IMG/VR virus record: IMGVR_UViG_3300036770_005287
Location: 21,033 to 85,032 of that record
Strand: one strand, 5' to 3'
DNA length: 64,000 bases
DNA from: a virus
The position numbers and the translations under genes are program-made. Below the pieces are notes generated by a model. That model was not told where the DNA came from, did not search any database, and was given only the letters and a program-made list of their open reading frames with translations. Numbering within the stretch: position 1 is the stretch's first letter; each line of letters opens with the position of its first letter. This document shows positions 1 through 64,000 of the stretch, piece by piece.

Positions 1-410
1 GAAAAATCCGTTTCAACCGGCAAACCTGGCAGGCACTGTGACAGGATAAAAGCCGGCGTTTTGTTCACAAAAAAACGCGGCTTTGTGGCTGGTTGCTTGA
101 GCTTGTGACAGGCCTCGCTAAAGGCGTCTACCGTAATGGCCTCGCCGTCTATTTTCGGCAGGCCAGCAATAAAGCGCTCTTTAAAATTCACCGGCTTTTC
201 TGATAAGACATCACTAAATTCGGCCTCAATAAGTGAACCACCTTTGAGGCCAAAATCATCACGGATCACAGAACGTACATCACGTAGCTGCAGAGTGATC
301 AGCGGCCCGGACGTGTCGGCACACTCAATGTAGTTGCTGCTGATAATGGCATCCTGCGTCACCAGGTTGCCATTGATAAAAAGCCGCTGCAGCCAGACGC
401 GATCAGCCAT
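1..410 (-). CDS. P1 gp6-like tail/baseplate protein (partial, runs off window start)
   Basis: Open frame from ATG at 410 (MADRVWLQRLFING...) to the window edge; overlaps the stop of the upstream gene; P1 order 26-25-7-24-6. Confidence 0.55.
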   Translation of the reverse strand, partial: MADRVWLQRLFINGNLVTQDAIISSNYIECADTSGPLITLQLRDVRSVIRDDFGLKGGSLIEAEFSDVLSEKPVNFKERFIAGLPKIDGEAITVDAFSEACHKLKQPATKPRFFVNKTPAFILSQCLPGLPVETDF

Positions 411-1152
411 TAATCACCTCAGTACCAAACGTCGTTGTGGCGATAGTTTCAATAATCTCTTCGGCCATGAGGAAATCGACATCGACCGTGACAGAGACTG
501 ACAGCATGCGCAGCCGGTCCTGCATAAATGACGCTGATTCATTGGCTGCCGTGGTCATGGGTCCATCGGAAAAGCGGCCGGCCGTGGCTATAGGGCAGCC
601 CATCAGTTCGGTTTTGACCATAAGGGATTTGTCGGCGCGCTTATCGCGCAAATACATCAAAAATAAAGCCGCCAGCGGCGCTATATCCGCATCGTGAAAG
701 CCGACTATATTCACCACATAGGTAAAGCTGGCAAGGCTTGACATGACGCGGGCAGCGGCCTTGCCGTCGTTATCTTCAATCACGGCCACTTCAGGTAAAT
801 CCGTGGATGCGTTCATAGACGGATCAGCAAAAGCAATGGACGGATCTCGCGTGACATACACAATGGGCAGCTGTGCCTTACCGGCATCGCTGTGATTCGC
901 TTTTGACAGGTCAATCAGAAAGTTTTTCGGCGTGTCCCATTGGCCCAGCGCTATGGCGTCCTTTGGCGCTTTGGCTTTCCACGCGGCAATCGCAGAGCCT
1001 TGCGCGGCCATGATACGGGAAAGCACCCGGTAGACACGGTTAACTACTGCAGTATCGATGTCAGGGAACGGCATTACAGCCAGGCCCGCGGGACGGCCGA
1101 GATCACCGCGCGTTGCTTCCGTGATTGATATATCAAACCGGTCAAAATTCAT
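403..1152 (-). CDS. P1 gp24-like baseplate/tail protein
   Basis: Start taken at MNFDRF (1152), coupled to the upstream stop; size and synteny match P1 gp24. Confidence 0.55.
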   Translation of the reverse strand: MNFDRFDISITEATRGDLGRPAGLAVMPFPDIDTAVVNRVYRVLSRIMAAQGSAIAAWKAKAPKDAIALGQWDTPKNFLIDLSKANHSDAGKAQLPIVYVTRDPSIAFADPSMNASTDLPEVAVIEDNDGKAAARVMSSLASFTYVVNIVGFHDADIAPLAALFLMYLRDKRADKSLMVKTELMGCPIATAGRFSDGPMTTAANESASFMQDRLRMLSVSVTVDVDFLMAEEIIETIATTTFGTEVING

Positions 1153-3281
1153 GCGTTTACTCCTGTAAAATCGCGCAGCGGGATCAGGTAATAGACAGCG
1201 CCGGCCGTTGTGGTACCAAGGCTGGTTGAATGGTGCACGTACCACCAGCTGCGCCGGGTGTTCCCGTCGCCTAAGTCATCTTCGAATTCGAGCGCGCTAC
1301 CGGTCGGCACGTCGGTATCAACGCAAACCGTCAGATAGTCCTCATGCTCATTAATTAGGTTCTCGCCGGCCATATCCATATCAAATGGCATGCTTTCGCG
1401 CGGCCGCTCCAAGATGTAGCAAACCACCGGATCCGCGTATTCAGTCACTCGCTGATTCACGTCAGGCTGACTGAAAAGCGCATCATCCCGCCACTGATCC
1501 GGTTCAGGCGTCACCGGCGCCGCATCACGCACTACATAAAGCAAACCGGTAAAGCTGTCCGGACTTTGCCGCACAAACTCCTGCTGGTCCTGCTTGGTTT
1601 GATTGTTCCAGACGTAGTGGCCGCTATGGCGCAGCTTTTTAATCGCCTGGTTTGCCTTCCCGCCAGCCATGAAATCGGCATTGAGCTGCAGGATTGAGCC
1701 GCCGACATAATTAAACTGCTGGTTGAATTGGCCGTTGACGATGAAGTCACAGGCAATAGGCAATAGTGAGCCTGCAACAATATGCTGGCCGTAATGAAGT
1801 TCACCGCCGGCAATCGTTTCGACAGATATGGTTATCTCGGCACCGCCGACATAGCGCTCCCGCTGCATGACAACGCCGCCCGCCATGAAATCAGGCGACA
1901 ACACATCGATGCTGCCCCCGGTATAGCGCTCTTTTTGGCTCACTGTACCGTCAGCAATGAAATCTGGCGCAACTGTCAGCATGGATCCACTGGTGTACGA
2001 CTGCCCGGTGGACACAATGCCGCCAGCAGTGAAGTCAACAGCAATAACACTGATCACGCCGCCGGTATAGCGCTCTTTCTGAGAAACCGCGCCACCGCTG
2101 GTAAAGTCTACAGATAATGATTCAATAGCGCCCTGGTTATACCGCTCCCGCTGCATCACAGTGCCGCCAGCAGTAAAATCAGCAGCCACGGAAAGCACTG
2201 ATCCGCCCACATACGACTCACCTGATGATGAGATACCGCCAGCAATAAAATCAGCTGAGATTGTGGTTATGGCGCCCTGGGTGAAATACTGGCGCTGCAT
2301 AACGGTACCGCCGGCCATGAAATCCACCGAAACAGACTCGATTGCGCCCTGGGTGAAATACTGGCGCTGCATAACGGTACCGTCGGCCATAAAGTCGGAC
2401 GAAACCGACTCGATTGCGCCCTGGGTGAAATGCTGGCGCTGCATAACGGTACCGCCGGCCATGAAATCCACCGAAACAGACTCGATAGCGCCTTGGCTGT
2501 ATTGCTGGCGCTGCATGACTGCGCCACCAGCCATAAAATCAGGCGACAGCTGCTTAATCGTGCCTTGCGTATAGCGCTCCCGCTGCATCACAGCACCGCC
2601 AGTCATAAAATCGACTGGCAGTGTCAGGATGGTACCTGCAGTGTGGCGCTCAGGCTGCACAGTATCGTAATCAAGCCACCAGCTATTAGTCGGTGTGCCG
2701 GTATGGCCTGTTATCGTCAATAGCTCTGAGCTGTTTGATGATCCCCAGTTCACGCCGGATCCGGTGGCAGTCCCGTCGTTCCACTCTCCGATATAACTAG
2801 CGGATGCCAGTGTTCCTGCGCTTACCCGGTAAATTGTGATTGGGTTATATCGGGTAGTTGACCGCCCCAGGGCGTTTAACAGAGATGACCCCTGATTAAT
2901 TGATCCGGTCCAAGACCCCATTGGGGCATTGTTGTAATAAAGCCGGACCTGCGCAGTAGTGCCTGAGCCGGTATCGTCATACTCAAAACGGATTTTGTCG
3001 CGTCTATCCAGCGCGCCAGTATTTGCCGGCCCTAATACCCTTACGGTCGAGCCAATAACAACCCTGGGCTCAAAGCTGGCAGTCAGGGATAAGCCTTGCG
3101 CTGCAGTTGACGTATGCCCGGCAATATAGCCGATGCCGTTATCTGACATTGCGTGTAGAGCAAACTCAATCTCAATGAACGATGTCCCGCCAACCGCTGC
3201 GCCGGCGTTTGGAACAAAACTGGGCAGCGCTATATATGCGGATAGCCCCTGATTTAAGGTACTGAGCGCAAACTTAGCCAT
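1149..3281 (-). CDS. Virion protein: N-terminal beta-sandwich/lectin-like domain + 14 x 24-aa repeats + P1 gp7-like C-terminal domain
   Basis: 710 aa; repeats of type RYTQGAIESVSVDFMAGGTVMQRQ; C-terminal ~165 aa in the gp7 syntenic position. Confidence 0.6.
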   Translation of the reverse strand: MAKFALSTLNQGLSAYIALPSFVPNAGAAVGGTSFIEIEFALHAMSDNGIGYIAGHTSTAAQGLSLTASFEPRVVIGSTVRVLGPANTGALDRRDKIRFEYDDTGSGTTAQVRLYYNNAPMGSWTGSINQGSSLLNALGRSTTRYNPITIYRVSAGTLASASYIGEWNDGTATGSGVNWGSSNSSELLTITGHTGTPTNSWWLDYDTVQPERHTAGTILTLPVDFMTGGAVMQRERYTQGTIKQLSPDFMAGGAVMQRQQYSQGAIESVSVDFMAGGTVMQRQHFTQGAIESVSSDFMADGTVMQRQYFTQGAIESVSVDFMAGGTVMQRQYFTQGAITTISADFIAGGISSSGESYVGGSVLSVAADFTAGGTVMQRERYNQGAIESLSVDFTSGGAVSQKERYTGGVISVIAVDFTAGGIVSTGQSYTSGSMLTVAPDFIADGTVSQKERYTGGSIDVLSPDFMAGGVVMQRERYVGGAEITISVETIAGGELHYGQHIVAGSLLPIACDFIVNGQFNQQFNYVGGSILQLNADFMAGGKANQAIKKLRHSGHYVWNNQTKQDQQEFVRQSPDSFTGLLYVVRDAAPVTPEPDQWRDDALFSQPDVNQRVTEYADPVVCYILERPRESMPFDMDMAGENLINEHEDYLTVCVDTDVPTGSALEFEDDLGDGNTRRSWWYVHHSTSLGTTTAGAVYYLIPLRDFTGVNA
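1646..2651 (-). repeat. Coding tandem repeat, ~14 units of 72 bp (24 aa)
   Basis: GCGCCCTGGGTGAAAT recurs at 2272, 2344 and 2416 (72-bp period); outer units degenerate. Confidence 0.9.
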
Positions 3282-4012
3282 TAGACCGCCTCAAAATTTC
3301 CGGCCACCGCATAAAACTCACCGCGGCAGCGGTATTCCCGGTATTGCAGCCCGCGAATATTCAAATCGCACTTGTAAAGCCCGGCTTCATGCACAAAGAA
3401 CCGTTTATCAAGCTGCCATTGCGTCCAATTGACACCATCCGCACTTTCGCGAACTTCAACTAAGACGCCTGAGCGCTCAGGCAGAGATACCTGCAGGTTT
3501 AGCAAAATGGCTGTCCTGCCATTGCCAGCGGCTTTCACAAAGTCACCCACGTTAACGCGGGCCGGTTCGCGCACTTCCACAACATCGCGCAGCGTGAGAT
3601 CAGGCCATACAGCAAATTCACGCGTTGCCAGCTTCAAAAATTTATTGCGCCAGGCTTCTGTGATAATGCCAACGGCAACCGCTGCATCAAGCGCCTGCTC
3701 ATGCTCAGGCAATCCCAGGTGAATAACGAAGCGATCACTATTGAGATACGACGGCTCAAATCCAGCTCTTAACTTTTGCAAAATCGCCTGCTGAGCCGCC
3801 AGCGGCAACGGCGAATCTTTTGGCACGAAGGTATCAAGCTGGTCGCGCAAGCCATCGCCCAAAATCTCGGTGATCTCAGGCACAACATCAGGCAATAACC
3901 GGTCAACCATCTTCACTTTTTGCGCCTTTAACAGCTCAAAGCAGCCATTTGAAGAAATACCGGCGTATTGCGGCTTTGCCAACTCATCGATAAGCGCTTG
4001 TGTGACGGCCAT
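3281..4012 (-). CDS. Hypothetical protein in tail operon
   Basis: 243-aa ORF translationally coupled to the downstream gene. Confidence 0.7.
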   Translation of the reverse strand: MAVTQALIDELAKPQYAGISSNGCFELLKAQKVKMVDRLLPDVVPEITEILGDGLRDQLDTFVPKDSPLPLAAQQAILQKLRAGFEPSYLNSDRFVIHLGLPEHEQALDAAVAVGIITEAWRNKFLKLATREFAVWPDLTLRDVVEVREPARVNVGDFVKAAGNGRTAILLNLQVSLPERSGVLVEVRESADGVNWTQWQLDKRFFVHEAGLYKCDLNIRGLQYREYRCRGEFYAVAGNFEAV

Positions 4013-4058
4013 TACAAATCTCCAACGGTTAGAAAAGGGAAAAGGGCGTTATGCGCCC

Positions 4059-4400
4059 TTATGGAATCTGTAAGCCTGTGGTGGCAGCTGGACAGGTGTA
4101 AGTCGCGTCGTCTACAACAATTGTTGGCTGCAGTGACAGTGTGCTATAGCCCAAAAATGCCGCGTTATTCCAAAAGCCGATCGCTTTGGGCGCATGGCCT
4201 GGTCCCAGGTTAAACACTGCATCAGCGCTTAAAAGACGCTTACGCGCGGCCGCAGCAGCTAACGTCATCGGCAGGCGGCCATAATCGTGACCGGTCAATT
4301 CACTGGCACCGCCAGCAGGTGCCACAACGCTGTGTAGTGATACGTGTGTGACGGTCAGTGCATTTAACATCTGATGCACGGTTGAATCTTCAAGAGCCAT
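4059..4400 (-). CDS. Putative small virion/fibre structural protein
   Basis: 113 aa; VSLH...ASELTG..Y.R pattern seen in phage fibre-associated proteins; GAGG RBS. Confidence 0.55.
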   Translation of the reverse strand: MALEDSTVHQMLNALTVTHVSLHSVVAPAGGASELTGHDYGRLPMTLAAAAARKRLLSADAVFNLGPGHAPKAIGFWNNAAFLGYSTLSLQPTIVVDDATYTCPAATTGLQIP

Positions 4401-4414
4401 AGGTACCTCTGTAG

Positions 4415-5629
4415 TTATTGAATAATTGAATTGAACTGCTCAGCGGTCATCCCGACCTTGTTGGCCACCATGGCGCGGATCTCGCTATCGCTTTTCCCGG
4501 CGGCCGTGTGGATATCCTTGAAAACTTGATAAAGCTGCTTCGCCAGATCGCGGTTAAGCTGCGTAGCAACGTCGTACTTTTGTTGTGTTTGGGCTTTTGA
4601 GGCTTCAGCTGCTGCTGCCCGCTCTTCAGCGGCCTGCAGCTTTTTGCGGGCCTTGGTGGCTTGCTGGCGGGCTTTTTCAATGGCAGCCTTTGATGTCGCC
4701 AGTTTTTTCGATAGCGCTTCTTGCCGGCGCTGGTACCGGGCGAATTCAGCGATAGCCCTGGTCTGGTCAATGGGCGTTTTTGCCACCTTGTCCATTTTTT
4801 TGACGGCTTTGTCGTCCACGATGATTTTGCGACTGTCACCGAACCCAACCTTGTTGGCCTGGCGTTCCATGGCAGTGACAAAGAGTTTCTGAAACGCGGC
4901 TGTAGCGCTCTTATTGAGGACGTGCAGGACGTGTTTGCACGCCACGCCGGTCATTTGAGGATTTCGGATTTTCGCCGGGGAAAACTCTTTCGGCGGCGCC
5001 AGGCAATAGTTGCCGACAGTAGCCAGATACCGGTACCAGTACTGATGCCGGCCACAATCACAGGCAATTGAGATCCGGCCGTTTAAGGCCGCCTTGGCCG
5101 CCTTGGCATAGCCCTTATCCGGATGCGCATTCATCAGCGCATCGTCCCATTCTTCGAATCGCAGCTTTACCTGGTGCGCCTCGTACCCGTGCGCATCAGA
5201 TGCTTTGACGCGATATGTCACGACATTGCTTTGAATGGCGACAATGGCCGCCTGCCGGATCCCGGTACCGTCTGACACCTGGTTGTTTGCACGCTTGATA
5301 TCGATTTCGCGGCTGCCCGCAATGATTTGCGCCAGCGTGATCCCGGCCGTTTTCGAATCAAACTGCTTTTGAAATTGGCGCCGGCGCTTTTCGAGCGCCA
5401 ACAGATCAGCCCTGGTAAATGGCGTGCCGTCTTCTTTTTGACCGAGTTTGGCAAGATCTGCAGGGGATTTGCGGCGCAGCATGCCGGGCGTGATAGTGCG
5501 ATATGCTGATTTTCGCCGGTTGTTCTGGTCCTTGCGGATTTGCTCGAAGAGCTTCACAAAATCGCGCTGTGAAAGCCCCTCGACCTTATACCGGCCGTTG
5601 TCTAACTTCTCAAAGGCGGATGCCATCAC
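4415..5629 (-). CDS. P1 gp25-like tail protein with SWIM-type Zn motif
   Basis: CDCGRHQYWYRY...CKH motif, coiled-coil C-terminus, synteny. Confidence 0.7.
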   Translation of the reverse strand: MMASAFEKLDNGRYKVEGLSQRDFVKLFEQIRKDQNNRRKSAYRTITPGMLRRKSPADLAKLGQKEDGTPFTRADLLALEKRRRQFQKQFDSKTAGITLAQIIAGSREIDIKRANNQVSDGTGIRQAAIVAIQSNVVTYRVKASDAHGYEAHQVKLRFEEWDDALMNAHPDKGYAKAAKAALNGRISIACDCGRHQYWYRYLATVGNYCLAPPKEFSPAKIRNPQMTGVACKHVLHVLNKSATAAFQKLFVTAMERQANKVGFGDSRKIIVDDKAVKKMDKVAKTPIDQTRAIAEFARYQRRQEALSKKLATSKAAIEKARQQATKARKKLQAAEERAAAAEASKAQTQQKYDVATQLNRDLAKQLYQVFKDIHTAAGKSDSEIRAMVANKVGMTAEQFNSIIQ

Positions 5630-5924
5630 GGACCTCGCGGATCACCTGATGCACCACCGATAACGGAGGCAGGCGCACACTAAAGCCAACGGGCAAACCA
5701 GCTAACGAATCATCGATATCGCAGACCAGCAACAGCAACCAGGCCAGCTCATAGGCACCATAGGCGCGATAAGCAGCCAGGTCTGCGCGCAGCGCCTCAT
5801 CCTGGCGGATTTCGTATTCAATGGCGGCATTCGCTGGATCTGCTAAATACGACAGCAGGCGCCGATACACTTCTGTCCGCCTGATGTCATCAGTGATTTC
5901 AATGGAAGGAACAAGCCGGCTCAT
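5610..5924 (-). CDS. P1 gp26-like baseplate protein (LysM/tail-X-like)
   Basis: YEIRQDEALRADLAAYRAYG...W...LPVG...LP pattern; precedes gp25-like gene. Confidence 0.65.
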   Translation of the reverse strand: MSRLVPSIEITDDIRRTEVYRRLLSYLADPANAAIEYEIRQDEALRADLAAYRAYGAYELAWLLLLVCDIDDSLAGLPVGFSVRLPPLSVVHQVIREVRDGIRL

Positions 5925-6466
5925 AAGACAAAGCCCCGGCCACGGCCGCCAGCTGATTGCAGTGCGTTAAAATGCGCCCAGTAGCTCTGCTGGAAATTCA
6001 TTTCTAAGGTTTGATGATGGTGCGCGTGATAGCACATCAACAGCAGCGCCTGCTGTTCAGGCCGCCAGTTTTCCCAGTCGATAATATAACTGGTCTTACC
6101 GGCGCCATCCGTTACCGGCGCAACGGTCGTTTCGTTGATATCAACAGGCGTCACGTCTTTGTAGCGAATAAGGCGATTGCCCTGCAGGTATCGGTAAGCC
6201 GCCAGTGCAGCCAACAACCGGGGAGCGCCTGTGCCGGCGTCCACTTCTGATAATGGCGTTTTGAGCACAACAAAGGGATAACTTAGGTTGTGCGTATCGA
6301 TCGCAACGACAAAGCCGCGCGCCCGCAAATCAGCCAGGTCCTTTTCTAAGTCTCGGGTAGTTTTCAGCCGCTCATTTTTGGCAATGAGTAATACGCCGTT
6401 TTTTACAGCGCCTTGCATCAGCGTTATGCCGCCATTAATACACGCAACAGCTAATTTTTTATCCAA
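5921..6466 (-). CDS. Hypothetical protein, first gene of late tail operon
   Basis: 181-aa ORF with GGGGA RBS, directly downstream of a late-promoter motif. Confidence 0.7.
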   Translation of the reverse strand: MDKKLAVACINGGITLMQGAVKNGVLLIAKNERLKTTRDLEKDLADLRARGFVVAIDTHNLSYPFVVLKTPLSEVDAGTGAPRLLAALAAYRYLQGNRLIRYKDVTPVDINETTVAPVTDGAGKTSYIIDWENWRPEQQALLLMCYHAHHHQTLEMNFQQSYWAHFNALQSAGGRGRGFVL

Positions 6467-6492
6467 GCGTTCCCCCGACTGGCTACTGAGCC

Positions 6493-6511
6493 ATTATGCC
6501 GGTGGCGCTAA
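6493..6511 (-). promoter_or_regulatory. Putative late promoter TTAGCGC-N6-CATAAT
   Basis: Same architecture at 36094, 40265 and 58345, each ahead of a late operon. Confidence 0.65.
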
Positions 6512-6535
6512 TTTTCGGATCCACTTTAAATCTAT

Positions 6536-6550
6536 TTAACGTTAGGATAA
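6536..6550 (+). promoter_or_regulatory. Asymmetric operator motif TTAACGTTAGGATAA
   Basis: One of 11 near-identical copies. Confidence 0.7.
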
Positions 6551-6651
6551 AAAAACCCGCTAAAGCGGTTAGCAATAGCGGGCTCTGTAAAAACTACAGC
6601 AGGTTGTTGCACAGCATCACGGGTAAGAACAACTGTCAGGCAACAGTCGCG
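6549..6651 (-). ncRNA. Putative ~100-nt sRNA
   Basis: TTGCGC-N18-TACAAT promoter (6686-6657), internal hairpins, terminator CCCGCTA...TAGCGGG-T run. Confidence 0.45.
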
Positions 6652-6691
6652 CCGGCATTGTACGGCAATCTTTCTGCAGTGCGCAACGTGT

Positions 6692-6964
6692 TTAAGCCGC
6701 ATTATTCCCGTGCTTTGCGTCGAACTCAGCCAGCGATATCGGCACGCGTTTGCTCAGTGCTGACTCTAGCCTGGTGGCTTGTGTCAGACTGATCCCGAGC
6801 TGATTAGCAGCCACAGACAGCGGTGCCCCACTAATTAACACGCTCAGGAACTGCCTTTTTTGTTCCTTTGTCAGCTTTTTATTACTGTTCAACGTTAGGA
6901 TAAACGCGGGCGGAAAAATAACTGAAAAGTCCGCGGCATGCCCGATCAAAGGCCTCAAAAACAA
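6692..6964 (-). CDS. Small HTH-like protein (true start probably near 6890)
   Basis: LSVAANQLGISLTQATRL resembles an HTH. Confidence 0.45.
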   Translation of the reverse strand: MFLRPLIGHAADFSVIFPPAFILTLNSNKKLTKEQKRQFLSVLISGAPLSVAANQLGISLTQATRLESALSKRVPISLAEFDAKHGNNAA

Positions 6965-7235
6965 TGTTTTGCTCTGGCTTTTCGGCAGCGCGCTTGAGCA
7001 GTACCAGATAGCGCCGGCCCGGCTTCTTTGCCTCAGTCATATACCGCTTTGTCCGCTGTATACCATAGATGATATTTTTAGCTGTCACCCGGTCGATTTG
7101 CTCATACGGGCAGCCATCTTGTTTAAATAGTTCCAGGATATCTTTGCTTTCGTATCGACGGCCAATTTCCAGCTGCGACACCACCCAGCCAACGCGGCCA
7201 GGCCCTACTCGTTTCATCCGGTTTTTACGTTCCAA
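6882..7235 (-). CDS. Hypothetical protein
   Basis: 117-aa ORF with GAGGGG RBS. Confidence 0.6.
   Translation of the reverse strand: MERKNRMKRVGPGRVGWVVSQLEIGRRYESKDILELFKQDGCPYEQIDRVTAKNIIYGIQRTKRYMTEAKKPGRRYLVLLKRAAEKPEQNIVFEAFDRACRGLFSYFSARVYPNVEQ
6889..6903 (+). promoter_or_regulatory. Asymmetric operator motif TCAACGTTAGGATAA
   Basis: Exact consensus copy. Confidence 0.6.
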
Positions 7236-7320
7236 AACCCACCCCTCAGCAGAAAATGCAACACTGTCCCGAGCTGGCAGAGATCCGCCAGCCGGTTAAG
7301 GATATCAGCAATTTTCAGGG

Positions 7321-7611
7321 TCAGTAATGGTATCGGCACTGCACAATTGTTAAGCAGCCGGATTCAACCTGGTATACCAAGCGATCAGCATGTGTGATAC
7401 GCCGGGACCAGAAGCCAGACAAGTCGCCTTTGAGCGGTTCTGGCTTGCCCGTACCTGTGAATGGTGTCCGCAAACACTCTTCAATCAGCCGGTTAATTTT
7501 GTTCAGTATTTCAATGTCAAATTGCTGCCAGTGTAAATAATCATCCCAGGCATCATCGGACCAACAAATACTTGTATTAGCTACCGCCAGCGCGGCCTTT
7601 TTCTTGCTCAT
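7321..7611 (-). CDS. yoeB: Txe/YoeB family mRNA interferase toxin
   Basis: AWDDYLHW...RTPFTGTGKPEPLKGDLSGFWSRRITHADRLVY...CRYHY. Confidence 0.92.
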   Translation of the reverse strand: MSKKKAALAVANTSICWSDDAWDDYLHWQQFDIEILNKINRLIEECLRTPFTGTGKPEPLKGDLSGFWSRRITHADRLVYQVESGCLTIVQCRYHY

Positions 7612-7861
7612 GTTGATAAAGCTCTTTGGTTTTAGCTTTACCAGCCCGGACCTGAGCGATAGAACGGCGCAGTCTTTCCGCATTATGGGCACTGCCCAAC
7701 AGGTGCAGTGTTTCATTAATGCTGTTGTAGTCATCCAGACTAAGGATAACCACTGGATCTGCAGATTGGCGCGTAACCATCAGTGGCGCATGGTCGGCGC
7801 AAACCTCGTCCATCACTGTCTTTAAGCTGGCTCTAGCATCGCTATAAGACATTTGACGCAT
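7577..7861 (-). CDS. yefM: Phd/YefM family antitoxin
   Basis: MSYSDARASLKTVMDEV...SLDDYNSINETLHLL...NAERLRRSI. Confidence 0.92.
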   Translation of the reverse strand: MRQMSYSDARASLKTVMDEVCADHAPLMVTRQSADPVVILSLDDYNSINETLHLLGSAHNAERLRRSIAQVRAGKAKTKELYQHEQEKGRAGGS

Positions 7862-7922
7862 TTTCAACTTCCCCTCTCTCTTATGCGACTCATTGTACAA
7901 TATCTTGCACAATGCTGGTAGC

Positions 7923-8555
7923 TTAAAATTTAATCCCGTCGATTAATTTATCAACATCACTGAGGAACGTGCGCAGATAGTGATCCGTTGACGATAACGA
8001 CGCCTGGCCTAAGCTATCACGGACCTGGTGAATGGCGGCGCCATTTTTAACCATGGCAAGGGCAAAGGATTTGCGGAAACTGTGCGTACTGAGCTGGTAA
8101 TCAAGGCGCAGATCACAAGCGGCTTTTTTCAGCAGCAAATTCACCATCTGGCAGGTGTAAGGCTGACCAGGGCGAACATTGGATTCGAAAACCAGCTTTT
8201 TGCCGGCGTTGATATGGGCCGCGTCTTCAATGACCGCCCGGCACTGCTCATTTAAGTGCACAGTGAGTTTTGCCACTGCGCGGGCCGCGGCGTGCGACTT
8301 CCCTGCAGCCTGGCTTTTTGAATAAATTTTCTGCTGAATTATGATGACCGAGCTTCTAATCACGCCATTGACGATCACGTCTTCAAACTTGATTTGACTG
8401 GCGTCACTGTAGCGCAGTCCGGTCAGCGCCATGAATTCGAGCATGAGCGCGATAATCGGATTTGCCTGGTCAACGTGTTGGATGATTTTACGAAGTTGCC
8501 GGCCATCGCGTGCCGGGTATGCCTGCTTTGCTGCCATAAAGCCCCCTTTTGGCAA
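7923..8555 (-). CDS. Tyrosine recombinase (catalytic domain only), likely dimer resolvase
   Basis: TGLRYSD, THSFRK, LGQASLSSTDHY motifs; start may be ATG at 8537. Confidence 0.85.
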   Translation of the reverse strand: MPKGGFMAAKQAYPARDGRQLRKIIQHVDQANPIIALMLEFMALTGLRYSDASQIKFEDVIVNGVIRSSVIIIQQKIYSKSQAAGKSHAAARAVAKLTVHLNEQCRAVIEDAAHINAGKKLVFESNVRPGQPYTCQMVNLLLKKAACDLRLDYQLSTHSFRKSFALAMVKNGAAIHQVRDSLGQASLSSTDHYLRTFLSDVDKLIDGIKF

Positions 8556-8679
8556 AATACTGATTTTTCGCTGCCATTCATGCCGGTTTGCCCCTCAACA
8601 AAACAGCTTGCAGCAATTGATTGTAACACGTTGATTTAGTTACATATTATGCACCGTCACAGGCTTTTTAAATAGCCTT

Positions 8680-8713
8680 TTCATTTTCAAGAATGCGTAT
8701 TCTTGAAAATGAT
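8680..8713. other. Putative lox-like recombination site
   Basis: TTCATTTTCAAGA-ATGCGTAT-TCTTGAAAATGAT: 13-8-13 geometry, 12/13 arm match, upstream of the recombinase. Confidence 0.55.
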
Positions 8714-8921
8714 ACTGCGTTTTGGTGAAAAGTGCAGGGGAGTAGCCCATATTTTTATTCAGAATTCACGTAGCAACGTGCTGAAAAATACATCTATCGG
8801 TTAAATCTGTCGTGACATCAGAATTTTCTTCACGGGGATAAACACATTTTTGGAAACCCCAGAAAAATCATGTTCATAAATAAGGTAACATTGCTTTCAT
8901 AATCGCGAAGGGGCTTTTCGG

Positions 8922-9359
8922 ATGAATCCATATAACAGAGTGCTGCATCCAACAAACGGCACTGATATTTTCGGTGAAATGCCGGGTATCGATAAGAGCG
9001 GCATATTACTACCTCCTGGCCTAATCCATCTGGTTGAAGGTGAACACTACGGCCCTAACAGTGGTTTCGGTGTTGTGCACATTGTTGCCGAGCACGATCG
9101 GCAGATAGCCAGGAAGAACAAAGCGCTTGCGCAAATGAGCTCTCACGACAGGGTGCGTCATTACGTGGCGCAAATCCTCATCCGCAAAGCACAGATTTTC
9201 GTTGAACACGAAAAACCAAAGCGGCCTGTGGTGATCCACACAGCAAAAGGCGGCGTGATTCTGGAACTTAGAAGAAATGACGGGATCAGCTGGTATTCAG
9301 TGGTATCTGCGTACAACCGACAGAACCAACGCGGGGAATTGATGGCAAATTTGCTTTAG
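8922..9359 (+). CDS. Putative BECR-fold (PBECR-like) ribonuclease
   Basis: G.G..HI..EH motif and C-terminal WYSVVSAY strand. Confidence 0.55.
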   Translation: MNPYNRVLHPTNGTDIFGEMPGIDKSGILLPPGLIHLVEGEHYGPNSGFGVVHIVAEHDRQIARKNKALAQMSSHDRVRHYVAQILIRKAQIFVEHEKPKRPVVIHTAKGGVILELRRNDGISWYSVVSAYNRQNQRGELMANLL

Positions 9360-9364
9360 ACAAC

Positions 9365-9391
9365 AAAAAACGCGCTCAAGGCGCGTTCTTT
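9365..9391. terminator. Bidirectional intrinsic terminator
   Basis: AAAAAACGCGC-TCAAG-GCGCGTTCTTT. Confidence 0.75.
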
Positions 9392-9392
9392 G

Positions 9393-9583
9393 TGTAGGCG
9401 GTAGGCGCAGCGATTTCTTAGCTCTAAGGGTTCGACCTCCAAAACTAAACAATACCCTCCGTGGGGAATTACATATTTAGTCTTGCCACTACCAGCAGCT
9501 ACTCCGGATAAGCTGCCTGCCCATATGCGTACAAGGTACTGACCGGAACCCTTGCCGCAAACGCTCGTTTTACAGAGCCTACA
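9393..9583 (-). ncRNA. Putative ~190-nt structured ncRNA
   Basis: TTTACT-N17-TATTAT promoter (9617-9589); ends pair (UGUAGGC/GCCUACA); nested stems; followed by a terminator. Confidence 0.65.
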
Positions 9584-9707
9584 TGCAAATAATAGCCAGA
9601 TACTACTGTAAAGTAAATAGCAGATGCTAAATCAGCACATTAAGCACGAGTTATAGAACAATAATCGCTAATAGTTTCAGATCCGGCACTATCACCTAGT
9701 TTACTAC

Positions 9708-10391
9708 TCAAAAGTGCAAACTATTCTTTTTGTGGTCCAATCTGGCTTTTAGATAGTGAGCATCGAGCATCATTGACCAAACACCCAACAACATCAAGCA
9801 AGTGAATGCCGCACTTGTATACTTATGAATACTGTAGAAGAAGGGGGGATGCGACTGGCTAAACCACTCAGGGATTATCCAGTACGTCACCAACTCAGCA
9901 ACCAGGCAAAGAATAAAAATCGCTGACATCACCAGAATCATGCAAATTGCAACAACTTGCGGGATCCACTTCCTCTGGAACTCAACAGAAAACATCTGTT
10001 GTAGCTTTGGATTGCAGTGATAGGTAAATAGGATAAAACTAAGCAGGCAATTAAATAAGAAGTAAAACCCGAAGTACGCAACCTGCAGACTAATTTCCCG
10101 ACCATACAGCAAGTAGCTAACCGGTAATCGAACTGCATATGCCAACAGAATAATAACTAGCGCTGGTAATATCTCACGGCGAGATCGGTTCGCTGCTATC
10201 ACATAGCCCGCTATTCCAATCATATACATGGATTCCATGTATACGGTTGATGGAAAAACCCACCAGATGGCAAAGGAAAGAATAAAAGCTGTTATGTGGC
10301 CAAACAAAACTAAGTTTGAGCGTGTAAATACAACTAATCGTTCTATTCCCCAATTCATCTGGCGGGACATCCTTATCGCAACTTTAAACAA
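9708..10391 (-). CDS. Polytopic inner-membrane protein (~6 TM)
   Basis: 227 aa with alternating hydrophobic segments; starts 2 nt after the peptide gene. Confidence 0.8.
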   Translation of the reverse strand: MFKVAIRMSRQMNWGIERLVVFTRSNLVLFGHITAFILSFAIWWVFPSTVYMESMYMIGIAGYVIAANRSRREILPALVIILLAYAVRLPVSYLLYGREISLQVAYFGFYFLFNCLLSFILFTYHCNPKLQQMFSVEFQRKWIPQVVAICMILVMSAIFILCLVAELVTYWIIPEWFSQSHPPFFYSIHKYTSAAFTCLMLLGVWSMMLDAHYLKARLDHKKNSLHF

Positions 10392-10393
10392 AT

Positions 10394-10678
10394 TTATGAT
10401 TTTGACGGAGGCGTTGGCGGCCAGCCTGGCGGAACATCATCGGCCAAAGCTGTCGCTTCTGGGTCCGTTGGCGGCCACCCTGGCGGTACGTCGTCAGTTT
10501 GCGTTTCACCAGACTCAATTGATTGCAGCGCCTTTGCTTTGTCAGAGATAGTCACTGTGTCAATTGCTGTTGAACTTAGCGCAGCAGGCTGCTGCTTTGC
10601 CAGTTCGGTGTTTTTTTCAGTTGCTGCAGGCTGGTTTACTGCAGCAGTTGCATACGTGGCAGAGCCTTTAATCTCCAT
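10394..10678 (-). CDS. 94-aa peptide with FlgM-like leader and two DDVPPGWPPT cores
   Basis: ATG at 10678 with GAGGAAG RBS; DTVTISDKAKAL motif; duplicated decapeptide. Confidence 0.75.
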   Translation of the reverse strand: MEIKGSATYATAAVNQPAATEKNTELAKQQPAALSSTAIDTVTISDKAKALQSIESGETQTDDVPPGWPPTDPEATALADDVPPGWPPTPPSKS

Positions 10679-10934
10679 CGCGCTTTCTTCCTCGGTTTTC
10701 TCGATAATGTTTTTCAAACTCTCGGGGGACAAGTAAGCGCCACATTAATCCCCAGCTGGGCCTCGTTGCCTTTACCCATTCTTTAACAATTGTTAAAGAT
10801 GGCTCCGCTTCACCGTTTTCCAGCCGGTAAACATATGACCTGTGAATGCCAATTTTGAGCGCCAATTCCTCGACATTTAAATTGGCCTTTTTCCTCATCG
10901 CCCTAAGAATTTCGCCAGTGCTTTCTACTGCCAT
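10668..10934 (-). CDS. XRE-family HTH transcriptional regulator
   Basis: LRAMRKKANLNVEELALKIGIHRSYVYRLENGEAEPS. Confidence 0.9.
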   Translation of the reverse strand: MAVESTGEILRAMRKKANLNVEELALKIGIHRSYVYRLENGEAEPSLTIVKEWVKATRPSWGLMWRLLVPREFEKHYRENRGRKRDGD

Positions 10935-11046
10935 GACAACTACACCCGCCCGGATCTGTATATTTTTTTAATTCGCTCAAAAAATGTCCTGATATCAAAG
11001 TTTCGTAGGAAAAATATCAGAAAAAAACGCATAATTTGAGCGTTTT

Positions 11047-11062
11047 GTCGCCTAAATGCGAC
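11047..11062. promoter_or_regulatory. Possible XRE operator GTCGC-N6-GCGAC
   Basis: Palindrome in the divergent XRE/c1 intergenic region; related TTGTCGC half-site near 11079. Confidence 0.35.
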
Positions 11063-11134
11063 GTGAAAAATAATACAGTTGTCGCAGTGATCTGGACAGG
11101 CATTTTTAACGATTTTTGCATTAACCAGCTATGT

Positions 11135-11149
11135 ATATCCTAACGTTAA
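11135..11149 (-). promoter_or_regulatory. Asymmetric operator motif upstream of c1 operon
   Basis: ATATCCTAACGTTAA on + strand. Confidence 0.7.
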
Positions 11150-11280
11150 TGACATCAAAATGAATGCCTGACATGAATAACAGATTTTTACACCCGTAAA
11201 TTTGATAAATATTTTCATCTTGATTAATAGCGTTATTAATCATTAATAATGTCTGTGCTATAGTTGTTGCGAGGATTGCA

Positions 11281-11670
11281 GTGAACGAGTTCAAAAACAC
11301 CCAACAGGAATTATCTACAGTTTTAGGCGCCGAAGTTATTACCGGAGCATTAAGAGACAACCTAATAGGGTACTCTACGGATAGTGCGCTTCAGATGATA
11401 GAAGGGTTGAGACACCAAAGCCTGGAGGAAAACAACCTTCTTTTTGGTGCTTGCCACGTTTTGTTGGATTTGTTACCAGCTAAGTTGAGGGACTTAGACG
11501 GCATTGAACTTGCCATTGCAGACCTTATCGCTACACACACTGACTGTCTGAGGCAGCGTGTGTTATTGCTGCAATCAGAGCAGAACAACCTAGGGGGCGC
11601 ATCTGCTGATGTATCAAAGTTACAACGACATCAAACTTGCGAAGCAATCATGCGAACAGCTTGCTCTTGA
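11281..11670 (+). CDS. Hypothetical protein in Coi/Imc position upstream of C1
   Basis: GTG start with GAGGA RBS; acidic; assignment by position only. Confidence 0.55.
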   Translation: MNEFKNTQQELSTVLGAEVITGALRDNLIGYSTDSALQMIEGLRHQSLEENNLLFGACHVLLDLLPAKLRDLDGIELAIADLIATHTDCLRQRVLLLQSEQNNLGGASADVSKLQRHQTCEAIMRTACS

Positions 11671-12430
11671 GCTGCACGCTCGATTTTCAGACCATGTAAC
11701 ATATCGTGAAAAACTACCGGACGGCAGCTATCGCCGTCCTGTGATAGTCCTACGCAACCAAGCAGAGTTAGATGATGTCATAAAGGTTCGGGATGAAATC
11801 ACCCGGATCCGTGACCAGGTGCTCGAATCGACGGGCAGCTCTGTCCGCTTTACTGAGCCACGTATCGTTGAAAACGTTCTGCTGTATAAAGTGTGGGTCA
11901 ACACTGAGCGCAGCAGCAGTTATAACCAGACTTCACGGCTTGAGATTATCCATAACATTAAACAGCGATTAGAGCGGGCCAACCGCAACGCAGATAATGA
12001 CATTGCTCAAATGACAGCCTTGCTACTGCGTAAAGAACTGAAGTTTTTCGAAGGTGAAACAGAAGAGTACTACCGCGCACGGACAATTGGCTTGCCATCT
12101 TCTGATGCAGAGTGCCACCTGGCGAACCATGGCCGCGAGAAGATCAAAATATCTGAAGCCGGCTTATTTATCGTTGGTCCAAATTTTGACATACCCCGCG
12201 GCGACTTTCCTGAAGGACGAAAGCCACGCAAACCACGAGCAAGCGTCTATGACGGCCTTGAACAAATTCAGTACTCAGGTGCAGTCAGTAGCGTGCTGTA
12301 TCGGGAAAGCGAAGTAATTGCAGCCAAGCGCCGGGCCGGCTTTGATGACGAGAAGCAGGAGCAGATTAAGAACATGAAAAAATCTGTGTCTCGCCGCAGT
12401 CCTGGCGCGCCGCCAGAACACCCGATCTGA
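11609..12430 (+). CDS. c1: P1 C1-like primary repressor
   Basis: DGSYRRPVIVL, YRARTIG, AGLFIV, ASVYDGLEQI and LYR blocks parallel P1 C1 as recalled; convergent with the pac operon as in P1. Confidence 0.75.
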   Translation: MYQSYNDIKLAKQSCEQLALELHARFSDHVTYREKLPDGSYRRPVIVLRNQAELDDVIKVRDEITRIRDQVLESTGSSVRFTEPRIVENVLLYKVWVNTERSSSYNQTSRLEIIHNIKQRLERANRNADNDIAQMTALLLRKELKFFEGETEEYYRARTIGLPSSDAECHLANHGREKIKISEAGLFIVGPNFDIPRGDFPEGRKPRKPRASVYDGLEQIQYSGAVSSVLYRESEVIAAKRRAGFDDEKQEQIKNMKKSVSRRSPGAPPEHPI

Positions 12431-12440
12431 TATGACGGGC

Positions 12441-13028
12441 CTATAGCACGGCCCGCATTCTGGTTAATTCCAATAGCCGCCCCAGGTAATGCTGCAGCGG
12501 CTTTAAGTCTTTTGGCAAGCCAAAGCGCTGCACCGCCTGATAGATCAGCACACCGTAAAAGAAATCCATAGCCGACATTTCCGCACCCAACAAGAACCGT
12601 CCCGCATTGCAGGCCGGTGCCAATTCACGCAGCGCAGCAAATAGGTCTGTCCGCGCCCTTATTGCGTTTCTACCTTCACCGCAGGCGCATTGATAGGCCG
12701 GCAAGAAAAACTGCTGAAAGCGCAGCAGCGTGAGGCGTATGAGGGCACGCTGAGCAATGTCATGCGGCAGCAGCAGCGGTTCGGGATAGCGCTCAGCTAG
12801 GTAATCAACAATCACCATGGCATCATACAGCGTACAATGGTGCTGCACCGCCAGCACTGGCAGTATGCCGGCCGGATTGATGGATCTGAGCGATTCTGGC
12901 ACGTCCTGGACCGATACTTTCCGGATATGTAAGCCAAGCTCAGCTATCATCCAGCGAATTGCCTGGCTGTTGATGCTGTTATCGTCGTAGAGCGTAATAG
13001 CCCGGTCAATTTCGTTGTTTTTGAGCAT
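12441..13028 (-). CDS. sspA: Stringent starvation protein A (SspA)-like GST-fold protein
   Basis: LRSINPAGILPVL...IVDYLAERYPEPLLLP...RALIRL parallels SspA LNPNQSVPTL...YLDERFPHPPLMP...RGESRL. Confidence 0.75.
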   Translation of the reverse strand: MLKNNEIDRAITLYDDNSINSQAIRWMIAELGLHIRKVSVQDVPESLRSINPAGILPVLAVQHHCTLYDAMVIVDYLAERYPEPLLLPHDIAQRALIRLTLLRFQQFFLPAYQCACGEGRNAIRARTDLFAALRELAPACNAGRFLLGAEMSAMDFFYGVLIYQAVQRFGLPKDLKPLQHYLGRLLELTRMRAVL

Positions 13029-13030
13029 AG

Positions 13031-14572
13031 TTAACCCTCATAGAATTCTTCTAAATCATCCACTTCGCCATCCAGATCAGCGGCTGAGCTCATTACGTTG
13101 TGCGGTATGTAGTTAATGATTTGCGTAAACATGTAGGTATCAGAACGGTCAGGTGAAGCGATTTGCAGCTTGTTGCGCATCACCTCTTTTTTCATCATCA
13201 CCCAAAGTCCAGACTCATCCATGCCTATCGGCAGTTTTGATAACTGGTCGATTGTTTTCGGGTCCGCATCGATAGCCATGCGACCGGATAGGATGGCTTC
13301 TTTGCCGTAGATATGCGCCTTGGCCCGCAGGTTTTTAAATCGCTTTTTCTCAGCCGGCGTAACCGGTGGAAAGCCCCAGCGAATGCGCACCAGGTTGATA
13401 TTGAGGCCCATATCGCGCAACAGCTCAATCTCTTCGAGCAAGTGCAGGTAAACCGTATAGCCCACGCCATCACCGTCTACCGCTATGGTGATATTCGGAT
13501 AGAGCTCAGTGCAGCATTCCGCCACAATGCGGCGTACAAACTTGAGCGGATCCACGTCGGCGGACATTTCCAGCAGTTTGTGATTCACCACAACACGCTG
13601 AGGACCTTGCGAACCCGACATGCGGCCGATATTGAGCACTGAGCGGTCGCGGCCAGCCCCGATATCGACCGTTGCATACCATCCCCAATCTTCGCCCAGC
13701 TTTTTCGCCACTTCCTGGCGCGCCACTTTCGACGCAGCAGCTTGCACAGCGTCACGGCCCAATAGGAAATCGGACATATTGGACGGGAACCGGCCCAGTA
13801 CTTTGATCTGAAATTCAGGACTATCGAGGCCGCCATATTCCAGCAGCTTATCGAGGATAAATTGCCGGGTAACGTGGCGGGACAGGGCAGAGCTCAGCGT
13901 TATTGAATTCCAGGTTCCACTGGTTGATTTTGTACGGCTTAAATCGTGGTGCGTGCGATAGAAGTAGCCACCAACACGGGTAGGCTGTGACAGCAGCAGA
14001 ACCCGGTTATCAACCGATGTCTGCGCCCCCATGATGACACCAAAAGCCCGATCGTTAACGCCCGATGCTTCATCGACAATCGTTAACATGTGATCGGCGT
14101 GCTCACCGGCGAGTGACTCTTCGTTGTTGAGCCTAAAGCCCTTGGGCGTGACGTACCAAACACCTTTCTGAGTGCGCTCAAAGAACGTCGTTTCTGTCAG
14201 AACAAAGTATTCAGCAAGCCAGGGCAGGCGCTTTTGCAGCGCAGCAAAGTGGATCTTCAGGTTTTTCCAAACCGCATCCATAACCTGCTTAATTTTGTTC
14301 GCAATGATGACTACCCGCGCGCCTGGGTAGAGAATCATATAAAGCAGAATAATAGCGGCAGTAATAAACGATTTACCGGTACCATGGCCGGAGCTGACGG
14401 ATGTTCGGCTGCCAACTTCGGACACGCTATCGAGCAGCATGCGCTGCTGTGCATCTGTTTCAATGCCAAACAGCACCGCCATTGCGCCATCCCAATCCTG
14501 GTCAAAAGTCTCAATCAGCCACGGATAGCGGCGGTCACTTGTCAGACTGGTTATGCGCTTGGCCGGTATCAT
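13031..14572 (-). CDS. pacB: Terminase large subunit (PacB)
   Basis: SGHGTGKS Walker A, IVDEASG Walker B, VDIG and SPDRSD nuclease motifs. Confidence 0.92.
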   Translation of the reverse strand: MIPAKRITSLTSDRRYPWLIETFDQDWDGAMAVLFGIETDAQQRMLLDSVSEVGSRTSVSSGHGTGKSFITAAIILLYMILYPGARVVIIANKIKQVMDAVWKNLKIHFAALQKRLPWLAEYFVLTETTFFERTQKGVWYVTPKGFRLNNEESLAGEHADHMLTIVDEASGVNDRAFGVIMGAQTSVDNRVLLLSQPTRVGGYFYRTHHDLSRTKSTSGTWNSITLSSALSRHVTRQFILDKLLEYGGLDSPEFQIKVLGRFPSNMSDFLLGRDAVQAAASKVARQEVAKKLGEDWGWYATVDIGAGRDRSVLNIGRMSGSQGPQRVVVNHKLLEMSADVDPLKFVRRIVAECCTELYPNITIAVDGDGVGYTVYLHLLEEIELLRDMGLNINLVRIRWGFPPVTPAEKKRFKNLRAKAHIYGKEAILSGRMAIDADPKTIDQLSKLPIGMDESGLWVMMKKEVMRNKLQIASPDRSDTYMFTQIINYIPHNVMSSAADLDGEVDDLEEFYEG

Positions 14573-15729
14573 TCGAAATCAGCCGGATCTATATCGACAT
14601 CGCCCATGATGTCAGTGTCATCATCCATGAGGCTAATATCGTCATCCGTGACACTCTCCGTAACCCGGACATCACCCACTTGCCCGGTGGCCGCCAGCGT
14701 ATTATCAAGCCAAGCCTGGCGCTCAGATAGCTCATCCACGCTGGCATTTTTACGCTCAATGGCTCTGCGCCTTGCTTCTTCAATCGCTTCATTCGTCAGG
14801 CCGCCATCTTCAGGCGGTGGTGGCGTTGCTTCCTTAATTTCTTTATCAGACTCTGCCTGCAGGAATCTTGGCGGCTCAATCCCGTTTTCAGCAAACAGCT
14901 TGCAAGTGTCAGTGGCACTTAACTCTTCCAGAGCGCGGCGCTGCAAAATCGCAGCCGTCATTTCAACAATTTCACCGCGGCTTAAATGCGCCATATCCCG
15001 GCGCATCTTCTCCATGCTGATCGCTTTCTCTTCAACCTGCACGGCCAACTGCACCAGGCGGGTTAATGGCTCAATGCCGGAATATTCAACTTCCTCCATG
15101 GCCTCAAGCAATGTCATTGGCTCATTGATTTCCCCGTCTGGCGTCCACACCGGACGAGTCATCTTTTTGCCTTCACTGTAGAGCTGATTGATAGCATTTG
15201 CTTTCGCCTGGCGAATGCGGGCCATACCGAGTAACCGGCTCTTTGCCAGCTGACCTAAATCCGCCAGGCTGAAATCAGCCGGGTCGCATTCCAGATCTAA
15301 ATCAGTCATCAGCCGGCTATAGGCGCCATGTTTTACCGATGCTGTATTGCCTTGTGTGAATGTCCTGGTGCCATCCTCACGCAATACAACATTCGGATGA
15401 GATTGGCCGGCGGCTGTTTTGACAGTGACATTGATCCGTGGCACGCGCGTCGATCCCGCCCGCCCTTTACCCGCTTTGGGCTTTTGCGCAGCGGTGCGCG
15501 GTTCATCGTTTTTTTTCGACGGTTCGGACTTAGCTGGTCCGACCTTTTTCGGTTCTTTTGCTGGCTTTGTTTCGGGCTGATTGCCAGCACTTTTAAAGGC
15601 GGCAAACTCCCGGCGAAAACTGTTTGGATTGAGCTTGTGCTTTTCACAATAAGCATTGCGCGCTGCCGCGGACTGATCCGCCTGCTTTGAGAATGCAACA
15701 CAATGTTTATGCCAGTGCGACTTTGACAA
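14569..15729 (-). CDS. pacA: Terminase small subunit (PacA)
   Basis: 386 aa; YCEKHKLNPNSFRR N-terminal HTH; FTQGNTASVKHGAY; coupled to pacB. Confidence 0.8.
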   Translation of the reverse strand: MSKSHWHKHCVAFSKQADQSAAARNAYCEKHKLNPNSFRREFAAFKSAGNQPETKPAKEPKKVGPAKSEPSKKNDEPRTAAQKPKAGKGRAGSTRVPRINVTVKTAAGQSHPNVVLREDGTRTFTQGNTASVKHGAYSRLMTDLDLECDPADFSLADLGQLAKSRLLGMARIRQAKANAINQLYSEGKKMTRPVWTPDGEINEPMTLLEAMEEVEYSGIEPLTRLVQLAVQVEEKAISMEKMRRDMAHLSRGEIVEMTAAILQRRALEELSATDTCKLFAENGIEPPRFLQAESDKEIKEATPPPPEDGGLTNEAIEEARRRAIERKNASVDELSERQAWLDNTLAATGQVGDVRVTESVTDDDISLMDDDTDIMGDVDIDPADFE

Positions 15730-15735
15730 ACTTTA

Positions 15736-15750
15736 TTATCCTAACGTTGA
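15736..15750 (-). promoter_or_regulatory. Asymmetric operator motif overlapping pacA RBS
   Basis: TCAACGTTAGGATAA, 6 nt before the pacA TTG. Confidence 0.7.
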
Positions 15751-15779
15751 GTAGGCTTTATTTTTTGTCGAATGATAAC

Positions 15780-15956
15780 TGATCACTGCAAACTGATCAC
15801 TGATCAGCTGTGACAAAGTGAAAATATGTGATCAAACTGATCACGCGCCGCGAATAACGCAGCGCGCAATACATTGTTTTATATGAGATAAATCAGGAAT
15901 GATGTTCAGAATCCTGATCAGCTTTGTTTGCATTGAAATGCGCACAAATTTGATCA
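15780..15956. other. Putative pac (packaging initiation) site
   Basis: Seven TGATCA hexamers at 15780, 15794, 15801, 15829, 15838, 15915 and 15951, as in P1 pac. Confidence 0.75.
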
Positions 15957-16210
15957 GAATCAGCACCTTCTAAGAGCATTGTTTGCAGCTTTTCGAGTGT
16001 AATTTTTTGGCAAACGCCAGTATCGGTTAACACCAAGCGCACGTATTCAGCCGGTGTGTATTGGTGCCGTTCAGCCAGTATTCTGAGCAATAGCCGCTCA
16101 GTCTTTGACATTGGGATGCGCACGTCCTGAATGTCAAACTGCCGGCGCTTCTCCCGGAAACGACGAACCCGCACGCGGGCCGCCTGGCGTTTCTTATCAG
16201 CGGTATTCAT
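15893..16210 (-). CDS. Lpa-like late promoter activator
   Basis: Basic N-terminus ARVRVRRFREKRR plus RHH-like segment; immediately upstream of pacA like P1 lpa. Confidence 0.55.
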   Translation of the reverse strand: MNTADKKRQAARVRVRRFREKRRQFDIQDVRIPMSKTERLLLRILAERHQYTPAEYVRLVLTDTGVCQKITLEKLQTMLLEGADSDQICAHFNANKADQDSEHHS

Positions 16211-16784
16211 GCGGCAATTCCTCATCACCTGTTAGATTTGCATAGTCCAGAAATGCCCGCTTCACCGCATCCAGGCCATACGCAAACACCGCACAGTAGC
16301 CATCTGCACGCAGCTGTATCGCCTTCTTCTCCTGCTCATCAGATGGTTTTCCCTTTTCGGTTTTAAGCTCACAGCGAAAGCCGTGGTATTTCCCCCTGGC
16401 TAAATCCATACAGGTATCGAGCACGCCCTTTTTCTGGCCCTCCGCCTGCATCTTCCAGGCGGTTAACGGTCCACGCTTGCCGCTGTTAGGTACCGCGTGC
16501 GTGCGCTCATACAAATCCGGGTAGTTGTTTTCCAGCCACCAGAACAATTCCACTTGAATGTAATGCTCTTCGTTTCCCTTAATGAGCTCAGGCCGCTCCC
16601 TGAGCTGTTTTAACGCTTTACCGTGCGCCGATAGCTTGTCTTTATCCGTCGGGATGGTAGCGGGCTTTGCAGGACCTTTATTTTCTGACTTTGGCCGACT
16701 GGCCGATCTGGCACTGACGCGCAAATTCCTATTTTTCTGCATCAGCCGCTCGAAATCTTCAGGCGATAGTTTAATGCCACTCAT
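16197..16784 (-). CDS. VRR-NUC domain nuclease
   Basis: EHYIQ...HAVPNSG...EGQKKGVLD...ELKTEKGKPSDEQ. Confidence 0.85.
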   Translation of the reverse strand: MSGIKLSPEDFERLMQKNRNLRVSARSASRPKSENKGPAKPATIPTDKDKLSAHGKALKQLRERPELIKGNEEHYIQVELFWWLENNYPDLYERTHAVPNSGKRGPLTAWKMQAEGQKKGVLDTCMDLARGKYHGFRCELKTEKGKPSDEQEKKAIQLRADGYCAVFAYGLDAVKRAFLDYANLTGDEELPHEYR

Positions 16785-18013
16785 TAGCGCTTCTTCCGGC
16801 CTTTGGCTACGGCCTTTTTCCGGGCTTCGCGCGCTTCGACATCAGCCTTAAACTTCCTCACCCAATGCGTGACGACCTGATAATGTTTCACCAGCTCATC
16901 ACCAAGCGGCGTTTCTTTTAAGTGATTGCCTATCTGGCGCAAATCCATCACCGCATCCGGATGCGCGTGTGCAATGACTGAATCTTTTTGCGCCAGCCGC
17001 TCACCTTCTCGCACGCCGGCAACAAACTCATCCACGGGCAACTCTTTGATGCGGGCTAACAGCTCTGCCTGCTGCTCTGCTGATAACGGCAATCCATCAC
17101 CTGAGCGGACCATTAACTGGCCGTTGTGCTCAAACACAACTTGGCCGCGACCGTCATAATCCAGCCCCAGGTAAGTGCAGTAAGGAGTGTCTTTGAACTC
17201 AGAGCCAAGCCAATCCCGGTTAGTGCTGAGCAAATAGAAATCAATGGTCCCTGCAATGGCATATATCGGTTGACGCTGCAGCAGCTCATTGACGCGCGTC
17301 ACGAATGTTATTTTCCGGCGCAGCTCTTCACATTGAACGTGCTTTTCTGCCAGCAGCTTGTTGGACTTTTCAACATGATTTGCCAGGGATTCGAGCGTTG
17401 GCCGGCTGGTTTCCACAACGCTGGTCATCTTGCGCAGCAACTCGTCGCGCTCATGCGCCTCCGCAATCAGTGCTGATGATTCGGCCTGCAGGCGTGAAAT
17501 TGTCACCCGCAACTCAGCAACCAGTTCAGCACTGGCAGCCTTATTGCTCATGCGCTCGTTTGTTTGTGTTAGCTCAGTCTGAAGCGCGACAACCTTGCGT
17601 TTTTGCAGTAAATGGCCGTCTTTTTCCTTGTTTAGCTCAGATTTTGTGGCTGCCAACTCTTGCCGGGTTTCGTTCAGTAAAGTTTCTAAATCGGCCGCCT
17701 TGCTGCGCCAATTGTCGGCGTTTTGAAGTGCGCTATCGAGCTGGTTTTCAACCGTACTCAGTTTGTTCTGAATGCCGATCTGGATCTTCTTTAACTGTGT
17801 CACTTCCTGCTTGCTGGCGGTCGATTGCTGCAACAGCGTGTCATACTTCAGCTCGGCCGCAGCCAAAAGCGCATTAGTGTTATCTACCAGTTCCTGATTT
17901 TCCGCTTCCAATTCGGCAATGCGCGCTTCCTGGCTTAGTAACCGCTCTGCATTGTCACTCAATACCGCTTTTTGCACCGCAATCAGTTGTGCTTGTTCGT
18001 TGCTGCCCGACAT
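16784..18013 (-). CDS. Long coiled-coil protein (possibly P1 PmgS-like)
   Basis: Heptad-rich ~410 aa; start taken at MSGSNEQ. Confidence 0.65.
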   Translation of the reverse strand: MSGSNEQAQLIAVQKAVLSDNAERLLSQEARIAELEAENQELVDNTNALLAAAELKYDTLLQQSTASKQEVTQLKKIQIGIQNKLSTVENQLDSALQNADNWRSKAADLETLLNETRQELAATKSELNKEKDGHLLQKRKVVALQTELTQTNERMSNKAASAELVAELRVTISRLQAESSALIAEAHERDELLRKMTSVVETSRPTLESLANHVEKSNKLLAEKHVQCEELRRKITFVTRVNELLQRQPIYAIAGTIDFYLLSTNRDWLGSEFKDTPYCTYLGLDYDGRGQVVFEHNGQLMVRSGDGLPLSAEQQAELLARIKELPVDEFVAGVREGERLAQKDSVIAHAHPDAVMDLRQIGNHLKETPLGDELVKHYQVVTHWVRKFKADVEAREARKKAVAKGRKKR

Positions 18014-18020
18014 AAAACCC

Positions 18021-18377
18021 TCAATCATTTTTATTAATGCGCGAACCGGCATAAAACCGGTCCACCGCTTTGCGTTCCAGCACATCGTTTGGCGTGATAG
18101 CGACCAGATACTGATGTTTGAGTTTTTTGTACTCTTTTTCAGCTGCAGCTAGGCGCTGGGATTGCGCCTTAATCACACCGATCGCATGCATGAGTTCAAC
18201 GCCGGTACCATGGCAATCCATACAATCGAGCGGCCCGAGCAACCCGGACACCTTGCCTGTACCCTTGCACACCTGACAAAGCGGCATCGACTTGACCGCG
18301 GGCTCATCCGATATCACTTCAATCGTGACAATAACGGGCGTTGCCGCGGTGCCTTTGCGGGGGACTATCTTGCTCAC
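18021..18377 (-). CDS. DnaJ-type zinc-finger protein
   Basis: CQVCKGTG...CMDCHGTG. Confidence 0.75.
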   Translation of the reverse strand: MSKIVPRKGTAATPVIVTIEVISDEPAVKSMPLCQVCKGTGKVSGLLGPLDCMDCHGTGVELMHAIGVIKAQSQRLAAAEKEYKKLKHQYLVAITPNDVLERKAVDRFYAGSRINKND

Positions 18378-18383
18378 CCTGAT

Positions 18384-18398
18384 TTATCCTAACGTTGA
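18384..18398 (-). promoter_or_regulatory. Asymmetric operator motif overlapping RBS
   Basis: TCAACGTTAGGATAA just before GTG at 18377. Confidence 0.7.
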
Positions 18399-18464
18399 AC
18401 AGGCTTTAATTATGACAAAGTGTTACGGGTAACGCAAAGAGATTTAACTTAATCCGGTTGCGAG

Positions 18465-18809
18465 TTGCGCAACTTGCACCAATTTGATATATTGAAACCG
18501 TCCAGTGAGGACTCGGATAAACAGGAGGTGGTATTGCAGGTAGTGTTAAAGCCTGGCACTGAAGAATCGACACGACGCGCATTGCGTGAAATGTCACAGT
18601 CAGCGGCGCAGAAAGTGACTGAAGTAATGCAGATTTTAAGCAAGTCTGTTTCACTTCAGGAGGCCAAAAAGGCCCTTTTGGGCGATATGGCCATAGATGG
18701 TGAGTCATTCAGCATTTTGATTAAAGAAAATTTCCAGTTTGTAGTTGCGGGAATTCTCGGGCAGGAACAAGACGATTTGCTGATAGTTGAGGTTAAGGCC
18801 TACAACTAG
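18465..18809 (+). CDS. Possible divergent HigB/RelE-like protein
   Basis: C-terminus FSILIKENFQFV...LLIVEVKAYN resembles the HigB end; upstream of a HigA-like gene; start uncertain. Confidence 0.4.
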   Translation: MRNLHQFDILKPSSEDSDKQEVVLQVVLKPGTEESTRRALREMSQSAAQKVTEVMQILSKSVSLQEAKKALLGDMAIDGESFSILIKENFQFVVAGILGQEQDDLLIVEVKAYN

Positions 18810-18865
18810 CCTCGGGCGGCGCGCTGGGACACCGGCGCCAACCCTTAATCATTAGGAATTACATT

Positions 18866-19168
18866 ATGAACACATCATTCGTGACACTTGAACAGCTGCG
18901 CAGCGAAGGCTTAATTGGGGCGCCGCTTGGCGTCGGCTATCATATCGATCAGTTTATTCGCCGCTTGGGCCTGACCAAAGAAGAGGCCGCAAAACGTATT
19001 GGCGTATCAAAATCAACCATCACCCGCGTTGTGAATGGCGATTCACAGTTATCAGTAGAGCTGAGCGCAAAGCTGAAGCAACACTTAGACGCCCCCGTCG
19101 AGCTATTTTTCAGAATCGACGCAGAGGCCAAGGCCTACCAGGTAGATCAAATGCTGAAAACGACATGA
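18866..19168 (+). CDS. HigA-like XRE antitoxin
   Basis: LGLTKEEAAKRIGVSKSTITRVVNG...LSVELSAKL. Confidence 0.75.
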   Translation: MNTSFVTLEQLRSEGLIGAPLGVGYHIDQFIRRLGLTKEEAAKRIGVSKSTITRVVNGDSQLSVELSAKLKQHLDAPVELFFRIDAEAKAYQVDQMLKTT

Positions 19169-19194
19169 AAAAGCCCGGCGATTGCCGGGCTTTT
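19169..19194. terminator. Bidirectional terminator
   Basis: AAAAGCCCGGCGATTGCCGGGCTTTT. Confidence 0.8.
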
Positions 19195-19200
19195 CTTTGA

Positions 19201-19569
19201 TTAGACAACCAGTATATCCGGGTTATCGCCATCACCTTTTAGTAAAATTGGCTCTGACTTCACCGGATTCAATTCTTGACCAATATCCAACGAAACATCA
19301 CAAGTAATTAGATCGCCACTCTTCATATCCATCCCTGCATAGTTGAAAGGTAAGTACATTAAAGGATTGCCGGAACTTACATCTATCACACCAATGTTGG
19401 CGTTCAGACTTATGATTGCTCTGTCAAGCAACTCTAAAACAAAGCCATTTTCCTTTGTTGTAAGCGTTGCACTCGCCTTTACGCCGGAGCCGAGATCCAG
19501 ATATACAGGCAATTTGTCATATTCCGGCAAGCTAAAAAGTTTCTTCATTGCTTCAGTTGCCACTGGCAT
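19201..19569 (-). CDS. Hypothetical protein
   Basis: 122-aa ORF with GGAGGGG RBS. Confidence 0.65.
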   Translation of the reverse strand: MPVATEAMKKLFSLPEYDKLPVYLDLGSGVKASATLTTKENGFVLELLDRAIISLNANIGVIDVSSGNPLMYLPFNYAGMDMKSGDLITCDVSLDIGQELNPVKSEPILLKGDGDNPDILVV

Positions 19570-19592
19570 AGCAGCCCCTCCCTATATTGCTT

Positions 19593-19877
19593 TTAATCCG
19601 CACCAACCAGCTGGCAAGAATGTTTTATTTCAATACCCGGCATATTGGCCCGCAATCCATCTGCAAAGTCATCACAAGCCTTTTTGGTGGCAAATGCCAA
19701 CCGGGCAGTGTCCGCATCAATAGCAACGCCGGTTCCCATCTTCACTGCAGCATAGACAACGCTCAGGATCCATCGTTCTGACGTTGGCGGCTCAGGCCAG
19801 TTGCCTGGATTGTCGCCACGGGCAAAAGCCGCCAGCGGGAATAACGTTAATAGCAGTAAGCGTTTAGTTGTCTTCAT
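19593..19877 (-). CDS. Small exported protein
   Basis: MKTTKRLLLLTLFPLAAFA signal peptide; two Cys. Confidence 0.6.
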   Translation of the reverse strand: MKTTKRLLLLTLFPLAAFARGDNPGNWPEPPTSERWILSVVYAAVKMGTGVAIDADTARLAFATKKACDDFADGLRANMPGIEIKHSCQLVGAD

Positions 19878-20229
19878 CTGCCCTGCTTTCGGCTGCGAAA
19901 TATTGCTTTTGCTCAACATTAGTAATGCCCCAGCAACCAATCTGAACATGCTTGTCCGCCCATGCCTTAATCAACTCCAAAAGCTCGGATTCACCTTCTT
20001 CGCTGACGTGAAGGTTTCCATTGGCAAGATCACCAACTTCTTCTGACAAGCCCTCATCAAGATTTTCCAGCACATAGGTAACGACGATATCACTAAGCAA
20101 AGCTGATGCTTTAATGTCTTTTCGCTCTCCCTGGTAATAGATATCACCGTCTGAAAGCCCAAGGGCGCCCACGTCCTCAGCGTTAAACAATTCACCATCT
20201 GTGCTGTAGTACAAGTCTTTATCTGCCAT
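19864..20229 (-). CDS. Acidic hypothetical phage protein
   Basis: 121 aa, AAGGA RBS. Confidence 0.7.
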   Translation of the reverse strand: MADKDLYYSTDGELFNAEDVGALGLSDGDIYYQGERKDIKASALLSDIVVTYVLENLDEGLSEEVGDLANGNLHVSEEGESELLELIKAWADKHVQIGCWGITNVEQKQYFAAESRADEDN

Positions 20230-20240
20230 GACGATTCCTT

Positions 20241-20465
20241 TTAAAACTTTTCATGCTGCTGAACACCTCTTTTAAGGCCTAATGAATCACGCACCGCATT
20301 CAACTCTGCGCAACAGTGCCTGGCAACCTGCCCGGTAACGCTGTCATTTTCCAACACTGTTTTCTCAATGCTGTTTAAAGCCGCTTCAACATCGGCCAAA
20401 TCTGAAATTGAGTAGGTGACAGACTTAGCTGTAGGATTAATACGCATCTTAGAATGTTTCTCCAT
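20241..20465 (-). CDS. Hypothetical protein
   Basis: ORF in co-directional early operon. Confidence 0.5.
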   Translation of the reverse strand: MEKHSKMRINPTAKSVTYSISDLADVEAALNSIEKTVLENDSVTGQVARHCCAELNAVRDSLGLKRGVQQHEKF

Positions 20466-20480
20466 AACTCTTTGCTATTT

Positions 20481-20900
20481 TCAATGTTTGTCATTTCCTT
20501 TGATTGCTGTGAACCGCTCATACGTGATCCGCTGCCAGCTCTCTGACGCATCGACATCATTGCTACAGCAGTGAACCCCCTGCAGGCCAAACGCGGCTGC
20601 ATCCCATGGCATTTGTGTAGTGCCCTGGCAGGCTGAACACTGAAAGTAAACAAAGTTGCTAGGCGGGCATTCGCCATTGTGTGCATCACCACAAATCAGG
20701 CAATGCGGCAACCAGGTAAAGTCCGGGTACTTCCCGCGCAGCTGCCAGCCAATGCCTGCAGGCTCAATCGGGATAGGTGGCATCACTGATACACACTTTT
20801 CGCAATAGGTTCGATATCCGCCAGCATTGTTCTCTGTGATTTCAACAGAACAACCAGGGCAGCGAACCACATACGGAAACTTGAATAAATTTTCAGACAT
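20481..20900 (-). CDS. Cys-rich (Zn-binding) hypothetical protein
   Basis: Multiple CxxC motifs. Confidence 0.6.
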   Translation of the reverse strand: MSENLFKFPYVVRCPGCSVEITENNAGGYRTYCEKCVSVMPPIPIEPAGIGWQLRGKYPDFTWLPHCLICGDAHNGECPPSNFVYFQCSACQGTTQMPWDAAAFGLQGVHCCSNDVDASESWQRITYERFTAIKGNDKH

Positions 20901-20902
20901 TA

Positions 20903-21280
20903 CTATGCCTCCCGGCCTTTTCTTAGCCCTTGCCTAAAGCGCATTCGCTCAATGATTTGCACAAGCTCATCCCGCGCCAACTCCGCATCAAATTGCGCAT
21001 CCATGAGTTTATTCAGGTCCTTGCGCATAATTGTCAGTAGCGCCTTTTCTTTCTCCACCAGCTCATCAAGGCGGGCTACATTCTCTTTTGTGTATTTGCC
21101 AAGCGCTGTCTGAACTATCTGCTTTGCCTCCTGGCGCAGCGCTATCAGGTCAGATCCAACACTCATCCTGGCGTCACACTCGGCTTTTGCTTTTTGGGCG
21201 CGCCTGGTAAATGCCGGCAATTCTTTTTCCAGAATGCTGAGCACCAAATCATCGCCTCTCAACGGCTCTTTACTGCGCAT
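20903..21280 (-). CDS. Hypothetical coiled-coil protein
   Basis: Start taken at MRSKEPL. Confidence 0.6.
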   Translation of the reverse strand: MRSKEPLRGDDLVLSILEKELPAFTRRAQKAKAECDARMSVGSDLIALRQEAKQIVQTALGKYTKENVARLDELVEKEKALLTIMRKDLNKLMDAQFDAELARDELVQIIERMRFRQGLRKGREA

Positions 21281-21474
21281 GATGCGGCCCCTTTGACACT
21301 CAGCCAGCCAATAAAAGCCGCCAGCGATATCACTATCAGCAACCAAAAAGCACCTACGACAACGCCTTCAACAGCATCCCGCCAGCGCCGGCCCTGCGAA
21401 TCAAACACAAAGCCGGCAATCAGTAGCGCGATAACTCCATAGGACCAGCAAAGCCAGGTAAACAAGTCGATCAC
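21259..21474 (-). CDS. Small membrane protein
   Basis: Two hydrophobic segments; coupled start. Confidence 0.5.
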   Translation of the reverse strand: MIDLFTWLCWSYGVIALLIAGFVFDSQGRRWRDAVEGVVVGAFWLLIVISLAAFIGWLSVKGAASCAVKSR

Positions 21475-21770
21475 TGCTTATCATCCTTTCGCCACCAGCC
21501 GCCAGTGACACAAAACCATACCCCTGCAACGATGATGCACATCAGTCGATACGGCGTAGTTATCCAATGCCACACGGTATGCAAAGCTGGCCCCAGCCGT
21601 GAAGGGCGATACCGCAAAGCACGCTCCCGGCTCAACGCTGCCAACGCATCTTTTTCACGGGCAACACTTTCCGCCAGCTCATCACAGGTCAGCGCGTGCA
21701 ACTCTGCGAGTGTCTGATACTGGCGTAGTAAACCGGCATAATCAGCCGCGGGTTCAAAATTCTTTCGCAT
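21471..21770 (-). CDS. Hypothetical protein with C-terminal TM
   Basis: Translationally coupled ORF. Confidence 0.55.
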   Translation of the reverse strand: MRKNFEPAADYAGLLRQYQTLAELHALTCDELAESVAREKDALAALSRERALRYRPSRLGPALHTVWHWITTPYRLMCIIVAGVWFCVTGGWWRKDDKQ

Positions 21771-22000
21771 TATCCAGCTCCTAGCGCCAGTTCAGATGTT
21801 TCAGGCAGTACTTTGACGACCTTGTATTTGCTCTTGCCAATTTCCTTCTGAGCGTGCTCACCTTCGATAATGCGACACCCAAACGGGGCTGAGCGGGCAA
21901 TCAGCTTTTCGCCTTTTACCATGCCATCCCAGTCAGCCAACATGACAATCCGAACTCTTGTACTGCGCATAAATAAATCCCAACAAAAAAGGCCCATCAA
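21770..22000 (-). CDS. Hypothetical protein
   Basis: Coupled ORF; start may be near 21970. Confidence 0.5.
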   Translation of the reverse strand: MMGLFCWDLFMRSTRVRIVMLADWDGMVKGEKLIARSAPFGCRIIEGEHAQKEIGKSKYKVVKVLPETSELALGAG

Positions 22001-22021
22001 AGGGCCACGTATGCCTAACCG

Positions 22022-22258
22022 TTAGAGCTTGATAACCCGATAGCCCCGCTCACTGCCATGCCAGTGGATCCGACGCATTTTGCTCACAACTGGCGCCTGA
22101 CCGCGCAGCGGTTCGTTTGCGTCAACAGCTGGCGCGCAATTACTGCAGCTGGCCTTTAACTGTCTCAGCGCCTCACTGAAGCCAGCGCCGGTTGTTCTGA
22201 ATGTGAATGATTTGCCCGCTTTGATAGCATCCGCTATCATGCCAACTGTATTGCTCAT
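22022..22258 (-). CDS. Hypothetical protein
   Basis: AGGAG RBS. Confidence 0.55.
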   Translation of the reverse strand: MSNTVGMIADAIKAGKSFTFRTTGAGFSEALRQLKASCSNCAPAVDANEPLRGQAPVVSKMRRIHWHGSERGYRVIKL

Positions 22259-22341
22259 GTAAGCTCCTAAGTCTGCCCGACTTGTTTATTGTGACGATAC
22301 GCGCCCTACGGCAGTTACCAGCTGCTGTAGGGCAACACCTT

Positions 22342-22608
22342 TCAAATGCCGTTATCCGGCAATCTCTTGCGCTCCACGCTGTTTAAGCTACTCATTAATC
22401 GACTGAAATACGCTTTTCTGTATTCATCTAATTCGCCAGAATCACGCAGCTCATTGAACCGATTTACACTGTAAATCCCTTTAGATTCAATTAGTTCCTT
22501 GGTGAATTGCTCAACGTTTGGCTTAAAGGCCTGAAACCCTGCTTTCATCCAATCAGCGATAGCCAACACGACTTGTTTTTGCTCTTCACTCAGCGGTTGC
22601 TGTGCCAT
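22342..22608 (-). CDS. Hypothetical protein, first gene of early operon
   Basis: AGGA RBS within operator motif; contains a parS-like palindrome. Confidence 0.6.
   Translation of the reverse strand: MAQQPLSEEQKQVVLAIADWMKAGFQAFKPNVEQFTKELIESKGIYSVNRFNELRDSGELDEYRKAYFSRLMSSLNSVERKRLPDNGI
22461..22477. other. parS-like palindrome GATTTACACTGTAAATC
   Basis: Perfect 8-1-8 inverted repeat; 5 copies in window. Confidence 0.7.
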
Positions 22609-22611
22609 TGT

Positions 22612-22626
22612 TTATCCTAACGTTAA
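22612..22626 (-). promoter_or_regulatory. Asymmetric operator motif overlapping RBS
   Basis: TTAACGTTAGGATAA-ACA-ATG. Confidence 0.7.
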
Positions 22627-22764
22627 TAACGCTTAATAATGGAATGTTTTTAAATTAGTTACTTTCGACGTGCAATGCAAGGAATATTTCAATACTTTTT
22701 GGTGCTTTCTCCTGTTTTTTATGGAATGATGCTAATTGTATAGAGGCAGACAACGGGAACTACC

Positions 22765-23949
22765 ATGAAAAATCCGATTAATACCCTTCAAACACTGCGC
22801 GATATCGGCGCACGCATCAAAGGCGTTGTGTCCTGGAATCGTGAATCGACGTTATTAGACGCCGCCAGCCCCACCGGCAAGTTTATGCGGCACTACAACC
22901 AGGCTGAAGCCATCCGGGCAACAGGCTGCCATGAAAAGAATATCGGGGAATACTGCGCAAAGCTCGATATTGATCCGCGGGATGGTCAGCGCTGGCGGAT
23001 AAACCTGGCAGACGTGCAACGGATCCGCCAGCTGGTGAATGGCAAAAACTTTAAGCGCGCAGCGGACCAGGAATTGGCTGTTATCACAGTCAGTAGCCTC
23101 AAAGGCGGAGCCAGCAAAACAGTTTCATCTGTCACCCTGGCAACAGGCCTTGCTACTGAATGCCTGGCAAACTACCGGATAGGCGTGATTGACTTAGATC
23201 CGCAATCCACAGCAACAGCCATTTTAAACCCGCTGGCGGATGAGACTTATATTTCAGTGGGCGACCTGATGATGGACGCCGTTGAGCTCGATGCCGGTGA
23301 AACCTTCGAGGATGCATGCCGGCACGCATTTGTAGAAACCAATGTGCCGAATCTGCGCTTGCTGCCGGCCAAAGACAGCGACCGCGAATATGAGCTACTG
23401 GCAGAAGAGCGCAAGATGAAGGGCCATTATGTAGCGTATAAGGACCTGCAGCGCATCATTGACGCCGTTGCTGATGACTTTGACATCATCATTATTGATA
23501 CGTCACCACAATTCAGCACAGCAACGCTATCTGCGCACTACGTTGCCAACAGTCTGATCATTCCGTTAAAGCCTACAGAGAACGACCGGGACGCAACACA
23601 CAAGTACCTGCAGTACCTGGCACAGATGTATGAGCTGTTAGCAGGCCTTGGCCATCCCGGCTATGACAGCGTGCGTATTCTGCTGAGCTGTATCAGAAGC
23701 AACAGCGCCACTATCCGAGCCATTGCCAATGAGATCCGGGGCGTTTTGGGCTCACACTGCTTTACCACTGAAATTCCAGAGTCTGAGGCCGTACTAACAT
23801 GCGCAAAACAGTACTGTACGGTCTTTGATTTAAGCCCGCACGAATACACCCCATTTGGCAGCCGGCGCACGCTCACCGACGCACAGGAACGATTTGGTGA
23901 ACTGGTGAAAGAAGTCGAAGCCACGTTGCAGAAAAAATGGGGGCTCTGA
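22765..23949 (+). CDS. parA: Type Ia ParA/SopA partition ATPase
   Basis: KGGASKT Walker A, IDLDPQ, IIIDTSP; 394 aa with N-terminal HTH. Confidence 0.93.
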   Translation: MKNPINTLQTLRDIGARIKGVVSWNRESTLLDAASPTGKFMRHYNQAEAIRATGCHEKNIGEYCAKLDIDPRDGQRWRINLADVQRIRQLVNGKNFKRAADQELAVITVSSLKGGASKTVSSVTLATGLATECLANYRIGVIDLDPQSTATAILNPLADETYISVGDLMMDAVELDAGETFEDACRHAFVETNVPNLRLLPAKDSDREYELLAEERKMKGHYVAYKDLQRIIDAVADDFDIIIIDTSPQFSTATLSAHYVANSLIIPLKPTENDRDATHKYLQYLAQMYELLAGLGHPGYDSVRILLSCIRSNSATIRAIANEIRGVLGSHCFTTEIPESEAVLTCAKQYCTVFDLSPHEYTPFGSRRTLTDAQERFGELVKEVEATLQKKWGL

Positions 23950-24563
23950 TGGATAAGTTCTATTTGCGCGACACAAGGACCAACCTTGGCAGCAATGCCA
24001 TGTTTTGGGCCATCAAAGGCAGCTATACGTCTGATGTGCTCAATGCTGAAGTGTTCGACCGGGAAAGAGCGCTGCGCCAACACGAAAGCCGCAGCACCGA
24101 TTTGCCGGTGCCGGTGGAAAGCATTACGCCGCACCTGCGCACCCGGTTTGATATGCAGTCTTTACCCGATGAGGCAACAAGTGAAGGTCTTTGCGTCCTG
24201 ATTGATATGGGCCGCTTTGACGGCAACGACTGCTGTTTTATGAAAGCGGACGGCACTTTCACCTATGACTTTGACCTGGCGCTGCGCACCCCATACGCCA
24301 ATGCTAAAGCGCTCACCGCCAACTATGAGAACCAGCGGATACGCATCTATCACGTTGATAGCCTTTTGAACTGGCTGCGCAAATCCGTTGCTTACAAACA
24401 CTGTGACGCGGCTGAAATGGCAAAAGCTGGCAACTACCAGCTGAAACAGCCGGAAAAGGTGAAAATGCGCCGTGAAACGTTCAATTGCGTGCAATGCGGC
24501 AAATTCATCAGCGAATCAGAATTCTACCAGGGCTGCAAAAAATGCGGCGCATCGAATTACTAA
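23949..24563 (+). CDS. Phage protein with C-terminal Zn ribbon, between parA and parB
   Basis: TGATG coupling to parA; CVQC...CKKC. Confidence 0.7.
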   Translation: MDKFYLRDTRTNLGSNAMFWAIKGSYTSDVLNAEVFDRERALRQHESRSTDLPVPVESITPHLRTRFDMQSLPDEATSEGLCVLIDMGRFDGNDCCFMKADGTFTYDFDLALRTPYANAKALTANYENQRIRIYHVDSLLNWLRKSVAYKHCDAAEMAKAGNYQLKQPEKVKMRRETFNCVQCGKFISESEFYQGCKKCGASNY

Positions 24564-24572
24564 GGGCAGACT

Positions 24573-25562
24573 ATGAAAGCACCACAAAGAAGTAAGCCGG
24601 TTTTCCGGGGGCTGAGCACAGATCAGCTTGAACACGCACAGCAACAAGCATCATCACTAATGCCATTTATCCGGCTGCCAGTGCGCGGCCTCATGCTGCA
24701 ATTTGAGCTGGTGACGATTGAGCATGCCGACATCGATACAGCTACCGTTGTCGATGATGAGAACTACCGGGATCAGCAACTGCTAAACGCCTACAGCCTG
24801 TCAGACATTCTGCCATCGCTGGCGGATGACGGTCAGCAATTCCCAGGCTTTGGCTATCGCACTGAAAGCGGCGTGATTAAGGTTGTGGACGGCAGCCGGC
24901 GCCGGGCTGGTTGTAAGCTCACCGGCCGGCCATACCTGGTATACGTTGCTAAAGAAGAGATCTCACCGGAGGACGTGCGCCACGTCAGCAAAATTGCCAA
25001 CATCAGCAAGGCGCTATCCCTGTATGAGCGCGGCGCTATGTATCAGGCCATGCTGGCGGACGGTCTTTATCCGGACAACAAAAGCCTGGCTATCGCTGAG
25101 AACGAAAACGAATCGACGGTCAGTCTGGCACTGCAGATCCGACGTTTTATCCCGGCGCAGTGGGTTCAATTCGCCCCGAGCGTCTACGACCTTGGCAGGC
25201 CCGCCTGGCAAACGCTGATTAAATACAGCCAGTCTGACAGCATCAAAACGGCAATCAGCCAATACCTGGCCTGTTTTGAAAGCCCGGACCAGTATTTTGC
25301 TACGCTCAAAAATGATGCAGACACCCCAGCCGCCAGCATGGCTGCCATGAATAAGCAGTTTATGGATAGCCTGGCTGCGCAGATTGTTCACAACAAGCCA
25401 AAAGCTGCCCCGCCAGCCATCCTGGCATCTAAGGGCAAATCTACGGCCGTCGTGCTCAAATCATCCGCCAGCGGCTTTACCGTCAAGATAGACGGCATTG
25501 ACGATAAGACACGGGAAAAGCTCGAATTAGCTATTCAGAGCGTGATCCAGGGCACTAAATAG
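24573..25562 (+). CDS. parB: ParB/SopB centromere-binding protein
   Basis: GQQFP...VVDGSRRR ParB arginine patch; LSLYERG. Confidence 0.92.
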   Translation: MKAPQRSKPVFRGLSTDQLEHAQQQASSLMPFIRLPVRGLMLQFELVTIEHADIDTATVVDDENYRDQQLLNAYSLSDILPSLADDGQQFPGFGYRTESGVIKVVDGSRRRAGCKLTGRPYLVYVAKEEISPEDVRHVSKIANISKALSLYERGAMYQAMLADGLYPDNKSLAIAENENESTVSLALQIRRFIPAQWVQFAPSVYDLGRPAWQTLIKYSQSDSIKTAISQYLACFESPDQYFATLKNDADTPAASMAAMNKQFMDSLAAQIVHNKPKAAPPAILASKGKSTAVVLKSSASGFTVKIDGIDDKTREKLELAIQSVIQGTK

Positions 25563-25617
25563 CCCATTGGCCGGCCGGCAACGCCGGCTGGCCTTTTGCT
25601 TTTCAATCCATCTTAAA

Positions 25618-25632
25618 AAATACTAACGTTAA
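25618..25632 (-). promoter_or_regulatory. Operator motif variant TTAACGTTAGTATTT
   Basis: Upstream of orn. Confidence 0.5.
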
Positions 25633-25644
25633 ACAGGAATTATT

Positions 25645-26277
25645 ATGAGCACAGAAATCAGCGCCAGCTTACCGACTGATAAAGCGGCAGGTATGACCCT
25701 CTTATTCATCGACTTAGAGACTGGCGGCCTGTCTGGATTGCTGGATAACGGCCGCATGGGCTGTCAGTACTATCCGATTTTTCAAATAGCACTCATTGTC
25801 ACTGATCAGGAACTGCAAAAGATTGCCCCGCCTATGGTGATCCACGTCCACCAGACTGAGGAAATGATTGCGCGCTGCCACGAATGGGCCATTAATCAGC
25901 ACACAAAAACAGGCCTGCTCAAAGCGTCCCGCGAATCAGGCACTACCCTGGCTGAAGCGGAGGACACGATTATCGAATACCTTAAAGCCTTTGGCATTAA
26001 CGCGTATGACCGGGCATCGAAAATCGGCCCTGTCATGGCCGGCAACAGTATCACTCTGGACCGAATGTTTATCAGCGCGCAAATGCCAAAATTAGACGCA
26101 TACATGCATTACCGGCAAATAGATATCAGCTCAGTTGCTATGCTTGGCCGCGCCATGGGGAAAAACTTGTTAGAAGGCGTTGATAAACGCTATACGCACA
26201 ATGCGCTGGACGATATTGAAGAATGTTTGATTGAAGCCCGGCATTATTGCCGCACGCTGTTTAACGCAGAGATTTGA
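25645..26277 (+). CDS. orn: Oligoribonuclease (DEDDh)
   Basis: FIDLETGGL, HTKTGL, AGNSI..DRMFI, HYRQIDISS, HNALDDIEE. Confidence 0.88.
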   Translation: MSTEISASLPTDKAAGMTLLFIDLETGGLSGLLDNGRMGCQYYPIFQIALIVTDQELQKIAPPMVIHVHQTEEMIARCHEWAINQHTKTGLLKASRESGTTLAEAEDTIIEYLKAFGINAYDRASKIGPVMAGNSITLDRMFISAQMPKLDAYMHYRQIDISSVAMLGRAMGKNLLEGVDKRYTHNALDDIEECLIEARHYCRTLFNAEI

Positions 26278-26284
26278 ACCAATA

Positions 26285-26308
26285 AAAAAGGCCCGCAAGG
26301 GCCTCTTT
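26285..26308. terminator. Bidirectional terminator
   Basis: AAAAAGGCCCGCAAGGGCCTCTTT. Confidence 0.75.
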
Positions 26309-26309
26309 A

Positions 26310-26783
26310 CTATTTGTTATTCATGCTAGGAATGGTTAGTGCCGCTTGTAGAGCGTGTTCTAAGTTGCCAGCAGTCAGCGGACGCCAGGTGAAATCACCA
26401 TCAGTAACAGCCGCCTCATCTGCCTTGCAAGCGCAATCAATCCCGCGCTTATCCTCAGCCACCGGCATCCAGAAATTGCGCGTCAAAATCCGGTGGTTGT
26501 CTTCAAGTGCATCTTGCATACCAAACTGAGCCTGCACAAAGCGCGCCTCATCAGCACTGCAGCGCTTTACGTTGCCCGGCCGGCCTTTCGTCATTGATAT
26601 GTGATACTGCGGCCCTATAGCGGCCTCAGCCACTTCCACAGCACTAATCACCAATATCTTGTACTTCGGGTGATACCAAAACACGTTTGCATACCCGGTC
26701 CCCAGGTTTACGCCGTCTTTGAGCTGCTGCCACGCCGGGCTTATCGGCTTTTTGGGCTGAATGATTGAAATTACTTCTGTCAT
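26310..26783 (-). CDS. Hypothetical phage protein
   Basis: 157-aa coupled ORF. Confidence 0.65.
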   Translation of the reverse strand: MTEVISIIQPKKPISPAWQQLKDGVNLGTGYANVFWYHPKYKILVISAVEVAEAAIGPQYHISMTKGRPGNVKRCSADEARFVQAQFGMQDALEDNHRILTRNFWMPVAEDKRGIDCACKADEAAVTDGDFTWRPLTAGNLEHALQAALTIPSMNNK

Positions 26784-27190
26784 AGCGGGATATTGTCACT
26801 CAGTATTTGGCCGTAAACACAGCCGTTGATTTTGATTTGCGCCAGGCGCTCATTTGCATCAGCAAACGACTTCGCCCAGAAGTGAAATGACATCTTCCGG
26901 CCTTCGGCATCGATGTAATCCACGCCATACGTGAACCACATAGCCCCATTGTCATCCATAAACACCAGATTCGCGTCAGGTGCGTTTTGCTTCGCTTTAA
27001 AGCCGTCAATGCTCACCACGTTATCAAAATCGCCCTGGCACAATTCAACGGGCGCAGCATTAACGGCGCTGTTATGGTCCGCCAGCGCTGGCCCTTGATC
27101 CATTCGAAGCCGGCGCTCTAACAAGGCAATTCTTTCCTTCAAAGCCCTGTTCTCAGCGGCGTATTGTTCTATTGTTTCTGGCTGCATCAT
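26780..27190 (-). CDS. Hypothetical phage protein
   Basis: Start taken at MMQPET, overlapping upstream TGA. Confidence 0.6.
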   Translation of the reverse strand: MMQPETIEQYAAENRALKERIALLERRLRMDQGPALADHNSAVNAAPVELCQGDFDNVVSIDGFKAKQNAPDANLVFMDDNGAMWFTYGVDYIDAEGRKMSFHFWAKSFADANERLAQIKINGCVYGQILSDNIPL

Positions 27191-27345
27191 TCCAAACCAC
27201 CCTGACGCTTGATGGCTTTCATTATCAAAGACGCAGCAGCCCATATTTGCGTCGATACAAAGCCACATATAATGATGGGCGTTGAGGCCAAGTACACTCC
27301 GTAAAATAAGATTACCAATGATGCGTACATATTAAAATTAGCCAT
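27187..27345 (-). CDS. 52-aa hydrophobic protein not in the ORF track
   Basis: MANFNMYASLVILFYGVYLAST...GGLE*, coupled at both ends. Confidence 0.55.
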   Translation of the reverse strand: MANFNMYASLVILFYGVYLASTPIIICGFVSTQIWAAASLIMKAIKRQGGLE

Positions 27346-27806
27346 CACTCCACCCCCTTCCGAACCATGGCGGCATTGTGTTTAATCATCGACTCAGTAA
27401 TTATTTTTACTTTGTGATCTTCGCTGTATATGCACTTGCTCAGCAGCGACTCCAAAGCCTGCGCTTTGACTTCTCGCACACAATCCACAGGTACTGAGCA
27501 GTCAATAGTCTGCTCAGTTTGTGAAAATCCATCCGTTAACAAGCGCAGTTGCTCTATACCTTTATCCGTCACCATCAATACCTGGCGCCGGTAATCTGTT
27601 AAGTCTGGCAATGCACTCACCAATCCCATAGAACTAAGATGTGAAACCATGCGGCCAAGCGTAGATTTTGGCAGATTCTGCTTTGGCACTAAGTCAATCA
27701 GTGAAAGCCCACTATTCTGCTGCACCAGAGAAAGCACGTACCATTCGCGCACTGTCAAATTGCTATCGACCATCAGCGATAGGGCGTTGAGTATTGTTTT
27801 ATTCAT
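27345..27806 (-). CDS. MarR-like winged-helix protein
   Basis: LPKSTLGRMVSHL...GLV...DYRRQVLMVTDKG. Confidence 0.75.
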   Translation of the reverse strand: MNKTILNALSLMVDSNLTVREWYVLSLVQQNSGLSLIDLVPKQNLPKSTLGRMVSHLSSMGLVSALPDLTDYRRQVLMVTDKGIEQLRLLTDGFSQTEQTIDCSVPVDCVREVKAQALESLLSKCIYSEDHKVKIITESMIKHNAAMVRKGVE

Positions 27807-28066
27807 TGTTCTGAGCCTTTTGGACGCCGGCCTTTTTCGTGCCAGAAATGCGCGGACGGATCAATGGTGCCAGCGCAATGCTTACAGACGTATTTGCGCT
27901 TAAAATCGGTTTCTGTGAAGCCCGGCATTAACTCGAATTCGTGGTAGCTGCAGCTATTAAGTTTTCGGTGATTCTCTTTTACCTGCCGCGCTATATCGCC
28001 CATGGCATCTTCGCTAACGCCAATTACTTCAGCTAACTTCTGTAATCCATTTTTCTGTTCAGGCAT
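27803..28066 (-). CDS. Hypothetical Zn-binding protein
   Basis: C..HEF...CKHC. Confidence 0.55.
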   Translation of the reverse strand: MPEQKNGLQKLAEVIGVSEDAMGDIARQVKENHRKLNSCSYHEFELMPGFTETDFKRKYVCKHCAGTIDPSAHFWHEKGRRPKGSEQ

Positions 28067-28317
28067 CACACAGACCTCAGCCAAATAGCGGCATAAACTG
28101 ACGTTGCAACACGGTTTTTCCTATAAGCACCTGTTTTAATGAATGGCGTCCGGTAAACAGGCACCCCATTTATTGCCAAGACAGTAATTGGACCGCGCCA
28201 GTCAGGTAATTGGATATCACTCAATTGCCTTGCCGGCAGGCCATCGCAAGTCCATTGGGTTTCAGCAGGGATCTTCGGGATTTCCATTCTGGAAAAATTC
28301 AATCGATGCGACATCAT
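28066..28317 (-). CDS. Hypothetical protein
   Basis: Coupled ORF. Confidence 0.45.
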   Translation of the reverse strand: MMSHRLNFSRMEIPKIPAETQWTCDGLPARQLSDIQLPDWRGPITVLAINGVPVYRTPFIKTGAYRKNRVATSVYAAIWLRSV

Positions 28318-29978
28318 GCGGCCTTTTGTTTTTTGCTGAGATACTGCGCAGCCAGCGCCTGTATACGGGATTTATCGGAGTGTTTTGCTTCAAACTGGCG
28401 GCCCGGATCCACAATGCCGGATGATTGAAACATCTTGAGGCCTAAAAGCTCGACCATTGGCGGATCACTGCCTTCGTCAGCGTTTAAGTAAATTGCGGTG
28501 ATTTGCTCTTGCTGGCCTTCACGGTCCAGGCGGCCAATGATTTGTTCGTGCACTTTCGGGCTCCAATCCAACTCGCCAAAAATGACGGTCGAACACCGGT
28601 GCTGCAAACCATCAAGGCCAGCACCTGAGCGCAGCGACATAATGAAGATGTTTGTTTCTTTGGCTACAAAGGCGCGCACGGCTTCATTTTTCTGCCTGTC
28701 TGACTCAGAACCGGTAAACATTACCGGCTTTAAATCCCTGAGCTCTTTTAGCCAGATGTCATATACGTCCCGGTGCCACCCCATCAAGAGCACAGGAACG
28801 TCGTTCTCTGCCATGATCCGGACATAGCTGGCGACTGCTTTGGCCTTACTGACGCCGGTTGCATGACGCAGCAACAAATCCAGCTCCCGGCCGGCACGGC
28901 CTCGCTCCATAAATGAGCCCATTTGAGTGCGCATTGCCAGCTGGCGCGCAAGTGCCTCAACATCTTTGAGGGCTTTCTCATCCGGATCCACGTACTCAAT
29001 GATGCTGTTCAGTGGTGGCATTTGCTGACCGACTTCGCGCTTGGTTCTGCGCAGCATAATGTTTTGTTCGCGCAGGTATGAGCCCAGGGCCTCTGGATCA
29101 ATAACTTGCTTATCGTCACGACACCATTCCCGCAAAAACTCATCCCAGCCGCCCAGTACGGTCGGATCCAGCATTTTTAGAATGTTGAATATCTCAGAGC
29201 CATAGTTGTAAATAGGCGTAGCAGACAGGCCAAGCCGGTATTGTGCATACTGGCTGAGAATATTGGCCGCGCAGCCCTTATCACTCTCTGTACCGCGGCG
29301 CAGCTCCTGAATTTCGTCATAAATAACCGTTTTAAAGAAGCCATCCCGGTAGGTATCAACCCATCCGGAAAGCTGGCTGTAGCGAAATAAATAAACATCA
29401 GCCTCCGGCAAGCTGTAGGGCCTTGTACCCTTGATGCAATGCACGCGCAGCGTCGTGAACTGCTCGATTTTCTCTTTCCACTGCGACTGCAGGTGCGTTT
29501 GCACCACAACGGCCGCTGGTATGGTTGCCGGCTCCAATAAAAGCCCTGCAGCGGTATATGTTTTGCCAAGGCCAACATCATCGCCCAGCAGCAACGCCTT
29601 TCTGAGCAATGTCAGCTCAATTGCCTGGGACTGATATGGGCGCACGTTCTGACCATCACGCAGCCCCTGGCGCGTTTTGAATTCGAACCCCGGCCGCAAG
29701 ATATCTTCCATCCGGTTTTGTGTCGCAAAGTACTGCTTTTCGCCTTTGTTAAGCGCGCGGCGATCAGCAACTGACATCGAAAACGGGTACCGGGATTCAA
29801 ACCAGGACAAATCAGCACAGTGATTCTCATCGTTAGGAAAATCAAAAGGCCCGCTTGATGCTTTGTAAATGCGCGGAAACAGCTGCTTTAAGCGGATGGC
29901 CACATGCGGCGGAATATCCGCCAGCCGCCATTTATTATTGATAAGGGACAACTGCCCGTAGGTCCTTTTCATAACCAT
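28314..29978 (-). CDS. SNF2-family helicase
   Basis: DDVGLGKT, YDEIQ, LSATP, SGAGLDGLQ, QIIGRLDREGQ. Confidence 0.9.
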   Translation of the reverse strand: MVMKRTYGQLSLINNKWRLADIPPHVAIRLKQLFPRIYKASSGPFDFPNDENHCADLSWFESRYPFSMSVADRRALNKGEKQYFATQNRMEDILRPGFEFKTRQGLRDGQNVRPYQSQAIELTLLRKALLLGDDVGLGKTYTAAGLLLEPATIPAAVVVQTHLQSQWKEKIEQFTTLRVHCIKGTRPYSLPEADVYLFRYSQLSGWVDTYRDGFFKTVIYDEIQELRRGTESDKGCAANILSQYAQYRLGLSATPIYNYGSEIFNILKMLDPTVLGGWDEFLREWCRDDKQVIDPEALGSYLREQNIMLRRTKREVGQQMPPLNSIIEYVDPDEKALKDVEALARQLAMRTQMGSFMERGRAGRELDLLLRHATGVSKAKAVASYVRIMAENDVPVLLMGWHRDVYDIWLKELRDLKPVMFTGSESDRQKNEAVRAFVAKETNIFIMSLRSGAGLDGLQHRCSTVIFGELDWSPKVHEQIIGRLDREGQQEQITAIYLNADEGSDPPMVELLGLKMFQSSGIVDPGRQFEAKHSDKSRIQALAAQYLSKKQKAA

Positions 29979-30598
29979 CCGGCCCCCATCGACGCCACAA
30001 AAGCGGGCTTTTCATTGATTTTTTCAGGCAGGTGCATTGCAGTGGCGGTATACAAGATCAGCGCAGCAATATCGTCATGCTGAGCGTAGCGCTCTAACTG
30101 CCGGTATATCGACTTGCGCTGCGCTTTGATTTTGAGCTCAATCACAACCTGCTGAGCGCTCAGCTTCACCACAAAATCCGGAATGTCTTTATCTGACAGG
30201 CGCTTTTCGCGCTCGAACTCATACCCGGCATCTTCCAGCAAATCCGCCAAATCGGCCTGAGCCGTTTTTTCATCAGATGTCTTCAACCGTTGCCGGCTTA
30301 AAAATCGCAATAGGTCTTGCACGTCATCTGGTTTGACTGCCGGAATATCGGCCAGATTAGTCACTGTCCAGGTGTGTTCTGGCGGTGTATGTTCTTCAGG
30401 CCGGATCTGCACTTCACTTGCCGGCAGCGGGCAGGCTTCAGGAATTCGCCAAAGTTTGACAACGCCAGTGCCGTAATCAACATGATGCGGCACAACAAAG
30501 CCAGTTGCTTTACAGCCAACGATATCGACAAAACCGGTGTATTTGCATAAGTTGGCGCAACCGCCACAGTTAAGCGCAGGTTTCACAGGCGCCTCCAT
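29969..30598 (-). CDS. PD-(D/E)xK nuclease-like protein
   Basis: FEREKRL...IPDF...IELK...QLERYA. Confidence 0.7.
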   Translation of the reverse strand: MEAPVKPALNCGGCANLCKYTGFVDIVGCKATGFVVPHHVDYGTGVVKLWRIPEACPLPASEVQIRPEEHTPPEHTWTVTNLADIPAVKPDDVQDLLRFLSRQRLKTSDEKTAQADLADLLEDAGYEFEREKRLSDKDIPDFVVKLSAQQVVIELKIKAQRKSIYRQLERYAQHDDIAALILYTATAMHLPEKINEKPAFVASMGAGWL

Positions 30599-30830
30599 TT
30601 TTATGGTTAGATAAAAGCCCTAGGCGGCGCATGCATGCCCTGAATTTTTCACTGGCTAGTCGGTTGTGCTCGCGCTCAAACCAATCAACAGCGCGCTGCA
30701 GCTCAGTAATATCCCGCGGCACCGGGTAGGACTTAAAATTGCGGTCAGTAGGTCCACGGCGCAGCAATTCGCCGCGGCGCTCTGGATTTAATTGATAGGT
30801 GGATCCCTTAATCGTCAAAGGCCGGCTCAT
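30570..30830 (-). CDS. Hypothetical protein
   Basis: Coupled ORF. Confidence 0.5.
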   Translation of the reverse strand: MSRPLTIKGSTYQLNPERRGELLRRGPTDRNFKSYPVPRDITELQRAVDWFEREHNRLASEKFRACMRRLGLLSNHKNGGACETCA

Positions 30831-31309
30831 CGCCCCCCCTGATAGATAATGCCCAAGATGGTACGGGCTTTGTCGTAGTGCCCCAGCAAAATACCGTTAT
30901 CACTATCAGTCTGAACAAAGTGATCAGCCTGCTCAGGTAGCATGCTCGGATCGTCATCCAATATCAGATAGTTCTCGATATCCTGGTGACGTGATAGCCA
31001 TTCTGCGATTTCATGGCCGCGCGTCAGGCCATCAATGCTTTTGGTGCGCCAGTCATGGTGGAATGCGTTTGCGATATCTTTAAAGCCACAGCAGCGGAAT
31101 ATCTGCTTTAGTTCGCGCGGATCATCAGGGCCATGCCGCCAGCTTGAACTGATCACCACGTGGCAATTTGCTTTGATAATGAGATTACGGACCATGTGCA
31201 TTGCGGCCGGCTCAAAAACACTGACGAATCCACATTCATCGACTGCAGTGGAATAACGCGGCGACTGGATCACGCCATCGATATCCAGAAAAATGACAGG
31301 CCGGCTCAT
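30827..31309 (-). CDS. HAD-superfamily (Swiss-army-knife RNA-repair-like) phosphatase
   Basis: FLDIDGV, ISSSWR, RGHEIAEWL, YLILDDD. Confidence 0.85.
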   Translation of the reverse strand: MSRPVIFLDIDGVIQSPRYSTAVDECGFVSVFEPAAMHMVRNLIIKANCHVVISSSWRHGPDDPRELKQIFRCCGFKDIANAFHHDWRTKSIDGLTRGHEIAEWLSRHQDIENYLILDDDPSMLPEQADHFVQTDSDNGILLGHYDKARTILGIIYQGGR

Positions 31310-31572
31310 TGAGCACCGCCAGCTTTGCTTTGGCCGCAATCCAGACAAAACAGCACCGCAATGCCATCCTCTGTTTGCTGCTCTATAGCATTGGTACAAG
31401 CACAATCCGCCAGCGCTGCCCATGGCAAATATTCCTCAGAAAGCGCAGCTATCGAAGCGGCAGTAACACGCTGCCCAGTCAGCACTGAAAGTTTATGAAT
31501 GCCCGCAATGAAGTGAATCCGTGCGCCATGCTCAGCTACTTTGGCCGCAGATTCATAGCTGTGTTGATTCAT
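31306..31572 (-). CDS. Hypothetical protein
   Basis: Start taken at MNQHSYE; C-terminal CxxC. Confidence 0.5.
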   Translation of the reverse strand: MNQHSYESAAKVAEHGARIHFIAGIHKLSVLTGQRVTAASIAALSEEYLPWAALADCACTNAIEQQTEDGIAVLFCLDCGQSKAGGAQ

Positions 31573-31994
31573 GCTGTACCGCCTGGCTGCTGTGCCAACT
31601 GCCGTGCGTATTTCAGGATCGCGGCCGGGTTTCGTATCAACCAACGCGGGCAGGTATTTTTCGGCCATCCATCCTCGCCGCTGTAGTCATCCCAGTCGGT
31701 AAAAGTATCGAAAACATACTCTTTCAACATGGTCCAGCAGCAGGCGTCAGACCATTCCGGTTCGTAATACCCGCTCATTGCTCCATAGCCAATCGTGCCA
31801 GGCAGCTGATTAAAGTATTGCGATACTTCACCACCCCGATAGCGCCAGCGGTATTTGCGATACACTTGCGGCGTCCTTTCTAAATCACCGTCAACAGGCC
31901 CAGAAACTACACGCTCTAAAGTTTGCGTCAAACCAAGCGCGATAACGATAGGCTCTGCCTTTTGTGTGAGTTTTTTCAGAATGCGCGGATTCAC
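31569..31994 (-). CDS. Hypothetical phage protein
   Basis: 141-aa coupled ORF. Confidence 0.65.
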
Positions 31995-33142
31995 TTCAGC
32001 ACCTCACGATTGCCAAGATGGTTCGGAGTGCTGACAACACCTTTTGCTTCCATCGATTCAATCAGGCGCGCGGCACGGTTGTAGCCAATTCTGAATTGAC
32101 GCTGCACTGCAGACACTGACGCTTTGCGGGATAAAATGACGAAGGCCTCAGCCTCTGCATAAAACGGATCCGCCAGCTCTGACACCTCATCATCAGTACT
32201 GGCCGTATCACTTTCTGGCGCGGACACACTGACTTTTGAAACCGGCTCACCAACCAGGCTGATTAATGAAGCAATCACGTTTCTCATCTGGTCGATACAT
32301 AAGATCCAATCTGCATTTAAGCGCAGCTCTAAATCTTCCCAGCCCATTTCATCATTCGTATTGGCAATGATGTCATGCCACTTAATACCAGTCAGGACAC
32401 CGCAATCTTTAATCTTGAATTCGTACTGCTCAGGCACAGCCAGCACCAGCTCAGTAACTAACTTGTCCTCTAAATGGCTTTGCACTTCCTGAGCGCTCAG
32501 CAGCTGATTATCAAACGTTGCTTTGGCGCCTTCTTCGTCCGGGGCTTTGAGCTTTGCGGCGTGCCCGAGCACATAACCGGCCGGCAAATCTTTTTGAGCA
32601 AGCCACGACTGCATAAAGCTGCTAAGGCTATGAGAATTGCACCACGGCACCAGCGGCAAACTACCGATGGCTTTACGTAACATGGCTAATAGGTCCTCAG
32701 CGCGACTGGCTGAATTGGTATTGACGATCACATAGCCGGCTTTTAAATCGATAGCGGCAACGTACACGGTTGATTTTGAAAACGCGCGCGGCAATAACGT
32801 CTGGATCAGCTCTTCTTTGAGGCCCTGCTTTTCTTTGCGGCCAAGCGGCCGGCCTTTTTCCGCTTCGAGCGCATCAATTTTTGGCTGCAGCTCTTCAGCA
32901 AGGACCTGTGCCGGTAATAGTTTTTCCTGACGTTTGAGCGCCACCAGGTAAATATCATCCGTAACGGCATGGCAGTAGCTTTTAATTTTTGGATGCACCG
33001 GATAGGTAAAACCGAGCTTTAACGCGTCCTGTCCCATGCAAGGCGTAAACTTGTGCGCTGCAAGTAATACCTCTAATCCTGCTGCATCTACCTGCAACGG
33101 CTCTGTCATTTTGTAAATTCGCGCGTGCTTTAACAAAGGCAT
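31991..33142 (-). CDS. rdgC: RdgC (P1 HrdC-like) fused to FtsK gamma domain
   Basis: EKLLPAQV...LLPRAFS...LRKAIGSLP; C-terminal [28 protein letters not shown]. Confidence 0.88.
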
Positions 33143-33154
33143 TTTTAACCCTGC

Positions 33155-33173
33155 CGATTTACACTGTAAATCG
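33155..33173. other. parS-like palindrome CGATTTACACTGTAAATCG
   Basis: Perfect inverted repeat just upstream of rdgC. Confidence 0.7.
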
Positions 33174-33226
33174 CCTTATAATCATATAGTTAACCAAAAG
33201 CGCCGACTGTAAATCGGCGCACAAAA

Positions 33227-33412
33227 TCACTCTTCTTCATCACCAATCAAAAGGCCTTCGCGCTTTTGGCGCAGCCGTTCTTGAGCTGCTTCAATGCGGT
33301 CCCGGATTTTTAGCAAGTCACGCGGGCCGGTGGCGTAATGAGATCTCCGCGCCTCGTTGTGCTTTTCTTGGTTGCGTCGGGTAATGACTAAATCTTGTTG
33401 GCTTAAATGCAT
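33227..33412 (-). CDS. Hypothetical protein
   Basis: 61-aa ORF. Confidence 0.45.
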   Translation of the reverse strand: MHLSQQDLVITRRNQEKHNEARRSHYATGPRDLLKIRDRIEAAQERLRQKREGLLIGDEEE

Positions 33413-33417
33413 TTTTG

Positions 33418-33795
33418 TTATTCCAAAACAGGGACCGCAGGGGCCGCATCAATCATTGCTTTGTAGTCTTCGGTTAACAGGAGGTCTTCACCTTCTTCAA
33501 AGTCTTGACCAAGTGCCGCTGCTAACTGATCTTGTGTTGGACAATAGGGCACTACCCGGTGAGTTTCTGGCACCAGGACCACAGTCCGCTTGTCCGGAAC
33601 TTTTGCGATGTTTTTGATGGCAGCGTCGGCCATGGCGCCAATGCGCTGCCGAGCATCTGGATCTGATACCGATTTATCCGCTGATAACGTATGGATATCG
33701 ATAAGAGTTGCGAGTAAAGAGTGTTCGCGTTGTGATGTATTCATTAATGTGTCTGCCCTTATAAGTTCGACCGTGTTACCAGCACGGTCAAACAA
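33418..33795 (-). CDS. Hypothetical phage protein
   Basis: VVPYCPT...YKAMIDAAP motif common in phage early proteins. Confidence 0.6.
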   Translation of the reverse strand: MFDRAGNTVELIRADTLMNTSQREHSLLATLIDIHTLSADKSVSDPDARQRIGAMADAAIKNIAKVPDKRTVVLVPETHRVVPYCPTQDQLAAALGQDFEEGEDLLLTEDYKAMIDAAPAVPVLE

Positions 33796-33804
33796 ACACG
33801 CCGG

Positions 33805-34386
33805 TTAAGCCGGCGCACTTACCTGCGACGCTGGCGCCAGAAATAGCCGCCAGTGACGCCAGATTTCATCCAACAGCGGGCTGGGCGTAAAAACCGCCAG
33901 CGCTTCAGCTGCCAATTCAAATTCAGATTGCCGGCAAAAGACTTGCACAAAACGGCTTTGCACAAACCAGGCAACAAACTCAGCCGAGTCGTCAAACTGA
34001 GCAAGCTCATGCTCTCGATGCAAATCATGCATATCGCGCTGAGAAATAGAGCCCGGCAATGGTGCGTAAATGTAAGGGACGCCGGCGCTTTGTGGGCCTT
34101 GTAACACCCGAGCCAGCCGGGCGCGCGTTTCTTCAACTGAGAATTCAAGTGCATTCGGGCCGAGTAACTTACAAAACTGGTCTTTGGAATAGGACCGCAG
34201 AACGCTAAGCGGCGTAGAGTGCCCGGCAGTCACAGGGAATTGGTGAGTCTTTTTCCACAAACCAACCTGAACAATCAAAAGGCCAAGCGTCGATGTTTGC
34301 TCAAGCCGAAACAGGATATTGACCACGCGGTCTTGATGACTGTATTTAATCGTCGGCATTTCAGGCGTTAGTAGGGACGCTGACAT
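33805..34386 (-). CDS. Hypothetical protein
   Basis: 193-aa ORF. Confidence 0.6.
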   Translation of the reverse strand: MSASLLTPEMPTIKYSHQDRVVNILFRLEQTSTLGLLIVQVGLWKKTHQFPVTAGHSTPLSVLRSYSKDQFCKLLGPNALEFSVEETRARLARVLQGPQSAGVPYIYAPLPGSISQRDMHDLHREHELAQFDDSAEFVAWFVQSRFVQVFCRQSEFELAAEALAVFTPSPLLDEIWRHWRLFLAPASQVSAPA

Positions 34387-34604
34387 AAGGCCCCCGCCTG
34401 ATTCTGTTTATACATGCGCCAGGCGGCCCTATCGGTCCCGGTGATGGCTTTGTAATTTGGATGCTTGATCGCATCCGCCAGCGCCATAAAACCGTCTTTA
34501 CATTGCAGGCAGCTGATGCCGCTACAGCACGGGCACTCAACCAAGCCATTTTGGGCCGTTGATAACAGCATGCCGCGCTTTAGGTGTCTAACATTGCGAT
34601 ACAT
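34368..34604 (-). CDS. Small Cys-rich protein
   Basis: CPCC...CLQC. Confidence 0.5.
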   Translation of the reverse strand: MYRNVRHLKRGMLLSTAQNGLVECPCCSGISCLQCKDGFMALADAIKHPNYKAITGTDRAAWRMYKQNQAGALCQRPY

Positions 34605-34819
34605 CAGGCAGCCCCCTCTGTACCCGCTGTTAAATCAGCACGAATGAACTGCTCTCTTTTGGCCGGCGTCATAGCCGCAAAACTTTCAACGGCAGCACGA
34701 ACTAACACGCTGTCAGAAGCCGGCATACCAGCGGCATGCGCCTCTTTTTTTGCCTGCGCAATCAAGCCAACTTGCTTTGGTCGCATTGCGTAACTTTTTG
34801 GTTGTGTCTTTTTGCTCAT
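34604..34819 (-). CDS. Small RHH/CopG-like protein
   Basis: KSYAMRP...SDSVLVRAAVE. Confidence 0.55.
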   Translation of the reverse strand: MSKKTQPKSYAMRPKQVGLIAQAKKEAHAAGMPASDSVLVRAAVESFAAMTPAKREQFIRADLTAGTEGAA

Positions 34820-34854
34820 ATTCTGCAGCCGGTTATTAATCGTTATTAAGGTTA

Positions 34855-34869
34855 TTATCCTAACGTTGA
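34855..34869 (-). promoter_or_regulatory. Asymmetric operator motif TCAACGTTAGGATAA
   Basis: Upstream of the long leftward early operon. Confidence 0.7.
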
Positions 34870-34898
34870 ATAGGCAATAATTTTAATTAATATTTTTG

Positions 34899-34916
34899 AC
34901 TGTAAATAAGAACAGT
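34899..34916. promoter_or_regulatory. LexA (SOS) box
   Basis: ACTGTAAATAAGAACAGT = CTG-N10-CAG with AT-rich spacer. Confidence 0.6.
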
Positions 34917-34920
34917 ATTG

Positions 34921-35009
34921 GATCAGTAAAAAAGAATGGATCTGCAAAACGAGCGGATCTAAACTGCGATCCGTTTTGAAAATGATCTGTTTAGATCCGC
35001 GTTTGGATC
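34921..35009. other. GATC-rich putative replication origin
   Basis: Seven GATC in 89 bp; inverted repeat GCGGATCTAAAC/GTTTAGATCCGC; upstream of rep. Confidence 0.6.
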
Positions 35010-35076
35010 GTCTAAGATGGATTGGAAAGATTAACTAACTACAGGTTTTAGATGGGAAAATAATGAAGAGCACAAA

Positions 35077-35170
35077 ATAAAAAAGGACTCCGCCAAGAGT
35101 CCTCTTTTATGGGTCGAAACGCTGAACACCTGAGCATCAGGGGAAGCAACTATCTCACACCTCAAATCCA
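35077..35170 (-). ncRNA. Putative counter-transcribed copy-control RNA
   Basis: TTGACC-N18-TATCAT (35205-35176) facing away from rep; terminator AGGACTC-TTGGCG-GAGTCCT-T run. Confidence 0.6.
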
Positions 35171-35245
35171 AGGTGATGATAGTTCAAAAATGCTCAGCGG
35201 GTCAACTCGCGCTCAAAAAAAAACCAATAAAAAGAGCATTTTTAC

Positions 35246-36097
35246 ATGGAAACTATCTTCACAATTCGGCATAGCGCCGCGTTGGTATCTGCTATTGAGC
35301 TTTTGATATCAACAAAAATGATAAAATCAGGGCCTGGCAGGACATTGCAGGCCATTGCGCTTTTCTGGAATCCGCAAGGACAAATCTACCCGAGTCAGCA
35401 AAAACTAGCGCTGATGACCGGCGTTGCACGCCGAACCATCATTACTCACATTCAGGCTTTAACTGACGCCGGGATAATCACGACATCTGCCCGCTTTAAG
35501 AAACACACTGACGGCACTGTTAGCTGCGCCAGTCTGAACTATGCCTTTGTGCAATCGAAGCTGGGAGAGCTGTTTGCCAAAGCCCGGCTTGCACTGAAAA
35601 AAGCCGCGGTTGCAGCAGCCAAGAGCCAGAAAAAAGATCACATAGCCCCCCTGGAAAATGATCACACTATCAGCTCTACCGAGCATGGTCCTTCGGACGT
35701 TAAGATCACTGTCCGCAGCGCACTGCTGGACTGGTTTAAATCTCAAATCTCAAAAGCTCTGCAAAGCGAAAGCAATCACCAGGGCGCTATTGCCAAAAAA
35801 GCAGCCTATAACGCAGCTACAGAACGCAACCGCATTGCAAGAGGGCAAGCATTCAGCCCTGAAGAGCAAAAACGCCGCAAAGCCATTGCAGACGCGGTAA
35901 GGCCTGAGCGTGAAAAAGCCGCCAGCACGGCAGAACGGATTATTGAGCTGTCAAAAGCCCTGCTAACCTGGACGCGCAGTAAAACCGGTTTTGACAAGGC
36001 GCAGCATGCCGAGCTGATGACACTCACGGCAAACGGCGCCTATCTGGATATCGCAACCAAGATTGCAGCTGGCAACTATTCAGCAGCTGCAAATTAG
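35246..36097 (+). CDS. HTH-domain replication initiator (Rep)
   Basis: IYPSQQKLALMTGVARRTIITHIQAL..AGII; upstream of spanins like P1 repA-upfA-mlp. Confidence 0.65.
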   Translation: METIFTIRHSAALVSAIELLISTKMIKSGPGRTLQAIALFWNPQGQIYPSQQKLALMTGVARRTIITHIQALTDAGIITTSARFKKHTDGTVSCASLNYAFVQSKLGELFAKARLALKKAAVAAAKSQKKDHIAPLENDHTISSTEHGPSDVKITVRSALLDWFKSQISKALQSESNHQGAIAKKAAYNAATERNRIARGQAFSPEEQKRRKAIADAVRPEREKAASTAERIIELSKALLTWTRSKTGFDKAQHAELMTLTANGAYLDIATKIAAGNYSAAAN

Positions 36098-36112
36098 CGC
36101 TGGTTTTATCAT
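36094..36112 (+). promoter_or_regulatory. Putative late promoter TTAGCGC-N6-TATCAT
   Basis: Upstream of spanin genes. Confidence 0.65.
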
Positions 36113-36144
36113 GGTGATGGTTGAACAACCAAGGGGGACCAACC

Positions 36145-36600
36145 GTGATAGACAAATTGCTAAAAGCTGGCTTGCCGTACCTGTCTGGTGCGTTATTGCT
36201 GCTCATTGCCGGCCTTGGCTTTGCCTGGTACCACGCCAGTAGCGGTCTGAAACTGGCACAGAGCCAGGCACAGACGCAAGCGGCAGAACTCAAAGGCAAA
36301 TCCGAGCGCATTGGGGCGTTAGAACTTCAGCTGACCAGCGCGCAGGAAACGGCTGCAGAGAACCAGAAGGAACTGTTAGCCCTGCAAAGCAAGCACCGGG
36401 ATTTGTCCGGGCGATTTACTGATCTGGAAAAAGCCAAGGCTGCCGCAGCGGCACACAACGCCCAAACAATTAAAGAAATGATGGAGAAATTTGATAATGA
36501 AAATGACAGCTGCGCTCATCTACCTATGCCTGATCATGTTATTCGGATGCTCAACAACGCCGCCACCAGCGCCAAACGTTCAGTACATCGTCAAAACTGA
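36145..36600 (+). CDS. i-spanin (Rz-like)
   Basis: N-terminal TM, coiled coil, C-terminal CAHLPMPDHVIRML. Confidence 0.8.
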   Translation: MIDKLLKAGLPYLSGALLLLIAGLGFAWYHASSGLKLAQSQAQTQAAELKGKSERIGALELQLTSAQETAAENQKELLALQSKHRDLSGRFTDLEKAKAAAAAHNAQTIKEMMEKFDNENDSCAHLPMPDHVIRMLNNAATSAKRSVHRQN

Positions 36601-36808
36601 GCGTTACCGGGATCCGGTGCCTGAGCACATGACCGCGCCTTGTGAAGTGCCTGAGCTTGGCGGGCAACAATGGAAATACAGCCCGGCGCTGTCGATGACG
36701 CTTTACACCGCACTGGCAAGCTGCAACAACAGACTGCAGCTGATTGAAGACTGTTACGGCAAAGGTGCAAGCAATGACAGCTGCGCACCGCCAGCACCAA
36801 CAAAATGA
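36503..36808 (+). CDS. o-spanin lipoprotein (Rz1-like)
   Basis: Overlaps the i-spanin end; lipobox LFGC; Pro-rich; LASCNNRLQLI. Confidence 0.8.
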   Translation: MTAALIYLCLIMLFGCSTTPPPAPNVQYIVKTERYRDPVPEHMTAPCEVPELGGQQWKYSPALSMTLYTALASCNNRLQLIEDCYGKGASNDSCAPPAPTK

Positions 36809-36810
36809 CA

Positions 36811-36834
36811 AAGCCGGGTTAGCCCGGCTTTTTT
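36811..36834. terminator. Terminator
   Basis: AAAGCCGGGTTAGCCCGGCTTTTT. Confidence 0.75.
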
Positions 36835-37181
36835 ATCTCACACCATGCCACCGGCGTCCCATCGCGCAGCACCATATAACAAACTGGACCACGGTCAGTA
36901 TGCATCAGGCCGCCCAGTAACACCGTATGTTTGCAGTAATTGGTCCAGGGACCTAAAACGCTATTCTCAGGCGAAAAACCACTGATCCCGGTAATTTTCA
37001 CGGGCCTTTCGGTCTGCGCTAAATCTGATTCGTCTATCCAGCCTTCAAATTGAACATTCACCCATTCACGCCCGTAGAGCAACACCGGTACCGACTGGCC
37101 GCACGCCGGATAGCCCGAGCTCACCACATGCGGCGCCAGGTATACGTTAGCCATATTGAATTTGCGCCGAATGCAGGGCAA
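36819..37181 (-). CDS. Hypothetical protein
   Basis: 120-aa ORF. Confidence 0.55.
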   Translation of the reverse strand: MPCIRRKFNMANVYLAPHVVSSGYPACGQSVPVLLYGREWVNVQFEGWIDESDLAQTERPVKITGISGFSPENSVLGPWTNYCKHTVLLGGLMHTDRGPVCYMVLRDGTPVAWCEIKKPG

Positions 37182-37223
37182 ATGAGCACCTTTTTAAAAA
37201 CGGTTAAATGATTGATTGCATTG

Positions 37224-37242
37224 CGATTTACAGTGTAAATCG
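37224..37242. other. parS-like palindrome CGATTTACAGTGTAAATCG
   Basis: Perfect inverted repeat, intergenic. Confidence 0.7.
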
Positions 37243-37298
37243 GTTTGTTCTTTTCTGCTTCAATTTCACGCGCATCCTTGCACGGGAAATTGGAGAAA

Positions 37299-37583
37299 TC
37301 AGTGGGTTTTTAGATATTCAGCTGCCGCGTGTGGAGAACCAAAGGCCGCACTGACGCCTTGAATGCGTTTAAGCTCAAGCTCAAGCCTTGCCGACTCTAT
37401 AGCCTGCTGCTTTTCAGCTAAATAGGCTTCATGCACCGGGTAAAGCGCAACGGCCGAGCTTACAAACACCAAGCTCATCAACAGATAAACAACCACTGAC
37501 GGCCGATTGCCTGCTTTGACGCCCCACGCGGCCATAACAAGCGTCATCAGTGCCAGAAACACCAGCAAGTAAGCGACATTCAT
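37299..37583 (-). CDS. Two-TM membrane protein (P1 LydD/E position)
   Basis: Hydrophobic; directly downstream of the head protease. Confidence 0.6.
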   Translation of the reverse strand: MNVAYLLVFLALMTLVMAAWGVKAGNRPSVVVYLLMSLVFVSSAVALYPVHEAYLAEKQQAIESARLELELKRIQGVSAAFGSPHAAAEYLKTH

Positions 37584-38509
37584 CAGACACGCCCCAGTTG
37601 ACCAAAGTTGTTATATCGTGGTGCAACATGCTCGACCAATTCATCTGGTTTGCCGGCGTGCTGCGCACCTGACTTAATCACTGGCGCTTTGTGCTCACCT
37701 GGTAACGCGCTTAAATCGGTTTTATGCATACTGCTCAGCAGCTGCACAACGGTTTCGACATCAGCGGCGGTTTTCATATTCAGCATTGCATGGCGCTGAT
37801 CTGCAGTGACGAAAAACGGCAGTTTATCGAGCATAGTTTCCATGTTGCTGCGTACCATCTGCTGCTCTTGCATCATGGCTGATAACAGCATTTCGCTGTA
37901 CGCTTCAGCATCCTGATTATCACCGCGGCTAAAGCTACTCAGCAGCTGCTGTGACGCATCACCAAACACGGTCCCCATGCTTGATAACAGGCTATCTTGT
38001 GCACCAACTGAACTTAACAGCATCTGCTGACGCTGCAGCGGGATAAAATTAGGCTGGCGAACATAGTCAAAGCCTTTAAATGAGCGCGCAATGGCAGGAC
38101 CGGTCCCCGGATTACTGCCGGCCATAGCCCACGAAAATCCGCCATGACCGGCCATGTAAAGCTCATAGCACTTGCGGCCCATTTCCGTCGGCAGGAATTC
38201 TTGTGTGTGTGTGACATTGCCGGCATCGTCAACATCCACCTCAAGCGTGCGTACAACTGGCTCAATCTGCAGCACCACGGCCTTGCCATCGACCTGAACC
38301 ACTTCCATTTCGCCCGGATCAATCTTGCCGCTGAGTTCGCGCGGCCGGTGTCCAAAAAAGCCAATGGCTTCTTTAAGGCGGATCCGCTCTTTTGTTTCAG
38401 ATGAGCGCAACGTTTGCTGCAGCGCAGATAATTGGAAACTTTGCGGCGCTGGATTGTGGCGGCGCCCGTCGTTGAAAATATTAAAGGTTTCTTTGACGAT
38501 CATCGTCAT
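37583..38509 (-). CDS. pro: Head processing protease (P1 Pro-like)
   Basis: GFFGH, VTHTQEFL, GGFSWA, GFDYV..PNF; follows portal. Confidence 0.7.
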   Translation of the reverse strand: MTMIVKETFNIFNDGRRHNPAPQSFQLSALQQTLRSSETKERIRLKEAIGFFGHRPRELSGKIDPGEMEVVQVDGKAVVLQIEPVVRTLEVDVDDAGNVTHTQEFLPTEMGRKCYELYMAGHGGFSWAMAGSNPGTGPAIARSFKGFDYVRQPNFIPLQRQQMLLSSVGAQDSLLSSMGTVFGDASQQLLSSFSRGDNQDAEAYSEMLLSAMMQEQQMVRSNMETMLDKLPFFVTADQRHAMLNMKTAADVETVVQLLSSMHKTDLSALPGEHKAPVIKSGAQHAGKPDELVEHVAPRYNNFGQLGRV

Positions 38510-38511
38510 AT

Positions 38512-40224
38512 CTATTCCCCTGATAAAAGTAATTTATGCATAACAGATTGCAGCAATACCTGCTGTTCGCTGCTGTCCATGCCGCTGAGTAAGTGATCGA
38601 TTTTGTCATTGACGCCGGTAAACGATGACATCAGATCGCCGCCACCATCTTCGGCCTGTGCAGCCTCTTGTTTGCCAGCTTCTATCAGCTCTTTTGCAAT
38701 CGTTTTTACTGTGTCCGGATCTGTGTTCAGGACCGGCGTCAGCAGTAATTCAACGAGCTTGGCTGAGTTTTTAGCAGCGCCGCCAGTGAGGCCATCAATC
38801 AGCTGTGTCACAATCAGACTACGGTTTGCGTTGGTTTCCCGTGAATCGGCTTCAGCCTGCTCAACGGCTGTATTAAGACCGGTAAATGTCACAGTCCAAG
38901 GCCGCTTAGCCCCGTGTGGAAAGACTTTTTTGTGCTTGTGCCACAAGTGCAAGTCAATCAGGCGCTCAATCGCATTGGTGCAGCCCTGGCGGATCCACTC
39001 TGCGCGGCGTGTTGACTGAATGCTGGTCTGGAAAAAACCGCCTTCGCCTAATCCACCACTGAGTAAATCAGCCCAGCCAAGCATGCTGGCATCAAGGCCC
39101 ATCGATGACGCCAGGCGGCGCAGATGGAATAAGATATCTTCGATATCGGCAATATTCGGATCAACGCGCTGCGTATCAATTGCGACCTGCCCTTTTGAGG
39201 CCCCGTTAATCGGGATTAGGCTATTTGTGATGAGCGGGCGCAACTTGCGCAGCCAGTTTTTCCGCTCTTGCGCTTCGACATTGGCTTTTAACTGTGCTGC
39301 CACAAAATTGCCGTATTCGGCCGCCTGAATTGGATCCAGCGTTTCCATAGGTAACATGATCATGCGGTCAATGCGGCTGGCGTTGCGCCGGCTTCCACGC
39401 ATCGAGTCAATAGCGTCGAGCAAATCCCGGTAGGGCTCATACGTCTTAGCCAGGAACGAATGGCCGTAGTTCTGAGTCTCACAAATCGACTGATCTAGCA
39501 AATCATCAAACAGGCTGTATTCAACACCCATGTTTTGCGGCATGACTTCAGGATGCGGCTGATGGAATGGCACTTTGATGGGCACCAGCGTCCAAGGCGG
39601 TGCAAGTTGCACTGCGGCGCCCTTGCTGCGCTCTTTGAGATACATGTTTGTGTAGCCCGCCAGCAGGCCTGATCGCTCATATTCCCGGACATGATGCGGC
39701 AGCGTCCAATAGCTGTGCTCAATGTGAGTAATGCCCTGACCGTCTTTGGCGTATGGCCGCACGTAACTGACGCCATAAGTCACCATCGTTTTCGCCCAGT
39801 CAACAATATCCTTGTTGATCATCGGCATCAGCTCGTCATTGAGCTCTTTGACCAGATCCGCAAATTCTTCCTGATTGGTTGCCAGTGTGATGGCCTGGCG
39901 TGTCTCTGTGTCAGCGCTTAAAGCATTCGACACATGAATAGTTAACGCCTCATCGACCAGTGGATCGTTTGCCATTTCCGCATACTGCGCGTACTTCTCA
40001 GCACGCTCTAATTGCATGCCAGAGATATCCATCATATCCGCATCGCTGTGCGGATCAGCGCTTTGACCGTGACTAATCCCGACTCGGGCGCTCGACAATG
40101 GCGAGTCCTGGACCATTGCCACGCGGTCCCGTTCGTTGTTTTCCATGTAAGCAGGGAATAGCACGCTGGCGAACGATTTCAGCATGCTTGCAACAACGCC
40201 TTTTTCCCCATTCGATTTAGGCAT
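38512..40224 (-). CDS. prt: Portal protein (P1 Prt-like)
   Basis: 570 aa; YAEMA.DP, LSGGLGEGGFF; divergent from darB as in P1. Confidence 0.8.
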   Translation of the reverse strand: MPKSNGEKGVVASMLKSFASVLFPAYMENNERDRVAMVQDSPLSSARVGISHGQSADPHSDADMMDISGMQLERAEKYAQYAEMANDPLVDEALTIHVSNALSADTETRQAITLATNQEEFADLVKELNDELMPMINKDIVDWAKTMVTYGVSYVRPYAKDGQGITHIEHSYWTLPHHVREYERSGLLAGYTNMYLKERSKGAAVQLAPPWTLVPIKVPFHQPHPEVMPQNMGVEYSLFDDLLDQSICETQNYGHSFLAKTYEPYRDLLDAIDSMRGSRRNASRIDRMIMLPMETLDPIQAAEYGNFVAAQLKANVEAQERKNWLRKLRPLITNSLIPINGASKGQVAIDTQRVDPNIADIEDILFHLRRLASSMGLDASMLGWADLLSGGLGEGGFFQTSIQSTRRAEWIRQGCTNAIERLIDLHLWHKHKKVFPHGAKRPWTVTFTGLNTAVEQAEADSRETNANRSLIVTQLIDGLTGGAAKNSAKLVELLLTPVLNTDPDTVKTIAKELIEAGKQEAAQAEDGGGDLMSSFTGVNDKIDHLLSGMDSSEQQVLLQSVMHKLLLSGE

Positions 40225-40238
40225 TAATTAACCACTAT

Positions 40239-40253
40239 TCAACGTTAGGATAT
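40239..40253 (+). promoter_or_regulatory. Asymmetric operator motif between prt and darB
   Basis: TCAACGTTAGGATAT. Confidence 0.7.
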
Positions 40254-40264
40254 TATGAGCTGTC

Positions 40265-40283
40265 AGCATACCGCTGGCGCTAA
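40265..40283 (-). promoter_or_regulatory. Putative late promoter TTAGCGC-N6-TATGCT
   Basis: Faces the portal gene. Confidence 0.65.
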
Positions 40284-40297
40284 AAAAAGAGTACAAA

Positions 40298-43200
40298 ATG
40301 AGCCAACTATTCCTTGCGCGGGCGCGCCGGGCGACGGGGATTCGTGGGATCCTGTCCGCCTTTGATGCGTGCCTCCCAAAATCAAATAAGGCTTTTGGCG
40401 TTGAAATGGTCGGCAGCAATGCTGATGAACGACGTAAAGCCAATGCTGCTGCTATCTCTGTCCTCGAATCAAATCCAGATCCAACACTGCTGACTGACCA
40501 AGAAAAGCAAGCACTGCGCGGCTATACCGGTCGGGGCGGCATCGGTGATTCAACCAATGAATACTACACACCAAAAGCGCTGGCTTCCGGCGTGTGGGAC
40601 TTGCTGAAGAGCTTTGGTTTTAGCGGCGGCAACGTCTGCGAACCAAGCTGTGCCACCGGCGTTTTTAACGAAACAAAGCTGGAAAACACCATTATCACCG
40701 GTGCTGAAGTGGATCCAACGTCCAGCCGCATTAACCAGCTGCTGCACCCGGATGACACTATTCACAATATGCCGTTTGAGGCCTTAGCCAAGGTGACGCC
40801 TGACGGCACTTTTGATGCGGTGATCGGCAACGCGCCTTTTGGCGCCCGGATGAATGCATTTGCCAACCAGGATGATGCGTACCGGGACATGAAAACGAAT
40901 GAGCAGTACTTTGTAATGCGCTCAATCGACAAAGTAAAGCCTGGCGGACTGGTTGTGCTTATCGTCAATACAGCAATCGTCAGCACTAAATCACTCAATA
41001 AATTCCGGGCAAAGGTGGCGAGAAAGGCCGAGTTTTTGGGCGCGCACCGCATCCCATCGGGCACCTTTGGCGCATCAGGCAGTGATTCTGTGGTGACTGA
41101 CGTTGTTGTATTCAGAAAGCACCCTGAAGACCTGGCAGAGCGCATTGAAAGCCTGCGGGACAGCGTATTGAAAGACGCCAACGTGCTGTGGGACACCTTT
41201 ATCAGCGGTAACTGGTTTAAAGAAGACGGCCGCAAGTTTGTGCACGGTGAAGTCTTAGAAGGCGCCGGCCAATGGGGCAGTGACTTAGTTGTGATTCCAG
41301 GCTTGCCAAAAGCTGAAGCCGGGCAGCGCTTAACAGCTGAGCAGCGTATCGAGAAACTGAACAAAATTGACGGCCATAACGCTGCCATCGCTAAAAAGCT
41401 CAGCATGAAATTCGACAGCCGCATTGATTGGGATTTGCTCGAATCAGCAGAGCCAGTGACACCGACGTATACAGACGGCGATCGCCGGATGATTAACGGC
41501 CGCTGGTATGAAATGGAACTGGGCCAATGGTTGCCGGTACCCGTTGCAGAAAGCTCAGGCACGCTGGACGCTGAGAAATACGGCTTTAGCTCTATCACCG
41601 ACCTGACCGACGCTATGAGCGATATCCGCGGCGCTATCCGCTTGCCGATGAATCAGCTCAACAACATCTACAGCAACATGCGCGACAAGCTACCGCTCGA
41701 AGTGCAGGCGGCTTTCCAGCTGGCAAATCAGGTAGGGCCTGAGCATCGGGAGCGCCTGGTAAAAGGCGCACTGATTGGTTCACTGCTGCAGGCATTCAAT
41801 GAACGCCGCGACCGCGACTATGACGATTCGACAGAAGTCACTGAGCTGCAGCAAATGTGTCGCCACATGTTCGACACCCTGGGGGATAGCAACAACGTGC
41901 GCGGCCTCAAGGGCCTCACCGGTGACAGCGCCGCCAGCTATAAGTTTTTTGCCGCTGCAATGGATGAGAACGGCCAATTCCGCAACCTGTTATCGGGCGA
42001 AGTGGAAAAGACCAAGATCTACATTCACGACCACGAAAACGCCGAGCATGTGATTGAAATGCTGACCGCCAACCTTGACGGCGGGATCACGCTCGACCAA
42101 TTCCGGGACCGGTACGAGGGCACCTGGACATCGCTTAGTGATGATGAGTTGCTGGACAAGCTGGCAATGCTGGAAAACGTGGCAATTGACCACAATGGCA
42201 ACCTGCAGCTAATGGACCGCGCTTGTTCTGGCGATATCACCAAAAACCGCGCCCGCATCATGCAAGGCCTGGCAAACACAATGCTCAGTGATGCTGTACG
42301 GCAGAATTTAAGCCGCCAGCTCGACACCATTAAGCGCCGGCGCAAGTGGACCAAGGCTGAGCGTATTAACTTTGGTATGCGCGACCCGTATATCCCGCGC
42401 AACCTGGTTTTAGAGTTTTTGCAGTCTGAAGGCTTTGAAGATCTGAAGTATGTCGGCGTAACGCACCAGGAGAACGTGGACACTGGCGCGCTGGATATGG
42501 TCGAAGTTGACGACTACACCGGCCCGGATGGCTTCTATACCGGCTATTACACGCAAGACGGTGCGCAAAAAACCCGTAAAGACGATGACGGCGGCACCCT
42601 GGGGGCGCAGCTGGAAAAATACCTGAACGGTTTACTGGTCCGCTCTTCTGATGCAAAAGAAAACTCTAAATACCGCGACAAGATCCGCGCCTTAGAAACC
42701 CGTTTCCAGGCGTTTATCCGCCAGCACGATAGCGCTGATGAGCTGGTTGAACGCTATAACGACATGTATAACGGCCATATTCCGTTTGAGCACAGTGATG
42801 CACCTATCGCGTTTGAAGGCGTGTCCGGTGAAGTGGTGCACAAAGGCTATCAATGCTCAGGCATTCGCCGGGCGGTCGAAGAGGGCGGCGGGATTTTAGG
42901 CTTTGGTACCGGTCTTGGTAAAACGTTCACAGCCCTTGGCGCTGCCAAGTACGCAACGCAAACAAAGCGCGCGCGTCGTGTCTGTGTCGTGGTACCTAAA
43001 GCGGTCAATGAGAACTGGATCAATGAAACCGTGCTGTTTTACGGCGCTGGCAATTTAAACGATGTCATGTTTGTGGGCTTTGACCTTGTGCGTAACGACG
43101 CCGGGGAACTGACAACCACGCCAATTATCGGCGGTGATGGCAAACAGAAGATTAACCCGACATCAGGCAATCCGATGAGCAATCCAGTGCTGCGCGAAAG

Positions 43201-46200
43201 CAGCCCGGAAGAAATCACACGGAAAATGCACTTAATCCCGCACAGCAACGTCAGCCTGGTGCTGATGACCAAAGAGCAATACGCCCGCATTCCGCTCAAA
43301 GCGCAAACGCTGGATGACAACGCGCAAGAGCACTTAACTGCGCACCAATTAAAAGACCATGTGGCTATGGTGGCGAAGGGCTATAAGCAGCAAGCCAAAA
43401 AAGAAGCGGTCTTAAACAAGTTCAGCGATGCGGGCACTGAGAAAGTGCAGGAATATCCGTACTTCGAAGACATGAACTTTGACATGGTGATAGTCGATGA
43501 GGCCCACAACTACCGCAACAGCCAGGATGCAGGCCAAATCAGCCGCGGCTTAGTCTATGTATCTGCAGGCCAAGAGGCGCAAGTGGCTGCTGATATGCGT
43601 CAAAAGCTGCAGTACGTCAAACGCAAAAACAACGGCCGGGGCGCACTGCTGCTGACCGCTACACCAACGCCCAACAGTCCGCTGGATATCTACAACATGC
43701 TGTCGCATGTGATGACTACAGAAGAGTGGCTGAAACTTGGCATTGCCAACCAGGATGATTTTATCCGGGCATTCGGTGAAGTCTCTGAAGTCATGATCAA
43801 CCGCATCAGCGGCGGCGTTGCCTACGTCGAAGGCCTGACCGGCTTTAAGAATCTGGATGCGTTACGCTCATTGTTCCAGAAGTACGTGAATAAAAAGAAC
43901 GTCGATGACGTGGCAGAAGATGTCAAAGTGCCGAAAGTTGTGGACCAGGTAGCAAAAGTAACCTTGTCAACAGATCAGGCCGATGCGTACAACGTGCTGC
44001 GCCTGCGTGCCCGCATGATCAGTGAGCACGCCAGCGGGGCAGATCCACGCGATAACGCCACCGATGAAGAAATAGCGCTGATTGATGAGCTCGAAGCGCG
44101 GTACCCGGATGATCAGCTGTTCAGCGTCATTCGTGATATGGACCGCGTGTGTACGGATATCGAGCTGTACCAGGGCGCCATGAGTTTTGTGTTCAGCAAG
44201 GACAAAGCCGCCAGCGCGAAAAAACTGATGGCAAGCCTCAAGCCAAGCAAAACAAAGACAATCAGCGACCGTAACGAATCGGGTGATCCGGTGAAGGTGA
44301 AAGTTGAGCTGAAATTAAACCTGCAGGAACGCACCGATAGCCAGGGCAACTACATTGCCAAAATCAATATGGAATTTGAGCAGGACGTACTGGCGGCCCT
44401 GAAGAAGCACGGTTTAAGTCAGCGGGATATCACGCACCCACTGAGCCCGAAATATGCGGCCATGGTTGAGCGGCTGAAAGAAGGCTTAGCGAAGGGCGGC
44501 AAACAGCTGATTTTCAGCGAAGAGAAAAGCCAGCATAAGAAACTGCACCGCATTCTATGCCACCACTTAGGCCTGGAACCGACGCAAATCGGTATTTTAA
44601 ACGGCGATACTGTGGCCGGCGTTGAAAGCGCAGTCAACGATGAGAACGCTAAGGCCGCGCGTAAAGCTGCCAGCGACAATGCTGAAGCGATGGATGAAGA
44701 CACCATTGAACTTGAGGGCATTGAAGCAATTGCCAGCCGTTACAACAGCGGCGAATTCAAAGTGCTCATTCTCAATAAAAAGGGCGAAGTTGGCGTAAAC
44801 CTTCACATAGGCACGTCAGATATTCACCACGCCACACTGCCATGGACGCGTGACAGCTTAACTCAGCGTAATGGCCGGGGCGCCCGTGTCGGCGCACCAC
44901 AAGATGAGGTAACTTCTCACATTTACGTCAATGACGGCAGCTTTGACGTTTTCCGAAAAGAAACCATCGACCGTAAAGGCGCCTGGCAAGATGAGCTTTT
45001 CCACGGTGAAGGCGCGCGCATCGATAACGGTGATGCTGAGCCAGACTTTGATGTCCGGGCTATTTTAGCCAGTAACGTCGAAGAGTACCGGGCGCAGATG
45101 GCAGAGCAGCGCCGCTTGGCTGAAGAAGCGTTGAAAAAGGAAAAGGCCGCTGAGGCTGCTATTTCACTGCACAACTACATCAAAGCCGTGAAATTAATGG
45201 ACCGCAATATCGATGCTGAGCGCGATGCAGAAGCCAAGCAGCAAGAGCACGTCAGCAAATTGACTGCAGATTTTGAGCGGTTAACGGCTGAAGTGGACAA
45301 CGCGCGCACAGCCTGGAAAGCGCTGAGCGAAACCAACGGCGCTGATCCGGCCGCTGTGAGCATGCTTCGAAACCGCTGGCGCCAGGCTAACGGCAAAGCT
45401 GTAGATCAGCAAAAACTGTTGCGTGCTGCTGAAAAGCGTTTAGCTCAGGTGAAATCACTGATCCAGTCAATCACGCGTGCCAAAGGACAGGCCAAGCTGA
45501 TGCGGACCAACGTGGAATCGGCCATCGAGCAAGGTTTACTCAATGTGACGATGAGCGATTTGGACAAGGGCGGCGACCTGGCTGTCACCAATGGCCGCAT
45601 TTTCCGGGTAGGCGAGTACTACAGCGCGACTTATGTCAGCAACTACGGCCGCAACCGCGACAAGGAGCAAATTGTTGTGCGCATCGTTGAGCTGAACCCG
45701 GATCAGACTACTTGTAAGGCTATGGCCGTGTTTGGCTATCGTAAGAATTCAACTTACGACATGCAGCTGAAAATGTTTGGCAACCGGATTGAAGTCAACG
45801 AGGATGAAATCACCCTCCGCCAGCGGCTGGAATCTATCAGCTATTCAGAAATTCAGTCTGTACTGGACCGCAACGAGTTTTACCGGCGTCTGCGCGATGG
45901 ACATGTAAACAAGCACATGGAAGTTTTAACGCGGGAGTCCGACGGCTTCAATATGCGCAGCCTGTACGCGATATCTGACGATGAGATAGACACCATTGTT
46001 TACCCGGACTTTGCTGACACGAAACTGCGTGAAGAAATGATCCAGTATGCGTTAAAGACAATGACAGGGCAGGGCGCCGGTGCAAGCTATGGCCTTGGTC
46101 GCAAGGCGAAATTAGTTTTAGGCGCTGACTGGGAAAACGTGGTTGCCAGCGCTGATCCGAATGCGCCAACAGATGAAGATATTGCAAAATGGCTGTCTGA

Positions 46201-47110
46201 ACGCGTTGCGGACTATGAAGGCCGAACCGGCATTAGCTACCCGGAAGTGCTGCGCAGAAACCAACAGGCGCAAGCCTATTCAGAAACCTTGCTCAAAACC
46301 ATCTATCGCCGGCGCTTTAGTGAAGACATGCCAGGCACAACCGGCCGCCAGAAGTATGATCAGGCCGTCGTTGCGCACGTTGATGCGAAAATCGCAGAGT
46401 TAAAAGAGGCCATGAACGCCTACTTAAAACAAATCGAGGACCGCAACAGCGCTGCAGTGGCAAAAGCCCTGGCAGATGATGCTGATACCATCCGCAACCG
46501 CCTGAAAAACCGGCCTAAGCGTTTACCGCGCAGCTGGTCTGCATATTCTGCGGACGCCTGGGAAGAACTGACCGACGCACTTAAAGGTACGCCGTATGAG
46601 TCTGAGCCGGCTTATCTGGTGGCTGACCTGTTATCAGCAGGCTATACGCCGTACATCAGCCCGAGTGCTGAGAATTGGGCGGTATTGGATGATGACATCG
46701 GGCGGTCAATTATCAATCTGAGTGAGCAGGCCAGCCGCTATAGTGGCAAGCTGGATAACTTCTTAGCTGGGGCGCTTGCTATGGCTGAGACTGTCACGCC
46801 ATCCACGTCCGCCAGCGCCGATCAGTTAGGTGAAATATCCTTTGCCAAGGCATTACTTGAAAAGCACGGTATCAGCTGCCGGCGCAATACCGCGTTTTGC
46901 TCAGGCAAGCCGGCTTATAGCTGGATTGGATTGCATGATCCGAAAGGCTATGGTGCTACACTGCAGAAAACGCTGGCGGGTAAAACCAACCCAAACAAAG
47001 CAAAACTGGGCGCTGTCTGGTGCGGTAAAGATACAAACGGCATGGCCGAACACTGGCTTATTCCGGCTGATATCGATCCGGCTATCGTCATCGAAGTTTT
47101 TGGGCTTTAA
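40298..47110 (+). CDS. darB: DarB-like antirestriction protein (N6-MTase + SF2 helicase)
   Basis: 2270 aa; EYYTP, EPSCATG, GNAPFG; GTGLGKT, VDEAH, LTATP, QRNGRGAR. Confidence 0.88.
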   Translation: MSQLFLARARRATGIRGILSAFDACLPKSNKAFGVEMVGSNADERRKANAAAISVLESNPDPTLLTDQEKQALRGYTGRGGIGDSTNEYYTPKALASGVWDLLKSFGFSGGNVCEPSCATGVFNETKLENTIITGAEVDPTSSRINQLLHPDDTIHNMPFEALAKVTPDGTFDAVIGNAPFGARMNAFANQDDAYRDMKTNEQYFVMRSIDKVKPGGLVVLIVNTAIVSTKSLNKFRAKVARKAEFLGAHRIPSGTFGASGSDSVVTDVVVFRKHPEDLAERIESLRDSVLKDANVLWDTFISGNWFKEDGRKFVHGEVLEGAGQWGSDLVVIPGLPKAEAGQRLTAEQRIEKLNKIDGHNAAIAKKLSMKFDSRIDWDLLESAEPVTPTYTDGDRRMINGRWYEMELGQWLPVPVAESSGTLDAEKYGFSSITDLTDAMSDIRGAIRLPMNQLNNIYSNMRDKLPLEVQAAFQLANQVGPEHRERLVKGALIGSLLQAFNERRDRDYDDSTEVTELQQMCRHMFDTLGDSNNVRGLKGLTGDSAASYKFFAAAMDENGQFRNLLSGEVEKTKIYIHDHENAEHVIEMLTANLDGGITLDQFRDRYEGTWTSLSDDELLDKLAMLENVAIDHNGNLQLMDRACSGDITKNRARIMQGLANTMLSDAVRQNLSRQLDTIKRRRKWTKAERINFGMRDPYIPRNLVLEFLQSEGFEDLKYVGVTHQENVDTGALDMVEVDDYTGPDGFYTGYYTQDGAQKTRKDDDGGTLGAQLEKYLNGLLVRSSDAKENSKYRDKIRALETRFQAFIRQHDSADELVERYNDMYNGHIPFEHSDAPIAFEGVSGEVVHKGYQCSGIRRAVEEGGGILGFGTGLGKTFTALGAAKYATQTKRARRVCVVVPKAVNENWINETVLFYGAGNLNDVMFVGFDLVRNDAGELTTTPIIGGDGKQKINPTSGNPMSNPVLRESSPEEITRKMHLIPHSNVSLVLMTKEQYARIPLKAQTLDDNAQEHLTAHQLKDHVAMVAKGYKQQAKKEAVLNKFSDAGTEKVQEYPYFEDMNFDMVIVDEAHNYRNSQDAGQISRGLVYVSAGQEAQVAADMRQKLQYVKRKNNGRGALLLTATPTPNSPLDIYNMLSHVMTTEEWLKLGIANQDDFIRAFGEVSEVMINRISGGVAYVEGLTGFKNLDALRSLFQKYVNKKNVDDVAEDVKVPKVVDQVAKVTLSTDQADAYNVLRLRARMISEHASGADPRDNATDEEIALIDELEARYPDDQLFSVIRDMDRVCTDIELYQGAMSFVFSKDKAASAKKLMASLKPSKTKTISDRNESGDPVKVKVELKLNLQERTDSQGNYIAKINMEFEQDVLAALKKHGLSQRDITHPLSPKYAAMVERLKEGLAKGGKQLIFSEEKSQHKKLHRILCHHLGLEPTQIGILNGDTVAGVESAVNDENAKAARKAASDNAEAMDEDTIELEGIEAIASRYNSGEFKVLILNKKGEVGVNLHIGTSDIHHATLPWTRDSLTQRNGRGARVGAPQDEVTSHIYVNDGSFDVFRKETIDRKGAWQDELFHGEGARIDNGDAEPDFDVRAILASNVEEYRAQMAEQRRLAEEALKKEKAAEAAISLHNYIKAVKLMDRNIDAERDAEAKQQEHVSKLTADFERLTAEVDNARTAWKALSETNGADPAAVSMLRNRWRQANGKAVDQQKLLRAAEKRLAQVKSLIQSITRAKGQAKLMRTNVESAIEQGLLNVTMSDLDKGGDLAVTNGRIFRVGEYYSATYVSNYGRNRDKEQIVVRIVELNPDQTTCKAMAVFGYRKNSTYDMQLKMFGNRIEVNEDEITLRQRLESISYSEIQSVLDRNEFYRRLRDGHVNKHMEVLTRESDGFNMRSLYAISDDEIDTIVYPDFADTKLREEMIQYALKTMTGQGAGASYGLGRKAKLVLGADWENVVASADPNAPTDEDIAKWLSERVADYEGRTGISYPEVLRRNQQAQAYSETLLKTIYRRRFSEDMPGTTGRQKYDQAVVAHVDAKIAELKEAMNAYLKQIEDRNSAAVAKALADDADTIRNRLKNRPKRLPRSWSAYSADAWEELTDALKGTPYESEPAYLVADLLSAGYTPYISPSAENWAVLDDDIGRSIINLSEQASRYSGKLDNFLAGALAMAETVTPSTSASADQLGEISFAKALLEKHGISCRRNTAFCSGKPAYSWIGLHDPKGYGATLQKTLAGKTNPNKAKLGAVWCGKDTNGMAEHWLIPADIDPAIVIEVFGL

Positions 47111-47117
47111 TCTGATG

Positions 47118-47140
47118 AGCGATTTACACTGTAAATCGCT
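47118..47140. other. parS-like palindrome AGCGATTTACACTGTAAATCGCT
   Basis: 11-bp-arm inverted repeat. Confidence 0.7.
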
Positions 47141-47162
47141 TTAATTTCATAGAGATAACTAT

Positions 47163-47621
47163 ATGAGCATAGTGATTTTACCGGATGATGTCGTAAAGCT
47201 GCCAGAAGAGGCACTGAGCCAATTCTTGGAAGATAACCGCGACGGCCTGAGCGATGATGATTTTGTGAAGCGTTACGCTGAAGGCTTGGCGACAAGCCTG
47301 ATTAGCAAGCCAGCAGTTTACCGGACCTTTGGCGCGCACTGGTGGCCGCTCAAGCGTATTCTGCTGGCGCGCGGACTGCTGCCAGCGCAATACGGTGATA
47401 GCTTTGATTCAGAAGCGGACCGGCTTTTCAGTCAATCTACGGATGCGTTAACTGTCTGCGCGGCGCACCTGGCGCAGCAAGACAATGTTTATGGCCGGAT
47501 GGCCGGGGACATGCAGTTTGTGTACGAGCGGACCAATGGCGAAGCGTATGAGTTCATTCTTGAAGATGATGCGCTGGAACAAAATATTTTCGCTGCGAAA
47601 ATAGCGCCAGCTTTATCATAG
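47163..47621 (+). CDS. P1 Ulx-like protein
   Basis: 152 aa directly after darB; YRTFGAHWWPLKRIL. Confidence 0.6.
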   Translation: MSIVILPDDVVKLPEEALSQFLEDNRDGLSDDDFVKRYAEGLATSLISKPAVYRTFGAHWWPLKRILLARGLLPAQYGDSFDSEADRLFSQSTDALTVCAAHLAQQDNVYGRMAGDMQFVYERTNGEAYEFILEDDALEQNIFAAKIAPALS

Positions 47622-47690
47622 GTGCTCTGGTTGATTGCCCCCAGTTAACCAGGTAGGCATCCCTCAGCCTGTTTTGTGTCCTCAGTAAAC

Positions 47691-47716
47691 AAAAGCCCGC
47701 GCAATGCGGGCTTTTT
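47691..47716. terminator. Bidirectional terminator
   Basis: AAAAGCCCGCGCAATGCGGGCTTTTT. Confidence 0.8.
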
Positions 47717-47767
47717 ATTGGGCGTTTTGTAGCTCTAAGTTTCTGGCCTTCAGCTGTGCGCGTTGCT

Positions 47768-48073
47768 TTACCTAATTCTGACGCCCACGGCTAATATGCT
47801 GTTCATCACTTCAATAGAGTCAAGCATCCCATTTCCATGAGCTTTCGGTAGGTCAACGAAAAGGCCGCTGATCCATTCCGCGACCGCCTCGCAATTAAGA
47901 ACTTGAAGGACTTCAGAGCAAGCAGTACATTGCAACTCAAAGACCATAGATATATCAGCAAGGCTTAATTTACCATCACACTTTCCATCAGCTACCTTTG
48001 CTGTAGGGCGCCACACCAGATCTCCACTGTGACATTTATGGCAATGAGTGTGCTTCTGTTTTTCCTGGTCCAT
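47768..48073 (-). CDS. Zn-ribbon hypothetical protein
   Basis: CHKC...CTAC. Confidence 0.6.
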   Translation of the reverse strand: MDQEKQKHTHCHKCHSGDLVWRPTAKVADGKCDGKLSLADISMVFELQCTACSEVLQVLNCEAVAEWISGLFVDLPKAHGNGMLDSIEVMNSILAVGVRIR

Positions 48074-48085
48074 CTGTCAGGTCTC

Positions 48086-48406
48086 CTATGCCGCTTTTTC
48101 GCGGTCACTGCAAAGTTTGTGTAGCTCTAAAAACTCTTCAAAAGTAAGGCTGTCAATCCAATCGCCGTATTCATCCTCAGTCATGGCATCAAACCGTTCG
48201 CTACCAATGGATTTCAACTTTGCACGCAGGCTAATACGATGCGGATTTTCTTCAGGGTCTTGATCAGAAACCTGCTCAACCACCACTGGTTTGACCGGCT
48301 CTTTGACAAGACCAGGCATATTAATTGTGTTGCGAGAAGGGTTTGCCAGCTCCGACATCAGATACTGTACAAGCTGCAACGCCTCTTCACGACTAAGTTC
48401 AAGCAT
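48086..48406 (-). CDS. Hypothetical protein
   Basis: 106-aa ORF. Confidence 0.55.
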   Translation of the reverse strand: MLELSREEALQLVQYLMSELANPSRNTINMPGLVKEPVKPVVVEQVSDQDPEENPHRISLRAKLKSIGSERFDAMTEDEYGDWIDSLTFEEFLELHKLCSDREKAA

Positions 48407-48450
48407 CTGACCTGTATCCTCTATCGAAAAATTGACTTAAAGCTGCACGG

Positions 48451-48663
48451 TTACACCGTAAAGCCGGTAAATTTTGCCCGCGACGTATCAAGCATCAGCT
48501 TTTTCATGGCCAACTGTTCTGTTTCGTCCAACTCAGATACATTCGACTCCAAAAGGCCAGCTGCAGCTAAGATATCGGCGGCAAAAACAGGCTGATCAAA
48601 TTCGACCATAAGGCCAGCAGAATAAAAAATACCCTGCTCAAAATCACTTAACTTCTTAGCCAT
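48451..48663 (-). CDS. Hypothetical protein
   Basis: 70 aa with AGGA RBS. Confidence 0.6.
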   Translation of the reverse strand: MAKKLSDFEQGIFYSAGLMVEFDQPVFAADILAAAGLLESNVSELDETEQLAMKKLMLDTSRAKFTGFTV

Positions 48664-48675
48664 GTTCGTTTTCCT

Positions 48676-49017
48676 TTATTCCAGAATTGCAGCCACAATG
48701 GCCAGCACTTCGTTGACGATTTCTGCAGGGGCTTTTTCGACTTTCACCGCCTGCCGCGCTGTCAAATCAACAGAGCGAATGCCGTTGGCAAGTACAACAC
48801 CTTGGGTATCGGTGCCTGACCCCATCAGTGTCACAGCAAAGCCCTCAAAACGAGCATAGTTACCACCTTGTGTAATCGGGGCGATCACTGTAAGGCCAAG
48901 CTTGTTAAACTGCTTGGTAGACAGCACCAAACAAGGCCGCATATCGCCCTGAATCTCATTACCGGCAGTCGGGTTTAAACAGGCCCGTACAATGTCGCCA
49001 CGTTCAAATACAGCCAT
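48676..49017 (-). CDS. mazF: MazF/ChpB endoribonuclease toxin
   Basis: ERGDIV...NPTAGNEIQGDMRPCLVLS...FNKLG...APITQG. Confidence 0.9.
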   Translation of the reverse strand: MAVFERGDIVRACLNPTAGNEIQGDMRPCLVLSTKQFNKLGLTVIAPITQGGNYARFEGFAVTLMGSGTDTQGVVLANGIRSVDLTARQAVKVEKAPAEIVNEVLAIVAAILE

Positions 49018-49271
49018 CAGACTTCAGCTCCAACAGCAGGCGCGGCATCCCAGTCTGCCAGTGCTTGTGGCATTGGCGCAGCCGGATCACACTTTGCCAG
49101 CAAGTCAGCCAGCTTGTATTTCTGGCGCTGGGAGTTTTGAGCAACAACCAATTGGCCATCAATGGCCTTTGCTTCCAACTTGTCGCCTAATTCAAAGCCA
49201 AGCTCTTTGAGCAGCTGAGCTGGTACAACAAGGCCTTTTGAGTTACCAATGCTGCGTAATACAGTTTCCAT
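49017..49271 (-). CDS. mazE: MazE/ChpS AbrB-fold antitoxin
   Basis: LRSIGNSKGLVVP...YKLADLLAKCD...W...VGAE. Confidence 0.9.
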   Translation of the reverse strand: METVLRSIGNSKGLVVPAQLLKELGFELGDKLEAKAIDGQLVVAQNSQRQKYKLADLLAKCDPAAPMPQALADWDAAPAVGAEV

Positions 49272-49348
49272 AAAAACCTCACTCGCGTTATAACGTAGTT
49301 CTAACTATACGCCTAATTTCAGCAGTGTCAACTTTGTTATAACTATTT

Positions 49349-50062
49349 TCAAATCATAAATCGACGCCGCTTTTTGAACGCTTCCAGTCTCTTAACTTTT
49401 GACTCTTTACGCTGCACAAACCAATCGGCCAGCGGGCTGTACTGGGCAACGTCCATTGCCAGGATAGTACTGACAGTCTCAGCGCTGAATCCGGTCGTTA
49501 TCATAAGGTCAGTGGTACTCATGCCTGCCCTATAACCTTCAATAACCGCCGTTCTGACCAGGCTAAGCCTGTTAACCCCAGTATCAACAAGTCCAGCTTG
49601 CTCTATCAGCCTGTCCAGAAACTTATTCATTGCAGCCGGTGACTGAGCGCTAGCGCCACGGCTCTGCATCGAGAACGGCTTACCCTTGTCGTTTACCAGC
49701 AGCTGGGCAGACGCATCGAGGCCAAGATGATGCTTGCCAGGCTGGCTGTTGATGCCGGATTGCTGCAACCAGTTTAGGTATTGTTCCATCGCATCTTTAA
49801 GCGCCGGATGGCTCATAACTATCGGGCGCTCAAATCCATCGCGTGTGATCTCGTCCGGCAACACAACAAACTCCCGCAGTTCGCCAGTTGGCGAAACAAA
49901 CAGGCCAATCGTGATCAGTGTCAGCTCCGATTCCCGAAGCCCTGCTATACCGGCCAGCAACAACGTCAATTTGTTGCGGTGGCGTAGCGGATCAGTTCTG
50001 CCAAAATTACGGGCAACCAGCTGCTGCCAGAACTCCTCATTGCTTAGAGGTCTGCCTTCCAT
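49349..50062 (-). CDS. Tyrosine-recombinase-fold protein with degenerate active site
   Basis: AGLRESEL retained; HxxR reads LSLVR; H/W and Tyr not at expected positions. Confidence 0.65.
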   Translation of the reverse strand: MEGRPLSNEEFWQQLVARNFGRTDPLRHRNKLTLLLAGIAGLRESELTLITIGLFVSPTGELREFVVLPDEITRDGFERPIVMSHPALKDAMEQYLNWLQQSGINSQPGKHHLGLDASAQLLVNDKGKPFSMQSRGASAQSPAAMNKFLDRLIEQAGLVDTGVNRLSLVRTAVIEGYRAGMSTTDLMITTGFSAETVSTILAMDVAQYSPLADWFVQRKESKVKRLEAFKKRRRFMI

Positions 50063-50196
50063 TAAAACGCATCCTATAGGTTAAAAATGCGCAATTGTGC
50101 CAACAGTATTTTGTGCTGGCTATCTGCAGGCGTTAAAAAGCCGCGACTGGCGCGGCTCTCGGGCATGAATGCAGGAAACGTCTGAGGATTTAGATT

Positions 50197-50616
50197 TTAG
50201 GCTTGTGCGCTTTCCATTTCATTCAGTGCCGCCAGCTGCAAAAACCGAGAGCGATTCCCGTATGCCGGGTGCTCTTTCACAAACTGGTCAATTTTTAGTG
50301 TCAGCAGATCTGGCAGAGTGACATTCACTTTACTGGACTTGCCAAGAAATGGCGTTTCGTCAATCTCTACATGCGCCCAACTCCAACCTTTAAATTCCTC
50401 TTTTTTGAACAATTTACTTAAAGGCGTCGGCACGGGCGGCAGCGCCCCTTGCTCAGCTAAATCCGTCAGATGCAAACAAATCGCCTCTTTTACATTTGTC
50501 AGCGCTTCTTCTAAGGTGTCACCTGCCGAATAACAGCCCGGCAGATCCGGCACCGCGATACCATAAGATGTATGATCATCACCTGCCTCAATCGCCACTG
50601 TATATTGCATAGTCAT
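50197..50616 (-). CDS. hicB: HicB antitoxin
   Basis: VPDLPGCYSAGDTLEEA...KVNVTLP...RSRFL. Confidence 0.92.
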   Translation of the reverse strand: MTMQYTVAIEAGDDHTSYGIAVPDLPGCYSAGDTLEEALTNVKEAICLHLTDLAEQGALPPVPTPLSKLFKKEEFKGWSWAHVEIDETPFLGKSSKVNVTLPDLLTLKIDQFVKEHPAYGNRSRFLQLAALNEMESAQA

Positions 50617-50689
50617 TACTCCAATTCTGTCTCAAATCCCTCTAAAGCCGGATGCTATTGCCCGCCAGTAGAGCCAAAGAAGGGCGGGC

Positions 50690-50872
50690 TTACAAGCCCG
50701 CGTCCTTTAGTATTTTCTTTGTTAACCCGACACCTAAATCTTTTTTCGGGTGCGGTACGGTTATCGTTCCTTGCTTGGTCGGGTGTTTGAACTGATGGTG
50801 ACTACCTTTACAACGCACCTCTTTCCATCCATCCGCGATAAGCACGCTTATCAACTCTGAGCTTTTCAACAT
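50690..50872 (-). CDS. hicA: HicA toxin
   Basis: DGWKEVRCKGSHHQFKHP...TVPHPKKDL; GGAGGA RBS. Confidence 0.92.
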   Translation of the reverse strand: MLKSSELISVLIADGWKEVRCKGSHHQFKHPTKQGTITVPHPKKDLGVGLTKKILKDAGL

Positions 50873-51014
50873 TCCTCCTGTCCAACTCATAGGGTTATAA
50901 TAACCCCGATTAATTGAAGAGTAAAGAAAAATAACCCCGATAACCCCATTTATTTTTATGGTCCCGTTTTTTATGTTCACGGTGTCAAGACATTGCGCAT
51001 TGGCAGCTGATTAG

Positions 51015-51049
51015 TTATCCACAGAAACAGTGGATAGAGCGGTGTATAA
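51015..51049. promoter_or_regulatory. DnaA box plus two degenerate boxes
   Basis: TTATCCACA at 51015-51023; AGTGGATAG and GGTGTATAA nearby in reverse orientation. Confidence 0.4.
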
Positions 51050-51097
51050 GAATGCAGTGTAGGCGAGAACTAATTGATAACTTAATGATTTTTATAT

Positions 51098-51114
51098 GAT
51101 TTACAGTGTAAATC
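51098..51114. other. parS-like palindrome GATTTACAGTGTAAATC
   Basis: Perfect inverted repeat. Confidence 0.7.
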
Positions 51115-51146
51115 GGCGGCCATCCTTGGCCTGCGCGTGGCGGGTG

Positions 51147-53384
51147 TTATGCGCTAAAATCTGGCCGGGTAAACGCGCCGTTACTGACGTTTTTGTCTAA
51201 CCAGTACGCGAATACTTCAATAATATTTTCCTCAGTAAAACCGCGTTCATGCGCTGCCATCATGCGCTGCTTGAGTTCTGCCGGTGCGTAGTTCACGTAG
51301 TCCGCTGGCTTGAGTGTCGGAATAGTCTCAGCTGGCGGCGCTTCCACTTCTGGCAGACCACCAGCCTGGTACGCAACAGCCGATGTTTTAGCGCCAGCAA
51401 AAGCCCAGGATTTAAACTGATCCAGTGGCATCGCCGTGATTGCGCCGAGGCCTTTCCAGCCTTTGTCATAATTTGCAAAGTACGCTGCTTTCGCCTCCGC
51501 TGCTGATGCAAAGCCAAGCATAACTTTGTGCTCATCAAAGGTTCGGGTTGCCGGGTTTATCTGGTCAATGATAAAGACTTGTTCAGGCTCTAAAACATCA
51601 CCTAAAAAGACATCGACCGGATCCCCGTCTGCGCCAGTCGTGCTTTTGATATCGCCGTAATGGTGCTGCATCGTATTGGACCAGGTATTGCCGTTCTCAT
51701 CCGTACCTGAGCGCGTGCTGCCGGCTGGATTTTCGATGGCAATATCTATCCCGGCAAATACCAGCTGACCTTTTTTGTAGTTGCCGGCTTCTTTCTGCGC
51801 CTGCGTCGGTTCTGGCAAGTCATTTTGCTCTGACGTGGCGGCTTTGTTGGCAGCATCATCGATAGCCGCTTGTTCAGCCGTCACCGGGGCCGGTGCTGGC
51901 TCTTCCTGGCGTGCGGGCTCGTCCTGAGTCTGTATATCAAGTGCGCTGGTATCAAAGGTGGACACGTCGGCGCCAAACTCAGCGATCAGGTCCTCATTGA
52001 CGCGGGCAAGGATATCAACCAGCGTTAAATCGCCGCCACCAAACAAGTCATCGACAGCACTGCCTTTGCGGGCCAATTCAGCATTAATGTTTTCAGCCAG
52101 GCGCTTAAAGGCAAACGACATTCGCTTGCTGCTGCGGTTATTGGCTGCCACAAAGGCCGCCAGCGCTTCAGCTGCAGGGTCATTGTCACCAAACAGGCTG
52201 CTTTGGCTTAGCAGGTCCTTCACGCTTTGATTATTTGCTTTGGCCTGACGTATCAGCTCAGTTGCAGAGACAAGCGCCTGCAGCGCTTCCTGTGCGATAT
52301 TAGGGCGATCACCATCCGGCGCTGATTTATAGCGCTCAGCACCATCCGACAGCCCATCAACAACGCCGTGGTGAACTTCTGCAGATAACGCCTGCATTTC
52401 AACAAAATCAGCAGCAGCGTAGTTCATCGCTGAAAGGATATTCCTGATCTCCGGATCAGTTTCTTCTGCCACCAGGGCAACTAAGCGTTCAGACCGATAG
52501 GCTTTGGCAAAAATGGCATTTTGCAGACGGTCAACCAGCTGGCGGGTAGGGCGTCCATCACCGGTATAAAGGCCCGCTGCGCCCGCGTCACCAATTTGTT
52601 TGATAAAGGCATCAACAAAGGCCTTATTGTCCGGCCCTGTGAGGGTGCCAGAATCAGCCGGCCTGAACATTGCCATCATCTGTCCGCTGATTTGCTCAGC
52701 GTCTACCCATGCGGTTTCTGCTGCGCTCATAGACTGCAGATCTGACGCGTTGCTATCGCGGGCAAACTGCGCCCGGTCAACGTCGGTTAACCGCATCCGG
52801 ACCAGCACTGGGCGTCTAAACTTCGCCACATAATCGGGCTTAAAGCCGTACTGCTCTGCATGCTCAACCAGGAAATTGCGGTAGTTATCGCCTTTGCCGT
52901 CGGTATAGGCTTTGATGATACTGATTGTCCGACCGTTGCCAGACTCGACCACAAAATCACGGCCAATAATCGGGGCACCGTGCGAAGTCAGGCCGCTATC
53001 GGTTAACCGGGCAGGCTGCAGGTCATTGGATATTTTGGCAATCTGCAGGACTGACGCCTGGCGCGTTCTATCACGCGGCTGCAGTTCTTCCGGGTAATCC
53101 GGATTGACGCGACCGTCAGCAAAGTTACTGACAATCAGGCGCTTGGCTTCAACAATCTTAAAGACCGCTCGAATTTGCCCGCCTTTTGGCGAGGTTAAAA
53201 ACGATAGACGGCCCTCAATGTCTGGCTGCTCAGCCCCGGCGTCATCGCCTTTGAGCTGCTTTAAAAGCTCAGACCAGCGCTTTTGTAGCGCCAGGCGCTG
53301 GCGGATATCTTTCACGTCCGCCAGCTGCTTTTTAATGCCCAGTGCTTCACGCTGCAGCGTTAGCTTTTCCTTTGCAGTTAGCAT
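51147..53384 (-). CDS. ddrB: DdrB-like ParB-domain protein fused to inorganic pyrophosphatase-like domain
   Basis: LQPRDRTR...GAPII...VESGNGR; AGNYKKG...HYGDI...GADGDPVDVF...FDEHKVMLGF. Confidence 0.75.
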   Translation of the reverse strand: MLTAKEKLTLQREALGIKKQLADVKDIRQRLALQKRWSELLKQLKGDDAGAEQPDIEGRLSFLTSPKGGQIRAVFKIVEAKRLIVSNFADGRVNPDYPEELQPRDRTRQASVLQIAKISNDLQPARLTDSGLTSHGAPIIGRDFVVESGNGRTISIIKAYTDGKGDNYRNFLVEHAEQYGFKPDYVAKFRRPVLVRMRLTDVDRAQFARDSNASDLQSMSAAETAWVDAEQISGQMMAMFRPADSGTLTGPDNKAFVDAFIKQIGDAGAAGLYTGDGRPTRQLVDRLQNAIFAKAYRSERLVALVAEETDPEIRNILSAMNYAAADFVEMQALSAEVHHGVVDGLSDGAERYKSAPDGDRPNIAQEALQALVSATELIRQAKANNQSVKDLLSQSSLFGDNDPAAEALAAFVAANNRSSKRMSFAFKRLAENINAELARKGSAVDDLFGGGDLTLVDILARVNEDLIAEFGADVSTFDTSALDIQTQDEPARQEEPAPAPVTAEQAAIDDAANKAATSEQNDLPEPTQAQKEAGNYKKGQLVFAGIDIAIENPAGSTRSGTDENGNTWSNTMQHHYGDIKSTTGADGDPVDVFLGDVLEPEQVFIIDQINPATRTFDEHKVMLGFASAAEAKAAYFANYDKGWKGLGAITAMPLDQFKSWAFAGAKTSAVAYQAGGLPEVEAPPAETIPTLKPADYVNYAPAELKQRMMAAHERGFTEENIIEVFAYWLDKNVSNGAFTRPDFSA

Positions 53385-56300
53385 TATTGCGCCTCCAACA
53401 ACTCTGTAATGCGGTTGCTGGCTTGCTCAATCAGTTCGGCATGCTGCTCTTCGCCGGCTGAGTCCAGGACGGCCAAGGCCTGATCCAGTGCATCAATCAA
53501 TTCGTCAGCGCTTTGCGCATTGGTCAGTGCTGATTGCAGTGCAGTGATTTCTGACTGCACTTCTGGCGCTGAGCTTTGTTCTACAGCCGGCGCTGCTGAA
53601 TATTTCTCAATAGTGGTATTGAGCAACTTAAAGGCCTCTTTTTTGCCGAACGTTTGCACGCTTTCACGGTATTTATCTTTCGTATTTTCGATGGTGTTAC
53701 CAGACACGGCAGCAGCTTGTTTTAACAACGCCTCAACTTCTGGCTCAAACTCATCAACGCGGATCCAGAAGCCATTCATTTCTTCACCGCTACCAAACGA
53801 ATGACGTTTTTTGCCAGGCTCAATTCGCGCATTCGGGAATCCAGGCTTCACAAATTCATCACCGACCGCTTTATAGCCATACTCTTCTAATCGGCGGTGC
53901 GGGTTGTAGCCTTCCCCGAAAAATTCTTCAATGGCTGCCTGGTCCTTGTTTCGCTCTTGCTTCAGACGTATTTCAAGCTCGTCAGAAATGTCATCTTCTT
54001 CCTTTAACGCTGTTGCACTGGTAGGTAGTCCGAGCTTGTTTGTTTCATTAAAGACTTTAAGCAATTCGTTTTGACGCGCCTTTAACTCATCAGTGCTCAC
54101 TGCTTTAAAGTCTGTAATGGGAGTGCCGTAATCGACAGTTTGATCGGCTGGCGCAGCATCAGAATCTTGCCCGGCTGATTTACCGGCTTTGACCATTTCA
54201 TCCCAGCTCTTAAATCCCAGTGAATAGGCGATATCCGCTTTTGCGTTGCGCGTGATTTTGCGTTGCCAGGCGCGGTTTGTTGGCGACCAGTTTGCACCAC
54301 TTGAAATACGTTGCACCGCTGCATATTCCGGATCATCTGCAGTAGCCCGACGTTTGAGGTTCGGGAAATACACGCGGATGCGGTCATCACCATAATCGAC
54401 TTCGACGTTTACCGGGGCGCCGTTAAAGGTCAGGTCTAAATCAAGATCACCTTCTGCCGCGGCTTCTTCGCGCTGCTGTAGCTCTTCCAGGCGGGCGCGG
54501 CGTGACTTGAGGCGCGCATTTAAGTTGGTCAGTTCAAATCCTTCATGCGGGATCAAATTGCCTAAGTAATTCGGGCGCAGCGTATCGATGAAGGTACTCG
54601 GGTAGCCAATCGCCACCAGCTCAGCTGTTGCTTTCTCTTTAGCTGTCACCGGGTCTTTTTCTTTGGCTTTTTGGTACTTGCGGAAAATCGCATTCGCCTG
54701 CTTCATGCGCTCTTGCTGCTTTTCCATTGCATCGATATCGCGCTGTACTTCCAGGAGCTCAGGCGAAATACCTGCAGTTGGATCAGCTGCTGCCGGCTCT
54801 GGCGTGGCCGGGTTCTGTGCTTCGGCATTTAAAAGCTGAGTAAACCGGTCCTCAATCGCTTCTACGCGCGGAATATTTGACGTGCCATCAGGATTTGTGG
54901 CCTTGTCGTAGGTATCAACGATGTAAGAAAACTTCTCATCCTGAGCATCCCAGGCTTTCGCCTGTTCCAGCGTCAGCGTGTCTAAGAATTCGCTGAATTT
55001 CTGCCGCGGATCTTCAGGCTCTGCGCCTGGCTGCGTCGGAATAAAGCCCTCAATACCTGGCGCATATTCGCCGCGAAATACACTGACCAGGGCGCTTGTG
55101 CCATAAATGCGCACGTAATCGTTTAGAGCTTCATCGGAGATCCGGCCAACCTTCGCACGGTCTTTAAGAAAATCTACCCAATCGCTTTCCAGCATTTGCG
55201 CTTTGCCTTTGTAAAGCGCTTCATCAGCCAGGTACTCGGCTGCGTATTGACTGGTTTCAATTTGCTGGCGGATCCAGGCGTCACGCGTCATTTCATACGC
55301 TGGCTTTGTTTCTACTGCAGGCGCTACCGGCGCTATGCCCATTGGGTTTTCAGCAAAATCCCATAAGCCAACGGTATAGTGGTCAGTACTCTGAACTTTG
55401 CTGTAATAGGTCAGACCGTCTTTTTTCATGTAAATATTTTCATCGCCAATACTGACAATCTCAGCAGTGCCAAGGGCCGCTAAGTCTTTTTCAGTGGCTT
55501 CAATTTCAATCGGCTTTGTTTCTGAGCCATCACGATAGGCGCTTGGTTGCGGCAAACCTGAATTGGCCGATTGCGCAGCACGATACGCGGCGACTTCACG
55601 CGCTTTAAACTCTTCCGCCAGGTCATAATCAATACTGACCGTTTCATAGAAACGGCGCTCGAAATAATCAACCATTGAATCAGACCGGTCCCGGTTGAAC
55701 TCATTGGCTTCGTCTTTGAGCTGCGTCATCAGATTGCGCATTTGCGTACTGTATGAATCCGGTAAGTACTGCGTTTGCCCGCCAACAAACTCTTCAATTT
55801 GTTCCTGGCTAAATACCTTAAAGTCAGCCGGTAGCCGCACAATTTCTAAGCTCACTTCATTGCGTGAGGCGCTTGTTACTGCAACGCGCAATTCTGCCGG
55901 GTATTTGCCAGCTTTGCGGCCTTCAGTAATGGCAACACGAATCAGCTTGTTAATTTCTGCCAGCTTTAAATCCCGTGTGCTCTGATGTTTCTCGCCTGTG
56001 AAATTGCCGTCGTATTTTGGATTAATCCGCTCGACCGGGGCGTCATCATTTGCCGCTACGGCTGGTTGCTGTACGACTGGTGCCGCGGGCAAGGCTTTCT
56101 CTAAGTCCGCGTTGACGGCGTTTTGATTGGCAATACGGGCGCGCAGTGCGTCCAGGGAACTGCGCAGTGCGTCAATTTCAGCCTGCTTTGCATCCGTTTG
56201 GCCGCTGATGTCGCCGGTTGCGGCAATGGTGGCATCCAGCTGTGACTGCAGGGTTTCAATGTCTTTCAGCTGATCTGCTTTGACGCGCAAGCTGGCTCGA

Positions 56301-56908
56301 AAACGGTTGCTGTTGCGCTCAACAATGCGGGTAATGGCAAGGGCTGTTTGCTTTAAGCTGATATCCCGGCCGTTATGCGGTGCAACGATATCGGTAATAT
56401 CGCGCTTATTGAGCAAAAAGCGGAATGCGATCAGCGTGTCATCCGGGCCAATGACTGCCGGATCATCATCAGGCGCGTGAAAGATGATAAAGACGCTCTG
56501 ACCATCGCTAAACGGAATTTCAGCCGTCATAGTTGCAATCAGGCCGCTTTTGCGCGGCTTGCTCAGGATGGCGCCGCCAAGGACCGCAAACTGTGAATCT
56601 ACTTCCATTCCTTCGGTCACGCCGGCAGTCAGGCCTTTGGTCGGATCTGTATTCTGGTTGAGTGTTTTGACCAGGGCTTTCATGGTATTCGCCAGGCGCA
56701 TGCGGCGCGTCGTAATGGCGGATAACAGCATGCTATCGCCTTTAACCAGCGCATGGCCGTTTAACGTTTCATCGATATCCGCCAGCGTTGTTGGTTCTGA
56801 TAAGAGATCAGCACCAAGGCCAGATAACAGGGCTTCGAAATCGCTTTCTGTGGGCGACTTCAAAGTGTGGTCCATACGATCAACAATTTTAATCTGCTTC
56901 AGATTCAT
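53384..56908 (-). CDS. darA: DarA-like polyvalent antirestriction/head protein
   Basis: PFSDGQS..IIFHAP...FRFLLNKRDIT.IVAP N-terminal region; 1174 aa with extra domains; follows hdf. Confidence 0.75.
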   Translation of the reverse strand: MNLKQIKIVDRMDHTLKSPTESDFEALLSGLGADLLSEPTTLADIDETLNGHALVKGDSMLLSAITTRRMRLANTMKALVKTLNQNTDPTKGLTAGVTEGMEVDSQFAVLGGAILSKPRKSGLIATMTAEIPFSDGQSVFIIFHAPDDDPAVIGPDDTLIAFRFLLNKRDITDIVAPHNGRDISLKQTALAITRIVERNSNRFRASLRVKADQLKDIETLQSQLDATIAATGDISGQTDAKQAEIDALRSSLDALRARIANQNAVNADLEKALPAAPVVQQPAVAANDDAPVERINPKYDGNFTGEKHQSTRDLKLAEINKLIRVAITEGRKAGKYPAELRVAVTSASRNEVSLEIVRLPADFKVFSQEQIEEFVGGQTQYLPDSYSTQMRNLMTQLKDEANEFNRDRSDSMVDYFERRFYETVSIDYDLAEEFKAREVAAYRAAQSANSGLPQPSAYRDGSETKPIEIEATEKDLAALGTAEIVSIGDENIYMKKDGLTYYSKVQSTDHYTVGLWDFAENPMGIAPVAPAVETKPAYEMTRDAWIRQQIETSQYAAEYLADEALYKGKAQMLESDWVDFLKDRAKVGRISDEALNDYVRIYGTSALVSVFRGEYAPGIEGFIPTQPGAEPEDPRQKFSEFLDTLTLEQAKAWDAQDEKFSYIVDTYDKATNPDGTSNIPRVEAIEDRFTQLLNAEAQNPATPEPAAADPTAGISPELLEVQRDIDAMEKQQERMKQANAIFRKYQKAKEKDPVTAKEKATAELVAIGYPSTFIDTLRPNYLGNLIPHEGFELTNLNARLKSRRARLEELQQREEAAAEGDLDLDLTFNGAPVNVEVDYGDDRIRVYFPNLKRRATADDPEYAAVQRISSGANWSPTNRAWQRKITRNAKADIAYSLGFKSWDEMVKAGKSAGQDSDAAPADQTVDYGTPITDFKAVSTDELKARQNELLKVFNETNKLGLPTSATALKEEDDISDELEIRLKQERNKDQAAIEEFFGEGYNPHRRLEEYGYKAVGDEFVKPGFPNARIEPGKKRHSFGSGEEMNGFWIRVDEFEPEVEALLKQAAAVSGNTIENTKDKYRESVQTFGKKEAFKLLNTTIEKYSAAPAVEQSSAPEVQSEITALQSALTNAQSADELIDALDQALAVLDSAGEEQHAELIEQASNRITELLEAQ

Positions 56909-57531
56909 GCTGCAGCGCCTTTGAGTTGTGACTTTAATTCTTTACTGCGGTCAATCGACGCCTGCAGCTGATGTTTTAGCTGACTTTCTTCTGAGGCCAG
57001 CTGTTGATAAAGCTCGTTGCGGCTGGTGAGTTCAGCGCGCACTGATGCCTGCTGAGCTTCTGCTTCAGCAACTGCTGTTTTGAGCTCATCAATCCGTTGC
57101 TGATTTGTTTTGCCGGCCGGTTTGACTGCTGAGTCAACTTTGATTGCCTTGAGCTTTCGCGCCAGGCTTTTATCAAATTCGTCCTGGCCTTTTTTCAGAT
57201 AGTCCGCCAGCTCTTTTGCAATCGACTGCAGCGAGTCAGCGTTTTTGATAGGGAGCGCTTTACCATTGACTGCAACGGCTACTAAATCGCCGGTTTCACG
57301 AATGCGGATAGTGATCCGCTGACCGTTCTCAAAGTAGAAATCAGCCTTTTTAAACTTCGTGTCATCCTTGGCAATCAGCCGGTTTGATGCAGTGATAGAC
57401 GCCACCGGGGCGCCATTGCCGGCGAGTAGCTTTGCAAAGGCCGCAAGGCCCGCTTCGCTAAAGTTGTCGCCGTCAAAGGTGGCGTAGACCTTTTTGTTTT
57501 TGCTGTAATCAATGTTGCTCATTGTGCGCAT
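56905..57531 (-). CDS. hdf: Hdf-like protein (DarA N-terminal homolog)
   Basis: FENGQ...ETGDL..V.VNGKALP plus coiled coil; lydB-hdf-darA synteny. Confidence 0.7.
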   Translation of the reverse strand: MRTMSNIDYSKNKKVYATFDGDNFSEAGLAAFAKLLAGNGAPVASITASNRLIAKDDTKFKKADFYFENGQRITIRIRETGDLVAVAVNGKALPIKNADSLQSIAKELADYLKKGQDEFDKSLARKLKAIKVDSAVKPAGKTNQQRIDELKTAVAEAEAQQASVRAELTSRNELYQQLASEESQLKHQLQASIDRSKELKSQLKGAAA

Positions 57532-58000
57532 CCTGGTGATCTGTTGGCAGGGCGATCATGACTTCTGTTCTCATGTGACTTGCCAGGGGGAATATCTTGT
57601 AAAGCGGATTAATGCGACACCCCAAGGACTCGACGCGCACGTCAGCCACCCAGGCGCCGGTTGCCAGCAAATCGGCCCGGATCAGCAAGTATTCTTGGTT
57701 GTGTCCGCGCATTGAAAAATCGAGCGTGCGACTTTTGCCACTGACGACCGTTGTCGGACAATTCAAATCGCGGATGGTGTAAGTGACGCGGGAAAATATG
57801 AGCGGGGGATAGGCGCGAAAGGCGATATGTAAACGATAAAACAGCTCTTTTGCTTGTGGGCGCTTTGGACTTGCTTGCGTCACAAAGCCTGCGCCTGATA
57901 AATCTGTAAGCTCAACGCGACCACGACGCACTAAAAATCTGTCTGCCATCAGCAGCGCAACAATGATTAACGTCCAGCCGATGATTGACCAATCACCCAT
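57509..58000 (-). CDS. lydB: LydB-like antiholin
   Basis: N-terminal TM, SGKSRTLD, NPLYKIFP; after lydA. Confidence 0.7.
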   Translation of the reverse strand: MGDWSIIGWTLIIVALLMADRFLVRRGRVELTDLSGAGFVTQASPKRPQAKELFYRLHIAFRAYPPLIFSRVTYTIRDLNCPTTVVSGKSRTLDFSMRGHNQEYLLIRADLLATGAWVADVRVESLGCRINPLYKIFPLASHMRTEVMIALPTDHQDAHNEQH

Positions 58001-58313
58001 TTTCTTTATCCCCGTCAGGTTTAATACGATTCGTGACATACCGGTCTATCCAGCGTTTGAACATTGCCAGCGTGTCACCGCCATTGTTACTGAGCACCAA
58101 GATCACGACGCTAGTCAGTGCCTGGGGCCAGCCTTGCCAGACGCCCAAGTACATCACGCAAAGCCCAACGACTAAGGCCAGCACAATTTCCGTCAGAGCG
58201 TTTATCCAGCTTCTTGCAAATCGGCCTTCCCGTGCGCCGTGGAGGTATGAACCAAGGCCACCGAGCAGGGACAGCACGCTTGCAGTAACGATTACTTCTC
58301 CTGTTAACAACAC
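57993..58313 (-). CDS. lydA: LydA-like holin
   Basis: LSLLGGLGSYL...R.GR...TEI...GW...SNNG. Confidence 0.8.
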   Translation of the reverse strand: MLLTGEVIVTASVLSLLGGLGSYLHGAREGRFARSWINALTEIVLALVVGLCVMYLGVWQGWPQALTSVVILVLSNNGGDTLAMFKRWIDRYVTNRIKPDGDKENG

Positions 58314-58344
58314 TCTGCACCTGCTGATCTGTAAGGTCCTTAGC

Positions 58345-58363
58345 ATAGTAAAACACGCGCTAA
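58345..58363 (-). promoter_or_regulatory. Putative late promoter TTAGCGC-N6-TACTAT
   Basis: Faces the lydA-dar operon. Confidence 0.65.
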
Positions 58364-58374
58364 ATAACGCCTAA

Positions 58375-58389
58375 TCAACGTTATGATAA
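58375..58389 (+). promoter_or_regulatory. Operator motif variant TCAACGTTATGATAA
   Basis: One mismatch to consensus; beside the late promoter. Confidence 0.55.
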
Positions 58390-58992
58390 TTCAGGGTAAA
58401 ACATTTGCCCGGCTCGAATGCTTACACAGTGCACTTCAGGGCAGTTGTCATAGATGCGGGTAGGCGTTATGCGACTCATCAGGCTTTGCCGGTAAATGCC
58501 AGCAGCATGCGCCAGTAGTTCGCTGCAAAACCAAGCCGCCGGATCGTTCCAGTCTTGAATGCGCAGGGCCATCGATATCAGATTGAGCGGGGGGATGCTG
58601 CAGACTGCCTGCAACGGAATGGAATAAAGCGCCCGCTTGTCATAAGGCTTGCCAATTTCACTGATGGCGCGCGTATAGGCCGCTTCCGGCGTATCAATGA
58701 CAGCCAGCATGCACACGTCATAGTCTAAATAGCGCGCAACAAAGTCCGCCATCGGTGTAACGACAACACCGACGCCACCCAGGGCCTCAATCACCTTTTC
58801 GCCGTCATAGACTTGGCCGTTCCATTCCAGGCGGCCGTAATGAATGATCCCGCAATGGGACCAGCTGGACCAGGTGAGCAGGCGGATCCCGAGGCTGATG
58901 GGATGATAGCCTTTGGCAAAAATGACAGGTATGGCGTTCAAAGTGTCCTCCGCCACTCGATTGTACCGACAGCGCTTATTTTTAAGCGTCAA
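58381..58992 (-). CDS. Permuted papain-like NlpC/P60 (YiiX/YaeF) protein
   Basis: WSHCGI...VIEA...IGKPYD...WFCSELL (His before Cys). Confidence 0.8.
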   Translation of the reverse strand: MTLKNKRCRYNRVAEDTLNAIPVIFAKGYHPISLGIRLLTWSSWSHCGIIHYGRLEWNGQVYDGEKVIEALGGVGVVVTPMADFVARYLDYDVCMLAVIDTPEAAYTRAISEIGKPYDKRALYSIPLQAVCSIPPLNLISMALRIQDWNDPAAWFCSELLAHAAGIYRQSLMSRITPTRIYDNCPEVHCVSIRAGQMFYPELS

Positions 58993-59084
58993 ACCTGTTA
59001 TTCATGTCTAGGATGAATAATGCTGTTTTTGTTCCTGATTTATGTCATCATGTCGTTAATCATTTGTGGCATGGATAAGGAAAT

Positions 59085-59375
59085 ATGCGGATATCAGCAA
59101 CACAGAAAAACACCTTGATAGCCCTGTATGCATTGGAGCAGCACGGCAGGATAAGACCAATCCCGTCAGTGGATTTGCTCAAAATGGTCAACCGGGGCCG
59201 CGAGGCCGCCGGCGAACTGCCTGCTTATGCCACAAACTTCAGAGCAGGCTGCCACACGATGGTAGAAAATAAGCTGATTGATAAATACAGGTCACAATCC
59301 CTGCAGCTGGCGTTTAAGTTGACAGACACCGGGCGGCCACTGGCTGAGCGCTATTTCAACGAGGCGAAATCATAA
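59085..59375 (+). CDS. Small winged-helix-like protein
   Basis: 96 aa; LTDTGR ending; AAGGA RBS. Confidence 0.6.
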   Translation: MRISATQKNTLIALYALEQHGRIRPIPSVDLLKMVNRGREAAGELPAYATNFRAGCHTMVENKLIDKYRSQSLQLAFKLTDTGRPLAERYFNEAKS

Positions 59376-59419
59376 AAAAAGGCCGCGCTATGGCGGCCTA
59401 ACCCCTTTTCAGGTGCTTA

Positions 59420-59770
59420 TTATCCAACTTCATCGGGCTCAATGCTCTGCGCGCAGTGATTGCGCTGGCGGATCACCAGGTAAAACAGCCCATCAATGAC
59501 TTTTTCAGCAAACTGATACCCTTCCCGGCCGCGCCTGGCGTGATAGCCGACACGGCCGGAAATCGTATGGTCAGGATTGCCACGAAAAACAGTGTTGACG
59601 TACTGATCAGACGATACCCAGAGGTCAAAGGCATAGCCGCGCAAACCTTTAAACGGCTGAGCCAACAGCGTCACAAAAAGACGCCACCAGCCCGTAACAG
59701 TCAGCAGTGTATCTGCCAACCAGTAAAGCGCGACCGCCAGCAATACGATTGCAGCGTTCACTTTCTTCAT
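59420..59770 (-). CDS. Tail-region conserved hypothetical protein
   Basis: DQYVN...GNPDHTISGR...IDGLF...HC..SI. Confidence 0.7.
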   Translation of the reverse strand: MKKVNAAIVLLAVALYWLADTLLTVTGWWRLFVTLLAQPFKGLRGYAFDLWVSSDQYVNTVFRGNPDHTISGRVGYHARRGREGYQFAEKVIDGLFYLVIRQRNHCAQSIEPDEVG

Positions 59771-60237
59771 GCCAGAGCCTTATAAACAACAATGTCCACC
59801 GGCTCAAAGTTCAACCGGAATGGATGATTGTTTTCAATGAGGCTCTTGTTAATGTGATCAGGCGATAATAGGTAGTTGCCGCTTTCGAGCTCAAGCGCCA
59901 GCTCAATCCAGACACCTGTCGGATCACCTGGCACTTGTGCCGGCACGTTAAATATTGACGCCATAAAGTAAATCGGTTTACCGGCTTTGCCGTTCACGAC
60001 TTCAGGCACTGGGCAGGGCAGCTGCGAATCCGGGAATGGGATCACAAGCTCTGCTTGGCCTGGCGGCTGAATGACGTTCTGTAGCCGACCTTTAATCACC
60101 ATGCGGCTACGCTCAGGCACAAAATGCAATCTGCCAGCCTGTTGAGCGCCAGTAATAACACGCTCAACCAGGTTAATCATTGGCGCCAGCTCTACTTGTG
60201 ACGCTACCGGGAAATCAGTTTGGATCACTGTGCTCAT
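59767..60237 (-). CDS. Tail fibre-associated protein
   Basis: Start taken at MSTVIQ, coupled to upstream stop. Confidence 0.6.
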   Translation of the reverse strand: MSTVIQTDFPVASQVELAPMINLVERVITGAQQAGRLHFVPERSRMVIKGRLQNVIQPPGQAELVIPFPDSQLPCPVPEVVNGKAGKPIYFMASIFNVPAQVPGDPTGVWIELALELESGNYLLSPDHINKSLIENNHPFRLNFEPVDIVVYKALA

Positions 60238-61415
60238 TAAGAAATCCTCACATAAGCAATGAGTTGTCGCCAAGCCTCAAGTGCGTAAGAGTCATGTGTC
60301 ACTTGGACTGGATAGCCCGCAAAAGGCGATAAATTAGCCTTAAAGAAATAAATAGTCCCAGTGCCATTACCATCAGATGCGATGAGTGAACCGTTCCTCA
60401 GTTTTTTGACAAATCTGAGCGACATATTCACACTTGGTCTTGGGTATAAATACGAAACACTGGAAAGGTCTTTCGTTCTCACCACCGCAGTGGAATTAAC
60501 CCAATAAAAATAGCCGTTATGTTTTGTCCATTTTGCTTGGCTCCCGCCAAAACTAGGCCCCATATTTAAAGTAAGCGTCGCCCAAGACAATCCATCTGAT
60601 GATGAAAGTGCTACGCCGCCGCCACCAACATAAAATTTTGATGTATCAGCATCATAGTATACGCCGTTGATAGCGGAAATCGCCCCTGTAATAGCTCTCT
60701 GAGTCCACGTCGAACCATCTGCTGGTGCTGTGACACACACACCTTGAGCGCCTACTGCGACCCATGTGTTATTACCAAAATCTACCGAGTAAAATTGCTG
60801 CCCGGACAACGCTGACGGTATCGCTCTTGATGTCCACGTTATCCCATCAGGGGATGTGAAAATAATTCCCATCCCCGTCGCAACAAACATCGAGCCATTC
60901 CACTTCACGTCATAAAAAGGGTTCGTGGTTTGCCCGGTAGCGCGCTGAGTGTAGGTAATGCCGTCAGTTGTTGTGGCAATTAAACCCCCAGTGCCCACCA
61001 AGACAAATTTACCGGCACCATAATCTACGGCGTTAAAACAGTGGCCATTCATGCCACTAACTGCAGACTGCTGTTCTGTCCAACTAGCACCGTTATCATT
61101 TGAGCGCAAAACACGAGGATTGACACCGCTGATTAAGTTCTCTGTCATCAGAATCGTGTTGCCGTTCGACTGCGCATCTGTAATGGTGTCGTTATACTGA
61201 GTGTTGAAAAATGATTGACGAGTCCAATCAGAACCCACGCTTTCAGCCCAAATCGCCGCATCGAATTTCGCAGGATCTGTTTCCACGTGCCCTGTACGTA
61301 AAAATCGCTGGCCTTTTGATACAAAATCGACCGGGAAAGCGTTTGGAAAAAAGTGAGTGCCGCCAATTGGCACGCCGCCACCACCGCCACTGCCTGTTAA
61401 ATTTGCTTCACTCAT
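60237..61415 (-). CDS. Receptor-binding/tail fibre protein with beta-propeller (Asp-box) repeats
   Basis: SNDNGASW, TTDGITY, SPDGITW, SSDGLSW repeats. Confidence 0.75.
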   Translation of the reverse strand: MSEANLTGSGGGGGVPIGGTHFFPNAFPVDFVSKGQRFLRTGHVETDPAKFDAAIWAESVGSDWTRQSFFNTQYNDTITDAQSNGNTILMTENLISGVNPRVLRSNDNGASWTEQQSAVSGMNGHCFNAVDYGAGKFVLVGTGGLIATTTDGITYTQRATGQTTNPFYDVKWNGSMFVATGMGIIFTSPDGITWTSRAIPSALSGQQFYSVDFGNNTWVAVGAQGVCVTAPADGSTWTQRAITGAISAINGVYYDADTSKFYVGGGGVALSSSDGLSWATLTLNMGPSFGGSQAKWTKHNGYFYWVNSTAVVRTKDLSSVSYLYPRPSVNMSLRFVKKLRNGSLIASDGNGTGTIYFFKANLSPFAGYPVQVTHDSYALEAWRQLIAYVRIS

Positions 61416-62287
61416 AATTGTTTCCAGACTCCGCTTTTACGCCGAAAGAAAAACCAAACGCCGACCGCTGCCAGGTTGGCTGTGTCGTGGTCGCCTTCAG
61501 TTGTTTTGATAAGTTCGCCGGCAGGCGCCAGCAAACGGCATTTGTTAGAACTCGACAGCACCAACTCCCGATCTACCATCACCTGCAGCACTGAGCCCTC
61601 AGGCGCTGCCGGCAGCTGTAGGTCCTTAAATCCATCAAAAATCAGCATGCCGCTTTCAGGTGCGGCAGTGACATCAGTACTGCTTTGTGAGATCGGGTTC
61701 TTTTTGGCTTGCTCCTCCAGCTGCGCGGTTGTGGCATAGCTGCCGGCAGGCTGATACCGTGCGTCCGCTTGCGCAAATGTAGGGCTATTGAGCAGACCGC
61801 CGAGCTGGCGCGTTGCGGTACTGATATGGGCCGGCAGCATGTTGCCGGTTGCAGGCAAATTGACCGTGCAAATGATGACGTGGTGCGCCAGAACGTTTGC
61901 CACCGGAATGACTTTAATGGCCGCGGCATCGACTGCGGCGTTTTTGTCGATTTGCTTGGTCAAAAGACCGTGCTGTGAAATCGCTTCAATGACTACTGCC
62001 ACGTTTTGACTGCGCGGAATAACGACATCGACAGGCTTTTGACCGATGACTGTGATCACCTGGCCGTCGCGCTCAATTGCTGCTGAGTTTGGATTAGTCG
62101 GACAGATGCGCAGCGTTGTTGCCGCGGTAATGCTGAAATCAAAGCCCCGGTAAATACCCGCCGGCACAATACCGAAGAACTTCCTGTTAAAGCTAACACT
62201 GCCCATTTCCTCAAGATATTGAGTGTCCGCCAGCAGTGGGTAATTCGCTAATTCCGCTGGCGTTGGCGGATTCGTTACTGTTGTCAT
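61412..62287 (-). CDS. Tail fibre, P1 gpS N-terminal-like
   Basis: LLADTQYLE...NRKFFGIVPAGIYRGF...ICTVNLP; follows R-like gene. Confidence 0.75.
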   Translation of the reverse strand: MTTVTNPPTPAELANYPLLADTQYLEEMGSVSFNRKFFGIVPAGIYRGFDFSITAATTLRICPTNPNSAAIERDGQVITVIGQKPVDVVIPRSQNVAVVIEAISQHGLLTKQIDKNAAVDAAAIKVIPVANVLAHHVIICTVNLPATGNMLPAHISTATRQLGGLLNSPTFAQADARYQPAGSYATTAQLEEQAKKNPISQSSTDVTAAPESGMLIFDGFKDLQLPAAPEGSVLQVMVDRELVLSSSNKCRLLAPAGELIKTTEGDHDTANLAAVGVWFFFRRKSGVWKQL

Positions 62288-62712
62288 AGTACTGGCCGTC
62301 CAAAATCTAAGATGAATTCAACGGAAACACCGGTCGTTGACGTGACTGGCGTTGGCAGTGTTACTAACAATGCGATGACTCCGCCTGCTCTATCCAAGAC
62401 GTAGCATGCCGACCAGGTTTGTGAGACTCCAGCAGGCAATGCATGTTTGGGAATGCTGGCTTGCACCAGCACCTGGTCGGTGGCTTCGTCGTATGTGTAG
62501 CTGGCATTAGACAAATAAAACTGACCCGTGATAGAGGGTACATCGTTAGGTAGAGTGGCTAAAACAGACGGTTGGCCATCAACTATTTCTGTATAGCCAT
62601 TCCCCCAAGCCATTTGTCCAAACCCAAAAAACGGAGTAGGAGCGATGGCTGACTTGGCCCGTTGCTCAAAAAAACGATCAAGCAAATGGCCTTTTTGTAT
62701 AATTTGAGGCAC
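62284..62712 (-). CDS. P1 gpR-like tail fibre assembly protein
   Basis: LLDRFFEQRAKSAI N-terminus; 142 aa. Confidence 0.7.
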   Translation of the reverse strand: MPQIIQKGHLLDRFFEQRAKSAIAPTPFFGFGQMAWGNGYTEIVDGQPSVLATLPNDVPSITGQFYLSNASYTYDEATDQVLVQASIPKHALPAGVSQTWSACYVLDRAGGVIALLVTLPTPVTSTTGVSVEFILDFGRPVL

Positions 62713-62749
62713 GTCAAGTCCTTAATTAATTGGTGAAAATAAAAACTGT

Positions 62750-62764
62750 TTAACGTTAGTATAA
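62750..62764 (+). promoter_or_regulatory. Operator motif variant TTAACGTTAGTATAA overlapping a TATACT -10 (minus strand)
   Basis: Upstream of R-like gene. Confidence 0.55.
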
Positions 62765-62789
62765 TTAAAGCGTTTTTTAGACACGCCGA

Positions 62790-63044
62790 CTAATACGTAG
62801 GCCCATTTACTGCACCGACCGCCGCTGCCAGTAGAGATTCAAACTGCTCTTTGCTATCAAACTTGTACCTGAACACGTCAGGATCAGGAACTCCGGCAAA
62901 ACCGTGTGCAGGACTACTAGGCGTCACAAGAAATTGTTCAGCGCCGACAATCCTTTGCAAACTATCTACGTGCCACCCATCGCGTGCGACCGGGTTTTCT
63001 TGATCTGTTCTATCGTAAATTAAACCAATTTCCACAAAATCCAT
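62790..63044 (-). CDS. Small fibre-associated hypothetical protein
   Basis: GWHVD...VTPSSPAHGFAG. Confidence 0.6.
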   Translation of the reverse strand: MDFVEIGLIYDRTDQENPVARDGWHVDSLQRIVGAEQFLVTPSSPAHGFAGVPDPDVFRYKFDSKEQFESLLAAAVGAVNGPTY

Positions 63045-63063
63045 AACGCCCCCGTGATGATGT

Positions 63064-64000
63064 TCATTTTGTTAGCACCTGTAATTCTTCCGCCGTTAGT
63101 GAGCGAGGCCAGTAGATTAGATATTCTACTTGTCCATTTAGCATTTCGATTCCTGAAGCACCTGCTGAGCCAATGTAAATCTGCGTCATATTTGCTGGTG
63201 CGCTGCCAGATGTATCGTTTAGCACCGCTTTACCGTCTTCATAGCCGACAAAGGAGTTTTCTTTCCAACTAAAGCCGAACACGTTGCGCAATCCACTGGT
63301 TTTTTGCCCGGATGATGCGTTTGCTACAGCAATGCCATTTGTCACCGCCGCGAACTGCGTACCGTTTGTTGACTCGTTACGCCGAACAAGAATACGGTTG
63401 TTTTCAGTGCCATCGCTGAGCCTGAATGCGGACTGATTCTGGCCGGAGACAGGGCCGATACCGCGACAAGCACAAACTATAGAGCCTTCGCTGCTTGCTG
63501 GAATTGTTAGTACTGCAATATCTTTGCTGGCTGTCACCGCAGTTGTTGTGGTTGGAACGTAATCACCCGGCTCTGTACCCACCCGCAGCTGTGGAGTTTC
63601 GTGGATCACTGTGCCAGTTGCATCGCTAAAACATCCTAAACCCACACGCACATTGTAAGATCCGCCTGCGCTTGTTGTGAATGTAATGGAGTAAACCCCA
63701 CTTGATGTGATATCGCTACCATTAAGAGATAATGCACCTGTCGGTGTGTCTGAAGTAGTTACGGCAATAACCTTATCGGTGACAGATGTTCCCGCTGCGA
63801 AGTACGCGCTGAGCGTGTAAGTTGTTGCAGCAGCTAACGTGACTGCTTGAGAATAGTATTCTCTTTGCGCAATTCCGCTTTGCGTAGTGCGAACTGCCCC
63901 CGCGAACCGTGGGCTTGCTGCTGTAGTGGTAACACCGGTTGTTGCGCCCATATTCCAGCCGGTTGGCGGCGTTTCGCCGTTTGCGCCGGAGTATACAGTA
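63064..64000 (-). CDS. Fibre/spike protein with LamG-like C-terminus (partial, start beyond window)
   Basis: Frame open to window end; IYIGS...LNGQVEYLIYWPRSLTAEELQ. Confidence 0.7.
   Translation of the reverse strand, partial: TVYSGANGETPPTGWNMGATTGVTTTAASPRFAGAVRTTQSGIAQREYYSQAVTLAAATTYTLSAYFAAGTSVTDKVIAVTTSDTPTGALSLNGSDITSSGVYSITFTTSAGGSYNVRVGLGCFSDATGTVIHETPQLRVGTEPGDYVPTTTTAVTASKDIAVLTIPASSEGSIVCACRGIGPVSGQNQSAFRLSDGTENNRILVRRNESTNGTQFAAVTNGIAVANASSGQKTSGLRNVFGFSWKENSFVGYEDGKAVLNDTSGSAPANMTQIYIGSAGASGIEMLNGQVEYLIYWPRSLTAEELQVLTK

Follow-up and report, generated by a model that had tools for sequence, protein, structure and literature searches.

A conserved three-gene operon beside the repressor region in a distant P1 relative encodes two undescribed protein families

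A phage distantly related to P1 carries, adjacent to its repressor region, a real and conserved operon of three genes that encodes an XRE-family regulator, a small protein and a membrane protein with six transmembrane helices (6-TM); the families of the small protein and of the membrane protein are both undescribed. It is best explained as a self-contained, portable operon that occupies a variable slot of P1/D6-like phage-plasmids, bounded by the repressor operon on one side and the site-specific recombinase on the other. This immunity-adjacent slot holds a conserved module in which both non-regulator proteins represent new families, absent from the cultured phage and plasmid records searched, and, if their function is found, phage-plasmid biology would gain a new membrane-based effector or sensor family. 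At present, the trio is a well-defined unknown and not a demonstrated new mechanism. We tentatively favour, at a probability of roughly one in three, a self-regulated pair of small protein and membrane effector for maintenance or exclusion. The DNA analysed, named here the window, is a stretch of 64,000 nt of a virus record (IMGVR_UViG_3300036770_005287).

Organization of the operon

The open reading frame (ORF) calls and direct reading placed the XRE, 94-aa and 6-TM genes on the minus strand (Table 1), in line with the three tightly coupled genes of the original prediction. The HTH_3 match of the regulator (Pfam) spans residues 10-56 of 88. The 5′ end of the small ORF overlaps the 3′ end of the XRE gene by 11 nt, and GAGGAAG precedes its ATG. 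The membrane ORF is open over 9708-10391, up to a TTG at 10391; its likely start is the ATG at 10358, with a gap of 35 nt between this codon and the small-ORF stop. Judged by this arrangement, the three genes appear to form a co-transcribed and translationally coupled unit. A consensus scan gave no good sigma-70 promoter for the operon, an Rfam search of positions 9000-11400 gave no matches, and RNA folding of the small-ORF 3′ end with the membrane-gene start (z = 0.31) gave no sign of an arrest or attenuation structure.

Table 1. Features of the operon and its control region, in positions of the window
Feature	Position	Strand	Basis
6-TM inner-membrane protein, unnamed family, 216 aa from ATG 10358	9708-10358	-	AF2 and hydropathy
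Leaderless, mostly disordered (predicted) small protein, 94 aa; head like the FlgM N-terminus, one short helix, two C-terminal Pro/Trp cores	10394-10678	-	ORF with GAGGAAG Shine-Dalgarno
Core copy 2, DDVPPGWPPT, 4 synonymous changes relative to copy 1	10412-10441	-	Direct reading and repeat search
Core copy 1, DDVPPGWPPT	10466-10495	-	Direct reading and repeat search
DTVTISDKAKAL motif, residues 40-51, conserved mid-motif of the small-protein family	10526-10561	-	14-sequence family comparison; AF2 pLDDT
Helix-turn-helix regulator of the XRE family (88 aa), heads the operon	10668-10934	-	Pfam HTH_3, E 3.1e-14; PHROG transcriptional regulators
Shared AT-rich control region (about 345 bp) of the XRE operon and the divergent c1-position operon	10935-11280	.	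Direct reading
Inverted repeat CTGATAT-N18-ATATCAG, 55-85 nt upstream of the XRE start	11014-11020 / 10989-10995		Direct reading
Dispersed motif ATCCTAACGTT[AG]A, one of 11 copies, candidate operator of the phage repressor	11137-11149	+	Motif count

The small protein

Apart from one short helix, the small protein is predicted to be disordered: its AF2 model (pTM 0.18) shows residues 46-55 as the lone helix, ahead of a Pro-rich tail, and pLDDT peaks at the DTVTISDKAKAL motif, where this only predicted helix starts. The maximum Kyte-Doolittle hydropathy over 15 residues is 0.85, and the lack of any hydrophobic stretch or core bears out the claim that the leader carries no Sec signal. The repeat search found the two DDVPPGWPPT copies exactly where they had been predicted, as 30-nt repeats that are 87% identical and 54 nt apart. 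All four nucleotide differences between them fall in third codon positions and are synonymous; because just 23 of the 90 single substitutions open to the core would leave the peptide unaltered, this outcome has a probability of about 0.004 under random change, which supports the proposed selection on the peptide.

The family consists of 14 sequences that have in common the motif DTVT[IL]S.EAKAL and a C-terminal PxWP[PT]. In the mid-motif, D40, V42, and S45 are invariant and A48 and L51 nearly so, and the extreme N-terminus is kept within an otherwise drifting leader. A homologue 90% identical to the small protein (P0037) carries every change within its first 48 residues, with variation between the two confined to the leader and the Pro/Trp core conserved. 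Comparison across the family indicates that the C-terminal half (the helix and PxWP[PT], the latter duplicated here) is conserved and that the leader drifts. P0044, from a second lineage, is also a two-core peptide; cores are identical within a peptide and differ between the window and P0044 lineages, as would suit a motif that is adapted to its partner.

Unusually, the small protein is built of a FlgM-like disordered head joined to a duplicated Pro/Trp tail under purifying selection. FlgM is the anti-sigma-28 factor exported via the flagellar type III apparatus, that is, a factor-binding protein released by export. The likeness to FlgM noted in the original prediction is weak and recurrent, but every score lies below the family cut-off. 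Against TIGR03824, the small protein reaches E 0.0029 and 18.4 bits (cut-off 40.75) over model positions 1-64 of 98, and against PF04316 13.8 bits (cut-off 25 bits); 11 of the 14 family members match TIGR03824 at E<=1 (best E 4.9e-4), and one weakly matches a flagellum-secreted protein family. What is shared is a disordered N-terminal half with D.V.[IL]S..A..L at a similar distance from the N-terminus. In contrast to FlgM, the gene lies in a phage operon and not in a flagellar one, and the C-terminal third of the FlgM model is replaced by the PxWP[PT] tail. The C-terminal sigma-28-binding helices of FlgM were not found, as the match ends at position 64 of 98 and the AF2 model offers a single helix and then the Pro-rich tail. 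A search of PDB sequences with the small-protein profile returned no FlgM structure (best E 1.3, an unrelated protein), and the protein atlas gave leads below 0.9 only.

These data bear on the view that the small protein mimics FlgM, titrating sigma-28 or clogging flagellar export, so that the lysogen would lose flagella and resist flagellum-dependent phages, with the membrane protein assisting or anchoring. The FlgM-like head and the D.V.[IL]S..A..L motif sit where the sigma-28-binding region of FlgM begins, in favour of this view. However, the missing C-terminal third and the Pro/Trp tail in its place, together with a tight co-divergence with a dedicated membrane protein that mimicry leaves unexplained, make this view very improbable.

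The membrane protein

The six long helices of the AF2 model (pLDDT 83.6), together with hydropathy, agree with the earlier estimate of about six transmembrane segments. Positively charged residues (K+R) are abundant in the C-terminal tail and in loops 2 and 4, and the protein is therefore presumed to be N-in/C-in. The family motifs NxxRRE[IL]LP and IPQ are located in K/R-rich loops and the C-terminal helix is near-invariant; by the positive-inside rule, the sole basis for this placement, all three would be cytoplasmic. The best-conserved motifs would thus lie mostly on the cytoplasmic face, and a conserved aromatic motif, PFFY, is found in a putatively periplasmic loop. Conservation of at least 90% across the family is limited to P65, P133, Q134, E155, and W194, and the YHC motif seen in the clade of the window is not a family-wide feature. 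When the gene is compared with that of a 93%-identical relative, 18 of the 27 listed differences are in third codon positions.

Homologues are few: six among 5.8 billion clusters and 29 cluster representatives among 1.84 billion proteins. No match was obtained in Pfam (E<=0.1), PHROG, or NCBIfam, and the protein atlas returned hypothetical clusters only. The protein could be assigned to none of the known anti-phage defence or toxin-antitoxin families in PADLOC, Pfam, and NCBIfam; its sole PADLOC match is to a 2TM effector model (E 0.014, 12.6 bits). Fold searches with the model retrieved generic helical bundles only (PDB Foldseek, best E 0.19; VIA-align, best Z 10.1, designed bundles), and BFVD unnamed proteins (best E 0.19). 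Membrane paralogues from Pseudoalteromonas, considered as relatives, were rejected, since hhalign against the family profile gave a probability below 1% and no detectable relation. A co-fold of the small protein with the membrane protein (score 0.03, mark 0.32) speaks neither for nor against binding.

Repeated cores behind a drifting leader would also be expected of a modified or bacteriocin-like two-core precursor, for which the membrane protein would be a modifying or export enzyme or an immunity protein, and immunity proteins are typically small polytopic membrane proteins. Yet there is no double-glycine or other known leader, neither a maturation enzyme nor an ABC exporter is encoded nearby, and the membrane family has no conserved His/Cys set typical of a peptidase or transferase. 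We regard such a precursor as highly improbable.

Recurrence and co-divergence

The trio occurs in identical order and with the same coupling in the window, in a P1-like phage (L003), and in a marine scaffold (L006), i.e., linkage of the three genes holds in 3/3 loci with context; XRE homologues head it in L003 (45% identity) and L006 (38%). Two further peptide/membrane pairs (P0003/P0044 and P0004/P0047) are put together solely from contigs of equal size. Co-occurrence of the peptide and membrane genes among homologues, which the original prediction had implied, is supported by these loci. The L006 scaffold shows no other match to the window within 10 kb, from which it follows that the trio moves as a unit; the same order in L003 and L006 with a different neighbourhood in the latter points to a portable module. 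Searches of 50,697 phage and 72,556 plasmid records found no member of the family, and among 400 gammaproteobacterial genomes at most one gave a weak match, which fits rare mobile cargo. In the phage and plasmid collections, blastn of positions 9400-11300 found nothing, nor did tblastn of the membrane protein, two distant members of its family, and the c1-position protein. Scans of IMG/VR with sub-alignments or single family members recovered the contig of L003 only, and a first profile scan of genome contigs for further loci returned nothing.

The peptide was also expected to vary together with its partner, and this was observed. On an isolate's contig closely related to the window, identity amounts to 89% in the XRE gene and 96% in the downstream flank, but the 670 nt that encode the peptide and most of the membrane protein give way to 639 nt so diverged that they do not align at 80%; this cassette-like divergence rests on contigs of a single sequencing run. 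Joint replacement between conserved flanks suggests a cognate specificity pair, and it is the pattern expected of toxin and antidote, signal and receptor, or exclusion and self-protection.

The second of these options corresponds to the original proposal, in which the small protein would be a precursor that leaves the cell independently of Sec (e.g., via the flagellar type III apparatus) and is processed to a Pro/Trp peptide, to be sensed from outside by a cognate 6-TM protein as an arbitrium-like or kin signal. Polymorphic loci of a peptide and its membrane partner are known in agr and comQXP, and in agrBDC and comQXP, as here, the pair is a hypervariable segment between conserved flanks. The conserved extreme N-terminus, the recurrent likeness to the secreted N-terminal part of FlgM (11/14, best E 4.9e-4), the single match to a flagellum-secreted family, the core repeated in two lineages with synonymous differences only in the window, and the PFFY motif on the putatively periplasmic side could all be accommodated by this proposal, and from the sequences a secreted signal is possible. 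However, the FlgM scores are all below cut-off, the operon contains no receptor or sensor domain in its regulator, no processing enzyme, and no oligopeptide-binding partner, and for a virus whose source is a subsurface metagenome a flagellated host is an assumption. Moreover, the best-conserved membrane motifs, probably on the cytoplasmic side, fit an intracellular partner better than an external signal, contrary to the proposed sensing.

The comparison with arbitrium is not sustained either. In the AimR-AimP-AimX system, as in the trio, a small peptide gene adjoins a regulator in a temperate phage. AimR is a receptor-regulator of about 380 aa with a peptide-binding TPR domain. The XRE protein, in contrast, is a bare 88-aa HTH protein with neither such a TPR domain nor a sensor domain, and the peptide, as its hydropathy shows, has no signal sequence; the trio also has no kinase and no AgrB or ComQ homology. 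The AimR model NF038310 was matched at E 0.11 only, over the HTH of the L006 protein. An AgrB-type membrane peptidase, which would have a conserved catalytic His and Cys, is not indicated, given no Pfam match and a YHC motif that is not kept family-wide. In sum, export of a sensed peptide is improbable. A more elaborate version, in which a FlgM-like pro-peptide leaves through the flagellar export gate, is trimmed to its PxWPP core, and is read by a co-evolving 6-TM receptor that frees or traps XRE and so biases the repressor operon, is considered a long shot. If it were true, peptide "pherotype" communication for lysogeny or kin exclusion would extend beyond Firmicutes, to a Gram-negative phage-plasmid.

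Genomic setting and the repressor region

In P1-type immC, c1 is convergent with pacB and there are multiple dispersed asymmetric operators. In the window, PacB is 46-50% identical to that of D6 and P1, and a 273-aa protein encoded at 11609-12430 holds the position of c1 in D6. The predicted divergence of the trio from the c1 operon therefore stands as to position; as to the identity of the repressor it is only partly confirmed, as the 273-aa protein resembles D6 C1 at a pairwise E of 0.01 only and has no tblastn match in phage records. The motif ATCCTAACGTT[AG]A has 11 matches in the window against 0.87 expected (0/100 shuffles reach 11), and the copies are intergenic, upstream of pacA, rep, orn, and darB-like genes. 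At the place in L003 that corresponds to the inverted repeat upstream of XRE in the window, direct reading revealed an inverted repeat with 12-nt arms around a TTGATA-N16-TATAAA promoter. Nothing separates c1 from its recombinase in D6, whereas the interval from the c1-position gene to the recombinase is filled, both in the window and in L003, by the trio and a toxin-antitoxin-like pair, which indicates an accessory-gene slot.

With such a position, the trio might be an extra input to the lysis-lysogeny switch, in either of two versions. In the first, the target of the small protein is a repressor, either the C1-position protein or XRE, and the small protein is retained or set free by the membrane protein on an envelope cue; in the second, the membrane protein sequesters XRE, as SdpI does SdpR. 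In both the window and L003 the operon is divergent from the c1-position operon with a common control region, and in the window this region bears one copy of the dispersed operator-like motif. Between these two phages, the divergence of the trio is comparable to that of the c1-position gene (identities of 45% for XRE, 27% for the peptide, 35% for the membrane protein, and 39% for the c1-like protein), and PacB more slowly (73%). The weak look-alike FlgM is itself a factor-binding protein released by export, and in P1 a small protein, Coi, acts on a repressor. Modules of a transcription factor and a small protein (TF-smORF), in which the factor activates the neighbouring small-protein gene, were shown to induce prophages (Silpe et al., 2023; PMC10432266), and the SdpI family of Bacillus subtilis joins immunity with signal transduction (PMC2910880).

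The resemblance to these systems is partial. As with TF-smORF modules and Coi, a phage transcription factor adjoins a small-protein gene near the master repressor of a plasmid-like prophage; however, TF-smORF modules have no membrane gene (PMC10432266), whereas here the small ORF overlaps the regulator gene, is probably co-transcribed with it, and is followed by a membrane gene, and an effect on the repressor is hypothetical. As in SdpR/SdpI/SdpC (PMC2910880), one circuit would unite a repressor with a polytopic membrane protein and a partner peptide, but SdpR is of ArsR type and the present regulator of XRE type, SdpC is Sec-exported from a separate operon, and the host of that system is Gram-positive. 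Homology to Coi, SdpI, or SdpR was not detected in Pfam, PHROG, or NCBIfam, and the membrane protein has no SdpI-family Pfam match at E<=0.1. The trio of L006 has no c1-like gene within 4 kb, and it is therefore an add-on and not an integral part of a P1-type immunity switch. A role as switch input is possible from the gene order, and we consider it unlikely, though worth keeping in mind.

A possible self-regulated pair for maintenance or exclusion

In the favoured reading, XRE would autoregulate the operon, and the small protein would stay in the cytoplasm and dock via its Pro/Trp tail or tails on the conserved cytoplasmic face of the cognate membrane protein. The docked protein would hold a membrane-acting effector in check, and the module would serve to maintain the plasmid-prophage or to keep out other phages. 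A small protein with neither signal sequence nor transmembrane segment, predicted to be disordered with one helix, is in keeping with such a role. On the other side, harm or exclusion by the membrane protein is purely hypothetical, the protein resembles no known effector, and the role of antidote leaves the FlgM-like head with its conserved extreme N-terminus unexplained. In two phages, moreover, the operon adjoins that of the repressor and points away from it, a placement that could also mean a regulatory and not an accessory role.

The order of regulator, antidote, and effector matches three-gene addiction or abortive-infection cassettes. When compared with addiction modules of the omega-epsilon-zeta type and with self-regulated prophage exclusion or abortive-infection operons, the trio is related neither in sequence nor in fold to known toxins, antitoxins, or exclusion proteins, and the protein in the effector position is a 6-TM protein of an unnamed family, whose toxicity or exclusion is hypothetical. 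It is similar to them in the succession of a regulator, a small labile-looking protein, and a larger gene in the effector position, and in being a coupled operon, carried by a plasmid-prophage beside other toxin-antitoxin-like pairs and found in varied genomic contexts.

The trio as a portable operon

The source IMG/VR virus record measures 85,032 bp and has terminal repeats. Judged from its sequence, the phage is a distant P1/D6-like phage-plasmid, because its PacB is 46-50% identical to PacB of phages D6 and P1 and because it encodes a 2270-aa ORF with a likeness to P1 DarB, in size only. The XRE, small-protein and membrane-protein ORFs follow each other in this order on the minus strand. 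L003 is a P1-like phage of 84 kb, and its PacB shares 73% identity with that of the window. Its genes run from pacB through an SspA-like gene, the c1-position gene and a coi-position gene to the divergent trio (XRE, a 77-aa small protein, membrane protein), followed by a MazEF-like pair and a small recombinase. The three genes stand in the window order on the 94-kb marine scaffold L006 too, where the small protein has 80 aa and the last two genes overlap (ATGA), and no other match to the window was found in 10 kb around this trio. The short metagenome contig L004 starts at the membrane gene and carries the same ORFs there as L003, without differences. Moreover, 2 of 13 recovered small proteins lie on contigs of 20,753 and 5,937 bp, and the equal sizes of two membrane-homologue contigs suggest two more small-protein/membrane-protein pairs. 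The original prediction presupposed linkage among homologues, and linkage holds at every locus where it could be checked. The data establish the trio as a portable operon.

Phage D6 has no gene between c1 and its recombinase, and therefore the trio sits in an accessory slot, which in the window also carries a YefM/YoeB-like pair and a 145-aa ORF. We tentatively favour, at a probability of about one in three, an intracellular pairing of the small protein with a membrane effector for maintenance or exclusion. The gene order would then be regulator, antidote and effector, in a slot that also gathers toxin-antitoxin pairs. The toxin-antitoxin cargo of the slot differs between the window and L003. 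The 145-aa ORF has no family match. Conservation of the spacer behind it reaches 96% in a contig from an isolate, and a short contig from wastewater covers it as well; for this spacer, neither an Rfam match nor an L003 counterpart was found. At the position of the short recombinase, D6 and P1 carry Dre and Cre, and the D6 enzyme is longer (343 aa).

Features of the trio, its surroundings and related loci (window positions unless a locus is named)
Feature	Location	Strand	Details
XRE protein	10668-10934	-	88 aa; HTH_3 E 3e-14
Small-protein ORF	10394-10678	-	94 aa; GAGGAAG before ATG; 11-nt overlap with XRE 3' end
Membrane ORF	9708-10391	-	likely start ATG at 10358, giving 216 aa
Segment replaced in isolate contig	9969-10640		small-protein gene and most of membrane gene
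145-aa ORF, then non-coding spacer	8922-9707		spacer ~340 nt
Short tyrosine recombinase	7923-8555; L003 7592-8206		204-210 aa; Phage_integrase E 6e-19
YefM/YoeB-like pair	7321-7912		between trio and small recombinase; judged from translations only
MazE/MazF-like pair	L003 7004-7572		same slot as YefM/YoeB-like pair
ATCCTAACGTT[AG]A copies	6536, 6889, 11137, 15738, 18386, 22614, 25620, 34857, 40239, 58375, 62750		13 nt
Copy in XRE/c1 control region	11137-11149		nearer c1-side promoter-like site
Replaced control segment	11110-11220		~110 nt, includes operator-like copy
AT-rich palindromic stretch, TGATTAATA / TATTAATCA	11224-11261; L003 5206-5242		just upstream of coi-position ORF
Locus of chromosomal 65-68-aa protein	L008 4001-5794		Pseudoalteromonas lipolytica; also L010, L012-L018

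Divergence of the small-protein/membrane-protein pair

Identity between the window and L003 falls from 73% for PacB to 45% for XRE, 39% for the c1-position protein, about 35% for the membrane protein and 27% for the small protein. Contigs of other runs were aligned to window 9360-11300 with a threshold of 80%. A soil contig (84,929 bp) is 93% identical across the whole trio; of the 27 differences listed for the membrane gene, 18 are third-position changes, and the gene therefore appears to be under purifying selection. In an isolate contig (16,750 bp), identity to the window is 89% in the XRE gene and 96% in the final 30 membrane-gene codons with the downstream spacer; the segment between them is replaced by 639 nt, too diverged for the 80% threshold. 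The contigs of this one run suggest that the small-protein/membrane pair is swapped cassette-like between flanks that stay conserved, as would be expected of cognate specificity pairs, and it is suggested that the two proteins form such a pair. A pherotype-like cassette also fits the exported peptide signal of the original prediction.

The small protein

A repeat search found the two 30-nt core copies exactly where they had been predicted, 87% identical and 54 nt apart, and all four differences are indeed third-position and synonymous. Of the 90 single changes that the core could undergo, only 23 would be synonymous, which gives this outcome a probability of ~0.004 under random change. Two DDVPPGWPPT cores occur in the window protein and in its 90% relative P0037, in which all differences are confined to the first 48 residues, and two DGDPPGWPPTP cores in the homologue P0044; the copies are identical within one peptide and different between lineages. 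A profile built from three small-protein sequences recovered 13 more. In the members, the extreme N-terminus is conserved (MQVTNN.., MEIKGS.., MAIDGLGQ..) and leads into a drifting stretch rich in Ala, Thr and Gln; a DTVT[IL]S.EAKAL motif, a short linker and a C-terminal [LP]P.WP[PT] motif follow. The window protein lacks any hydrophobic segment, and AF2 leaves it unstructured (pTM 0.18) except for one helix, residues 46-55, starting within the DTVTISDKAKAL motif.

Of 14 family members, 11 match the FlgM model TIGR03824 at E<=1 (best 4.9e-4). Each match is confined to the N-terminal two thirds and scores far below the cut-off of the model, and the Pfam FlgM match is weaker still. The predicted FlgM likeness thus stands as a recurrent weak resemblance and not as family membership, because the model has no counterpart here beyond its position 64. 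With this head, the small protein might be a FlgM mimic directed at host motility, which we consider very improbable. The FlgM-like head, the conserved N-terminus and the repeated core also fit an exported signal, but the small protein lacks a signal sequence and is accompanied by no processing enzyme.

A chromosomal 65-68-aa protein of Pseudoalteromonas has the same head and a DTVTLS.EAL motif but lacks the PxWP tail. Two or three membrane paralogues of ~170 aa come after it in tandem, downstream of argH, in about nine species; they have no detectable relation to the window membrane family (hhalign probability under 1%).

The membrane protein

The AF2 model consists of six long helices (pLDDT 83.6), as the predicted ~6-TM protein requires. 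Across 33 family members, Lys/Arg residues abound in loops 2 and 4 and in the C-terminal tail, and the positive-inside rule points to an N-in/C-in topology. The window clade conserves NxxRRE[IL]LP in loop 2, a YH motif, IPQV at the start of TM5 and a Glu inside it, PFFY in loop 5 and WSMMLDAHYLKARL at the end of TM6. Q134 alone is invariant in all 33 sequences, and conservation reaches 90% at P65, P133, E155 and W194. We infer that most of these features face the cytoplasm. In the favoured intracellular pairing, the Pro/Trp tail(s) would let the leaderless disordered small protein dock on this face, and the membrane protein would be a membrane-acting effector. Against the exported-signal model, the trio contains no receptor domain and the conserved surface of the membrane protein seems inward-facing; we regard this model as improbable. 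Its bolder form, in which a FlgM-like pro-peptide leaves via the flagellar gate and its PxWPP core is read by a 6-TM receptor, is a long shot.

Only six relatives were found among 5.8 billion clusters, and an exhaustive profile search gave 29 representatives among 1.84 billion proteins, of about 150-230 aa save a 106-aa fragment (P0014) and a weak repetitive 532-aa match (P0032); none carries a fused domain. The family has one weak match among 400 gammaproteobacterial genomes and is absent from the curated phage and plasmid collections searched. Pfam, PHROG, NCBIfam and PADLOC hold no fitting family, and fold searches returned generic helical bundles, nothing else. A modified-peptide or bacteriocin pair is given little chance. 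The trio matches no known system in any membership test run. The small protein and the membrane protein are undescribed families; the general logic of a phage accessory operon with regulator, small protein and membrane protein has several precedents. The trio is a clean, conserved and experimentally tractable unknown.

The control region

The window contains 11 copies of the ATCCTAACGTT[AG]A motif where 0.87 would be expected, and most of them are intergenic, ahead of the pacA, rep, orn and darB-like genes. The dispersed copies resemble the dispersed operators of P1 C1 and probably serve the C1-type repressor of this phage as operators. The control region shared by XRE and c1 contains one copy. 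The 200 bp adjoining XRE hold no copy and contain an inverted repeat, CTGATAT-N18-ATATCAG; in L003 the corresponding place is taken by a longer inverted repeat, which surrounds a good TTGATA-N16-TATAAA promoter. We infer that the operon is self-regulated. The main rival to a maintenance or exclusion pair is that the trio provides regulatory input to the repressor switch, either of the TF-smORF/Coi type (PMC10432266) or the SdpR/SdpI sequestration type (PMC2910880). The position of the trio, divergent from and beside the c1-position operon, speaks for it, but it is weakened by the marine scaffold and we hold it to be rather unlikely.

In two related contigs, one from a soil metagenome and one from an isolate, the replaced control segment gives way to diverged sequence of equal length between flanks that stay similar, and it may be an immunity-specificity segment. 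Between the control regions of the window and L003, the AT-rich palindromic stretch is the sole conserved piece, at 84% over 38 nt.

Follow-up and report, generated by a model that had tools for sequence, protein, structure and literature searches.

Late transcription in phage P1 requires the phage protein Lpa together with SspA of the host, as the literature agrees and as the initial annotation of the DNA described here stated. The presence of an SspA-like gene at the end of the terminase operon of a phage distantly related to P1 raises the question of what a phage-encoded protein of this kind would do, and with which activator it would do it.

The window, a 64,000-nucleotide stretch of the viral record IMGVR_UViG_3300036770_005287, carries this gene, P0001, on the minus strand at positions 12441–13028, where an ORF of 195 residues was assigned by Pfam, profile comparison, alignment and an AlphaFold model. 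Its ATG lies 2 nt past the stop codon of pacB, the position originally reported for it, and its Shine-Dalgarno sequence (GAGGG) falls within the 3' end of that gene; as far as the sequence can tell, P0001 is translationally coupled to pacB. The latter (13031–14572, minus strand) encodes the terminase large subunit and is assigned by similarity to the PacB proteins of P1 and D6 (46–50% identity), while the pacA-like gene for the small subunit (14569–15729, minus strand) matches terminase small-subunit PHROGs and the N-terminus of P1 PacA. On the plus strand a c1-like gene with weak similarity to P1 C1 (11609–12430) converges on P0001, the two stop codons being 10 nt apart, so that the order pacA-pacB followed by a convergent c1 is that of the P1/D6 late module. 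An operator-like 12-mer, AACGTTAGGATA (15737–15748, minus strand), is located 8 nt before the pacA start and has 12 copies genome-wide in the analysed phage (G000), and five TGATCA hexamers read from the sequence upstream of pacA (15779–15845) resemble a pac site. The notion that the 12-mer is peculiar to G000 was rejected, as a second complete phage with an SspA-like gene (G001) has a variant with an identical right half at the equivalent place before pacA.

The region had initially been described as an lpa-pacA-pacB cluster, and of this description pacA and pacB stand by homology, but lpa does not. The 105-residue ORF in the position that lpa occupies in P1 and D6 (15893–16210, minus strand; 111 residues if started at GTG 16228) was rejected as Lpa, having no similarity to the P1 and D6 proteins, no Lpa-family hit and no counterpart in G001; a search of the phage collection gave no match to it either. 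When the Lpa family phrog_1704 was compared with the complete G000 and G001, nothing was found at E<=10 (D6, as a control, gave 4.7e-62), tblastn likewise found no Lpa, and hhalign reached a probability of no more than 12%. Both phages are without a recognisable Lpa homologue, and the suggestion that P0001 acts with an Lpa-like protein encoded nearby is for this reason unsupported.

The SspA-likeness first read from the ORF, in contrast, was upheld. The fold of P0001 is that of the glutathione S-transferases (GST; Pfam GST_N_3, E 4e-8), SspA and its homologues fill all of the top ten places when the sequences of solved structures are searched (best E 1.4e-18), and P0001 aligns with E. coli SspA over 177 residues at 29% identity (BLASTP, E 2e-17) and with the SspA profile over its full length at a probability of 99.9%. 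On the NCBIfam SspA equivalog NF007016 it scores 70.3 bits, far under the curated cut-off of 314 bits, with the next family at 45. SspA is the best family for its clade relatives each time (55–139 bits), as exemplified by P0019 (108 bits vs 32 for the next family), P0020 (135 vs 31) and the SspA-like protein of G001 (139 vs 35), and throughout the phage clade the SspA profile is ahead of any enzyme family by 25–100 bits. The AlphaFold (AF2) model of P0001 (pLDDT 85.8) retrieves SspA-family chains at all of Foldseek ranks 1–26 (TM 0.78–0.84), SspA of E. coli/Yersinia being the best predicted-fold match. Comparison with GST families by phylogeny, proposed at the outset as a check, gave a divided answer: in a maximum-likelihood tree with E. 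coli GSTs as the outgroup the phage clade (100/100), on a long branch, is nested within SspA, and the branch uniting it with 39 SspA rows has support of 99/95, but an AU test leaves a grouping of the phage clade with CPYC GSTs unrejected (p = 0.087). An unrooted tree lacking the outgroup leaves a trichotomy. SspA is the nearest named family of P0001 in sequence, in profile, in predicted fold and in the tree with the outgroup, and the phage protein is best placed, as a diverged member, among the SspA-type GST folds.

Comparison with SspA of E. coli and Yersinia, the co-activator of P1 late transcription with Lpa, reveals which features have been retained. Both have a GST fold devoid of enzyme motifs. 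P0001 reads S-I-N-S in place of CPYC, a catalytic motif of the CxxC, Ser or Tyr type is absent from the expected position, and Asp-Ala replaces the Glu-Ser glutathione contact, which is also missing from the phage clade. The phage clade and SspA display S-[HQL]-A-[IV]-R at the position of CPYC in catalytic GSTs and have an N-terminal extension in common, the helix 4-5 indel pattern of SspA recurs in the clade, and four of five aligned phage-clade proteins keep the SspA LDC motif (MDFF in P0001). The clade also has conserved motifs of its own, FF-[LIV]-PA and LKPL-[QR]-x-YL. The published list of SspA interface residues (PMC7515715) was mapped onto P0001 through alignment and BLASTP, and on this alignment basis six of the ten dimer-interface residues of helices 4-5 in E. 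coli SspA (L69, Y78, E81, R96, R100, L101) are identical in P0001 and another two are conservative. The polymerase-contact residues are less well kept. With E. coli SspA numbering, R82, P84 and P86 are retained, F83 has become Tyr and H85 of the PHP motif has become Glu, so that ERYPEP is aligned with ERFPHP, as expected from the YPEP noted originally; R65, Y92 and P93 are altered as well. This position is also P-E-P in P0019, P0020 and G001 and Y-D-P in P0006, with Asp for the histidine, and in SspA the H85A mutation alone weakens binding to the polymerase (PMC7515715). As a sign of polymerase contact the ERYPEP loop is in any case unspecific, because the linker takes the same form in catalytic GSTs of a large CPYC family. 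A predicted complex of two P0001 chains with residues 530–613 of E. coli sigma70 scored 0.05 (mark 0.32), a result that weighs neither way. P0001 further differs from E. coli SspA in having 195 residues without a C-terminal tail, and in being phage-encoded within a pac operon, whereas the E. coli context is sspA-sspB.

A small lineage of ~85-kb P1/D6-like phage-plasmids has conserved the SspA-like gene. The gene order of G000 recurs in G001, with pacB followed by the SspA-like gene and then by a convergent c1-like gene, even though the two phages share only 40–70% proteome identity. Their PacB proteins are 71% identical and their SspA-like proteins 39%, a divergence in line with that of many other genes of this pair. 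In P1 and D6 no gene separates pacB from c1, and among 50,697 phage records no bona fide phage, P1-like ones included, has a relative of P0001, in accord with the earlier statement that P1 lacks an SspA gene of its own. When the region was compared with the phage collection by megablast there was no match, a scan of genome contigs with the SspA-like alignment and PacB found no relative, and a scan of viral contigs with P0001, P0019 and P0006 found nothing except G001; an overly generic pattern used on metagenomes returned soil CPYC GSTs only. Of the sequencing runs listed as containing a relative, none is an RNA run, and X3 and X7 carry an isolate label. A literature search did not find a paper describing a phage with such a gene, and the paper on phage pf16, considered as a precedent, was rejected because its subject is SspB and not SspA.

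A further link to P1 comes from putative promoters, in which the P1-style late architecture is conserved within the lineage. In G000 and G001 alike, candidate late promoters combine a -10 hexamer with a TTAGCGC box at -25 to -19, the span of the annotated -22 region of P1, and have no obvious -35. The pattern TTAGCGC-N6-TAnnnT occurs at three sites in G000 (0.17 expected) and five in G001 (0.26 expected). Those of G000 precede a spanin-like ORF (TTAGCGC-N6-TATCAT, 36094–36112, plus strand), the portal gene (TTAGCGC-N6-TATGCT, 40265–40283, minus strand, identified by motif) and a LydA-type holin gene (TTAGCGC-N6-TACTAT, 58345–58363, minus strand), and the spanin and holin sites are exact syntenic matches between the two phages. 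At a third syntenic site, before a 336-residue gene, the box is exact in G001 and has one mismatch (ATAGCGC) in G000. The late module of P1/D6 similarly places a -10 hexamer and a box near -22 before holin, portal and lysis genes, but its box at LPpac reads ATGTGACTT, a P1 consensus taken from this single annotated site only, and it includes Lpa but not the extra SspA-like gene. By eye, no TTAGCGC-type box was found directly upstream of pacA in G000. In G001 such a box, with a 7-nt spacer, does precede pacA, so the SspA-like protein may itself be a late product, in which case starting the circuit would need host SspA or read-through.

With belief and doubt about evenly balanced, the reading we favour is that P0001 serves as an SspA-derived RNA-polymerase cofactor for late promoters, together with a DNA-binding activator other than Lpa, and either alone or with host SspA. 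The lineage would have captured an sspA-type gene from a proteobacterial host and fixed it at the end of the pacA-pacB operon. The protein would be non-catalytic, most likely retaining an SspA-type dimer, and would sit on sigma70 RNA polymerase, whether in homodimeric form or in a pair with host SspA. Bound there, it would act as the polymerase-side cofactor at -35-less late promoters with a TTAGCGC box centred near -22, taking the part that host SspA has in P1, while the separate activator would read the box. We infer dimerisation, polymerase binding and any late-promoter role from the features described above, and the characterised proteins of the SspA family are all polymerase-associated regulators. 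A co-activator of this kind might, as first suggested, make late expression independent of the host and broaden the host range; the circumstantial case comprises the conserved P1-type promoter architecture and the conserved position of the gene. The loss of the PHP histidine is among the reasons why the cofactor reading stays unproven. A heterodimer with host SspA in the manner of Francisella MglA-SspA may fit the conserved dimer-interface pattern at least as well. In that system, which also includes the DNA-binding PigR, a diverged paralogue pairs with canonical SspA, as P0001 could, and by analogy the pair might offer a docking surface for an activator at promoters with a poor -35. MglA is chromosomal, however, and the similarity of P0001 to it is marginal (E 0.02); the heterodimer, ppGpp binding and the PigR partner are features of the Francisella system. 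A bolder version, which we regard as quite unlikely, holds that P0001 paired with host SspA replaced the Lpa-plus-host-SspA arrangement of P1 and that a small non-Lpa DNA-binder fires the TTAGCGC-box promoters. An operator-controlled zinc-ribbon ORF at 18021–18377 is a candidate for a small DNA-binder of this kind.

A different role for an SspA-like protein would be to act against the host. P0001 could form mixed dimers with host SspA or occupy its site on RNA polymerase, switching off SspA-dependent programmes (stress, H-NS control, CRISPR adaptation) or damping sigma70 transcription, and would then be dispensable for late promoter activation. The better retention of dimer-interface residues than of polymerase-contact residues suits such a takeover, as does the inhibition of sigma70 transcription by E. 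coli SspA in vitro (PMC7515715). Stress and defence programmes are reported to be under the control of host SspA, and the late-type promoter of the terminase operon in G001 would allow a protein made late. Takeover leaves unexplained, however, why the gene is restricted to a P1-related lineage with -22-box promoters, and the position of the gene behind a repressor-type operator means that it is not a lysogenic-conversion gene. We consider this explanation rather unlikely.

The GST fold also invites the more prosaic view that P0001 is cargo, an ordinary enzyme or ligand-binding accessory in redox or detoxification. Its closest parallel would be the catalytic, glutaredoxin-like CPYC GSTs of soil bacteria, which have the identical ERYPEP linker (ERYPEP-LLP) and 35–39% identity; the AU test does not reject kinship with them, and glutathione is reported in crystals of some SspA homologues. 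These enzymes nevertheless have their own CPYC active site and Pro-Glu-Ser glutathione motif, lack the N-terminal extension and differ in helix 4-5 length, whereas the phage clade has the SspA-specific indels and motifs instead of catalytic ones. The lead of the SspA profile, the coupling to pacB and the fixed position across divergent phages weigh in the same direction, making cargo of this kind very unlikely. That the gene is what is left of a captured host sspA, decaying and without function, as its fast divergence relative to PacB and the vanished histidine might suggest, is scarcely credible: all relatives found, contigs from other studies included, have an intact reading frame of full length, the alignment of eight clade members has 20 invariant columns, and many other genes of these phages have diverged to a similar degree. 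In one relative contig, 22 of the 34 differences in a partial list of nucleotide changes fall at third codon positions.

To our knowledge, SspA alone among host factors is known to be essential for the late transcription of P1, and its cooperation with Lpa is not understood structurally. A P1-related lineage with its own SspA, no Lpa and -22-box promoters constitutes a natural experiment on this point. It could distinguish the SspA surfaces needed for activation from those needed for polymerase binding, reveal a second, non-Lpa activator, and show whether mobile elements rewire host RNA polymerase with SspA mimics. Should P0001 and host SspA indeed have replaced the P1 arrangement, the phage would bring its own polymerase adaptor and give sigma70 RNA polymerase a face specific to the phage, for the small DNA-binder to use in firing the late promoters. 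An SspA-family gene on a mobile element is also found in Pseudomonas megaplasmids, whose paralogue (annotated 'glutathione binding-like protein') scores 178 bits on the SspA model and is ~30% identical to the clade member P0020, but resides on a plasmid in another gene context and keeps PHP (ERYPHP). With SspA paralogues on these megaplasmids too, the theme may reach beyond phages.

The IMG/VR record (85,032 bp, of which the window covers bases 21033–85032) derives from a subsurface metagenome, carries direct terminal repeats and is judged complete. Its virus is a distant P1/D6-like phage-plasmid, as indicated by PacB and PacA matches together with genes for a DarB-like 2270-aa protein, portal, tail proteins, a ParA-like partition protein, a short tyrosine recombinase and a LydA-type holin. 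The pac locus is a row of four minus-strand ORFs, comprising a 105/111-aa ORF (15893–16210/16228), a 386-aa pacA-like ORF (14569–15729) matching terminase small-subunit PHROGs and the P1 PacA N-terminus, a 513-aa pacB (13031–14572; 46–50% identity over 96–97% of the length to PacB of P1, P7 and D6), and lastly a 195-aa SspA-like ORF encoding the protein P0001 (12441–13028). The SspA-like start codon lies 2 nt past the pacB stop, with its ribosome-binding site (GAGGG) within the pacB 3' end, and its stop is 10 nt from that of a convergent, weakly C1-like 273-aa ORF; in P1 and D6 the pacB–c1 interval holds no gene. A GC-rich hairpin (12436–12455, in region 12431–12455) spans the 10-nt gap, and pac operon transcripts running on convergently would be antisense to c1, as in P1. 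Five TGATCA hexamers (Dam sites) 5' of pacA (15779–15845) resemble the P1 pac site, which in P1 lies inside pacA, and similar repeats surround the pacA promoter of the related phage G001 (IMGVR_UViG_3300033997_000406; complete, 84,431 bp). Elsewhere, a PemK/MazF-type toxin gene (48676–49017, minus strand; Pfam E 3e-22) presumably belongs to a plasmid-addiction module of the phage-plasmid.

P0001 is SspA-like by four kinds of evidence, and the SspA homolog that the initial annotation placed after pacB is real, its similarity standing well above chance. BLASTP aligned P0001 with E. coli SspA at 29% identity (E 2e-17), and a phage-clade profile matched the latter over its full length with 99.9% probability. 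While Pfam reported GST N-terminal domains only, the top NCBIfam model was SspA, at 70 bits against 45 for the next family and far short of the 314-bit SspA cut-off. The corresponding margins for the more distant relatives P0019 (108 vs 32) and P0020 (135 vs 31) and for the G001 protein (139 vs 35) confirm this direction, toward SspA and away from glutathione transferases with a CPYC active site. Among solved structures, the best ten sequence matches were all SspA or SspA homologues (Burkholderia 1.4e-18, Yersinia 1e-16, E. coli 7.5e-13). Foldseek ranks 1–26 for the AlphaFold model (pLDDT 85.8) were likewise all SspA-family chains (TM 0.78–0.84), among them Francisella SspA and both cryo-EM entries of E. 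coli polymerase with SspA, and ESM Atlas neighbours were Pseudomonadota clusters labelled SspA or GST_N.

An exhaustive search and metagenome scan also revealed a large bacterial GST family with an identical ERYPEP-LLP linker and 35–39% identity, from which the phage clade separates in alignment as a distinct group. These enzymes begin directly at strand 1, whereas the phage proteins and SspA share an N-terminal extension of ~10 residues, a common indel pattern in helices 4–5 (whose lengths differ in the enzymes), and S-[HQL]-A-[IV]-R in place of CPYC-ARVR. Of five phage-clade proteins aligned, four have the SspA LDC motif, the exception being P0001 with MDFF, and most members keep the C-terminal F-x-x-S-L ending of SspA. 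In an unrooted tree of 122 rows the phage proteins were monophyletic (97), and their clade, SspA and the CPYC GSTs met in a trichotomy. In a second, careful tree with seven E. coli GST paralogues as outgroup, the clade (100/100) nested within SspA, on a 99/95 branch uniting it with 39 SspA rows and leaving out a PHP-bearing subclade, the CPYC GSTs and the outgroup. Its stem is long (1.1 changes per site), and forcing a phage-plus-CPYC clade cost 30.7 log-likelihood units with an AU p of 0.087, so that this grouping is not formally rejected. SspA ancestry is likely rather than proven. The description that suits P0001 best is a non-catalytic SspA paralogue, diverged and phage-fixed.

The second element of the initial annotation, an lpa gene in the pac cluster, proved wrong. 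The ORF upstream of pacA (15893–16210/16228) showed similarity to neither P1 nor D6 Lpa and had no match in the phage collection, its one weak PHROG match being of unknown function. The ORF has no counterpart in G001, whose HNH-like ORF and pacA lie 218 bp apart, and it was rejected as a candidate lpa. Its 105-aa form (15893–16210, minus strand), in the lpa position, has a strongly basic N-terminus and is weakly NikA/ribbon-helix-helix-like. The model of phrog_1704, the family including both P1 and D6 Lpa, found nothing in either genome at E<=10 (D6 control, 4.7e-62), tblastn for Lpa found nothing, and hhalign of a P1-plus-D6 Lpa alignment against 48 orthologue pairs of the two phages reached a best probability of 12%. 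On these searches, the lineage has no detectable Lpa.

A late-promoter-like motif is nevertheless enriched. Exact TTAGCGC-N6-TAnnnT occurs three times in the window's phage (0.17 expected) and five times in G001 (0.26 expected), counts that 100 simulated sequences per genome never reached. The sites precede the LydA holin gene (58345–58363, minus) and a spanin-like ORF (36094–36112, plus), both syntenic in G001, and the portal gene (40265–40283, minus); those of G001 lie at 34202, 55459, 60241, 65036 and 67158. The motif also stands before a 336/339-aa gene in each phage, the copy of the window's phage having one mismatch, and G001 pacA is preceded by a TTAGCGC-type site with a 7-nt spacer. 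Such sites have no obvious -35. Numbered from the -10 hexamer, the box covers -25 to -19, where P1 late promoters have their annotated -22 region; its sequence differs from that of the single P1 box compared, the one of LPpac. In P1, promoters of this design need Lpa and host SspA (PMC7515715).

A further element, the 12-mer AACGTTAGGATA, is found in 12 copies genome-wide. Ten exact or 1-mismatch copies fall in the window (6538, 6891, 11136, 15737, 18385, 22613, 34856, 40241, 58377 and 62752) against 0.11 expected, and two lie upstream of it. Its fuller form, yTCAACGTTAGGATAA, is asymmetric. Copies often lie 0–10 nt ahead of start codons, so that the AGGA can double as a Shine-Dalgarno sequence; one is 8 nt 5' of the pacA start, and two, read in reverse complement, contain the TATCCT that forms the -10 of a TTAGCGC-type promoter. 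G001 carries nine copies of a variant, TTAaCTGTTAGGATAA, that shares the right half (GTTAGGATAA) but differs in the left, again preceding pacA and a zinc-ribbon ORF. The 12-mer looks like the operator of the diverged C1-like repressor, and the pac-SspA-like operon is therefore probably silent in the lysogen. Immediately behind one copy, the zinc-ribbon ORF (18021–18377, minus; 118 aa, a CxxCxGxG-type pair, 42% identity in G001) is a candidate early regulator or late activator.

Transferring the E. coli SspA contacts (PMC7515715) by alignment indicates that the dimer face of P0001 is better kept than the polymerase face. Six of ten dimer-interface residues are identical (L69, Y78, E81, R96, R100, L101; the others change as R73M, E77D, V94A and G97A), a pattern common to the phage clade. 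At the polymerase face R82, P84 and P86 are retained, with R65H, F83Y, H85E, Y92D and P93I; H85, lost here, inserts into sigma70 region 4 in E. coli (PMC7515715). This fits a protein still dimerising in SspA fashion, possibly with host SspA, its outer face remodelled, and FF-[LIV]-PA and LKPL-[QR]-x-YL, conserved in the phage clade only, may mark a new interaction surface. A rival reading, in which P0001 is an antagonist of host SspA or a shut-off factor, we regard as unlikely. An enzyme-like accessory is more doubtful still: the bacterial relatives with the same linker combine CPYC with a Pro-Glu-Ser glutathione contact, and Glu-Ser is Asp-Ala in P0001.

That the gene is a decaying remnant seems very improbable. 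Soil-metagenome and isolate-labelled-run contigs cover it, and the differences listed include no frame-breaking indels and fall predominantly at third codon positions. Close relatives on other contigs (one of 84,929 bp) share 84–93% identity, and distant clade members 47% (P0006, on an 84,339-bp contig), 44% (P0019) and 38% (P0020). G001 preserves the order HNH-like ORF, pacA, pacB, SspA-like gene and convergent c1-like gene, at 71% (PacB), 48% (PacA), 39% (C1-like) and 39% (SspA-like) identity, the last within the whole-proteome range of 30–70%. No bona fide phage with an SspA-like gene appeared in a 50,697-record collection, the few matches being bacterial fragments, and the literature searched held no description of a phage-encoded SspA, the nearest item being SspB in phage pf16. 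A Pseudomonas aeruginosa megaplasmid (NZ_OL468012.1, 2468–3064) carries another SspA-family gene on a mobile element, a paralogue that scores 178 bits against the SspA model and has no annotation beyond 'glutathione binding-like protein'; this copy, the one examined, retains PHP, in contrast to PEP in P0001. Similar matches occur in about 105 further Pseudomonas plasmid records, the ten listed bearing the same annotation.

Judging from sequence, this lineage appears to keep the P1 late-promoter design without detectable Lpa and with an SspA-like gene added. The circumstantial case for a late-transcription role draws chiefly on this combination. P0001 would then serve as a polymerase cofactor for late promoters with a -22 box, the most economical reading of this protein and one to which we give about an even chance.
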